From the IMG/VR virus record IMGVR_UViG_3300014658_000007, positions 1-41,308 of that record: 41,308 nt of DNA. One strand, given 5' to 3'. The DNA comes from a virus (taxonomy: Duplodnaviria > Caudoviricetes). The notes beneath the pieces are model-generated. The model was not told where the DNA came from. It searched no databases and was given only the letters and a program-made list of their open reading frames with translations. The stretch's first letter is position 1; every line of letters begins with the position of its first letter. The translations under genes and the position numbers were made by a program. Below are positions 1 to 41,308 of this stretch, one piece after another.

Positions 1-171
1 CTCACGCACGTCCAAGAGCGGTGCACCGCGCAGCAACTTGAGCTACGCGCCCTCAAGGCAGCCCAGTTGCTGCCCGGCTGGGTGTGCCCGGTGTGCGAGG
101 GCTTCAACGGCGACGCACGCAAGCCGCAGAGCGAGTGCCGGGCGTGCGGGCAGCCGAGGCCAGCAGGGTAA
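1..171 (+). CDS. 3' end of a protein with a C-terminal zinc ribbon (partial)
   Basis: Frame 1 is open from base 1 to TAA at 169-171 and reads ...LPGWVCPVCEGFNGDARKPQSECRACGQPRPAG*, a RanBP2-like W-x-C-x2-C-x3-N...C-x2-C pattern; not in the ORF track. Confidence 0.55.
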   Translation, partial: LTHVQERCTAQQLELRALKAAQLLPGWVCPVCEGFNGDARKPQSECRACGQPRPAG

Positions 172-241
172 AGCTTGCGTAACGGATGGGTTAGGCGTAA
201 AGGCTGAGCGCGGCAACCGGCAAAGGCAAAAGGTGGTAACT

Positions 242-634
242 ATGGGTGAAGAAAGAACATTACGGACGTTTGGGCAGCTCGTACAGTACCTCGAGGACGG
301 GCAGCTAGCATCGGACTTGGGCGACAAGCTGGCCGAGCTCAGTGGCAAGCTCGCGCGGGTGGCCGAGGCGCAGGGCAAGGCCAAGGGTGAGCTGGCGCTC
401 AAGCTCAAGTTCCAGGCGGACGCCGGCGGCACGGTGCAGCTCGATGCCGAGATTGTGCTCAAGGAGCCCAAGCCGGCGCGCCAGCGCACGGTGGCGTGGC
501 TCAACAAGGACAGCACGCTGGCGGCCGAGAACCCCAAGCAGGTGAAGCTCGCGCTGCGCGAGGTGCCTGCGCCCAAGCGGGCCGCCAAAGAGGCCGTCCC
601 ACATGACCCTGTTACCGGTGAGGTGCAGCAATGA
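242..634 (+). CDS. Phage protein, YfdP-like (usual partner upstream of DUF2303)
   Basis: ATG at 242 after AGGTGG; ...AQGKAKGELALKLKF...KEPKPAR...LAAENPKQ pattern; ATGA overlap with the DUF2303 gene. Confidence 0.65.
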   Translation: MGEERTLRTFGQLVQYLEDGQLASDLGDKLAELSGKLARVAEAQGKAKGELALKLKFQADAGGTVQLDAEIVLKEPKPARQRTVAWLNKDSTLAAENPKQVKLALREVPAPKRAAKEAVPHDPVTGEVQQ

Positions 635-1542
635 GCGAGGCAGCCAAGGTCGAGGAACTGGTCCTCGCTAGCGCCCACAAGCCGCACACCGTCACCGTCT
701 CACACGACGGCATCACGGCGCAGGTGCTCGTGGTGCCGGACGAGGGTGGTGGCTACACCATCGACACGGCGCACGAACTCGTGGCGCCGCTGCGCACTGC
801 GCCCGTGCGCCGCAAAGGCACCGCGCGGCTCACGGACCTCAACAGCCTCATCGCCCACACCAACCGCTTCAAGGACACCGACAGCCTGGTGTTCCTCGAC
901 CGTGGCCAGGGCACCACCGGCGTGCGCGGCGCCAAGCTCGTGGCGGTGCTCGACTACCACCGCAAGGGAGCTGACGCGGCGCCGCGATTCGGCGAACACC
1001 GCGGCGAGTACGCCTTCCCCATGAGCGACGAGTGGGTGGCGTGGGCCGGGCAGGACGGCAAGCCGATGGATCAGGAGCGCTTCGCTCGCTGGGTGGAGGA
1101 CCGGCTGGCGGACGTGGCGGCGCCAGAGCAGGCGGGCGACACGGCCAAGGCCTTTGCGGCCATGCTCGCGTGCGGGTTTGCCTCGCCGGCCAAGCTGCTC
1201 GAGCTCTCGCATGGCCTCGAGGCCCACGTGGGGCAGCGAGTGAAGCAGCACGTGCGCCTGGCCACCGGCGAGGTGAGCGTGCACTACATCGAGGAACACC
1301 AGGACGCGGACGGCAAGCCGCTCAAGGTGCCGGGGGCCTTCCTGCTGGGCATCCCAGTGTTCCGCGGCGGCGACCCGTACCAGCTGCCGGTGCGGCTGCG
1401 GTACCGGGTCAATCAGGGCGCCATCTCGTGGTCGTACGAGCTGCACCAGCCGCAGCGCATCCTCGACCATGCCCTGGCCGAGGCCTGCGCCGAGGTTGCC
1501 GAGCGCACGGGGCTCGACGTGCTCGACGGGGTGCCCGAGTGA
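631..1542 (+). CDS. DUF2303 / YfdQ family phage protein
   Basis: AVLDYH, PRFGEHR, SDEWVAW, MDQERFARWVED, FLLGIPVFRGG and LRYR motifs. Confidence 0.85.
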   Translation: MSEAAKVEELVLASAHKPHTVTVSHDGITAQVLVVPDEGGGYTIDTAHELVAPLRTAPVRRKGTARLTDLNSLIAHTNRFKDTDSLVFLDRGQGTTGVRGAKLVAVLDYHRKGADAAPRFGEHRGEYAFPMSDEWVAWAGQDGKPMDQERFARWVEDRLADVAAPEQAGDTAKAFAAMLACGFASPAKLLELSHGLEAHVGQRVKQHVRLATGEVSVHYIEEHQDADGKPLKVPGAFLLGIPVFRGGDPYQLPVRLRYRVNQGAISWSYELHQPQRILDHALAEACAEVAERTGLDVLDGVPE

Positions 1543-1760
1543 GCGGCTCAGGCAACGCTCGCGAGGAGCACATCATCCAGTTCTTCGAATACGCGCACCT
1601 GCCCGAGAAACTGCAGCTGGTGGCCTCACCGTTCCGTGACCTCGCGGTGGTGCTCTTGGTGCTGCCGCGCAACCCCGAGCGCACCGTGGCCCTACGCAAG
1701 CTGCTTGAGGCCAAGGACGCGGCGGTGCGCGCGGCAATTGCCAAGGACGTGCAGGGGTAA
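1539..1760 (+). CDS. Small conserved phage protein, Acb2/Tad1 helical-hairpin-like
   Basis: GTG overlapping the DUF2303 stop; QFFEYAHLP...LPRNPERTVALRKLLEAKDAAVRAAI. Confidence 0.65.
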   Translation: MSGSGNAREEHIIQFFEYAHLPEKLQLVASPFRDLAVVLLVLPRNPERTVALRKLLEAKDAAVRAAIAKDVQG

Positions 1761-1766
1761 CGCGGC

Positions 1767-2603
1767 ATGCTGCGCGACCCCTCACGCCGCGGGAAAAAAC
1801 TCGACCTCGTGCTGCTTGCCACCTGGCGGGCGGCCGAGGAGGGCCCGCACAAGCGCAGGCTGCTCGACCAGCTCGTCTGGGAAAACGAGCCCCTCGTCAA
1901 GGTCATCATCGACCAGCTCTGCGGCCGCAGCACCAGCAAGCGCAGCTTTTCGAAGCTGCCGCGCGGCGGCGAGGACTTCAGCACCATCCCATGGGAGGAT
2001 GCCTACCAGGCCGGCCTCATGGCGCTGATGAAGGCCCTGAGCTCGTACGACCCGGCCAAGGGCGGCATTGCCGGGCATCTCAGGTGGTCGTGCCTCTACC
2101 AGTTGCAGTGCATCTGCCAGCGCGAGGGCCTGAGCCGCGCGCCGCGTGGCAGCGAGCACGAGCTGCCGGCGTTCGACCTCGTGGGCGAGCAGCGTGTGCT
2201 CGACGAGCGTACGCGCGGCCACCACGAGGACGGGCTGCTCACGGCAGATGGCTGGGGCGCCGAGGATGTGCAGCGGTGGCAGGACACGGGCGAGTGGCCC
2301 GACACGCCCGAGGCAGCACTGCTCGATGCCGAGCGCGAGCGGCTGCGGCGTCTGCGGGCGGACGCCATGGGCTGGCTCAAAGACGCCATGCCGCGGCTGT
2401 TCCAGTTCCGGCGCGCGGGCCGCGTCGAGGCCTGGGCGGCGCACAATCACTACCGGCTCGACTGCCGGGCCAATAGGGCCGAGGAGCTCGAGCGGCCGGT
2501 GTTCGTGCGGGCGCTATGCGCCACGGGGCTCGTGCGGGAGTGCTGGGTGCGCACGGGGCCGTACGCCAATGGGCGCGGGCTCGCGGGGGTGCAGTATGCC
2601 TAG
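1767..2603 (+). CDS. Sigma-70 region-2-containing transcription factor with an atypical C-terminal domain
   Basis: NEPLVKVII...EDAYQAGLMALMKALSSYDPAKG...HLRW matches sigma-70 regions 2.1-2.3; no recognisable region 4. Confidence 0.7.
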   Translation: MLRDPSRRGKKLDLVLLATWRAAEEGPHKRRLLDQLVWENEPLVKVIIDQLCGRSTSKRSFSKLPRGGEDFSTIPWEDAYQAGLMALMKALSSYDPAKGGIAGHLRWSCLYQLQCICQREGLSRAPRGSEHELPAFDLVGEQRVLDERTRGHHEDGLLTADGWGAEDVQRWQDTGEWPDTPEAALLDAERERLRRLRADAMGWLKDAMPRLFQFRRAGRVEAWAAHNHYRLDCRANRAEELERPVFVRALCATGLVRECWVRTGPYANGRGLAGVQYA

Positions 2604-4135
2604 AGCGTGGCCCCTCGGCGCGCCCACATGTTCATCGAGTCCACCCACGAGGGGCCCGCCTGCGCGCGCGCCACGGCGAGCACCACGGCGTCTCGGAAGT
2701 CCGCATGGCGCCCGTCGTGCGACACCGGGCTCACGTACCGGATGGCGCCACCAGGCATCAGCCGTTTGCGCACCGTGAGCAGGTCCGCCGTGAGCTGCGG
2801 GTGCGGGCTGAGCTCGAGCCGCGTGGTACCGCCCGGCGTGCGGTCGAGCAGCAGCGTGCGGAAGTCGGCGTGGCGCCGGCTCACGTCCTCCGCGCTGTCG
2901 CGCGCCACGTGCACCGTAACCCCTGCGTAGTCGCCGTGCTCGGCCAGCAGCGAGCCGCCCCACCGGTCCGAGTACACCTCGCTAAGGCGGTACTCTCGCA
3001 GCAGCGGGGCAATCTCGGCAAACACCGTGCGGGCCTTGAGGGGCTCGCCTGGCGTACCCTGCCACTGCCGCGCGAGGGCCACGTGGTACTGCGCGCTCGT
3101 CTCTTGCCCATCCTCGTCCGCTTTGCGGCCTACCACCACCAGTGTCCACGCGTTGCCGGCGGTGGCTGGGTCCATTGCAGCCGTGTACGAGTAGCCGTCC
3201 TCGCGGCCGCGCTCGAGCGGCGCCGCACGCGTGGCCAGCTTGCACTCGGTGCTACTGAGCCAGCCATTCTCCGCATCCACGAAGAGACCGAGCACGTCGT
3301 TCTCGTACGAGCCCCGCGGGTCGAGGCGGCTGGCCTCCACCGCCGCGGGCGTCCAAAGCACCGGGTTGAGCTCTGGCCCGGTGGCGCGCACTACCACGCG
3401 GTTGTCACTCGGGTGCCCCCAGCATTCTTCCACCGTCTCGTACACCGGCCCGCGCGCCGCCCACGGCGAGCTCACCACGGCGAGCTTGGCCCAGCTGCCT
3501 TGGCTGCGCAGCAAGCGCAAGCGCTCGATGACGGCCTTGTACATGTCGTCGAAGTTGACGATGCCGTCCTCCTGCCCGAGCATGCGCGCGGCCTCGTCGA
3601 AGATGGCCGCCACCGTCCAGCGGCTCACGAGGCTGGCGCCACCGCGCCGCCCTGCCGCTACGACAATCTCGACGAGGCGCCCGTCCGGCCGCCGCAGCAC
3701 CAGGTGTTCGTCGGTGGGCTTGGGGTCCTGCATGAGGTACCGGCGCAGCACGCGCCCTGGCAGCATGGCGCCCTGGATGTGCTGCATGACGATCTTCGCC
3801 TTGTCGCGGTCGAGCGACACCACGCTCACGCGGGCCTTCTCGTGCCGCGGCAGGAAGGGCAGCTGGATGGTGAGCGCCGTGTGCACGGCGAGCGCGCCGG
3901 TGAACAGGCTCTTGCCCGTGCGGATGGCGGCGAGCAGGTAGAACTCGAGCGGGGGCCGCGTTGGCAGGCTGGCCAGCGCCGCGTCGCCGCCAAACGTGCG
4001 GCGCACCGTCTCATCGCAGGCAAGCTCACCCAGCGGCAGCCCCTCGGCCACGCGGCAGCAAGCACGCTGCACCGGGCTGGCCGTGGTGAGGCCGAAGCAA
4101 AGAGGGTGCGTGAGCAACTGCTCGAGGGTGGCCAC
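2600..4135 (-). CDS. terL: Terminase large subunit
   Basis: Walker A-like IRTGKS, Walker B AIFDEAA, coupling motif VSSP, RNase H-like nuclease AMDPA...YSDRW...HADFRDAV; GTG start at 4135 chosen (ORF open to 4183). Confidence 0.85.
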   Translation of the reverse strand: MATLEQLLTHPLCFGLTTASPVQRACCRVAEGLPLGELACDETVRRTFGGDAALASLPTRPPLEFYLLAAIRTGKSLFTGALAVHTALTIQLPFLPRHEKARVSVVSLDRDKAKIVMQHIQGAMLPGRVLRRYLMQDPKPTDEHLVLRRPDGRLVEIVVAAGRRGGASLVSRWTVAAIFDEAARMLGQEDGIVNFDDMYKAVIERLRLLRSQGSWAKLAVVSSPWAARGPVYETVEECWGHPSDNRVVVRATGPELNPVLWTPAAVEASRLDPRGSYENDVLGLFVDAENGWLSSTECKLATRAAPLERGREDGYSYTAAMDPATAGNAWTLVVVGRKADEDGQETSAQYHVALARQWQGTPGEPLKARTVFAEIAPLLREYRLSEVYSDRWGGSLLAEHGDYAGVTVHVARDSAEDVSRRHADFRTLLLDRTPGGTTRLELSPHPQLTADLLTVRKRLMPGGAIRYVSPVSHDGRHADFRDAVVLAVARAQAGPSWVDSMNMWARRGATL

Positions 4136-4145
4136 GGGTTGGCCT

Positions 4146-4724
4146 TTACTGGCGTGTGGCCTGCGGCTGGGCCAGCGCCTCATCGAGGCTCATGCCTGCC
4201 GGCAGCCCGGCCTCGTCGGCGGCCTGCGGCGCCACCTGCTTGAGCAGGCCCAGCGCTGCCTGCACTCGAGGGCTCTCGCCGCCGTAGATGGCGATGTCCT
4301 TGAGCACGTTGACGGCCAGGCGGCGCAGGTCCGCCGCTGGCGGCTCTGGCGCGTCGAGGATGGCCTGGGCGCGGTCGGCTGCTTCCTGGGCTTGCTGCGC
4401 CCGCAGCTCGGCGCGCGTGAGCTTGCCCTTGCCGCTCGGGCGCTCGCCCCCGCCGTTGCCGCCCGCCGGCGCCACGAGGTACATGTGGCCCGGCTTGCGG
4501 TACTCCCCATCCGGCCCGAGCTCGGTGCGCAGGATGGCCACGGGCGGCACTTTGCGGCGCACGCAGCCGTTGTGGCGGCGCTGCTCAGCCAGTGCAGGGT
4601 CGTGATTGCGGCAGTACCCGCTCGGGGCCTTGGCCCAGCATTGGCGCCCCTTCCCTGCGCCACCGGGGCACGGTGTACGAGGCTTGGCGCTTGGGGTGGG
4701 TGTGGGGTCCGATGGGGTGGTCAC
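4146..4724 (-). CDS. Putative terminase small subunit
   Basis: Directly upstream of terL; N-terminal C..C..C..H motif and helical C-terminus; GTG start 8 nt after a TAGCTT -10-like box. Assignment is positional. Confidence 0.5.
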   Translation of the reverse strand: MTTPSDPTPTPSAKPRTPCPGGAGKGRQCWAKAPSGYCRNHDPALAEQRRHNGCVRRKVPPVAILRTELGPDGEYRKPGHMYLVAPAGGNGGGERPSGKGKLTRAELRAQQAQEAADRAQAILDAPEPPAADLRRLAVNVLKDIAIYGGESPRVQAALGLLKQVAPQAADEAGLPAGMSLDEALAQPQATRQ

Positions 4725-4729
4725 TGGTG

Positions 4730-4739
4730 GCGAAGCTAG
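4730..4739 (-). promoter_or_regulatory. CTANNTTCG motif (CTAGCTTCGC) ahead of the terminase genes
   Basis: One of nine copies found just upstream of late-gene starts. Confidence 0.55.
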
Positions 4740-4840
4740 GGCAGCGGCGTGGCTACCTGCGGCTGGGCCATGGGTACGTAGGTATTGACCAGGTAGAGGC
4801 AGACGCCAACGACCACGAGGACGATGAGGATGCTGAGCAT
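4736..4840 (-). CDS. Short single-TM membrane peptide, possibly a truncated Thivi_2564-like protein
   Basis: MLSILIVLVVVGVCLYLVNTYVPMAQP: hydrophobic helix followed by N-x-Y-x-P-M; a second TM helix is absent. Confidence 0.4.
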   Translation of the reverse strand: MLSILIVLVVVGVCLYLVNTYVPMAQPQVATPLP

Positions 4841-4866
4841 GGCTGGCGAGAGGGCAAGTACTGGGC

Positions 4867-5232
4867 TCAGGCGGCGCCGGCTGGGTGCTCGTCGCACACG
4901 CACGGGGGCTCGTGGCCGTACCCAAGGAAGCAGAGGCAGCCGCAAGGCAGATCAGCGCAGCACGCGAGTGGCGACGGGTGCCCGTGAGCATCTAGCAGGC
5001 AGTGGCATGGGCTGTCGGCCTCGTGGCCCCGCCGGCGCGCGCATGGCGCGCCGCAGTCGAGCTCATTGCCGCACACCCGCATGGTGCCCTTGCCGCAGGC
5101 CAGGCAGCGGCTGGCCCCGCGCAGGCTCACCTCTGGGGCGAGCTCGCCGCCGCAGTGCTGACAACGCTGCTCTGTTGGTGGCTCGGCGCGGGCCTCGCGG
5201 AGGTACCGGGTGATGTCGTCGTCGAAGCTCAC
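4867..5232 (-). CDS. Cys/His-rich hypothetical protein
   Basis: CQHC, CLAC and further C/H clusters; GTGA coupling to the upstream gene. Confidence 0.55.
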   Translation of the reverse strand: MSFDDDITRYLREARAEPPTEQRCQHCGGELAPEVSLRGASRCLACGKGTMRVCGNELDCGAPCARRRGHEADSPCHCLLDAHGHPSPLACCADLPCGCLCFLGYGHEPPCVCDEHPAGAA

Positions 5233-5663
5233 GTCGCCCTCGGCAGCAGTTGGAACACATCCTCGGGCCGCTGCTCAAGGTCGCACCGGCAGCCGTGCAC
5301 GTGCTCGGCGATGGCGGGCAGGCCGAGGTGCGGCGCTGCCACACCGGCCTGCGGCTGCCGGATTGGCGTTGGCCCGACCTCAGCGTTGTCGGCGTAATCG
5401 ACAGTGTACAGGCACCGCCCGTCGCGCCGACGCGGCGTGTGGCCATCCTTGGGCGGCTCGCCCGTGCACTGCGTGGTGGCCACGTGCTTGCGCAGCGCCT
5501 GGCGGCCCAGTGCCTCGCACGTGGCCTGGCGAGCGCGGATGTCGTGCAGGCTGTAGGTGGCGAGGATGAGGCCGCAGCCGGCGCAGGTGACCTCGATGCC
5601 AGTGCGCTTCGCGGTGGCCTTGGCCTTGGCTGCTTCTTCGGTGAGGGCGCCGCGGTACTTCAT
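5229..5663 (-). CDS. Hypothetical protein with a CxxC motif
   Basis: ATG at 5663 overlapping the upstream stop (ATGA); CAGC motif. Confidence 0.55.
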   Translation of the reverse strand: MKYRGALTEEAAKAKATAKRTGIEVTCAGCGLILATYSLHDIRARQATCEALGRQALRKHVATTQCTGEPPKDGHTPRRRDGRCLYTVDYADNAEVGPTPIRQPQAGVAAPHLGLPAIAEHVHGCRCDLEQRPEDVFQLLPRAT

Positions 5664-6226
5664 TTCGGCACCACTGGCAGCCCGGCATTCTCGGCAGCGC
5701 ATTGGGCATTGCGCGTGGCCACCTCTGCGGCGGCCTTGCGCCGAGCGTTACGGAGCACGCAGGCATCCTCGCAGGTGTCCCCATAGTCGGGCACCGGCCC
5801 GCCGCACTCGCGGCAGTCATAGACGGCCTGCCCGATGCCGCGAGCGCCATCAACCGCCGCAAGTTGCTGCTGCGCGCCAAGCCCCATGTAGTGCAGCGCC
5901 AGCCGCCCCCACGCCTCTAGCGTCATGCCGTTGCCGCTGAGCATGGCCACCACGTCTCGGCCGAGGGCCACCAGCCGCGGGTCACCCGCGGGTACCGATT
6001 CATGCATATGCATTGGGTAGGGAATGTCTTCGGACCGCTTGGCCAAGCGCCGCCACCGCAGCAGCTCGCGGCCGGCCCACACGTCGAGCACCAGCAGTGC
6101 CGCCTTATCGTCCTCGGCCCATGCGCGGCCGAACTTGGCCTCAAGCTCGTCGCTCACTGCGCCGAGTTCGTCCGCTGACGCGAGCCCGATCAGTGCGGCC
6201 AGCTCGTGCAGGATGCGCTTGCCCAC
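5660..6226 (-). CDS. Hypothetical protein with a C-terminal CxxC motif
   Basis: Tightly packed in the leftward operon; CRECG...CEDAC. Confidence 0.6.
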   Translation of the reverse strand: MGKRILHELAALIGLASADELGAVSDELEAKFGRAWAEDDKAALLVLDVWAGRELLRWRRLAKRSEDIPYPMHMHESVPAGDPRLVALGRDVVAMLSGNGMTLEAWGRLALHYMGLGAQQQLAAVDGARGIGQAVYDCRECGGPVPDYGDTCEDACVLRNARRKAAAEVATRNAQCAAENAGLPVVPK

Positions 6227-6229
6227 GGC

Positions 6230-7126
6230 TCACCCCCTGCGCGGCGCTGCAGCCACGGCAGCGTTTATGGTGCCGCCGACGGTGTCGTGCAGGCACTTGG
6301 GGCATATGCTGGCCCCGCTCGTGGGGCTGCCAAAGGCAGCAGCACTCTTGAGGCACCACCAGCACCACTCGGGCGGTATGCCAAGGTCGTTGCAGACCTC
6401 CTGGCGCACGAGTGTGCCCGTCTGCGTCCAGTGCGTGTCGAGGAATGGCACCTCGCCGTCTGGCTTCCAGAACGCAGGGTCGCCGAGCGTGGAGTGGTCA
6501 AGGTCGCCGTAGAGCGCTGCGTCGTTCCACGGCACGCAGCACACGCGCTGCGGGTGGTTCTCGTACCCGAGGCTCGAGGGTACGCCGGTGTCATGCTGCA
6601 CGAGGCCCGGCATCGCGTTCCAGATGGGCTCTCGGTGCCGGAACATCATCGAGATGAGCACGTTGTCCTCATTGGCCTTGCTGCTCCAGGCCTTGGGCAC
6701 GTCGGCATAGTAGTCGAGCGCCTGCTGCGCGGTGCCGCGGCGGAAGTAGTACGCGGGCCCCGTCACATGGTACGTGCGCATCCACCGCAGGCCGCTCTCG
6801 GCGAGGCTGCGAGCCACCGGGTGCACGGTGTGCAGGCTCACGATGCGGCTGGTGGGCGCCTGCAGCTGCGCACGCACCGCGGCCACCAGGTGCGGGCTCA
6901 CCTCGACGTCGTCGTTGAGGAAAACGTCTGCCTCGCACCTGCCCGCGGCGGCAGCCTTGTACATGCGCGTGGCCCACACGCTCGAGTGCTCTCGGTTTTG
7001 GCTGCGGTGCACGTGCGGGCGCACGCCTTGAGGCTCGAGCTGCGCCATGAGCCGAGCGAGCGTGTCTTTGCGCTCCGGCATCCACTCGGCGTGCGCGATG
7101 TGAATCGAGATGCGTGCGTCAGCCAT
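6230..7126 (-). CDS. GT-A fold glycosyltransferase with a C-terminal C4 zinc finger
   Basis: IHIAH...ER start, DxD-like VFLNDDV, GPAYYF, ED, and PGLVQH motifs as in phage GT-A enzymes; C-terminal CWWC...ICPKC; ATG at 7126 after GAGG. Confidence 0.7.
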   Translation of the reverse strand: MADARISIHIAHAEWMPERKDTLARLMAQLEPQGVRPHVHRSQNREHSSVWATRMYKAAAAGRCEADVFLNDDVEVSPHLVAAVRAQLQAPTSRIVSLHTVHPVARSLAESGLRWMRTYHVTGPAYYFRRGTAQQALDYYADVPKAWSSKANEDNVLISMMFRHREPIWNAMPGLVQHDTGVPSSLGYENHPQRVCCVPWNDAALYGDLDHSTLGDPAFWKPDGEVPFLDTHWTQTGTLVRQEVCNDLGIPPEWCWWCLKSAAAFGSPTSGASICPKCLHDTVGGTINAAVAAAPRRG

Positions 7127-7862
7127 GTGCCTCACCTGCCCAGATTGAGAAGTCGTAGCCAAGCCGCTTTGCGGCCTCGAGCACCTTGGCGCGCGGGCGC
7201 TCGCCCACCTTGCGTGCCGGCACGCCCACGTAGATGCCCCACGGATCGGTGCTCTTGAGTACCAGCGCACCGGCCCCAATGAGGCAGCCTATGCCGAGCG
7301 TCACGCCTGGCATGACCATGATGCCCGTGGTGCCGATGGCGAGCGGCTCGAACACCACGGGCCGGCAGTCGACGCGCGCGTGCTCGTCCCACGGTATGGC
7401 AGGGCCCACGAGGCCTTCGCCGTCGCCACGGGCATCGCTCGCGCACACCACGCGGCTGCCCACACCGAGGGTGCTGAAGTGGTGCATCATGAGGCTGGCG
7501 TTGGCGCCGCCGATGATGCTGCATTGCGCGGCGAGGTGGACATAGTCACCCAGGTGCAGCGCCGTGGTGCAGTACACCCCCCAATCGAGGTTCGAGTGCT
7601 TGCCCACGCTCACGAGGTGCGGGCGGCGTAGCTCGGCGCCAGCGCTCACGTAGCTGCCCTCGGCGCGTTTGGCGAGCGGCGGCCCGTCGTACTGCTTGCT
7701 GTACCGGGTGCGCGGCACCATGTACCCGGCCCGCGGCATGGTCGGCACCACCGGCGGCGGCGGCGCGGTGGGGTGGCGGTTGAGCGGCACCGGCTGCGCC
7801 GCCGCGCACTCGTACCCGGCCTCGCAGCCCTCGCGCCCACAATGCATGCACACTGCTGCCAT
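7119..7862 (-). CDS. Hexapeptide-repeat (left-handed beta-helix) acyltransferase
   Basis: LGDYVHLAAQCSIIGG, VMPGVTLGIGCLIGAGALV, WGIYVGVPARKV; start at 7862/7865 coupled to the aminotransferase stop. Confidence 0.85.
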   Translation of the reverse strand: MAAVCMHCGREGCEAGYECAAAQPVPLNRHPTAPPPPVVPTMPRAGYMVPRTRYSKQYDGPPLAKRAEGSYVSAGAELRRPHLVSVGKHSNLDWGVYCTTALHLGDYVHLAAQCSIIGGANASLMMHHFSTLGVGSRVVCASDARGDGEGLVGPAIPWDEHARVDCRPVVFEPLAIGTTGIMVMPGVTLGIGCLIGAGALVLKSTDPWGIYVGVPARKVGERPRAKVLEAAKRLGYDFSIWAGEAHG

Positions 7863-8977
7863 CACGCCCCTCGCTGGTAAAAGGCCACGATTGCGTCGCA
7901 CACGCGGTGGACGTCGCTGGCAGTGAGCTGCGGGCTCGAGGGCAGCCAGAGGCCCTCGCGGCCCACGCGCTCGGCCACCGGGTAGGCGCCACTGCAGTGC
8001 GCCATGCCCTTGGCCACCCAGGCGCCCTGCTGGTGGATGGGCCCGTACATGGGGCGGGTGCCGATGCCCTCGGCGAGCAGGTGCCGCCGCAGCTCGTCGC
8101 GCCGCTCGTACAGCCCGTCGTAGAACCACGGCACGTTGCCGGGGGGCACCTCGAAGAGCGTTACGCCCGGCACGCCGCGCAGCCGCTCGGCGTATAGCTT
8201 GCCATTGGCCACCTTGCGCTCGAGGCGCCCGGCAAGCTTGGTGAGCTGCGTGAGGCCCACGCAGGCCTGCAGGTCGGTCCACTTGAAGTTCCAGCCCATG
8301 GTGGGGTGTATGTCGTTGCCCCCGCCGGTGCGGCCGAAGTCCTTGAGGCGGCGCAGCTCGGCGGCGTACTCGTCGCTGTCGGTGATGAGGCACCCGCCTT
8401 GCCCGGTGCTGATGACCTTGGGCACGCTGAAGCTGAACGAACCGAAGGCCCCCCAGCGGCCGCAGTGGCGCCCGGCCACGTAGCTGCCCAGGCCCTGCGC
8501 GGCGTCCTCAATGAGCACCAGCCCTTGCAGCCTGCACCAATCTACCCATGCTTGGATGCCCTCGCTCGGCCCCCGGCCATTGGGCGCCACGAGCACCACG
8601 GCGCGCGTGGCCGGTGTGAGCGCAGCCTTGGCCGCCTCGAGGCTCATGCAAAGCGTCTGCGGGTCCACGTCGACAAACACCACATGGGCCCCGGCGAGCG
8701 CCATGGCGTTGGCGCTCGCCACCATGGTGTAGTCGGGGACGATGACCTGGTGCGAGGGTGAGCGCCCAAGGCCCACGGCGAGCGCCGCCATGGTGAGGCT
8801 CAGCGTGCCATTGGGCGCGGCGATGCAGTGCTTGGCGCCCGTGTACTCGGCAATGGCCGCCTCGAAGGCGCGCGTGCGAGTGTGCTCGGTGACCCACCCG
8901 CCGCCGAGCATGTACCGGTAAACAGCCATGGCCTCGGCGGGGCCGAAGTCGGGTTCGAACTGCGGGATTGGCTTCAC
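7862..8977 (-). CDS. DegT/DnrJ/EryC1/StrS PLP-dependent sugar aminotransferase, GDP-perosamine synthase-like
   Basis: NGTLSL, LIEDAAQGLGS, SFSFSVPKVISTGQGG (Schiff-base Lys present), GWNFK, LWLPS. Confidence 0.9.
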   Translation of the reverse strand: MKPIPQFEPDFGPAEAMAVYRYMLGGGWVTEHTRTRAFEAAIAEYTGAKHCIAAPNGTLSLTMAALAVGLGRSPSHQVIVPDYTMVASANAMALAGAHVVFVDVDPQTLCMSLEAAKAALTPATRAVVLVAPNGRGPSEGIQAWVDWCRLQGLVLIEDAAQGLGSYVAGRHCGRWGAFGSFSFSVPKVISTGQGGCLITDSDEYAAELRRLKDFGRTGGGNDIHPTMGWNFKWTDLQACVGLTQLTKLAGRLERKVANGKLYAERLRGVPGVTLFEVPPGNVPWFYDGLYERRDELRRHLLAEGIGTRPMYGPIHQQGAWVAKGMAHCSGAYPVAERVGREGLWLPSSPQLTASDVHRVCDAIVAFYQRGA

Positions 8978-9894
8978 GGCACCGCACCCTCAGCCCACGC
9001 CACGGTGCGGGCCAGCCCCTCGGCCAGCGTGACCTGGGGCCCCCAGCCGAGCAGCGAGCGCCCACCGGTGCCGTCCACGGCCTTGTGCGGCGCCCCGTCT
9101 GGCTTGGTGGTGTCGTATACAAGCTCGCCCTTGTACCCAATGGCATCCCGGATGAGGCCCGCGAGCCCGGCCATGCTCACGCCCTCGCCCCACCCCACAT
9201 TGCACACGCCTGCGTGGCTCGGCGCCGTGAGGCCACGCACCAGTGCCTCGGCGCCATCGCCCACGTACAGCCACTCGCGCACGGGCCGCCCACTGCCCCA
9301 CACGGTGAAGGTTGGCTCGCCGGCGCGCTTGGCCTGCAGCATGCGCACCACCAAGCCACCCAGCGCGTGCGCCCGTACCGGGTCAGTGTGGTCGCCCGGG
9401 CCGTACATGTTGCTCAGCACGAGGCAGAGCGAGTCGAGCCCGTACTGCGCACGGTACGCGTCCGCCCCCACTACGAGCGCGCGCCGCGTGGCGCCGTATG
9501 AGCGCACCGAGGGGTGCACATCGCCTTCCCAAAACTCACGCTCGCGGAAAACACTCGAGGCGCCAGGGTATGCGCAGTTCGAGATGGGTAGCACGAGGCG
9601 CTGCACGCCGTGCTTGCGGCAAGCCTCAAACAGGTTGGCCGCCATGTGCGTGTTGCGCAGCCAGATGTCCGCCTGGTGCTCGGCATTGAAGGCGATGCCG
9701 CCGCTGTAGCTGGCGCAGTGGATTACGTGCGTAGGCACCACCCTATCGAACATGGCCTCTGTTTGTGGCCAGTCGCAAAGGTCATACCCAACACGCCACC
9801 AGCCAACCGCAGTGTAGGCGATACCCGCAAGAGCGAGCTGCTCACACACGGGGCCCGCGAGGAACCCACTGCCACCTGTCACTAGGACTTTCAT
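8974..9894 (-). CDS. fcl: GDP-4-keto-6-deoxy-D-mannose epimerase/reductase (GDP-L-fucose synthase family)
   Basis: VLVTGGSGFL, GGIAFN, SNCAYP, NMYGPGD, H-ALGGL, VWGSGRPVREWLYV, DTTKPDG; adjacent to gmd. Confidence 0.85.
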   Translation of the reverse strand: MKVLVTGGSGFLAGPVCEQLALAGIAYTAVGWWRVGYDLCDWPQTEAMFDRVVPTHVIHCASYSGGIAFNAEHQADIWLRNTHMAANLFEACRKHGVQRLVLPISNCAYPGASSVFREREFWEGDVHPSVRSYGATRRALVVGADAYRAQYGLDSLCLVLSNMYGPGDHTDPVRAHALGGLVVRMLQAKRAGEPTFTVWGSGRPVREWLYVGDGAEALVRGLTAPSHAGVCNVGWGEGVSMAGLAGLIRDAIGYKGELVYDTTKPDGAPHKAVDGTGGRSLLGWGPQVTLAEGLARTVAWAEGAVP

Positions 9895-10877
9895 GCCGCC
9901 GCCCCTGCTTTCTCACGCTCTGCCAGTGCCACGTCGTGCTGCACCATGGCGCGCACGATGCTCGGGAAGCCGTAGGTTGGCTCCCACCCAAGTACCCGTG
10001 CAGCCTTGGCCGAGCAGCCCTCGAGGTGCTCGACCTCGGCGGGGCGCTCGTACTGCGGCACGAAGGCTTGCACGTAGGGCACCCACGGGCGGCCAACCTC
10101 GGCGAAGGCCAGCTCGACCCACTCGCGCACCGTGTGGCTCACGCCCGTGGCCACCACGTAGTCGCCAGGCGTGTCCTGCTGCAGCATGAGCCACATAGCT
10201 TGCACGTAGTCCGGCGCCCAGCCCCAGTCCCTGCGGGCATCTAGGTTGCCGAGCAGCAGGTGGCCCTGCGTGCCTGCCACAATGCGGCCCACCGCACGCG
10301 TCACCTTGCGCGTCACGAACGTCTCGCCGCGCCGCGGGCTCTCATGGTTGAACAGCACCCCGCAGCTCACGTGCATGCCGTACGCCTCGCGGTAGAGCAC
10401 GGCCGTGTGGTGGGCGGCCACCTTGGCCACGGCGTACGGGCTGCGCGGCTGGTACGGCGTGCCCTCGTACTGCGGCGCCGGTGCCGAGCCGTACTGCTCG
10501 CTCGAACTGGCCTGGTAGAAGCGGATGGGGGCGCGCATGGCGCGCACGGCCTCGAGCAGGCGCAGCGTGCCCGTGGCCACGACATCGGCGGTGTACTCCG
10601 GCTGGTCGTAGCTCACACGCACGTGGCTCTGGGCGGCCAGGTTGTACACCTCGTCTGGCTGCACGAGTTCGAGCACCCTGCGCAGCCCGGTGCCGTCCCC
10701 CATGTCCCCATGGTGCAGTTCGACCTGCGGCAGGTGCTCGATGCGGGCGGTGGTGAAGCTGCTGCCGCGGCGCATGAGGCCGTGCACGGCGTAGCCTTTG
10801 CGCAGTAGCAGCTCGGCGAGGTAGCTGCCGTCCTGCCCGGTGATGCCGGTGATGAGGGCGCACTTGCTCACGGCCAC
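9891..10877 (-). CDS. gmd: GDP-mannose 4,6-dehydratase
   Basis: ALITGITGQDGSYLAELLL, YNLAAQSHV, YQASSSE, PRSPYAVAK, LFNHESPRRGETFVTRK, GNLDARRDWG. Confidence 0.97.
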   Translation of the reverse strand: MAVSKCALITGITGQDGSYLAELLLRKGYAVHGLMRRGSSFTTARIEHLPQVELHHGDMGDGTGLRRVLELVQPDEVYNLAAQSHVRVSYDQPEYTADVVATGTLRLLEAVRAMRAPIRFYQASSSEQYGSAPAPQYEGTPYQPRSPYAVAKVAAHHTAVLYREAYGMHVSCGVLFNHESPRRGETFVTRKVTRAVGRIVAGTQGHLLLGNLDARRDWGWAPDYVQAMWLMLQQDTPGDYVVATGVSHTVREWVELAFAEVGRPWVPYVQAFVPQYERPAEVEHLEGCSAKAARVLGWEPTYGFPSIVRAMVQHDVALAEREKAGAAA

Positions 10878-11608
10878 CCCCCAATGTCCGGCACGGGCAG
10901 GCCGTGGTGGATGAGGTGGAGTATCTGGATGGTGTGGGTAAAGGAACCGAGGTTGCCGGCGCCGCAGAAGTGCGTGGCCTGGGCCGCTACGTACATGTCC
11001 ACCACGCCATCCTCAATGGGGCTGTACACGCGGTGGTCGTGCTCCTCGGCCGACTCTAGGCCGCCCAGTGGCGCCAGGTACCGCACGCGGCTGCCGTACC
11101 ACGAGCGGAACTTGCGCTGCGTCTCGCCATTGTCGGAGGCGAGCCAGATGGGCAGGTCGGCGGGCTGCTGGGCCACCCAGGCCTGGTACTCCTCATCGCT
11201 CGTCACGGCGTTACCGAGGCGCCTGGCGAGCGGCACCATGTCCGTGCGCCGCACGTGCACCGCCAAGTACTCAGGCCCGAGGCCCGCCCGGACGCTGGCA
11301 ATGCGTGCGGCGAGCGCGGGCAGTGGCCGCAGCGACGCGTAGTGCTTGCGCCAATCGGGTGGCGCCTTGTCGCAGATGCCGTGGGTGATGTGCGCCCCCA
11401 CGTGGCCTTCGATGAACTGCACACCGGTGAGCGGCTCGAAGAGCTCACGGAAGTGAGTGTTCTTGTCCCCCAGCTGCCGCACGCTGTCGAGCGGGTGCAC
11501 GAGGCCACCGTCCCAAAGCAGCTCAATATGCTCGTACGCCGCGAGGTGCGAGAGTACCGCACGCAAGCGGTTGCAAAGGCCACCTACGGCGTGGAGCCTG
11601 AACGCCAT
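10868..11608 (-). CDS. Fucosyltransferase-like GT-B enzyme (GT11/GT23/O-FucT type)
   Basis: GGLCNRLR, AVHVRRTD (GDP-fucose-binding HxRxxD), IWLASDN, VVDMYV...GSFT; ATG at 11608. Confidence 0.8.
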   Translation of the reverse strand: MAFRLHAVGGLCNRLRAVLSHLAAYEHIELLWDGGLVHPLDSVRQLGDKNTHFRELFEPLTGVQFIEGHVGAHITHGICDKAPPDWRKHYASLRPLPALAARIASVRAGLGPEYLAVHVRRTDMVPLARRLGNAVTSDEEYQAWVAQQPADLPIWLASDNGETQRKFRSWYGSRVRYLAPLGGLESAEEHDHRVYSPIEDGVVDMYVAAQATHFCGAGNLGSFTHTIQILHLIHHGLPVPDIGGWP

Positions 11609-12381
11609 CACCGCACCCGCTTGTAGAGGTGGTGGGCCCTGGGCCAGCAGGCCGGCCCGTGCCACTCGTCGGTGAGCTCGTAGCCGCTCATGGCTATGGC
11701 TTCCGCGAAACTCGGCGCGTGGGGTGGTGCCGCCCACGGCCCGGGGCTGCTGCCCCACTCGCACGTGAGCGCGCGGTCGTGCGGCACCACGTACAGGTGC
11801 GGCACCTTGTGGTCGGCCAGCCAGCCGAGCCACCACTGCACCTCGGCCAGGGTGCACTCGGGCCATGAGTGCACGGCCACTGCCAAGCTCATGGCCGGCA
11901 GCCGGTCAAGCTCGCTGGGGGCGTAGACGCGCGGTTCGACACCTCGGTGGGCCAGGTACTGGGCGCACACCTCGCGGCTCGCAGCCACCGTATCGGCGCA
12001 GTACACGCGCGCCGTGGGCAGCGCCACGTGCAGCCGGTGCGCGAGGCGCCCGTAGCCCGCGCCAATGTCCAAGATGCTCGCCTCGGCCAGCTGGTATATG
12101 CCGAGCTGCCTGGCGAGGTAGCCAAGCTCCACGCAACTATCGAGCAGGTCCCGGCTCACCATGCGGCCTTGCACCAGGCGCGTAGTGGCGCCGTACGCCC
12201 CGTCGTCGTCCGGCTGCGCCGCATACACCCATGCGCCATGGCCCTCGAGCACGTGGCGCACCATGGCCTCGTACGGGTACTCGGCCTGGCACCCGAGGTA
12301 CTGCCTGTCGGCCCGGTAGGCGGCCGGGTCGATGGTGCGGGCATGGGCGTCCCAAAAATCGCTCACCGTGAGACCCGCCAC
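11608..12381 (-). CDS. SAM-dependent putative sugar O-methyltransferase
   Basis: SRDLLDSCVE, ILDIGAGYGRLAHR, AVHSWPEC...WWL. Confidence 0.8.
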   Translation of the reverse strand: MAGLTVSDFWDAHARTIDPAAYRADRQYLGCQAEYPYEAMVRHVLEGHGAWVYAAQPDDDGAYGATTRLVQGRMVSRDLLDSCVELGYLARQLGIYQLAEASILDIGAGYGRLAHRLHVALPTARVYCADTVAASREVCAQYLAHRGVEPRVYAPSELDRLPAMSLAVAVHSWPECTLAEVQWWLGWLADHKVPHLYVVPHDRALTCEWGSSPGPWAAPPHAPSFAEAIAMSGYELTDEWHGPACWPRAHHLYKRVR

Positions 12382-12932
12382 ACGCTCGACCAGTCCCCGG
12401 GCCCTTTGCGGACCTCGCCAGCAAACGCTGCATCCACCGCGGCGACGACGCCCGGGTATTCGTTCTGGTAATCATGGCCTGAGAGCTCGCCGCCGCTCAC
12501 CACGCGGCCGCGCCAATGCGCGATGTCGGCACGCACATTGGCCTCGTCGTGCGCAGCGTCAATGAACACTACATGCGCCTCGGGCAGCACCACCTCGGTG
12601 CTGCGGGCCCGCACCACGTGCAGCCTGCCAAGCACCTCGGGCGCGTGCGCGTGCATGAGCCCCCAGAAGGCCTCCCACGTAGTCTTGCCGAACTCGCGCG
12701 CCACATCGGCGAACGCGGCGCCGGGGCTGTCGAGCACCGGGTCGGCCCAGGTGTCCACGGCCCACAATTCGATGTCCGGCCGCAGCGTGCCCAAACACGC
12801 AATTGACCTGCCGAAGAGAACGCCAACTTCTATGACGCGCGCGCCTTGCGGCAGAGAGGCCGCGAGCTCGGCGTAGTAAGGGAGTATGTCCCCTGACCAC
12901 CCGGGTATGGCCTCCCATGCCTGCAGCGTCAT
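12363..12932 (-). CDS. Class I SAM methyltransferase (Methyltransf_24-like)
   Basis: IEVGVLFGRS, AVDTW, VFIDAAH, GGELSGHDY, YPGVVAAV. Confidence 0.85.
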   Translation of the reverse strand: MTLQAWEAIPGWSGDILPYYAELAASLPQGARVIEVGVLFGRSIACLGTLRPDIELWAVDTWADPVLDSPGAAFADVAREFGKTTWEAFWGLMHAHAPEVLGRLHVVRARSTEVVLPEAHVVFIDAAHDEANVRADIAHWRGRVVSGGELSGHDYQNEYPGVVAAVDAAFAGEVRKGPGDWSSVWRVSR

Positions 12933-13633
12933 AGCGCCTCAATGCGGCCGTACGCCGGCCTGCTGCGGGTGAGCGCCATGATGGTGGCCTGGTGCTCGAG
13001 CTCTGCCTGGCTCGCGCTGCGGTGCCACCCGCCTACTTCGTTGTAGATATACGTAATATCTCGTACGTATTCCGTGCGGTCGTACCCGGCCATCTCTAGT
13101 ATCGGGTACATGAAAGCCGGGTCGTCTGCGCGGTCAATCCAGCGCATGGCCACGTGGTCGCCAAAAGGCACGCAGCGGCCACCGGCGTCCGCCGGGTACT
13201 GCAGGTCCACGTCGGCAATGCGCTGGAAAAGCCCTGCGCGGAACGTCTTGAGGTGCGTAGCTCGCCAGTGCGAGGTGCGGTACGCCTCGCCGGGGCCGTA
13301 GGCGTCGGCAAAGCCTGGCGAGCCATCCGAGTTGCGGAAGCTGCCGTACGTGGCCCACTTGCCTGAGGCGTGAGCCACGGCAATGCGGCGCAACGCGTAC
13401 TTGCCAGCGAGCCAGTCGTCCCCGTCCAGGCAGGCGCACACTGTATCGGGCGACAGCGTGGCAATCGCCTCGCGCAGGTTTTCCACCTTGGTGCGGGCTG
13501 GCTCTTGCTCACTGGCCTCGATGTAGAGGTGAGTGAACTCGACGCCCTGCTGCGAGCGCACCGAGGCACGGCAGGCGGGCGCCGTCGGGTGGCGCCACCC
13601 AGTTGAGATGACGGTGACGTGGGGTAAGTCCAC
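12929..13633 (-). CDS. GT2-like glycosyltransferase
   Basis: SVRSQ, CLDGDDWL, TYGSF, HLKTFR, D-PAFMYPILEMAG, YIYN. Confidence 0.8.
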   Translation of the reverse strand: MDLPHVTVISTGWRHPTAPACRASVRSQQGVEFTHLYIEASEQEPARTKVENLREAIATLSPDTVCACLDGDDWLAGKYALRRIAVAHASGKWATYGSFRNSDGSPGFADAYGPGEAYRTSHWRATHLKTFRAGLFQRIADVDLQYPADAGGRCVPFGDHVAMRWIDRADDPAFMYPILEMAGYDRTEYVRDITYIYNEVGGWHRSASQAELEHQATIMALTRSRPAYGRIEAL

Positions 13634-14448
13634 TACGGCTCCACGGGCTCGCGCGCGGGGTCCTCTGGGGCGTCGAGCGCGAACGCCTCAACGCTGACCT
13701 GCGGCACCCAGCTGTCCGCGTACCATACGCTCGAGTGCCCGGCGTCCCAGCCCTCACGCTCGTACGGCCACGGCGCGAGCTTGTACCCCTTGGCGCCTGG
13801 GCTGAGCAGCAGCTCCCGCTCCACGGCGAGCGTGGTCGGCGAGCCCCAGTACGAGGCGTGATAGTCGTGCCCCGCGATGAGCCCACCGGGCCGCACCACG
13901 CGGCGAGCCTGGGTGATGTCCGCCGCGAGCCCCTCGAGGGTATGGTCTCCGTCGAGGAAGGCCACGTCGACGCTCGCAGCGGGCAGTGCTGCGGGCAGCG
14001 CATGCTGGCTTGGGCCGCGCAGGATGGTGAGCCGAGTCAGGCGCTGCATGTCGATCCGGTACAGGCCATCGACAACAGCCACGCCGCGCAAGTCGAGCAG
14101 GCGCATGCCATCTAGCAGCTCGGGCGCGTGCTCTCGCAGCCCGGCCACGAAGGCCTCGTACATGCCGCCGTACTTGTCGCGCCGCTCGCGGTCCGGGCCG
14201 ATAGGCAGCGTCTCTCCTGCATCCTCCCATTCGTCGGTCCACGGGTCGCACACCACCAGCCGCACGTCGGGCCGCAGCAGCCCCATGTGGCAGATGCTGC
14301 GGCCGAAGAACGAGCCCACCTCGAGGTATACGCCGCCGAGCGGCAGCACCGGCGAGGGCGTGGCGAAGTGCTCCACTTGGAACGGGAGAATATCGGTGCT
14401 GCCGCCTGGCAGGGTAGGCTTCCAGGCAATGCTCTCTTCGGGTGTCAC
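13633..14448 (-). CDS. Class I SAM methyltransferase (Methyltransf_24-like), paralog of 12363-12932
   Basis: LEVGSFFGRS, CDPW, AFLDGDHT, VRPGGLIAGHDY; GTG at 14448 overlapping the upstream stop. Confidence 0.85.
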   Translation of the reverse strand: MTPEESIAWKPTLPGGSTDILPFQVEHFATPSPVLPLGGVYLEVGSFFGRSICHMGLLRPDVRLVVCDPWTDEWEDAGETLPIGPDRERRDKYGGMYEAFVAGLREHAPELLDGMRLLDLRGVAVVDGLYRIDMQRLTRLTILRGPSQHALPAALPAASVDVAFLDGDHTLEGLAADITQARRVVRPGGLIAGHDYHASYWGSPTTLAVERELLLSPGAKGYKLAPWPYEREGWDAGHSSVWYADSWVPQVSVEAFALDAPEDPAREPVEP

Positions 14449-14672
14449 TGCGGTACCTCCAGGCGCCACGTGCCCGCAGGCATGGCGCGGTCAACGCGGT
14501 ACGAGATATGGCCCTTCAGCAGGTTGGGCATGGTGCTGTCGCCGAACCGGAAAAGCTCGGCATATGCCATGAGCTCGGCCACCGTGTGCAGGTCTGGCGA
14601 GACCACCAGGCACGTCGCCGCCCGGTTGCCCTCGAGGGCCTCCACGACACGCTCGACACTGAGCGGCGTCAC
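14445..14672 (-). CDS. Hypothetical protein
   Basis: GTGA-coupled at both ends; fills the gap in the operon (3' part of track ORF 14445-15149). Confidence 0.5.
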   Translation of the reverse strand: MTPLSVERVVEALEGNRAATCLVVSPDLHTVAELMAYAELFRFGDSTMPNLLKGHISYRVDRAMPAGTWRLEVPQ

Positions 14673-14977
14673 CGCAGCCCCCAAGAGCCATGGCGCCAAG
14701 CCAGGTACAGCAGGCCCCAGCCTACGGCCTGCCCGATGAGGTAGCCGATGGCATCCACCGTGGAGCTCTTCCACGTCTCGCCCGACTCGTACCTCAGGTC
14801 GTACCAGTACGCCTTGACCAGCACGGCGGGCAGCAGGAAGCACGAGGCTACGAGCATGGGTTGCGCGGTATGGGCGAAGAGCGCCGGCACGACTGCGGCA
14901 GCGGCACCGATGGCCACGTGGTCGCCGTCGGCCAGGTTCTGCACGTTCTCCATCCAGTCCCCGGGCTTGGCCATCAC
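14669..14977 (-). CDS. Small membrane protein
   Basis: About three hydrophobic segments; GGAG RBS; coupled to its neighbours. Confidence 0.6.
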   Translation of the reverse strand: MMAKPGDWMENVQNLADGDHVAIGAAAAVVPALFAHTAQPMLVASCFLLPAVLVKAYWYDLRYESGETWKSSTVDAIGYLIGQAVGWGLLYLAWRHGSWGLR

Positions 14978-15243
14978 TCCTCCCCTTCGTCCAGCGCGGC
15001 GCTTTCGAGGGCCAGTGGCTCAGCAGCGGCGCGCTTGCCATGCTTGGCGGCGCCGCCCTTACGCCCGGCCTCGCGCGCCTCGTCGCTCGAGAACTTGTGG
15101 GCGGTGCCGGCCTGGTGGGCGGCCTGGCCACCCTTGCGCGCGATGGCACTCACCACCTTGGGGTCCATCGAGGCAAAGCCGCGCTTGCCCTTGGGTTTGG
15201 GCTCGGCGGCGGGCGGCGCGGGCGGCTGCTGGTCTTGGCTCAT
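14974..15243 (-). CDS. KGG-repeat general stress protein (YciG/GsiB/con-10-like)
   Basis: RGFASMDP...IARKGGQAAH...HKFSSDEAREAGRKGG; ATG at 15243. Confidence 0.85.
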   Translation of the reverse strand: MSQDQQPPAPPAAEPKPKGKRGFASMDPKVVSAIARKGGQAAHQAGTAHKFSSDEAREAGRKGGAAKHGKRAAAEPLALESAALDEGEE

Positions 15244-15253
15244 GTGTGGGAAC

Positions 15254-15436
15254 CTAGCGCGGCCGTTCTGGCACCGGTAGCCCAAGCTTACGGGCCGCCT
15301 CGTCAAGCACCTTGCGCGTGGCTATGTGGATATCAGCGCCGCTCTCCCACCTACGTATTGTGCGCTCGTGGATGAGCGTGACGCCAGCCAGCTTGCGGCG
15401 CTCATGCGTGCTCAATAGAGCAGGCTTCTTGTCCAC
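15254..15436 (-). CDS. Small HTH (Cro/XRE-like) protein
   Basis: RRKLAGVTLIHERTIRRWESG helix-turn-helix pattern; start uncertain (15436 or 15496). Confidence 0.55.
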   Translation of the reverse strand: MDKKPALLSTHERRKLAGVTLIHERTIRRWESGADIHIATRKVLDEAARKLGLPVPERPR

Positions 15437-15598
15437 CTTTGCGGGTGCAGTTTGGTGAGCCTTAGTGCTAGCCAATATGCTGGCACATACGTACACCTAT
15501 GCTCAGCAGCAGCGCAAGGCAAAAGTGCCACGCACGTTGTACACGCGGCCACGTGGCGCGCGCGCAGCACTGCGCGCGTGCTGCTGTACACGCTGGCG

Positions 15599-18500
15599 TT
15601 ACGCCTCTTCGGCTTCGGGCTGCTCGCCATCGAGTTCATCGATAACAGGCACGGCAACGCACCGGCAATTATGCGCTACAATACCGCCGGCCGCATACCA
15701 CCCTACGGCGGTGGAGAGGTTGTAAACCCAGCCATGAAACTGAAGCCTGTCGATGCTGCATACGCGCGCAAACTGCTGGACGCCGGCAAGACCTTGAAGG
15801 AGGTTGCCACGCTGCTTGGCATCAATCCCGACAACCTGAGCAAGAAACTCCGCGCTGTCGGCGTGCGCACCGACAGGCGAGTGGGCGCCGTGCGGCCCGT
15901 GCTCGTCGTGGATATGGCCCCCATCATTGCCGCATACGAGGCCGGCGAGAGCCTGCTCGCCATCGCCAAGCGCACCGGCTTTGACCGCGTGGTGCTCACA
16001 CCCAGGCTGAGGCGAGCCGGTGTGCATATCCGAGGCGGCACCGAGGCCAACTTGCTGCGCATGGCCCGCATGAGCACCAGCGAGCGAGAGGCTCTGACCG
16101 ATGCCGCTCATGCTGCGGTCCGTGGCACCACACGCACTGCAGAGTACCTCGCCTATCGTGCCACCACCAAGGGGCGCCGCATTGGTGCCGGCGAGCGTGA
16201 ACTGCTTGCGGCGCTTACTGCTGCTGGCGAGGTGCCCGAAGGACAGCGGGCGTGCGGCAAGTACAACATCGACATCGCCTTCGGTACCATCGCCGTGGAA
16301 GTCTGCGTTGGCCGAGCGGCGAGGGCAAAGGACGCCATCTACCTCCAACGCTGCAAATACCTCGCTGATAGCGGGTACACGGTCGTGCTTGTGTTCGCAC
16401 GCAGGGCCGATGTCGTCCTCGGCAACCTGTACAACATCGTCCGTGAGTTGCAGCGCGCCAATGGGCACCCAGCCGCGGCGCGTGAGCACCGGGTGGTGAG
16501 GTGTCGCTCGGAGCGTTTTGCCCGTTACCAGAACGAGCGAGGTCAGTTCGCCGTCGTACCAACGCCGGAACGCTTCAGTTACACCGTGAGCGCACTCGAC
16601 CTCGGTGCTTGACGGGAAGCACTGAAAGTCCTCCCCGGGATTGTTCAGTTCGCCATCGCCGGTATCCGGCGGGTCGTCGTAGCTGAATACCTTGCCGTGC
16701 AGCTCGCGGTGCCCAGGCCTGACACGCTCGTCTTGCGAAGTGTTCCACACATACTTGGTGACCCCAGCGGCCTGCTGCCGCGTGCGCGTGAGGTCCGCCG
16801 AAAGTTTCAACGTTTGGTCACGAGCTATCAGCTGCGCCCGGCTCGCGCTCACGGTGCCGCGCAGCTGCAGCGCTTCGGTGACGGTCTCGGGCTCGGCCCC
16901 AGCGCGCAGCGCCGCCAGCCGCTTGGCCCCCACGGCCTCACCCGCCGGCATGCCCTCGTAATCCTCGAGCACCTGGCGCACTTGGCTGAGGTAGGTGCGG
17001 CTGGCGTTGGTGATGAGGGCGACGTTCTCGCTGCGGGCCTGGTCTATGGCCCTCTGCAGCGCGGGCACCTCGCCCACGTGGATGCCCAGCAGCTTGGTGC
17101 CGGTGGCGGTGGTGCGGTGCACCTCGGTGGCCATGCGGTTGTAGGCCTCTTTGACCTTGCCGCGGACCCACTCGGCCGTTTGGCCCTGTAGGCGGATTAC
17201 CCGGCGCTTGGCCTCGCCCGTACCCGGCGCGTCGTGCCGCTCGGTGGGGCTCGCCGGCGCCGCGCCGAGTTCGCGGTGGACGATGTGCAGCACCGCCTTG
17301 TGCAGGGCACCCTGGATGGCCACCAAGTCTGCCACGTACCGAGCCTCGGCGCGCTGGCTGGCCTTGAGGTGCTGCGCCTTGGCGCGCAGCTGGTCATCGC
17401 GCCACCCGGTGGCATAGATGGCGCGCGCCTGCGCCTGAGCTTTGGCCTTGCTCTTGTACACCTTGCCCGTGGTGCCCCATTGGTAGCCGCCAGGCACCGG
17501 GTGCGCGGGGTCCTGGTGCAGCGGCTCAGGCGGCTGCACGAGCCGCAGTACCGGGTGGCTGGCCGCGGCGAGCGCATCGAGTGTGTCGGCGTGGGCCAAA
17601 GCGAGGGCCTCATGCTCGGCCTGCATTGTGGCCATGCTGAGCTGTAGTTCGGCCACAAGCGCCTGCAGTGCATGTGTGCCCGCTGCCTGCTGGCCGAGGC
17701 CACCCAGTGCCTGCAGGCAAGGCCCAATGTGCGGCACGTGCTCGCCTGCCGCAGCCTGCCCGAGGGCTGCGACGGCGCCTGCCGCGGCCCCCGCAAACAA
17801 TGGCGGCACGGCATGGCCAGCCACGCCCTGAGCAAGCCCAGCGAGCCCCTGGCGCGCATACCCGTGAGTGAGCGCCGGCTTGGGCGGGGGCGCCAGCGGC
17901 AGCGGTACAACTGCGGGCGCAGCCATGGGGTGCGCATGCGTGGGCTTTCGCCGTGGCTTGGCGTCCGCACGCGGCGTGCTGGCCTTGGTAGCCGCCTTGG
18001 CCAGCCTGCGGCGCCGCTCGCGCTCTCGCTCGTGGCTTGGGTTGGTAAACGGTTCGTCGCTGCCCGCTGGCGCCCCAGCGGGCCAGTACACGGTGGCGCT
18101 GCGTGAGTTGAGCTGGCCAATGCGCTGGGCTGCAGGGCCCTCAAAATACCCCCCATGGCCGCCGTAAAAACGGCCCACGGCTGCCTGTACGAACCCAGCT
18201 AGCTGCTGCCCGGCTGCGCCCCCAATGTACAAGTACCCATGGGCCGCCTGGGTGAGGCCACCCAGGCGCTGCGCGGCGCCGCCGCCGATGTAGATGTAGC
18301 CCACCGAGGACTGCACCAGCCCACCGAGTACCTGGGTGGCCGTGCCGATGTAGGCCGTGGCGCCGGTAGCGGCCTGGCGCAGGCCTGCAAGGTGCTGCGC
18401 GGTGGGGCCCGAGTAGACAATGGCACCCGCGGCGGCTTGTACGAGCCCAGCGAGGTGCTGCACCACGCTGCCAGCAAACAGCTCGCCGCCTGCGGCAGCC

Positions 18501-19018
18501 TGCACGAGCCCACCCAGGTGCTGCGTGGCCAGCCCGGTAAAGGCCTCGGCGCCGGTGGCCGCCTGCCTGAGCCCACCCAGCACCTGGTAGCTGGTGCCTG
18601 CTGCCGGTGCTTGGCCAGGCGCGTCCGGCACTGCGGCGCGCGGTGGCGGTGCCGGCGGCCAGCTGGCTTGCGGTGCCACTTGCAGCAGTAGCGGCAGCGT
18701 GTACCGGGCCACCGCGGGCGGTGGCAGCGCTGGCCCAGGCCCCTCACGCGGGCCGCGTGGGGCACTGGTAACAGGTGCGCCAGCCGGTGGGGTGCGTGCA
18801 CCTGGGTACCCAGGCACCGCCACCAGCTCGGGCCCGCGGGTACCCGGCGCCGGGAACCACGCAGGTGCAGCAGCAGGGCCGGTGGGCGCCCCATCCCGCG
18901 GGCCGCGCAGTACGAGCCCGGTGGGCGCCCCATCCCGCGGGCCGCGCCCAGGTACGGGCGGCGCCGCCGTGGTAGCGGCGGCCGCCCGTAGCTGGCGCAG
19001 CAGCAGGAGGAGCGACAC
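15599..19018 (-). CDS. MuF / SPP1 gp7-like minor head protein with a long N-terminal repeat extension and an intein
   Basis: RAQLIARDQT, KYVWNTSQDERVRPGH, GKVFSYDDPP; removing the intein restores PGEDFQ-CRC. Confidence 0.85.
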   Translation of the reverse strand: MSLLLLLRQLRAAAATTAAPPVPGRGPRDGAPTGLVLRGPRDGAPTGPAAAPAWFPAPGTRGPELVAVPGYPGARTPPAGAPVTSAPRGPREGPGPALPPPAVARYTLPLLLQVAPQASWPPAPPPRAAVPDAPGQAPAAGTSYQVLGGLRQAATGAEAFTGLATQHLGGLVQAAAGGELFAGSVVQHLAGLVQAAAGAIVYSGPTAQHLAGLRQAATGATAYIGTATQVLGGLVQSSVGYIYIGGGAAQRLGGLTQAAHGYLYIGGAAGQQLAGFVQAAVGRFYGGHGGYFEGPAAQRIGQLNSRSATVYWPAGAPAGSDEPFTNPSHERERERRRRLAKAATKASTPRADAKPRRKPTHAHPMAAPAVVPLPLAPPPKPALTHGYARQGLAGLAQGVAGHAVPPLFAGAAAGAVAALGQAAAGEHVPHIGPCLQALGGLGQQAAGTHALQALVAELQLSMATMQAEHEALALAHADTLDALAAASHPVLRLVQPPEPLHQDPAHPVPGGYQWGTTGKVYKSKAKAQAQARAIYATGWRDDQLRAKAQHLKASQRAEARYVADLVAIQGALHKAVLHIVHRELGAAPASPTERHDAPGTGEAKRRVIRLQGQTAEWVRGKVKEAYNRMATEVHRTTATGTKLLGIHVGEVPALQRAIDQARSENVALITNASRTYLSQVRQVLEDYEGMPAGEAVGAKRLAALRAGAEPETVTEALQLRGTVSASRAQLIARDQTLKLSADLTRTRQQAAGVTKYVWNTSQDERVRPGHRELHGKVFSYDDPPDTGDGELNNPGEDFQCFPSSTEVECAHGVTEAFRRWYDGELTSLVLVTGKTLRATPHHPVLTRRGWVPIGALQLTDDVVQVAEDDIGPACEHKHDRVPAISEVFAALEVDGVLCPRRSANADFHGDGTEGDVDVVLAARPLSFGHLASSSKRRKQFTLAGTNAAPLGGGTIGEVLCSACGATDRSMSGIGQSLSLAGAHAGHAQQVGLGAASDMHTGSPQPGCEHHAVKAGALGDGEQALAGLVCGNDGGHIHDEHGPHGAHSPVGAHADSAEFLAQVVGIDAKQRGNLLQGLAGVQQFARVCSIDRLQFHGWVYNLSTAVGWYAAGGIVAHNCRCVAVPVIDELDGEQPEAEEA
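15673..15719 (+). promoter_or_regulatory. Putative promoter, hairpin and RBS for the antisense gene inside the intein
   Basis: TACAAT at 15677-15682, stem ACCGCCG(15683-15689)/CGGCGGT(15706-15712), GGAGAGG at 15713-15719, ATG at 15734. Confidence 0.5.
15734..16612 (+). CDS. HTH-HTH + Vsr/DUF559-like endonuclease-family protein encoded antisense within the intein
   Basis: Two HTH repeats (KTLKEVATLLGINPDNLSKKLRAVGV; ESLLAIAKRTGFDRVVLTPRLRRAGV), then GERELLAAL...Q...GKYNIDIAF...IAVEV...R.KYL..SGYTVVLV. Confidence 0.75.
   Translation: MKLKPVDAAYARKLLDAGKTLKEVATLLGINPDNLSKKLRAVGVRTDRRVGAVRPVLVVDMAPIIAAYEAGESLLAIAKRTGFDRVVLTPRLRRAGVHIRGGTEANLLRMARMSTSEREALTDAAHAAVRGTTRTAEYLAYRATTKGRRIGAGERELLAALTAAGEVPEGQRACGKYNIDIAFGTIAVEVCVGRAARAKDAIYLQRCKYLADSGYTVVLVFARRADVVLGNLYNIVRELQRANGHPAAAREHRVVRCRSERFARYQNERGQFAVVPTPERFSYTVSALDLGA
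18160..18586 (-). repeat. Seven 21-aa tandem repeats Q-x-L-[GA]-G-[LF]-x-Q-[AS]-[AS]-x-G in the MuF N-terminal extension
   Basis: QVLGGLRQAATG, QHLGGLVQAAAG, QHLAGLVQAAAG, QHLAGLRQAATG, QVLGGLVQSSVG, QRLGGLTQAAHG, QQLAGFVQAAVG at 63-nt spacing. Confidence 0.85.
18879..18947. repeat. Perfect 30-bp direct repeat, 39-nt period (RGPRDGAPTG twice)
   Basis: CCGGTGGGCGCCCCATCCCGCGGGCCGCGC at 18879-18908 and 18918-18947. Confidence 0.9.
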
Positions 19019-19040
19019 GGGTGCCCCTTACCTGCAGCGC

Positions 19041-19835
19041 TCAGCGCTCTACGTACCCGACCTCGACCTCGAAGCTCGGCGCAGCACCCATGGATGCACC
19101 GTAGTAGTACTGCAGGAAGCTGCCGCCAGGCGGCACGCACACGGGGGCGTGTGCCACGCTGCTCACCGCGGGCACCGCGGCGCTGAGCGCCTGCGGCGGT
19201 AGCGGGCCGCCCACGGCGTCGGTGCCGAAGTTGATGATGTACTGGTCGAGCACTACGGGTATCTGCTGCCGCACCAGGCGGTTGCTCAGGATGCGCGCCG
19301 TGCTGCTCGCAGCCACGGCCACGAGGGCGCCTGCATACACCAGGGCGTTCGAGGCCTGCGGGCTCGCCACGTTGGTGGCGTACGGGCCAATAAGTGCCGT
19401 GCTCAGGTTGGTGCCGGCGCCGCCGCTACCAGCCGAGCTGTAGCGGGCCGTGGTGTCGAGCACCGTGGCCATGAATAGAGAGGTAGTGCTCGCCGCCGTG
19501 GCTGTTACCGTGAGGCACGTGTAGTCGAGCCAGATGTTGCGGCCGCCTTGCGGGTTGTTGTTGGTGACAATGAGCACCGGTGAGGTGGCCGTGTACGCAG
19601 CAAGAGAGGTCACGCCAGCGATGCCGGTGCCGATGGTCGGCGTGCGGCAGATGTAGTACGAGCCCTCGTCTGCAAGCACGTGCTGCTTGCTGGTGAGCAG
19701 CTGGCTTATGGCCTCGCCGTACTGCGAGGCGCGGGCGATTACTGGCAGGCCATCCGCCAGCTTGGCGAGGCTGGCGAGCAGGCGGCCGGTCCTGCCCCAG
19801 TTGAGGACGTCGTTATTGGGACCTGTACCGCTCAT
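19041..19835 (-). CDS. Putative virion structural protein (Ser/Thr/Ala-rich, beta-rich)
   Basis: Clean ORF with GGAG RBS in the head operon; composition typical of capsid-associated proteins. Confidence 0.65.
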   Translation of the reverse strand: MSGTGPNNDVLNWGRTGRLLASLAKLADGLPVIARASQYGEAISQLLTSKQHVLADEGSYYICRTPTIGTGIAGVTSLAAYTATSPVLIVTNNNPQGGRNIWLDYTCLTVTATAASTTSLFMATVLDTTARYSSAGSGGAGTNLSTALIGPYATNVASPQASNALVYAGALVAVAASSTARILSNRLVRQQIPVVLDQYIINFGTDAVGGPLPPQALSAAVPAVSSVAHAPVCVPPGGSFLQYYYGASMGAAPSFEVEVGYVER

Positions 19836-19858
19836 GGCTTATGTGCTCCGGTGGGTGC

Positions 19859-20137
19859 TTAGGTGGGGTTGGTGAGTGTGGCGGCATCGTCGCTAGGCAG
19901 CAGGGCACCAGTAGCCTGCGCCTGCAGCGATACGAGCTGGGACAGCAGCTGCACGATCTTTTGGCCGGTGGCCTCCGTGAGCGGGTACACCGCGCGGCCC
20001 TGGTCATCGAAGAGGCTCACGGCCTGTATCTCGGTGCCGCTCGCATCCGAGGGCTGCACCATCTTGAGCGGCAGCGGCGCGGCCGGTATGGCCCCCTGCG
20101 CGGCGGCCGGCTGTACGGGGATGCTTGTCTCGGCCAT
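19859..20137 (-). CDS. Hypothetical (probably virion) protein
   Basis: Tightly packed between two structural-looking genes. Confidence 0.6.
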   Translation of the reverse strand: MAETSIPVQPAAAQGAIPAAPLPLKMVQPSDASGTEIQAVSLFDDQGRAVYPLTEATGQKIVQLLSQLVSLQAQATGALLPSDDAATLTNPT

Positions 20138-20141
20138 GTGG

Positions 20142-20549
20142 CTACTGGCCCACCGGCATCGAGACAGTCCACGAAGTGATGCTCACGGTGCCGCCAGTGG
20201 TGAGGGCCACGTCGTTGAGGTTGAGGTCGCACCCGCTGGTACCCACGCTGCCGTCGATGACGGCCGTCACGCCGTCGCTCTTGTAGGCGCGGAACCACGT
20301 GGCGGTGCCGGTGGCTGCGGCGCTGGCGTTTGTGATGGCGTTGGCCGTGGCCGTGCCACCGCTCGCGCTGGCAAAGGCCGTGGCGCTCAGCGGCAGCGTA
20401 GCGAGCAGCGTTTGCGAGCTTACGGCCACATCCGGCGTAGCCGGCTGGCTGCCCGTGTACAGCTCAATAAAGCCGCTGTTGAGCGTTGCCAGGATGGCAT
20501 TGAGCGCCGCGTTCCAAGCGGCAATACTCGCGTGCGTGTTTGCCGCCAT
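20142..20549 (-). CDS. Conserved small virion structural protein
   Basis: IELYTGSQPATPD...LLATL...TGTATWFR...DGSVGTSG.DLNL, a pattern common in phage structural genes. Confidence 0.75.
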   Translation of the reverse strand: MAANTHASIAAWNAALNAILATLNSGFIELYTGSQPATPDVAVSSQTLLATLPLSATAFASASGGTATANAITNASAAATGTATWFRAYKSDGVTAVIDGSVGTSGCDLNLNDVALTTGGTVSITSWTVSMPVGQ

Positions 20550-20556
20550 GCTGCGG

Positions 20557-20566
20557 GCGAAGGTAG
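20557..20566 (-). promoter_or_regulatory. CTANNTTCG motif (CTACCTTCGC)
   Basis: TACCTT lies 10 nt before the ATG at 20549. Confidence 0.6.
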
Positions 20567-20579
20567 CGCAGCCTTTGGC

Positions 20580-20741
20580 CTAGTAGCCGTCCGGCTTGGC
20601 CTCTGCGGCTAGCGCCTGCACGCACTCGAGCGCCGCGTACCTGGGCGCGGCCTTGTGCTTGGCGCCGTTGGCCTTGTGCGGCTTGCACATGAGGCAGCCA
20701 GCTCGCCTGTTCTTGGGCCTGCCGCGCTTGTGGTGGGCCAT
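20580..20741 (-). CDS. Small basic protein with a CxxC-x-x-H motif (53 aa)
   Basis: MAHHKRGRPKNRRAGCLMCKPHKANG...; TGCTAAGCT extended -10-like box 6 nt upstream; below the ORF-track size cut-off. Confidence 0.55.
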   Translation of the reverse strand: MAHHKRGRPKNRRAGCLMCKPHKANGAKHKAAPRYAALECVQALAAEAKPDGY

Positions 20742-20761
20742 GGCTGCAGCTTAGCACGGCC

Positions 20762-21058
20762 TCAGTACCCGTACGGGTCCCGCGAGCGGCCGAGGACTTC
20801 GCCAGGAACGAAAACGATATCGGCGAAACCCTCGGGCCACTCGCCCGTGCGGCGTGGCCAGCTGATGGGCTTGTCGAGTGTGCGCGGCCCACCGGGGCCA
20901 AAGGCTGCAAGCACACGGGCGCTGTAGTCAGCGCAGGCGCCAGCCGGCACCGCCTCAGGGCGCAGGACCTCGTTGACACCGACGGTCTGCGCCTCGCCGC
21001 ACGATCCGCGCAGGGCGTAGCCGCTGAATGGCACAAGGCGCGAGATCACGGTGCACAC
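20762..21058 (-). CDS. Hypothetical protein
   Basis: Fills the intergenic gap; TACTTT lies 7 nt before the GTG. Confidence 0.4.
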   Translation of the reverse strand: MCTVISRLVPFSGYALRGSCGEAQTVGVNEVLRPEAVPAGACADYSARVLAAFGPGGPRTLDKPISWPRRTGEWPEGFADIVFVPGEVLGRSRDPYGY

Positions 21059-21181
21059 GGCTGAGAAAGTAGCTTGCGCTTGCGTTACATAAGGCGCATG
21101 ATGGGCAACTACGGTGGAGACACCGACAGGAGGCTCACATGGTGAGCACCAAGCGCAAGCCGGCCAAGGCAGCGCCCGAGC

Positions 21182-23605
21182 CTACGCAAGAGCAGCCTCA
21201 TGCACCGCCGCCATGTCTTCGTGCTTGGCGGCGGCTGCGTCCTGCTTGAGGTTGTGCAGCCGGCCAGCGAGGTACCGGTGCGCCTGCGCCGCCTGCGTGT
21301 GCGCCTCGGCGGTGCCGGTGGCGCGTGCGTGCTCGCTCGCGGCGCGGGCCTCGGCGAGCGTCCACTTGCGTGGCCCCCCGTCTGCCTTGGCATTGGCGCC
21401 CGCCCACGAGGGTGCCCGCACGCTGCCCGAGCGCGCCCCGCTCTTGCCCTTTTTCTGGGCGGTATGAAGCTCGTCCCACGGACCGTTTTTCACATGAACT
21501 TCAGCAACATACGCGAGCAGCGGCGCCCCCAGCGCCTCGTGCGCGAGGTAGCGGTGGTGGCCATCGACGATGCGGAGCTTGCTCTCGCCCGGCACTTTGA
21601 CGAGGACCGCAGGCTTGCGGATGCCCTCTGGGTCGCCCTTGAGCGCCAGGCCGACCTTCTGCTTGAAGCTCTCGCTCGTGCCGTCGTGGCTCGCCCGCCA
21701 CTGCGCCCGGTTGCTCGAGTCGATATCTTCGGTGGGCACCTCGAGTGGGCCATCCCAATGCGCCGCCAGCACCCAGCCAAGGTGGCTTGCCGGGTAGTCA
21801 TCCAGCAGCTGCTGGAATACAGCCTTCGCCTGCTTGCCGTCCTGGCGTGTGGCCACAAGCGCGTCGAGCACCAGCAGCGCCGCGCTGTCCTCGGCCGCCA
21901 TGAGGCTGTCCGCCTTGGCCTGCTTGGCCACCTCTGGCTTGCCCGGCTCGCGCCCGGCCTCGCCGCTGCTCGCCGGCGTGCTCTTGCCCAGCTGCGGCAG
22001 CGCCCCGGGGTCGATGTTGGTGCCCGTGGTGCCCATGAGCGGCACGGGCGCCTTGGGGCTGAGCGGCTCGCCCTGCCCTGGGGCGTTCACCGCGGGGCTG
22101 TTCTGCGGCGGCGGCTCGTTCTCGTACGGGTCGAACATGAGGCCCGCCTCGAGCACCTCCTCGCGCGCCTCTACGTCGAGGTTGGGGTACACCTCGGTGA
22201 GGTCCACGGCGACCTCCTCGGGCTTGACCACGCCCACGCCGATGTACGCCACGTCCCGCTGCGCGTTGGCTAGGCGCGTCGTGGCCAGCTCGGCGTCGGT
22301 GGGGCTCTGCAGCGGGCGGAAGTGGATTTTCCAGTCTACCAGCTTGCCGCGCAGCGGGCCCTTCTTGGCCAGCCCCAGCAGCTTCATGACCCGTATGAGC
22401 TTCGGCCCGAGCTCGTTCTTCTGCAGGCTCTCGATGGTGTCGTACCACTTGCGCGTGTCGCTCTCCCCAGTGGCGTTCATGCCCTGAGGCGCCCTGCCAA
22501 AGAGCTCCGTAGCAGGCATGTCGGCGGCCGCGCTGAGGCGCAGCATCATCACCTGCAGCAGCTCCGGGATACCCGAAAAGGGCGTGGGCTGGCGCTCGAA
22601 GCTCTCGGCGTTCTTGCCATCGGGGCCGCCCGCGTCGACGGCAATGCCGCGCACCACCGAGCGCGTCATCTCCATCATCTGCATGCGGGCAAGCAGCGCC
22701 GCGCGCTGGCCAGTGCTCACCGCTTTGATGAGGCCCTGCAGCTTGAACACGCCCTGGCTGGCGTCCTGCAGCAGGTACATGGCCGAGTCGAAGCTCGTGT
22801 CGAACTGCCGCATGGCGTCGTACACGCGCTGCAGCACCGACCAGGACCAGCCCGCGAGCTGCTGGCGCGTCACCACATCCGCCGGGTTGCCGTCAAACCG
22901 GATGACGCGCGACTCGTGCACGAGGCTCACCTGCGCGCCGCGCTGGCGTAGCTCACGCTCGCTGATTTTCTCGACGGGCCCGTGCTCGTTCCAGCCATAC
23001 CCCGCGATGGCATTGCTGATGAGGTAGATTTGGGGCCGGCCGTACTTGTAGCCGGGGCGGCTCGCGGCCATGGCGGCGTACTGGCTCTGCACGTAGCTGT
23101 ACCGCCGGTCCACCAGCGCGAGGCTGTAGAAGTCGCGGATGTTGTTTTCGTTGAGCGGCTCGGTGAGCTCGCCGCCATCGTCGATGGCCATGATGTTGAG
23201 CGCGCCGCCGTACAGGCGCCCCCACCGCGCGCCCTCGCGGAAGTTCTCGTGCAGGTCGAGGTACTCGGTGGCCCAGTCCTCGGCGTCCTTGACCTCCTGC
23301 TGCTTGAGGGGCGTGCCGTTGACGCTGCCCTCGAGCTCCCAGCCGCGGCGGAACTGCTCGTCGACGCGCTTGCTCACAATCTTGGAGGCGATGTCCGAGC
23401 CGTTCATGAGGCTCGTGAGCTCCTGGTCGAGCACCCGGTAGACGGGCCAGTAGTGGGCAGCCTTGCTCTTGTCGATGCCCCATACGCCGAGGCCCGTTTG
23501 CTGGTTCACCCATGCGTCCTGCCGGATGCCTCGGCCACGCTCGGCCCATGTGTCCACCTCCACATCGGTGCCAAAAGGCCGGCCGTACGGGTCGAGTAGC
23601 GCCAT
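21182..23605 (-). CDS. Portal protein (DUF1073 type) with C-terminal ParB/Srx-like and His/Ala-rich extensions
   Basis: DAWVNQQTGLG, RLYGGAL, YGRPQIY, VHESRVIRFDG, MPATELFGRAPQGMNATGESDTRKWYD, FRPL; then PAVLV...IVDGHHRY. Confidence 0.9.
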   Translation of the reverse strand: MALLDPYGRPFGTDVEVDTWAERGRGIRQDAWVNQQTGLGVWGIDKSKAAHYWPVYRVLDQELTSLMNGSDIASKIVSKRVDEQFRRGWELEGSVNGTPLKQQEVKDAEDWATEYLDLHENFREGARWGRLYGGALNIMAIDDGGELTEPLNENNIRDFYSLALVDRRYSYVQSQYAAMAASRPGYKYGRPQIYLISNAIAGYGWNEHGPVEKISERELRQRGAQVSLVHESRVIRFDGNPADVVTRQQLAGWSWSVLQRVYDAMRQFDTSFDSAMYLLQDASQGVFKLQGLIKAVSTGQRAALLARMQMMEMTRSVVRGIAVDAGGPDGKNAESFERQPTPFSGIPELLQVMMLRLSAAADMPATELFGRAPQGMNATGESDTRKWYDTIESLQKNELGPKLIRVMKLLGLAKKGPLRGKLVDWKIHFRPLQSPTDAELATTRLANAQRDVAYIGVGVVKPEEVAVDLTEVYPNLDVEAREEVLEAGLMFDPYENEPPPQNSPAVNAPGQGEPLSPKAPVPLMGTTGTNIDPGALPQLGKSTPASSGEAGREPGKPEVAKQAKADSLMAAEDSAALLVLDALVATRQDGKQAKAVFQQLLDDYPASHLGWVLAAHWDGPLEVPTEDIDSSNRAQWRASHDGTSESFKQKVGLALKGDPEGIRKPAVLVKVPGESKLRIVDGHHRYLAHEALGAPLLAYVAEVHVKNGPWDELHTAQKKGKSGARSGSVRAPSWAGANAKADGGPRKWTLAEARAASEHARATGTAEAHTQAAQAHRYLAGRLHNLKQDAAAAKHEDMAAVHEAALA

Positions 23606-23738
23606 GTGCGGGCGAAGCTAGCTGCGCCACGTTTTACCGGGCTTTTGCCACCGAGCCGCCCACGGTGCGCCCACGCTCGGCCCACCGCGCGGCGGCGTGG
23701 CGGGCAGCGCTCGCCGCTACCTTCGCGCGCACTACCCC
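23606..23738. promoter_or_regulatory. Divergent promoter region between the portal and protease genes
   Basis: CTAGCTTCGC on - (23621-23612) and CTACCTTCGC on + (23717-23726), each just upstream of a start codon. Confidence 0.65.
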
Positions 23739-25433
23739 ATGCCCGTGTACCGGCTTGACCTGAGCAGCGGCGAGGTGCGCGAGCGCAAGCGCACACCCCA
23801 GGGCGGCCTCGTGGCGGATGCCAGCCTCACACGCACCGGCGTCTTCCCCTACCGCAACGAGGATGGCTCGCAGCGGATGGAGCTGCGCCACCCTGACGAG
23901 GTCTTCCACCCGGACAGCCTCGCCACATACCCGCTGGCGCCGGTGACCGTCGACCACCCTGGGCGGGTGGGCCCGGACAACTGGCGTGACCACGCGGTGG
24001 GCACGGTGGGCAAGGACGTGCGGCGGGACGGCAGCTACGTGCACGGCGAGCTGCACCTGCAGGATGGCAAGACCATTGAGCGCGCGCTCAAGGGGGCCGA
24101 GGAGCCCGGGGCGCTGCGCGAGATCAGCTGCGGCTACCACTGCGACCTCGACCCCACGCCGGGGGACTACCAGGGGCAGCACTACGATGCGGTGCAGCGC
24201 AACATCCGCATCAACCACGTCGCCGTCGGGCCGCCGGGCTGGGGCCGCATGGGCGCCGGCGCGCGCATGCACCTCGACAGCGGCGCGGCGGTGAGCGGCG
24301 AGCCCGTTACGGCGAAGGAGTACGCGAGCCTCGCCGCGGCTGCGGAAGAGGACAGCAAGGCGGCCACCGAGGCGAGCAACGATGCGGCGCGCGCACGCAC
24401 CACCGCCGTCGAGCAGGGCGCGCACGGCAAGCCAGGCTCGCTCACGGCCGAGGAGGGCTTCCACCGCAGCCAAGTGCACGAGCGCACGGCGGGCGAGCAC
24501 CACGCACGGGCCGTGCGCCGCCACGTGCTCGCGGCTGCCGCCGCAGATGGTGCGGGGGACGACGGATCGACGCGGCACCACAAGCGCTTTGCGGCCATGC
24601 ACGCGCACCAGGTCCTGCAGCACGCCAAGAACGCGAACGGCGCGTGGGACCACAAGGCGCACCCGCTGGCGGATTACGAGGCACTGGCCAAGGACGGCAT
24701 GGCTGCAGACCACGCCGAAAAGGGCGCCGCGGCGGGCACCTATGTTCGCCCCGTACCGGTAACGGCCACCACCGAGGCTCACACCATGACTGAGGAAGAG
24801 CGCAAGGCACTCGAGAAGCTGCAGGCAGACCTCGCCGAGCAGCGGGCACGGGCCGACAAGCTCGAGGCCAAGCAGCGCGAGGACGCGGGCGAGCTCACCA
24901 AGCTGCGCGCCGAGAACGACATGCTCAAACTGCAGAGCGAGAGCGCCAAGCAGGACAGCGTGAGCGCCGAGGAGCGCGCCAAGAGCGACCGCAAGTTCCG
25001 CGACGCCGTCCGCGAAACGGTGGCGCTGCACGCGGACGCCCGCATGGTGTTCGCCACGGCCGACGACCCCGCTGGCGCCAAGTGGGAGCCGGGCGACAAG
25101 GGCGCGGACCATATCCGGCGCGACATCGTCAAGCACCTCGAGCCGCGCGCCACGCTCGTGTACGACGGCAAGGACCTCGAGGGGCCGGCGCTGCTGCCTG
25201 TCTACCAGCTGGCCATCGGCCGCAAGCGCGAGCTCGACAAGCAGCAGGCCGAGGCCCAGGCGGCCAGCCATGCGGCCGAGCAGCACGAGGACGGCGCCGG
25301 CATGGGCGGCGAGGGCGACGATGACGGTGACGCGCCTGGCTCGGCCGACAAGGCCCGCAAGGACATGGTCAACCGCAAGCGCGACGCCTGGAAGAAGAAC
25401 AAGAAGGACGCCAAGCGAGGCAAGGCGGCCTAA
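23739..25433 (+). CDS. DUF2213 prohead protease/scaffold fusion
   Basis: TPQGGL...TRTGVFPY, PVTVDHP, EISCGY, QRNIRINHVAV..GR.G..ARMHLD; coiled-coil C-terminal half. Confidence 0.88.
   Translation: MPVYRLDLSSGEVRERKRTPQGGLVADASLTRTGVFPYRNEDGSQRMELRHPDEVFHPDSLATYPLAPVTVDHPGRVGPDNWRDHAVGTVGKDVRRDGSYVHGELHLQDGKTIERALKGAEEPGALREISCGYHCDLDPTPGDYQGQHYDAVQRNIRINHVAVGPPGWGRMGAGARMHLDSGAAVSGEPVTAKEYASLAAAAEEDSKAATEASNDAARARTTAVEQGAHGKPGSLTAEEGFHRSQVHERTAGEHHARAVRRHVLAAAAADGAGDDGSTRHHKRFAAMHAHQVLQHAKNANGAWDHKAHPLADYEALAKDGMAADHAEKGAAAGTYVRPVPVTATTEAHTMTEEERKALEKLQADLAEQRARADKLEAKQREDAGELTKLRAENDMLKLQSESAKQDSVSAEERAKSDRKFRDAVRETVALHADARMVFATADDPAGAKWEPGDKGADHIRRDIVKHLEPRATLVYDGKDLEGPALLPVYQLAIGRKRELDKQQAEAQAASHAAEQHEDGAGMGGEGDDDGDAPGSADKARKDMVNRKRDAWKKNKKDAKRGKAA
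24786..25433 (+). CDS. Possible nested in-frame scaffolding protein
   Basis: CTATGTTCGCCC motif at 24740, GAGG, then ATG 24786 (MTEEERKALEKLQADL...) at the start of the coiled coil. Confidence 0.45.
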   Translation: MTEEERKALEKLQADLAEQRARADKLEAKQREDAGELTKLRAENDMLKLQSESAKQDSVSAEERAKSDRKFRDAVRETVALHADARMVFATADDPAGAKWEPGDKGADHIRRDIVKHLEPRATLVYDGKDLEGPALLPVYQLAIGRKRELDKQQAEAQAASHAAEQHEDGAGMGGEGDDDGDAPGSADKARKDMVNRKRDAWKKNKKDAKRGKAA

Positions 25434-25484
25434 GGCCGCGCGCCACACCACGCCGCACGAGGACCACCGGAGACCCGCACGACA

Positions 25485-26063
25485 ATGCCCCAGCTCAGCT
25501 ACAGCCAGAACGCCATCGTCGCTCAGCCCGGCATGGCGTTCGACCTCGAGACGTCCAACCGGGACGTGGTGAGCCGCGTTGCCGCGGTGAACATCCCGTT
25601 CGGCGTCTACTGCGAGCTCACCGCGGGCGGACTCGCGCAGCCCATGCAGGACGCCACGACGGGCGCGAGCTTCTCGCCCAAGTCGCTCGGCATCAGCATG
25701 TTCGACCCGCTCGGCGTCGAGCAGCAGTACAGCACCTTCGCCGTGCCCGCGAGCACCAGCGGCTCGAGCAACCTCGGGTGGCTCAAGGGCATGCTCGTGC
25801 CCTTCATGCGCCGTGGCCGCATCTGGGTGTCCGGGGACGCGAGTGGCAGCGCGAGCATCTACGGCAGCATCAACGTGCACCACTCGAGCACGGGCGCCAA
25901 CGCGCAGGGCGTCTTCACGCTGCTGCCGGTGCAGACCACGGCGGGCAACGAGATCGATGTGGCCCCCAGCTGCACGCTCTGGAACCCGGACTCGCTCGCC
26001 ACCTCGAGCACCGACCCCTTCGGCAACACCTTCCAGGTGTACCCGGTCGAAATCAATCTGTAA
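25485..26063 (+). CDS. Capsid decoration/cement protein
   Basis: Lies between DUF2213 and the MCP; A.PGM, IPFG and MRRGRIWV motifs. Confidence 0.75.
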   Translation: MPQLSYSQNAIVAQPGMAFDLETSNRDVVSRVAAVNIPFGVYCELTAGGLAQPMQDATTGASFSPKSLGISMFDPLGVEQQYSTFAVPASTSGSSNLGWLKGMLVPFMRRGRIWVSGDASGSASIYGSINVHHSSTGANAQGVFTLLPVQTTAGNEIDVAPSCTLWNPDSLATSSTDPFGNTFQVYPVEINL

Positions 26064-26114
26064 GGCGCCACCGCGGCGGCCACGCCTCACCCCTCACGGA
26101 GAGAACACAAGCTC

Positions 26115-27245
26115 ATGGGTACTCAGGTCCAGGTTTACCGCGGCGGCGAGGGCGGCGTGAACCCTATGGCGCGCGCCGCGCGGCTCGACAGCAAGGCGGA
26201 CTTCGAGCGCTTCGCGCGCACGCAGCTCATGATGCGGGGCTTCAAGGAGGACGCGGGCCTCACCGCAGCCTTCGCGAGGCAGCTCGAGCACATCATCGCC
26301 AAGGTCTACGCGGCCGAGTTCGCGCAATACCGGGCGATGGAGTTCTTCCCCGTCAACACCGAGCTGGGGCCAGGCGACCTGAGCTTCACCTACCGGATGA
26401 TTGAGCGCATCGGCAACGCCAACGTAATCAACGCCGGCAACGCCAAGGACCTGCCAAACATCGACATCGGTGCCGAGGAGTGGCAGGCGCCCATCATCAC
26501 CCTGGGCGCGAGCTACAACTTCACCGTCATCGACCAGGCGAGCGCCGCGAAGGCGCAGATTGCCATCGAGGCCGAGAAGGCTAAGGCCACCCGCGAGGCC
26601 ATCGAGGCGCTCGAGGAGCAGATTTGGTGCACCGGCTACGCCAACACGGGTGTGAGCGGCGTCACCAACGCCCCCGGCGTGGCGCAGGTCACGCAGACGA
26701 GCATCGCCAATGGCAACTGGGCGACGCAGATTGCCGCGGCGCTTGCCACGAGCCCCACCACGAGCCTGCCGTACCCCGCGGTCGGTGCTGTTGCCGCCAT
26801 CGCCTCGGACATCATCGCCTGCAAGCAGCAAATCTTCAGCAAGACCCTCGGCCGGCACAACGCCACCAACTGCCTGCTGCCGCCCAACCTATACTCGATG
26901 CTCGACACGGCCCCGCAGAGCCCCGCCTTCACGAGCAAGACCATGCTCACGATGCTCGAGGAGCTCACGGGCCTGGAGTTCGACTACTGGCCCATCCTGC
27001 TCAACGTCGGCAGCATCAGCACCGGCTCGGGCAACAGCATCGCCACCGCGGCGAGCTCGCACTTCAACACGCGCGTCTGCGTGTACGAGAAAAACCCGGA
27101 CGTGATGCAGCTGATGGTCGCGCAGCCGTTCGTGCAGCTGGCCCCGCAATCCGTCGGATTGGTTTGGGAAGTGCCAACCTATTCCCGCGTAGGGGGGGCC
27201 ATGAGCGTGCGGCCCCTCGGATTCGTATTTATGGACGGAGTCTAG
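26115..27245 (+). CDS. Major capsid protein (DUF2184 / HK97 fold)
   Basis: FARQLEHI...VY, DLPNID, G.TNAPGV, LLPP..Y, GGAMSVRP; position after the decoration gene. Confidence 0.88.
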   Translation: MGTQVQVYRGGEGGVNPMARAARLDSKADFERFARTQLMMRGFKEDAGLTAAFARQLEHIIAKVYAAEFAQYRAMEFFPVNTELGPGDLSFTYRMIERIGNANVINAGNAKDLPNIDIGAEEWQAPIITLGASYNFTVIDQASAAKAQIAIEAEKAKATREAIEALEEQIWCTGYANTGVSGVTNAPGVAQVTQTSIANGNWATQIAAALATSPTTSLPYPAVGAVAAIASDIIACKQQIFSKTLGRHNATNCLLPPNLYSMLDTAPQSPAFTSKTMLTMLEELTGLEFDYWPILLNVGSISTGSGNSIATAASSHFNTRVCVYEKNPDVMQLMVAQPFVQLAPQSVGLVWEVPTYSRVGGAMSVRPLGFVFMDGV

Positions 27246-27436
27246 CCGGCCGCAGGCGGCGACTCGAGGTACACGAGCAAGCCACGCAAGCGCTGGGCGC
27301 TGTCCTTGAGCGCGCCTAGCCCAATGCTGCAGGCTGCGCACAAGTAGCCGCGCACGCACAGTTCGGGGGCATGCTCTGGTACGGGCCCGTTGGTGTTGAC
27401 GTGCTTGGCGAAACGTTCTGCTAGGCTTGTTCTCAT
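27242..27436 (-). pseudogene. Internally deleted homing-endonuclease remnant (HNH-type N-terminus joined to an endonuclease-VII-type C-terminus)
   Basis: ERFAKHVNTNGPVPEHAPEL joined directly to VRGYLCAACSIGLGALKDSAQRL..LLVYLE; strong AGGAGGTG RBS; only 64 aa. Confidence 0.65.
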
Positions 27437-27510
27437 CGGCGTCACCTCCTGTTGGCGCTGGTCCGGGCCCCGGGTGTTTGCGCACCGCGGGGCCTCTCTT
27501 ATTGTAGCGC
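27437..27510 (-). promoter_or_regulatory. Promoter, leader hairpin and RBS of the endonuclease remnant
   Basis: TACAAT (27506-27501); inverted repeat GGCCCCG-GGTG/CACC-g-CGGGGCC at 27466-27494; AGGAGGTG. Confidence 0.55.
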
Positions 27511-27558
27511 TGCGGCGCCGGCGCCGGTATGGCCAAACGGCCGTGCTAAGTTCGCCAC

Positions 27559-27966
27559 ATGGCCCAAGACCCCGCACCCACCCCCACCCTCGGCGGTGGC
27601 GCCACGCTCGCCAAGCCCACCAAGGCCAGCGTGGCCCAGCCAAGCAACATGCCCAAAAACTGCGCGCGGCTGCTCGCCGAGCTGCAGGGCCTCGCCGCCG
27701 AGCCGCTGCCTGAGCGCGCAGCCGCGCTCTACGTGGGCCACCTCATCGCAACGCTCGGCAAGGCCAAGGTGGAGGCCCTCAAGGCCGGCGAGGTGAGCGA
27801 GCTGCTCAAGAGCTTCCGGGCCCGCGCGAGCCTCGCCGGCCAGGCGCTACGCGTGGCGGACGCCGTGCGCTTCTCGCGCCAGCTCCAGAGCTTCGGCGAG
27901 CCACGGGCGGACGCGCAGGAGTACCTGCGGCTGCTGCACGAGGTGCTGCAGGCGGCCAAGGTTTAG
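27559..27966 (+). CDS. Hypothetical helical protein following the MCP
   Basis: ATG 6 nt after TAAGTT (CTAAGTTCG motif at 27546). Confidence 0.65.
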   Translation: MAQDPAPTPTLGGGATLAKPTKASVAQPSNMPKNCARLLAELQGLAAEPLPERAAALYVGHLIATLGKAKVEALKAGEVSELLKSFRARASLAGQALRVADAVRFSRQLQSFGEPRADAQEYLRLLHEVLQAAKV

Positions 27967-27994
27967 CCCATAGGGCTACCTTCGAGGCTGCCCC

Positions 27995-28576
27995 GTGCAG
28001 CCGTCGACCTTCGTCCAGCTCTTCCCAGAGTTCGCAGAGACGAACGCCATCCTTGTGGCCGGCAAGCTCACGCTTGCGGCCACGCGCATGGGCGGGCCGG
28101 ACGCCACCGTGTGGGGCCCGTTTGCGCAGCCCGGGCAGGCCCCAACAACGGCCGACCTGGCGCAGGCCAACCTCGCAGCGCACTTGCTCATGACGTCGCC
28201 CATGGGCACCAGCACGCTGCTGGCGGCCAACACCGGCGGCAAGGTGAGCACGGCGTACTTCGAGGAGTTCGAGCGCCTCGAGCTCGCCATGTGCAGCGGC
28301 GCCGTGGTGGCCGGCGGCGCCACGCCGGGCACGCTCGGGCCGCCCAACCCGGGCATCAACTTCCAGGTGCAGTTCTCGACCGTGGCGCTGGTCAACGGCA
28401 GCAACGCCGTGAACTTCTCCACGTCGCAAATCATCCCCGCAGGCACCGTGCTGGTCTTCGCGGCGCAGCCTGGGGCTTACTACACGGTCGCCAACAACGT
28501 GAACGGCACCACGGGGCAGCTCATGAGCGCGTACACGGGCGTGAGCAACACCGCGAGCGGCTGGAGCGCCTCATGA
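27995..28576 (+). CDS. Head-tail adaptor (DUF4054-like) with an extra C-terminal beta domain
   Basis: FVQLFPEF...W...LAAHLL...STAY.EEF; CTACCTTCG motif at 27976. Confidence 0.75.
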   Translation: MQPSTFVQLFPEFAETNAILVAGKLTLAATRMGGPDATVWGPFAQPGQAPTTADLAQANLAAHLLMTSPMGTSTLLAANTGGKVSTAYFEEFERLELAMCSGAVVAGGATPGTLGPPNPGINFQVQFSTVALVNGSNAVNFSTSQIIPAGTVLVFAAQPGAYYTVANNVNGTTGQLMSAYTGVSNTASGWSAS

Positions 28577-29034
28577 GCTTTGAGCTGAAGGACACCGACC
28601 ACGGGTACCGGGCCCGCATGAAGGCGCTGCTCAAGCTGCGCGAGCCCGCGCATGTCGACGTGGGGCTCTTCGAGAGCGCCGGCACGCACGACCGCAGCGG
28701 GGCGAGCATCGTGGAGGTGGGCTCGTACAACGAGTTTGGTACCGACACCATCCCCTCGCGGTCCTTCATCCGGGCATGGTTCGACGAGGCCGAGGCCGGG
28801 CTGCGGCGTGACTTCACCACGCTCATGCGCAGCGTGGCCGAGGGCAAGCGCACGCGCGCGCAAGTGCTCGAGCTCATGGGCCAGCGCATGGTGGGCCAAG
28901 TGCAAGCGCGCATCAGCGCCGGCATTGACCCGCCCAATGAGCCGGCCACCGTGGCCGCCAAGGGCTCAAGCACGCCACTCATCGACACCGGGGTACTCAG
29001 GGCGGCAATCACCTACCGCGTAGGGGGCGAGTAA
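28573..29034 (+). CDS. Neck / tail-completion protein
   Basis: NEFGTDTIPSRSFIR, PPNEPATVAAKGSSTPLIDTGVLRAAITY; ATG 28573 overlapping the upstream stop. Confidence 0.8.
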   Translation: MSFELKDTDHGYRARMKALLKLREPAHVDVGLFESAGTHDRSGASIVEVGSYNEFGTDTIPSRSFIRAWFDEAEAGLRRDFTTLMRSVAEGKRTRAQVLELMGQRMVGQVQARISAGIDPPNEPATVAAKGSSTPLIDTGVLRAAITYRVGGE

Positions 29035-31670
29035 TGGCGGGTACGCCTGGGCCGGCAGTGGCGCGAGGTGCCACGGGCGAGCAGCTGGCCATTGGCCCTC
29101 AGGGGCCCATTGGGCCGCAGGGCGTATCTGGCCCGGCGGGCGCTGCAGGCCCCGCGGGGCCGCCTGGTACCGGCGTGGCCGGGCAGGTCACCAACACCCT
29201 GGTAAACGGCACCAATTCGAACATCGCTACCCAGGGGCTGGCCACGCTGCGGCTCGGTGGGCCCACTGGGGCCTTCTCGGTAGGTGGCTTTACATGGCCC
29301 ATGGCGGGCGTCGTCCCCGCCGGCTTCTTGCTCGTGGTGGCCAACACCACCACGCAGCCCATGAGCATCCTGCACGAGGACATGGGCAGCACCGCGGGCT
29401 ACCGCATCGACACCCAGAGCAACGGTGCGCCGGTGGTGTTGCAGCCGGGCAAGCTCGGCACCGCAACGTTCATGTACGACGGCACCGCGCTGCGGTGGCG
29501 ACTGCACTCCATCGGCGCCACTCGGCCCATCGTACTCGACGGGCGCGACTACAACATGGGACCGTCTGTCGCCGACAATACGACGACGTTTGCGGACCTG
29601 TTCACGGCGGCGATTCAAGCGAGCCAGGGTGTCGTCCTGCCGCCGCAGACGGTGCCCGTGGGCACGTCCACGGACTTCCCAAGCGTGCGCGTCTTCGGAA
29701 CTCCCGGGACCATACTCAACAGCAGCATCGGTGCCGGATTCACCGACTTCGGGGTGCTTGAGCACCTGCCCGACACCATATTCACGGGCGCGCTCGCGGC
29801 CGACGTGACCGTCGGCGTCAACCCGACGTTGAGCGGTGTCACGCAATCGGGATCGGGACCTGCCGTGACGCTTACGGGAGTCCCAGACGTTCCCGCGTCG
29901 TGGGTCGTCAAGATCACGACGGGAGGCGCACTCGCGACGTCGTTCTTTGCGCTGTCTTCCGACGGCGGCACGACCTACGGGACGCCCGTCGCGACGCCGA
30001 GCTCCGGCCGGTACCTCATCCCCGGCACCAGCATCGAGATCCTGTTTGCGTCGGGCACCTACGTCCTAAACACCACGTATTCGTGGACAGCCACGACGCA
30101 GACCGTCCTGCTGAACTGGGAGCCAACCGTTGGCAATACGCTCGGAATCACGCGAGCCGACACGAATCAGTTTTACATCGTCAAGTCGGTCGTTTCCGCG
30201 GGCGGTGGCAATTACACCGTCGCGGTCGATAGGCCGTTTTTCATCAAATGGCAAAACGGCGATTCAGCGACGGAGATGGTGCCTTCGGAGGCTCCCGTCT
30301 TCAACGGACTCGACGGCAGCGGCATGAAGATCACCGGCACGGGCAGCCACGCGCTGCTCATGTCGGGGGTCTGGAACGCGACGTTTCGCGATATTCATGT
30401 CGTTACCACCAATGGGATATTCTCGGTCGCCGGCATCGGCTTCGACGGATGCATGGGCATCTCGCTCGAGCGCTGCACGACCGACATGAACGGGTCAGGC
30501 AACGCGACCGGACAGTACCTCGAAGGATGTGAACGCAGCACCATCAGCGGCGGCATTGCCCGCGCTGGCTTCTATGGCTTCGAATGCTCGGACTCCTTCG
30601 AATCCGGCACCGAAAGCTGCACGGCCTACAACGGAGTCACGGGCTTCAACTTCATCACGCTGAACGCGGCCGGGGTCAATTACGGCGGAATCGATTGCCA
30701 CTCGACCAACGATGCAGCCATCGGCAGCTCGCTCGGCATGCTCGTGCAGGGCCAGACAGGGCTAACGGTCACCGCCTTCAAGGCCAATTACTGCGATGCG
30801 CAAGGCATCCTCGTCCAGGCCGGACCTGGCGGAGTGCCCACCCTTCGAAACAAGTTCATTGGATGCGATACGACGTACTGCACACGCGGAGTGTGGATTC
30901 AGACGGGCTGCGTCGATACCAGCTTTACGCGGCTCGATGTCACCGGCTGCGGACCCGATGCGGGCGTCTGGGCGGACACGAGCTGCAGCATCAGCGGGCT
31001 CAACGCGGACACCATCACGGCGGGCTACTGCATCAACGCGACGGCTGGCAAGCACACGTACAACGATCTGCACATCGTCTACGGCGCGGCCACCAGCATC
31101 GTCGCTGTTGCGCTCGGCGGAACTCTACACCGCGTCAATCGCGCATACATCGATATCAGCGGCACCACGAGCAGCGTCGGCATTCTATGCGCGGGGGGTA
31201 CGACCTACCTCGATGGCATTACGGTCACCGGCGGAGGCACGACGGGTGTCGGGCTTCAGATCCTCAGCGGGGCCACCGTCATCCTTGGTCCGAACTGCGA
31301 TTTCAGCCAGTGCCAATACCCGATACAGCTGCTTTCGGGCGGCGTTCTCATCACGAACGGTTCTCAAGGCGGCCTGCTGCCGGTGTCATGCACCGGTGGA
31401 GGCAACATCCAGCTCACGATTCCTGATGCGTTTTACGGAATCATCGAGGCCACTGGGGTCCTGCCAAGCGATACCAACATCATCATCCCCATCATGACGA
31501 ACGAGCCGCTGCCAGGGCTCGAGTACTCCATGGCCAACAAGACCAGCGGAGCGCACAATCTCACGTTCTCAGGCCAGGGAGCGTCAGGCTTCATCATCGC
31601 ATCGGGCAAGAGGGCTCAAGGCTACATCGATGCCAGCGGCAATATGCAGCGTCTGTCGCCGGACACCTGA
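29034..31670 (+). CDS. Fibre/spike protein with a short collagen segment and a parallel beta-helix-like body
   Basis: Eight G-X-Y triplets at 29094-29168; repetitive G-I-x-[ILV] beta-strand pattern in the central region; 878 aa. Confidence 0.7.
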   Translation: MAGTPGPAVARGATGEQLAIGPQGPIGPQGVSGPAGAAGPAGPPGTGVAGQVTNTLVNGTNSNIATQGLATLRLGGPTGAFSVGGFTWPMAGVVPAGFLLVVANTTTQPMSILHEDMGSTAGYRIDTQSNGAPVVLQPGKLGTATFMYDGTALRWRLHSIGATRPIVLDGRDYNMGPSVADNTTTFADLFTAAIQASQGVVLPPQTVPVGTSTDFPSVRVFGTPGTILNSSIGAGFTDFGVLEHLPDTIFTGALAADVTVGVNPTLSGVTQSGSGPAVTLTGVPDVPASWVVKITTGGALATSFFALSSDGGTTYGTPVATPSSGRYLIPGTSIEILFASGTYVLNTTYSWTATTQTVLLNWEPTVGNTLGITRADTNQFYIVKSVVSAGGGNYTVAVDRPFFIKWQNGDSATEMVPSEAPVFNGLDGSGMKITGTGSHALLMSGVWNATFRDIHVVTTNGIFSVAGIGFDGCMGISLERCTTDMNGSGNATGQYLEGCERSTISGGIARAGFYGFECSDSFESGTESCTAYNGVTGFNFITLNAAGVNYGGIDCHSTNDAAIGSSLGMLVQGQTGLTVTAFKANYCDAQGILVQAGPGGVPTLRNKFIGCDTTYCTRGVWIQTGCVDTSFTRLDVTGCGPDAGVWADTSCSISGLNADTITAGYCINATAGKHTYNDLHIVYGAATSIVAVALGGTLHRVNRAYIDISGTTSSVGILCAGGTTYLDGITVTGGGTTGVGLQILSGATVILGPNCDFSQCQYPIQLLSGGVLITNGSQGGLLPVSCTGGGNIQLTIPDAFYGIIEATGVLPSDTNIIIPIMTNEPLPGLEYSMANKTSGAHNLTFSGQGASGFIIASGKRAQGYIDASGNMQRLSPDT

Positions 31671-31682
31671 GGGGACATAAAC

Positions 31683-31898
31683 ATGCGGAAGCGAGGCTCC
31701 AGAGGCATCAGGCCGACGAATCAAGTCGCTCGCGCGGTCGACAACGGCCAGAGTCGCAAGCGCGATTGCGCACCTTGCCCGGTGTGCGGCACGAAGCTTT
31801 CCGAGCGATTCATGGGCAGCGCGGGCTGGATTGCGCAAGAGTCCGATACGGGACTCGTGCACGCCAAAACGCAATGCAGTTCGAAGAGGCGCCAATGA
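31683..31898 (+). CDS. Small basic zinc-finger-like protein
   Basis: GAGGGG RBS; CPVC...H...C; ATGA-coupled to the next gene. Confidence 0.5.
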   Translation: MRKRGSRGIRPTNQVARAVDNGQSRKRDCAPCPVCGTKLSERFMGSAGWIAQESDTGLVHAKTQCSSKRRQ

Positions 31899-32926
31899 AG
31901 AGACTCGCATGGATGCTGCTCGCGACCAGCCTTGCGGTGCTGGCTCATGACCATCGCAGCTCGGCCGACACTGGCTTCACCCCCACCCTCGGCGGCGCCT
32001 ACGCCAGTCCCGCGCAGGCCGCCGGGCTCGCCCTTTGGCTGCGGGCTGACCAGGGCATCGCGTTTGGTGGGATGGCAGCCGTGGTGGCAGCGGGGAGCAC
32101 GCCCCCGACGGTGACGCTGAGCGGCACGCCCAGCGCCAGCGTGCAGTCGTTCGACATGACGTGCACTACCATTGGCACGCTCACCAACTCGCACGTCAAC
32201 ATCAACATCAACGGCGCCAGCGTCTATGCGGGTGTGAGTGCTGCCAGCCTCGGGCCGTTCAGCGGCATCACGGTGGCCATTGCCGCCGGCACCATGGCGC
32301 TCAACAACGAGTGGACCTCGGTGCCCTCGGTGCTCAACTGGACTAGCATCGAGGGCAACAGTTACGTCTTCACCCAGGCCACGCAGGCTTACCAGCCGAG
32401 CTGGATTGCGGCGGGGCTCACGCTCAATGGCTGGGTGGCCGGGCCAGGCAGCCAGGCGAGCCTGCTGTTCAACGGCACCAACATGGTGCTCACGGACGCC
32501 ACTCTCCCAGGTGTGGCGCAGCCGTACAGCATGGCGGTGGTCATGCAGATGCCGATAGCGGCCTCGGGGCCCACGTACTTCGTGGCAGACGGTAGCAACA
32601 ACCTGCTGGCGTACGTCACGACATCGGGCGAGGTCATATGGTCCAGCGACACCACGGGCCATGTCGGTGGCAGCTACAGCGTTACCCAGACGCTGCCGAT
32701 GCTCGCTTCATCGGTGGTCAACGGCACCTCGAGCCGCGTGCCAGCCAACGCCGCGCTCAAGATGAACCTTGGAGTAGCCGCCGAGGCCACGGGGCTCAAC
32801 CTGGGCGGGGGCGCCGGCACTTTCACCAACTGCTACATCAGCGAGGTCGCCATGCACTCGGTGGCCCTCAGCAACACCGCGGCGGGCGGCCTCACCGGCT
32901 ACTACAGCGCGCGGTACTCGCTCTAG
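31895..32926 (+). CDS. Beta-rich (LamG/concanavalin-like) protein with an N-terminal signal-peptide-like sequence
   Basis: MKRLAWMLLATSLAVLA; LALWLRADQG, QATQAYQP, ISEV....ALS, Y..ARY. Confidence 0.7.
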   Translation: MKRLAWMLLATSLAVLAHDHRSSADTGFTPTLGGAYASPAQAAGLALWLRADQGIAFGGMAAVVAAGSTPPTVTLSGTPSASVQSFDMTCTTIGTLTNSHVNININGASVYAGVSAASLGPFSGITVAIAAGTMALNNEWTSVPSVLNWTSIEGNSYVFTQATQAYQPSWIAAGLTLNGWVAGPGSQASLLFNGTNMVLTDATLPGVAQPYSMAVVMQMPIAASGPTYFVADGSNNLLAYVTTSGEVIWSSDTTGHVGGSYSVTQTLPMLASSVVNGTSSRVPANAALKMNLGVAAEATGLNLGGGAGTFTNCYISEVAMHSVALSNTAAGGLTGYYSARYSL

Positions 32927-32949
32927 GCCACCACCAAGGGACACCTGCC

Positions 32950-33405
32950 ATGCTCAAGTACCTCACCGCTGCCTTGCTGCTTGCCATGGCCTGCGCCTCG
33001 TGCGACGCCATGCCACCCACCCCTGCCGCCATGGCGCTCGCGGGGGACGCTGGGCAGGTGGCAAGCCACCACCCACTGCTCGCTGCAGGCTTCACCGCGG
33101 GCACGGACGCCTTCTCGTATGCTGCTGGCACCGCCGGCACGTACACGGTACCGGCTGGCACATACGTTACGAGCCTCACGGCGCACGCCACGGGCAGCGG
33201 CGCCACGCTCACCATGACGCCCTCGGGGCCCAACGTTACGAGCCCCGTGGCAGGGCCGGCCATTGCCATCCCCGCCGGCGCCGCATACGCGCTCAACAGG
33301 CCGGTGCTTAGCGGCCAGGCCAACGAGCTCGGGGCCGGCACCACGCTGGTGTTTGCTGAGACGGACTCGTATGTGGTGACCCTGTACGCCGTGGGCGGCC
33401 CGTAG
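32950..33405 (+). CDS. Putative lipoprotein / exported protein
   Basis: MLKYLTAALLLAMACASC lipobox-like N-terminus; Thr/Ala/Gly-rich beta body. Confidence 0.6.
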   Translation: MLKYLTAALLLAMACASCDAMPPTPAAMALAGDAGQVASHHPLLAAGFTAGTDAFSYAAGTAGTYTVPAGTYVTSLTAHATGSGATLTMTPSGPNVTSPVAGPAIAIPAGAAYALNRPVLSGQANELGAGTTLVFAETDSYVVTLYAVGGP

Positions 33406-33415
33406 GGCAGCGGCA

Positions 33416-34018
33416 ATGACGCAGCCAGCGCCGCCGCCCCCAAGCGCGGTGCAGCCCTCGCCGCGGCTGCCCATGGCGCAGCTGCTCACGCTATACAGCA
33501 CGCTGAGCGGCGTGCAGTGCCGCGAGGACACTGGCGCGCGGCCGCTGCTCGGGCAGCGCCCAGGCACCGAGGCAGCATGGCTGCTGGTGCAGGTGCAAAG
33601 CATCATCGAGCTCGGCACCGACGAACTGCTGGTGCAGTACAACGCGGCCACCGGCAACAACGACGAGTACTTGGTGGGGCAGCGCACCTTCACGTGCGTG
33701 ATGCAGGCCTTTTCGCTCGATGCCACGCTCAAGGCGTACGACCTGCTCGAGCGCGTGCGCTTCCGGCTGCGCACCGCCACCGCGCGCGCCCTCATGGTGC
33801 CCACCATCGGGCTGCGGGACTTCATGCCGGTGCAGGCGCTGCCGCCCATCGTGCCGGCCACGCCAGGGGGGCACATCGTGCTGCGCGCGAGCCTGGATGT
33901 ACGGCTGAACTGCGTGCTTGGCGCGCCGCCCAATGACCCGGGCGGTGGCGACGTCATTGCGACTGCCGTGGTGCCGCCTCCCACCATTGGCGGTGGCCCG
34001 GGCAACCTCGAGCCGTGA
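33416..34018 (+). CDS. Neck/tail terminator protein
   Basis: G.DE...GQRTFTCVMQAF...RASLDVRLN pattern and position upstream of the sheath. Confidence 0.6.
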   Translation: MTQPAPPPPSAVQPSPRLPMAQLLTLYSTLSGVQCREDTGARPLLGQRPGTEAAWLLVQVQSIIELGTDELLVQYNAATGNNDEYLVGQRTFTCVMQAFSLDATLKAYDLLERVRFRLRTATARALMVPTIGLRDFMPVQALPPIVPATPGGHIVLRASLDVRLNCVLGAPPNDPGGGDVIATAVVPPPTIGGGPGNLEP

Positions 34019-34022
34019 GTGG

Positions 34023-34544
34023 CTACTCGGCCGGCGGCGCGCCCAGCTTGCCGTCGGGCCACTGCCATACCGTGATCTCGCCGCCAGGCGGCACGTGCAC
34101 CACCTCGCTCTCGCCGTACCAGACCGCCATCGGCCGCTCGGTGGTGTTGTGCAGTACCTGCGGCCGGCCGTACCGGCGCACTAGCGCAGCTTTGCCGGCC
34201 TCAATGAGTGCCTCGGGCGAGCGCCGCAGCTGGCGTTGGAACTCGGGCCGCGCATAGCCCTCCCACCCCTGCCGTATGGCCTTGGCCTCGGTGCCGAGCT
34301 GCTGCCAGCTGGCGGCTAGCTTGAGGGCCTCGCGCCACCGGCCGGTGGCCATGTGCCCACGCAGCACGTCCAGCGGCTTGGGCGGCTCGCCAGGGGCCCG
34401 CTGCGCGCGCTTTGGTTCGGCATGCAGCGGTGGCGGGGTGGCGGTGCACTGGCCGTCGCACGCAGCGCAGGGGCCGCCGTCGTGCGCATCCCACGGGTGG
34501 CCGCAGGTGGGGCAGCCTGCGTGGCTTTTGGCCAGGGGGCTCAC
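34023..34544 (-). CDS. Hypothetical phage protein with an N-terminal Cys/His cluster
   Basis: CPTCGH..AH...CAAC...C, then helical WREALKLAASW..LG...PEFQRQL...GKAALVRRYG; start uncertain. Confidence 0.55.
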   Translation of the reverse strand: MSPLAKSHAGCPTCGHPWDAHDGGPCAACDGQCTATPPPLHAEPKRAQRAPGEPPKPLDVLRGHMATGRWREALKLAASWQQLGTEAKAIRQGWEGYARPEFQRQLRRSPEALIEAGKAALVRRYGRPQVLHNTTERPMAVWYGESEVVHVPPGGEITVWQWPDGKLGAPPAE

Positions 34545-34644
34545 GGGTACCCCTGCGGCGTGGCCTCGGACGCCAGCGAGCTGCGGCGCAACATGGCACC
34601 AGAGTATGTACTCGCCCGGTACAATAGGCAAGTCCTCAGCAGTA

Positions 34645-34890
34645 TCATTTTGCCTTGGGCTTGCCCCGGCAGCGCGCACACTTGGGCTGGTCGTAGATGT
34701 GCATGGCATTGTCCCCGGGGCCATACGTAGTGCGCAGTTCGAGTAACTGCTGGCCGCCGCACTCAGGGCACATGCGGCTATAGCCGGCAGCGATGGCCAC
34801 GGTTACCTCGCGCACGCCGCCGCTCACCTCGCGCTGCAGTCGTACTTTCGAGGCTTTTGTATCGTGTGTAAAGAAGCTGTCATGGCTCAT
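34645..34890 (-). CDS. Small zinc-ribbon protein
   Basis: GGAGG RBS, ATG 34890; CPEC...CARC. Confidence 0.6.
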   Translation of the reverse strand: MSHDSFFTHDTKASKVRLQREVSGGVREVTVAIAAGYSRMCPECGGQQLLELRTTYGPGDNAMHIYDQPKCARCRGKPKAK

Positions 34891-34927
34891 GTGGCGGCGC
34901 CTCCAAGCGCATGGCATGTTTTGGTGC

Positions 34928-35728
34928 TCACCAAGGCAGCGCGGCCTGCTCAGTGCAAACAGCCTCGGGCTCAAAGAGCCTGCGCGGGCGAGGCCCAAGG
35001 CGTACCTTCGGCTTCTGTATTGGCACCGCAGCGCGTAGCGCACCAGCAGGCGGTACCTTGCGGTCTCGCTCGTACCACTCAGCAAATACCGGGAATGTGA
35101 ATACGGCACCAGTGCGGCCGCAGCGTATGCGGTGCACGAGCCAGCCACGCACCACTGCCGTGGGCAGCGCCTCAAACCCAAGTGGCAGCTGCCTGTCCGC
35201 CGCGCAGAAGCCACCAAGCGCCTCGCTCAGGTCCCACCCGCCACCACCGCGGCCGTATGAGGTACGCACAAGGTCGTTGAGGCGCGCATCCTCCGCAAGT
35301 GCCCAGGCCGCAGCGTCCCCAAGCCCACGCGGGTGGCCCGCGCCTACTAGTGCCACGGTGGCGAGCCACTCGCGCGCCGTCTGCTTGCGCGGCGTGCGTG
35401 GCCGCGTATGGCGCACATAGCCGGCCAGCCCAAGCACGGCCAGGGCTTTGGCGCGCTGGCTGAAAAACGCACATACCTCGTCCGTCGCCTGCACTATGTC
35501 AAACGCGCGGCGCCGCTGCAGGTGCTCGGGGCTTGCCACGCGGCCATGGCCTAGGTGTGCGAGCAGCGCAGCCTTTACCTCGCGCCCCTCACCAGGTAGC
35601 ACGCCAATTGGCCAATACGGGCCCTTGCCGGTGGCGAGCTCAGCCCAGCGCTTGGGCACGCGCGCATCTCGCGTCGCGGCAATGTGGAAGGCGTACGTGA
35701 GCATTGACTGGCAAATGGTGACGGCCAT
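34928..35728 (-). CDS. Hypothetical protein
   Basis: 266-aa ORF starting 2 nt after the methyltransferase stop. Confidence 0.55.
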   Translation of the reverse strand: MAVTICQSMLTYAFHIAATRDARVPKRWAELATGKGPYWPIGVLPGEGREVKAALLAHLGHGRVASPEHLQRRRAFDIVQATDEVCAFFSQRAKALAVLGLAGYVRHTRPRTPRKQTAREWLATVALVGAGHPRGLGDAAAWALAEDARLNDLVRTSYGRGGGGWDLSEALGGFCAADRQLPLGFEALPTAVVRGWLVHRIRCGRTGAVFTFPVFAEWYERDRKVPPAGALRAAVPIQKPKVRLGPRPRRLFEPEAVCTEQAALPW

Positions 35729-35730
35729 GC

Positions 35731-36837
35731 CTAAGCGCCCCCAATGCAGGCTTGGGCGGCCCGCTTTGGGTCGCCCTTCACATAACAGAGTACGTTTTGG
35801 TGGCTCTTTCCGAGCTTCCTACCGGCGTCGAAGATCTTGCCCGAGCGTATGGGCAGGCTGCCCACGCTGGTGACGAGCACGGCCTCGTTGTACAGGCTGA
35901 GGCCGGCGCTCGCGAAGGCGCTGGTGGTGACGTTTGGGAAGCCGCGGTACAGGCCGCGCTCGTCGCGCACGTCCCCCACCACGAAGCATGCGAAGGCGTC
36001 CGGCTTGAGCAGCGCGCAGGCGGCCTCAATGATGCGGCGGTAGGCGCGGCAGAAGTCCGGCCACGCCATGGCGCTGAGGTCCGCCGGGTGCTCGCTGTAC
36101 ACCTCGAGGTCGTAGTAGGGCGGGCAGCTGAACATGAAGTCGTACCCGGCAGCGGGCCGCCCCCCGTGCTCGGGCAGCATGGTGGCGAGCGCCGGCAGCA
36201 GCTCGCAGCTGTCCCCCTTGTGCCACCAGATGCGCGCCTCGGGTGCAATGGCCTCGCGCTGCGCCTCGTTGGCCGCCACCTGCGCGCCACTGAGCTCGCA
36301 GCCGGTGTACGCGTAGCCCATGAGGCCGGCCACGATGCCGCGCACGCTGCCGCCCGCAAACGGGTCGAGTATGGCGCCCCCCTTGGGGCACCACCAGCGG
36401 TACGCGAGCTCGCAGAGCATGGGGTCGAAGATGCTGGTGCCGCTGCCGCCCCAGGCGTTCTCGCCCTTGCTCGTGTCGTAGTCGGCACCGTACCCCTTGC
36501 GCTCGGTGGCCTGGCTGAGCAGGCCTTTGGCAGGGCGCACCACACTGCCACCCGGGGCGGCTCGAGGTGCCAGCGCATCGCACATGCCCCCGCCGCCCGC
36601 GCCAATGGGCTGAGTGTGGGCCTGCGCCCCGCGGCCAAGCTCACTCTGGATGCCCAGCGCGAGCCACTGCCGCTTGCGCTCCTGCCACTCGCCCTGCCTG
36701 GCGTCGAGCACGCTAAAGGGGGGCACGCCGAAGCGCTCGGCGAGCGGCGGCTGCGGTGCCTGGCGTATGGGCTCGCCGAAGAGGTCTCGCCCGAGCAGTG
36801 CCTCATCCACACCAGGGTTATGGTACTGTTCGACCAT
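35731..36837 (-). CDS. DNA N6-adenine/N4-cytosine methyltransferase
   Basis: PPFSVLDARQG.WQ.RK, TSIFDPMLCE, ILDPFAGGSVRG (motif I), FSCPPYYDLEVYS (motif IV), HQNVL...KGD. Confidence 0.9.
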   Translation of the reverse strand: MVEQYHNPGVDEALLGRDLFGEPIRQAPQPPLAERFGVPPFSVLDARQGEWQERKRQWLALGIQSELGRGAQAHTQPIGAGGGGMCDALAPRAAPGGSVVRPAKGLLSQATERKGYGADYDTSKGENAWGGSGTSIFDPMLCELAYRWWCPKGGAILDPFAGGSVRGIVAGLMGYAYTGCELSGAQVAANEAQREAIAPEARIWWHKGDSCELLPALATMLPEHGGRPAAGYDFMFSCPPYYDLEVYSEHPADLSAMAWPDFCRAYRRIIEAACALLKPDAFACFVVGDVRDERGLYRGFPNVTTSAFASAGLSLYNEAVLVTSVGSLPIRSGKIFDAGRKLGKSHQNVLCYVKGDPKRAAQACIGGA

Positions 36838-36968
36838 CGCGCGGCGCCCTCCAAGCGCCCCGGTCAAGCCCCGGCCGTTCGCGCGGCGCGGGGCGCTTAC
36901 TTCTCAGGTACCACCATAGCGCAGCAGTAACGTCACGCGCAAGGCCGCAGGGCGCCATACCGGGCCCA

Positions 36969-36978
36969 CTACCTTCGC
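36969..36978 (+). promoter_or_regulatory. CTANNTTCG motif (CTACCTTCGC) ahead of the sheath gene
   Basis: Intergenic, where + strand expression must restart after the antisense cassette. Confidence 0.6.
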
Positions 36979-37002
36979 CCCCGTACACATGAGGGCGAGC
37001 GC

Positions 37003-38913
37003 ATGAGCCTTTCGGACTTCGTCCAGGTATCCGTCAGTATCAGCGCGGCCAGCTCGCCCACGGTGCCGGCGCTCAATGTGGGGCTAATCGCCGCATTTCA
37101 CTCTCATTACGCCGACCGAGTCCGCATCTACTCGAGCAGCGGCGGCCTGGCGCAGATGGTCACGGACGGCTTCTCGACCAGCGAGCCGGCCTACCTCGCG
37201 GCCGCAGCGTACCTCGCAGCCCCCAATGCCCCCGCGCAGTTCTGCATCGGCCGCAGGGCCAACCCACCGCTGCAGACTCTCAACCTGAGCTTCGCCGATG
37301 GCACTGTTGGCGACCAGTACAACCTCACGCTGACGGGCTCGGACGGCAAGGCGCACGCCCTCACGTACCTCAACGTTATCAACCCGGGCACCGCAGCCTC
37401 GGGCGGCACGGTGACTACCACGGGCGCGAGCTCGGGCATCACCTTCAGCGCCTCGCAGACGATGGCCAAAGGTGGCCTGCTCATCTTCTCGGGCACCGGT
37501 GGCCAGCCAGGCGTCTACTACGCGCTCAGCGGCGCGGTGAGCGGCACCGCGGGCACCCTCACGGGCCCCTACCAGGGGCTCGGCGGCAGCGGCGAGACCT
37601 TCACCTACTTGCCGCCGCTCGCCGGCACGGCGTCGCCCGTCAACGGCTCGCCCACGGTCCCCACGAGCACCACGCAGGTGGGCGTGGTGTACCCGGGCGA
37701 CAGCGTGCAGTTCGTGCAGCAGCTCGGCACGTACTACACGGTGCTCACCGTCTCGGCCACGCAGCTGGTGCTTACGCAGGCGTACACGGGCACGACGCCG
37801 AGCGGCCCAGGCACCACGAACTTCTCGCTGGTATGCGCGAGCAGCACCGCGGCCACCGCCGTGGCGGCGCTCGCCAATGCGCTCACGCACGTGGGCACCG
37901 CCAGCGTCATCGCCACGCCGCAGATACTGGCCACCGGCCTGCCCGCCAACTACGGCGAGGCCAGCACGGTGCAGCTCTCGCGCACCGACGGCTCGCTCAC
38001 CAACGTGAGCGGCTGGGTGGCCAACGGCTTCGGCAACATCCTGCTGCAGGACGTCACCGCCGACCCTGGCATCACGGCCGACCTGGTGGCCATCAACAAG
38101 GCCAACCCGGGCGCGTGGTACGCGCTCATCCTCGACAGCAACTCAGCGGCTGAGGTTGAGGCCGCGGCCATCTGGGCCGAGGCCACCGGCGTCGGCGGCA
38201 AGGTGTTCTTCTGGAACAACTCGGACTGGGGCAACACGCAGACGCTCGTCACCAACGACGTGTTCTCGGTGCTGCAGGCCGAGAGCTTCGTGCGCGACTT
38301 CGGGCAGCAGAACGACCAGTCGCTACTCTGCTACGCGGGGTCCGCCATCTGCGGCCAGGCCCTGGCCATGAACCCGGGCAGCTACACGCTGGCGTACAAG
38401 AGCCTGCCGGGCGTGCCGGCCGACTCGGACACCACGCTCACCGAAGCGCAGGCCATGGCGCTCAACTCGATGACGGCAGCGAGCCCCGGGCCAGGCGCCA
38501 AGAACGGCAACTACTACAAGACGGTGGCGGGGCAGAACTGGCTCTTCCCGGGCACCGCCCCGAGCGGCCGATTCTTCGACCTCACCATCGGCATCGACTG
38601 GCTGCAGACGCGCATCCAGGCGGCCGTGGCGGCGGCCATCGCGGGGCTGCCCAAGCTGCCCTTCACCGACTTCGGCATCGGCGCCATCGGCGATGCCATC
38701 TACGGCGTGCTGCTGCTCGGCTCGACGCCCCAGTACGGGCTGATCCTGCCCAATGGCCAGGACGCGGCGCGGCCCATCAAGGTCACCGTGCCCACCGCCG
38801 CGAGCCTCACGAGCGCGCAGCGGGCCACGCGCAACGTCCCCGGCATCACCTTCAGCGCCGGCCTGCAAGGCGCCATCGAGACCACCACCGTCATCGGCAC
38901 GCTGACCCCCTGA
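37003..38913 (+). CDS. Tail sheath protein (DUF3383-like) with inserted beta domains
   Basis: DFVQVSVSI, RVRIYSS, PGSYTLAYKSLPGV, NYY, G.FFDLTIGIDWL, KLPFTDFG, LQGAI. Confidence 0.9.
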   Translation: MSLSDFVQVSVSISAASSPTVPALNVGLIAAFHSHYADRVRIYSSSGGLAQMVTDGFSTSEPAYLAAAAYLAAPNAPAQFCIGRRANPPLQTLNLSFADGTVGDQYNLTLTGSDGKAHALTYLNVINPGTAASGGTVTTTGASSGITFSASQTMAKGGLLIFSGTGGQPGVYYALSGAVSGTAGTLTGPYQGLGGSGETFTYLPPLAGTASPVNGSPTVPTSTTQVGVVYPGDSVQFVQQLGTYYTVLTVSATQLVLTQAYTGTTPSGPGTTNFSLVCASSTAATAVAALANALTHVGTASVIATPQILATGLPANYGEASTVQLSRTDGSLTNVSGWVANGFGNILLQDVTADPGITADLVAINKANPGAWYALILDSNSAAEVEAAAIWAEATGVGGKVFFWNNSDWGNTQTLVTNDVFSVLQAESFVRDFGQQNDQSLLCYAGSAICGQALAMNPGSYTLAYKSLPGVPADSDTTLTEAQAMALNSMTAASPGPGAKNGNYYKTVAGQNWLFPGTAPSGRFFDLTIGIDWLQTRIQAAVAAAIAGLPKLPFTDFGIGAIGDAIYGVLLLGSTPQYGLILPNGQDAARPIKVTVPTAASLTSAQRATRNVPGITFSAGLQGAIETTTVIGTLTP

Positions 38914-38925
38914 GGAGCCTGAGGC

Positions 38926-39375
38926 ATGGGCGTTTTCAACTTGAGCGTACAGGATGCGGACCAGTACCGCATCATGCTGGCCAGCGCGCCCGTCTCCAAT
39001 GGGGCAGGCGCGAGCGGCTACGCCGATGGCGAGTTCCTCAAGGTCACGTACGGCGACGACTTCTTCAAGCTGGTCATCGGCACCGACGGCGCTGCCGTGC
39101 GCAGCAAGACCAACAACCGATCCATCCAGGTCGAGCTCAGTTTGCTGCAGGGCAGCGCGACCAACGGCTTCCTGAGCGGCTTGGTCAACCTGGACCTGGC
39201 GCAGCCCAACGGCGCCGGCATCGGCAGCTTCGTGCTCGAGGACCTGCAGGGCATCACCAACATTGTGTGCAGCCGCATGTGGATCATGAAGCCTGCGGAG
39301 CCCACGCTGGACCGCACGGCCACGAAGCGCACCTGGACGCTGCAAGGCCTGTTCGACTTGCTCGTGATAGCATAG
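38926..39375 (+). CDS. Tail tube protein (DUF3277-like)
   Basis: SGYADGEFL, GTDG...RSKTNNRS..V.L.LLQGS..N..LS; follows the sheath. Confidence 0.85.
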   Translation: MGVFNLSVQDADQYRIMLASAPVSNGAGASGYADGEFLKVTYGDDFFKLVIGTDGAAVRSKTNNRSIQVELSLLQGSATNGFLSGLVNLDLAQPNGAGIGSFVLEDLQGITNIVCSRMWIMKPAEPTLDRTATKRTWTLQGLFDLLVIA

Positions 39376-39398
39376 GGCCAGAACGCCCACCCAGCACC

Positions 39399-39704
39399 AT
39401 GGCGAAGCCGGCCAGCGAACTGCTCGCGCACGTAGGTTACGAGGCCTACCGCGAGTCGTTTGCGCGCAACGAGTGGGCAGACACTGGCCAGTCGGCAATC
39501 GTAGGCAAGCCACCGCCGTACCCTGAGTGGGGCGCCATGCATGAGGCCGAGCGGCGGGGGTGGCTCGCGGCGGCCGAGGCCATTGCGCGCACGAGCTCGG
39601 CTCGCGAGCGTGAGGCGGCGAGCGCGCCCCATGGGCGGTGCCCCAAGTGCAAGCGGCCAGTGCAGGCCGCGGAGCCGCACTCATGCGAGGCGAGCGGTGG
39701 GTGA
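39399..39704 (+). CDS. Hypothetical protein
   Basis: GYEAY...PEW......RRGWLAAA plus a CPKC...H.C tail. Confidence 0.55.
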   Translation: MAKPASELLAHVGYEAYRESFARNEWADTGQSAIVGKPPPYPEWGAMHEAERRGWLAAAEAIARTSSAREREAASAPHGRCPKCKRPVQAAEPHSCEASGG

Positions 39705-39915
39705 GCCAGCCGCGCGCCGCCGCTGCAGCACCTGCGGGCAGCTGGTAACGCCCGGCCGGTCGTACCGGCAGGAGGCTGCGAGCAGTGGCGCCTGCGCTGC
39801 GTGCGGCGCCGCCAAGGTGCGCGAGGCCCAGGCCGACAGCGCGCGCGACGACGAGGACAGCGGGGCCCACCCGGTGCCTGGCACGGCGGACAGCAGCGGC
39901 GGGCGGTACGGGTGA
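39697..39915 (+). CDS. Small CxxC protein
   Basis: CSTC...CAAC; overlaps the upstream stop. Confidence 0.4.
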   Translation: MGEPAARRRCSTCGQLVTPGRSYRQEAASSGACAACGAAKVREAQADSARDDEDSGAHPVPGTADSSGGRYG

Positions 39916-40046
39916 GCGAGGCTGTCGTTTGCTTCTGGTGTGAGCCAGCTGGCGATGCCGAGCCGTACAGGTACCGGCGCGTCGACACGGGAGAGACGTT
40001 CGCGCTCGGCCAGCGTGACGGGCCAGCGAGGCGGCTAACCCAGCCG

Positions 40047-40056
40047 CTACCTTCGC
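40047..40056 (+). promoter_or_regulatory. CTANNTTCG motif (CTACCTTCGC) ahead of the chaperone/tape-measure genes
   Basis: TACCTT lies 10 nt before ATG 40064. Confidence 0.6.
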
Positions 40057-40063
40057 CCCTGCC

Positions 40064-40558
40064 ATGCGCAAAACGGTTGAGAAGACCATCGACGGCTGCC
40101 GGTACCGCTGCACGCAGTTCGGCACGCTGACGGCTCAAGAGCTACTGCTGCGGGCCCTGCCAGCCATCTCGCTGGCCTTCAGCAAGACGCTCGACGTGGC
40201 CACCGTGCGCCAGCTGCTCACCATGGTGACCAAGGACGACCTCACGTGGGCCATTGCCCAGGCCACCGCGGCCACGCAGGTGCTCGTGGTGGACGAGGCG
40301 GGCGCGCCGGACCCCAAGACGGGCCGCAAGCGCGCCAACTGGTTCCCCCTCGAGGGCCAGTACGACGAGCAGTTCGCCGGCAAGATGCTCAGTGCGTGGC
40401 CCGAGTGGGTGGCGTGGGTGCTGGAGGTGAACTTCGGGGACCATTTTTTAGGAAAAAGCCCCCAAGCCGCGCCGGCGGGGGCGACGGCTTCGTACGAGTC
40501 GAGCTCCCCGCCGGGTGCGACTGGCGGCATTGGCGACTCCTCACCAGCCCCCGCCTGA
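40064..40558 (+). CDS. Tail assembly chaperone
   Basis: Between tube and tape measure; YDEQFAG...WVLEVNFGD.F pattern. Confidence 0.8.
   Translation: MRKTVEKTIDGCRYRCTQFGTLTAQELLLRALPAISLAFSKTLDVATVRQLLTMVTKDDLTWAIAQATAATQVLVVDEAGAPDPKTGRKRANWFPLEGQYDEQFAGKMLSAWPEWVAWVLEVNFGDHFLGKSPQAAPAGATASYESSSPPGATGGIGDSSPAPA
40444..40450 (+). other. -1 programmed ribosomal frameshift slippery site T TTT TTA
   Basis: Correctly phased X XXY YYZ in the chaperone frame (CAT TTT TTA GGA AAA); the -1 frame is open to 40686. Confidence 0.75.
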
Positions 40559-40686
40559 AGGTGGGCTCACTCGCCGAGCTTGAGCGGGACTGGAGCTGCG
40601 ACGACGTGGACATGGCGCACGATGTACTGGACGCCCTTGAGTGGGCCGAGGCGCAAGGGCTCAAGGCAGCGAGGCAGCGGCCATGA
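40444..40686 (+). CDS. Frameshift extension of the tail assembly chaperone (gpGT-like)
   Basis: -1 frame encodes DWRHWRLL...SLAELERDWSCDDVDMAHDVLD and its stop overlaps the tape measure ATG. Confidence 0.7.
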   Translation, partial: FFRKKPPSRAGGGDGFVRVELPAGCDWRHWRLLTSPRLKVGSLAELERDWSCDDVDMAHDVLDALEWAEAQGLKAARQRP

Positions 40687-41308
40687 GCGCATTGCGGGAG
40701 CTGTTTGCCAAGTTCTTCGTGGAAGCCGACACGAAGGAACTCGAGCACGCTCACGAGAAGGTCGAAGGCTTCGCCGCCAAGCTCAAAGAGGTGGGCGAGG
40801 CCGTCGCCACGGCGTTCGCGTTCGAGAAGGTCAAGGAGTTCGTCGAGAGCCAGGTCGAGGCCGCGGCGCAGCTCAAGGACACCGCCACGCGCATCGGCAC
40901 CACCACCGACGAGCTGCAGGCCATGCAGCTGGCTGCGGGGCAGGCCGGGGTGAGCAACGAGGGGCTGGCCACGGCGCTGCGCTTCCTCAACCGCAACATG
41001 GCGGACGCCTCAAGCAAGGGCGGTGAGAGCGCCCAGGCTTTCCAGCAGCTCGGCGTGAGCATCAAGGACTCGAGCGGCAAGGCGCGCCCGGCGGGCGACG
41101 TCATGCAGGACCTGGCGGATGCCATCGCCAGCATCGACGACCCGGCGCGGCAGACGCAAGTGGCCATGAAGCTGCTCGGCAGGGGCGGCGCCGAGCTCAT
41201 CCCGCTGCTCAAGGAGGGCGGCAAAGCCTTCGAGGAAGCCCGCGAGCAGGCACAGGCGCTCGGTGGCGGCTTCTCCAACGAGTTCGTCCGCAGCGCCAAG
41301 GAGGCCGA
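40683..41308 (+). CDS. Tape measure protein (5' part, runs off the window)
   Basis: MSALRELFAKF...RIGTTTDELQ...AFQQLGVSIKDSSGKARP...MKLLGRGGAELIPLL; absent from the ORF track because there is no stop in the window. Confidence 0.9.
   Translation, partial: MSALRELFAKFFVEADTKELEHAHEKVEGFAAKLKEVGEAVATAFAFEKVKEFVESQVEAAAQLKDTATRIGTTTDELQAMQLAAGQAGVSNEGLATALRFLNRNMADASSKGGESAQAFQQLGVSIKDSSGKARPAGDVMQDLADAIASIDDPARQTQVAMKLLGRGGAELIPLLKEGGKAFEEAREQAQALGGGFSNEFVRSAKEA

Follow-up and report, generated by a model that had tools for sequence, protein, structure and literature searches.

The DNA discussed here is a 41-kb virus record (IMG/VR IMGVR_UViG_3300014658_000007) analysed over its whole length of 41,308 nucleotides, which I will call the window; its genes include those for terminase, portal, protease, capsid and tail sheath, and its sequence is supported by four DNA runs, two of them possibly its source. 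On the minus strand at 15599..19018 lies an open reading frame for a MuF (SPP1 gp7-like) head morphogenesis protein of uncertain start, assigned from the list of open reading frames and a Phage_Mu_F match (PF04233, aa 701-800, E 1.3e-17). The roughly 700 residues ahead of the MuF domain contain Ala/Gly-rich repeats and a short segment of YQWGTTGKVY type, and may represent a fusion. The head module is unusual in its order, with terminase, MuF and portal separated by sugar-modifying genes (two epimerases and an aminotransferase), and the portal gene (21182-23605, minus strand), whose product has a long C-terminal extension, is transcribed divergently from that of the head maturation protease (23697-25433, plus strand). 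Two small minus-strand open reading frames follow MuF (14974-15306 and 15254-15496), one encoding a small HTH-like protein and the other a protein with KRGFASMD/KGG repeats, which I take to be stress-protein-like.

Within the MuF gene sits a class 1-type intein of 318 aa (15668..16621, minus strand), inserted at PGEDFQ|CRC, with its C1 codon at 16619-16621 and its C-terminal His-Asn ending at 15668. A preliminary description of this DNA had reported an intein with complete splicing blocks at exactly this place and was correct on each count: block B (TPHH), block F (VYNL), the penultimate His, the terminal Asn and Cys+1 make up the class 1 motif set. In the structural model both ends exceed pLDDT 90, giving a confident Hint domain that matches Hint/intein chains at Z 9-12.6 (NpuDnaB: Z 12.3, rmsd 1.4, 107 residues aligned), while the middle has low pLDDT. 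No folded endonuclease was found in this sense-frame insert, for which no solved fold scored above Z 2.6, with a fold still possible in a region of such low pLDDT; Intein_splicing is the sole Pfam match inside the intein, and Pfam and dN/dS together give no sign of a conserved in-frame endonuclease domain. The four DNA runs contained no intein-less joint.

Opposite the intein, the plus strand carries a 292-aa open reading frame (15734..16612) running from ATG to TGA in exact codon-against-codon register with the intein, its stop ending 6 nt before the C1 codon, again as previously described. Elsewhere in this GC-rich window shadow ORFs reach 575 and 818 aa, and since long shadow ORFs are common in it, the length of the antisense frame is by itself no evidence; the antisense gene is real on the evidence of conservation, frame-specific selection and a fold match. 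Searches with the plus-strand protein recovered 90 loci, 66 of them distinct (one being this phage), and in 66/66 the longest opposite frame lies in the same register and is open, although family members are related, so that count tests here and below overstate significance. Most of the 50 hosts scanned match MuF or related minor-head families, one is a metallopeptidase and several have no host-family match. A pattern built on the sense strand only, which shares the block spacing of this intein family and so does not survey MuF inteins in general, found 120 loci (106 distinct), and 71 of the 72 with both ends called carry the antisense gene, the remaining one being a mini-intein.

Several side observations belong here. 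The same element occurs in hosts without the CRC motif (L053, L068, L409, L419, L438, L506, L511), among them a phage metallopeptidase (L053), an unassigned host (L068) and H-x-x-GR|C sites, all possible new host genes. In a canonical-looking intein of the control set (L235) the antisense frame of that register stays open for 220 codons and may represent another antisense nuclease. None of the five GenBank phage records opened (Fosterous, MSW-3, RCIP0054, LP31 and Malisha; L525-L529) annotates the antisense gene, and some intein-bearing minor-head proteins (L089, L090, L036, L075) have C-terminal toxin-like or NUDIX domains according to Pfam.

Purifying selection switches strand along the element: the nuclease frame is constrained in the middle and the intein frame at the ends, which is the distribution that the preliminary reading predicts. 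Over 18 independent pairs, dN/dS in the middle is 0.31 and 0.29 for the nuclease frame versus 1.01 and 0.85 for the intein frame, and in the end regions it is 0.10 and 0.24 for the intein frame; column entropies cross over between the frames in the same pattern, and the nuclease frame is free of TTA, CTA and TCA codons, as it must be for both frames to stay open. The C-terminal tail of the nuclease (16436..16612, plus strand), modelled as a beta hairpin, is overprinted on intein blocks A/B, and there the intein frame has a dN/dS of 0.24 and the nuclease frame 0.86.

The middle of the intein had been read beforehand as antisense shadow, and its dN/dS and low pLDDT bear this out, except at one dual-coded island (16286..16300, both strands), where the catalytic strand of the nuclease, T-I-A-V-E189, lies opposite F108-H-G-D-G112 of the intein. 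The intein residues are conserved in 102 (F108), 110 (H109), 105 (G110), 107 (D111) and 87 (G112) of 116 members, far beyond what the opposite nuclease residues force (z 8-18.5). FHGDG persists in three mini-inteins from which most of the nuclease is gone; two of these have stops in the antisense frame and synonymous changes by which the nuclease Glu becomes Lys, and the survival of the motif in these nuclease-losing forms means that it is constrained as intein protein. In the intein model FHGDG is placed in a loop between two strands, adjoining the Hint domain. The mini-inteins themselves (L152/L408, L411 and L414; 161, 175 and 185 aa) derive from the family by internal deletion, and L411 retains a 153-codon antisense frame with the WH motif.

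The antisense protein is modelled with high confidence (pLDDT 93.7), and the two HTH repeats and Vsr-like core that had been proposed for it from its letters both reappear. The repeats (aa 8-41 and 61-94; 15755..16015, plus strand) are supported by weak Pfam HTH matches, the helices of the model and HTH structures at Z 5-6.4, and the Vsr-like nuclease domain (16178..16480, plus strand), with E154, Q171, D180, E189 and R206 and no His at 196, by structure matches and column counts. The model aligns with Vsr (1cw0) at Z 10.7 (rmsd 2.5, 111 residues), with 3hrl at Z 9.9 (profile match E 1.4e-8) and with the homing endonuclease I-Bth0305I (3r3p) at Z 8.8. Foldseek, by comparison, returned no match at E 0.001 or better for the nuclease or the intein model, and a single-sequence PDB search gave a designed HTH repeat protein as its sole match. 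Active-site residues were mapped by spacing and profile alignment, not by residue-level superposition.

The EVCVG of this copy, standing where a motif ending in His is usual, had raised the suspicion of a divergent or inactive enzyme. Divergent it is: 64 of 116 members carry E-x-x-GG-x-[WF]H and the other 52, this copy included, have a variable loop instead, with Ala196 here where the general-base His is expected. E154, Q171, D180 and E189 are kept in 52/52 His-less members, and the final Asp of EDxHD is absent, in both classes, from the four commonest residues at 202-206, with R206 instead. Nuclease dN/dS among His-less pairs alone (8 pairs) is 0.24-0.27, and the His-less members form two groups of 47 and 5 rows (support 94 and 96, in a quick tree that included the loop columns). 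These comparisons indicate that EVCVG marks a large His-less branch and not individual decay, and the case for inactivity is weakened by this purifying selection and by the recent homing pattern of one member, discussed below. The nuclease His also covaries with a His at extein position -3: 63 of 116 members have both, 52 neither, and the one exception has a non-MuF host, while in an independent set (n=91, 8 rows left out) 54 have both, 25 neither and 12 are discordant. Concordance over both sets is 194/207, with Salmonella phage LP31 a further exception, but this rests on only about two origins and may be lineage history rather than cause.

How mobile are these elements? The site is empty in 67 of 70 distinct MuF relatives of this host, and phage MSW-3 has the intein when PEi21, 92% identical in the distal flank, is without it. 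The His-less inteins of Klebsiella phages RCIP0054, KpTDp1 and P12620-1 are 97.8-98.8% identical, versus 88-91% (distal) and 78-90% (last 150 nt) for their N-exteins, and the distal N-extein of RCIP0054 is 92-94% identical to two empty alleles versus 88% to intein-bearing ones. This is the pattern expected of recent homing, seen in a carrier only 33% identical to the protein of this phage and not in this copy. Among His-less elements, the hosts of one MuF subfamily fall in two separate well-supported places in the tree, with AU tests that are borderline (p 0.047, and 0.123 for the other grouping). The His-less branch likely still spreads.

What the element displays, namely two open frames in register, selection that switches strand, predicted folds for both products and a patchy distribution, is in my view probably explained by a two-strand homing intein, in which one set of codons encodes an intein on one strand and a Vsr-fold nuclease on the other, the pair being inherited together. 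It counts against homing that the protein lacks both the His and the last Asp of EDxHD, the equivalent His being the presumed general base, and that ordinary phage recombination could also move the block. The best-surviving alternative, although an unlikely one, holds that the His-less protein is catalytically dead, retained at MuF as a DNA-binding regulator or as a blocker of competing nucleases, with the intein spreading by ordinary recombination; it would account for HTH repeats that are intact and for a GGxWH loop that 52 members have replaced by a hypervariable one, and His213 of I-Bth0305I is indeed the presumed general base (Taylor et al., 2011; PMC3239194). It accounts poorly for acidic core residues and a Q171 that are invariant in the His-less set, for constraint on the nuclease core equal to that of His-bearing members (dN/dS 0.27 vs 0.30) and for the recent-homing pattern in His-less phage inteins.

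Candidate signals for expression of the nuclease lie within the intein codons themselves. A putative -10 box, TACAAT (15677..15682, plus strand), is antisense to the Ile-Val codons of block G, and a putative Shine-Dalgarno sequence, GGAGAGG (15713..15719, plus strand), to the N-L-S codons of block F. Both had been pointed out before, and across the family the idea stands up well: the strand opposite the block F His codon has ATG in 83 of 122 non-redundant members and GTG in 17 of 122, the adjacent Leu codon ends in C 85 times (36 expected), and the consensus places TGGAGG 8 nt ahead of the ATG. TAnnnT stands at the block G codons of 60 of 122 members (74 allowing a one-codon shift) versus 12 of 87 canonical control inteins, and at GC >=50% in 50 of 100 versus 2 of 24; 48/122 (~40%) lack the -10 core even with the shift. 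The extein-based codon background is biased by a general A/T shift, so the control inteins were added together with an internal control, in which the deciding, synonymous third base is A in 66 of 115 Ile/Val/Leu codons at -3 versus 70 of 438 at neighbouring positions. It is in this copy that the signals are weak: a consensus sigma-70 scan gave 0 complete promoters, there is no extended-10 TG and no -35 (the family logo has no -35 consensus either), and the gap from Shine-Dalgarno to ATG is 14 nt versus 8 nt in the family consensus because the block F His sits two codons further out. Contigs from three of four metatranscriptome runs cover parts of the element, but being strandless and covering other genes too they are uninformative on antisense transcription. 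I would infer from these family-wide biases that the nuclease is likely expressed independently, from embedded signals.

This weakness invites a second alternative, slightly less likely than the dead enzyme, in which the family is active and this copy alone is decaying or no longer expressed. Its nearest protein (P0003) is only 64% identical, leaving no relative close enough for a copy-specific dN/dS, which suits that reading; against it, the frame is intact, the core residues are all present, the two-codon shift of the ATG is common to three other loci (L010, L097 and L124), and P0003 keeps the same protein at that distance. That the plus-strand frame is a chance shadow of a GC-rich gene, as the 575-818 aa shadow ORFs of the window might suggest, can be rejected with near certainty on frame-specific selection and the Vsr fold match, along with the 66/66 register, the confident model and the missing TTA, CTA and TCA codons.

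The preliminary description knew of no precedent for this architecture, and here it has been overtaken: Gosselin, Arsenault and Gogarten (bioRxiv 10.1101/2025.01.02.630785) report full inteins of actinobacteriophages that carry a VSR-like nuclease in anti-sense, state that minor-capsid inteins carry only non-canonical nucleases, and match theirs to 1CW0 (Z 10.6, compared with Z 10.7 here) and 3R3P. As in their inteins, the present one has an antisense Vsr-like ORF within a contiguous full intein, a minor-capsid (IPR006528) host and an unstructured in-frame middle, and its protein (P0001) has matches of about 31-32% on the strand antisense to Gordonia phage MuF genes. The layout is thus already known, and in the literature, searched by other terms than His-less or FHGDG, intein, anti-sense and VSR-like came together only in that preprint. 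The parts of its main text considered here mention no promoter, ribosome site or other embedded signal, no His-less branch, His/extein covariation or His-less homing pattern, and no FHGDG island; the family found here is also far wider, with 1,655 clusters at E 1e-30 or better (by match alone) and 113 cultured-phage records.

Other comparisons are instructive as well. I-Bth0305I and the EDxHD homing endonucleases, as presented in the portions of two papers drawn on here (Taylor et al., 2011, PMC3239194; Dassa et al., 2009, PMC2677866), likewise join N-terminal helical DNA-binding repeats to a C-terminal Vsr-fold with conserved E, Q, D and an extra Glu, but they retain the His and final Asp that are absent here, and they sit in group I introns, between split-intein halves or alone, whereas this nuclease is overprinted on an intact intein. 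Because the EDxHD motif fails at two positions, I do not file the element in that family, even though it would work like one of its members. Anti-sense or out-of-frame LAGLIDADG inteins (Gorbalenya, 1998, as cited by bioRxiv 10.1101/2025.01.02.630785), such as the cyanobacterial dnaX intein, whose nuclease is described as lying in a +2 frame (bioRxiv 10.64898/2026.09.14.751524), are likewise full inteins in which the nuclease has a frame of its own and purifying selection is frame-specific, but they encode a different nuclease family. With canonical LAGLIDADG/HNH inteins the element has in common its splicing blocks, Hint fold, conserved insertion site and patchy distribution; unlike theirs, its nuclease is not part of the spliced protein and therefore need not wait for host-gene expression and splicing.

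As a two-strand homing intein, the element would operate as follows. The intein likely splices itself out of MuF at C1, Asn318 and Cys+1, while a short antisense transcript would start from the block G -10 box, and its translation would begin at the ATG opposite the block F His codon. The nuclease would bind DNA through its HTH repeats and cleave it in a metal-dependent manner with E154, D180 and E189 and no general-base His, cutting or nicking empty MuF alleles, after which repair would copy the unit in. Whether it cuts or nicks is a subtler matter: I-Bth0305I cuts a pseudopalindrome as a dimer whose formation depends on His213 (Taylor et al., 2011; PMC3239194), and monomeric nicking is for that reason the favoured mode for the His-less branch, although by analogy only and as a possibility I would hold tentatively. 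More speculative, and on balance doubtful when its three parts must hold together, is a joint reading in which the His-less branch would be a Vsr-fold homing nuclease of distinct mechanism, probably nicking as a monomer; in which it would have arisen at least twice on the move from H-x-x|C sites, whose empty alleles read CA-N7-TG, a small inverted repeat that would suit a dimer, to asymmetric PG-x-x-x-x|C sites, which do not read so; and in which the two-strand gene would be co-adapted, blocks F and G doubling as promoter, ribosome site and start codon, and the catalytic strand of the nuclease as FHGDG, an intein motif on which the splicing domain would now depend.

The embedded signals would explain how an antisense intein nuclease could be expressed, a question left open by the Gosselin preprint in the parts considered, and these claims can be tested directly in pairs of cultured phages of which one has the intein and the other lacks it. 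If it is true that a His-less Vsr-fold enzyme still homes, its active site would be of a new variant, and the enzyme a compact nickase or cutter with site specificity. Finally, the element suggests that the antisense-nuclease intein may be the usual type in MuF head genes and not a rarity, with selection keeping both frames.
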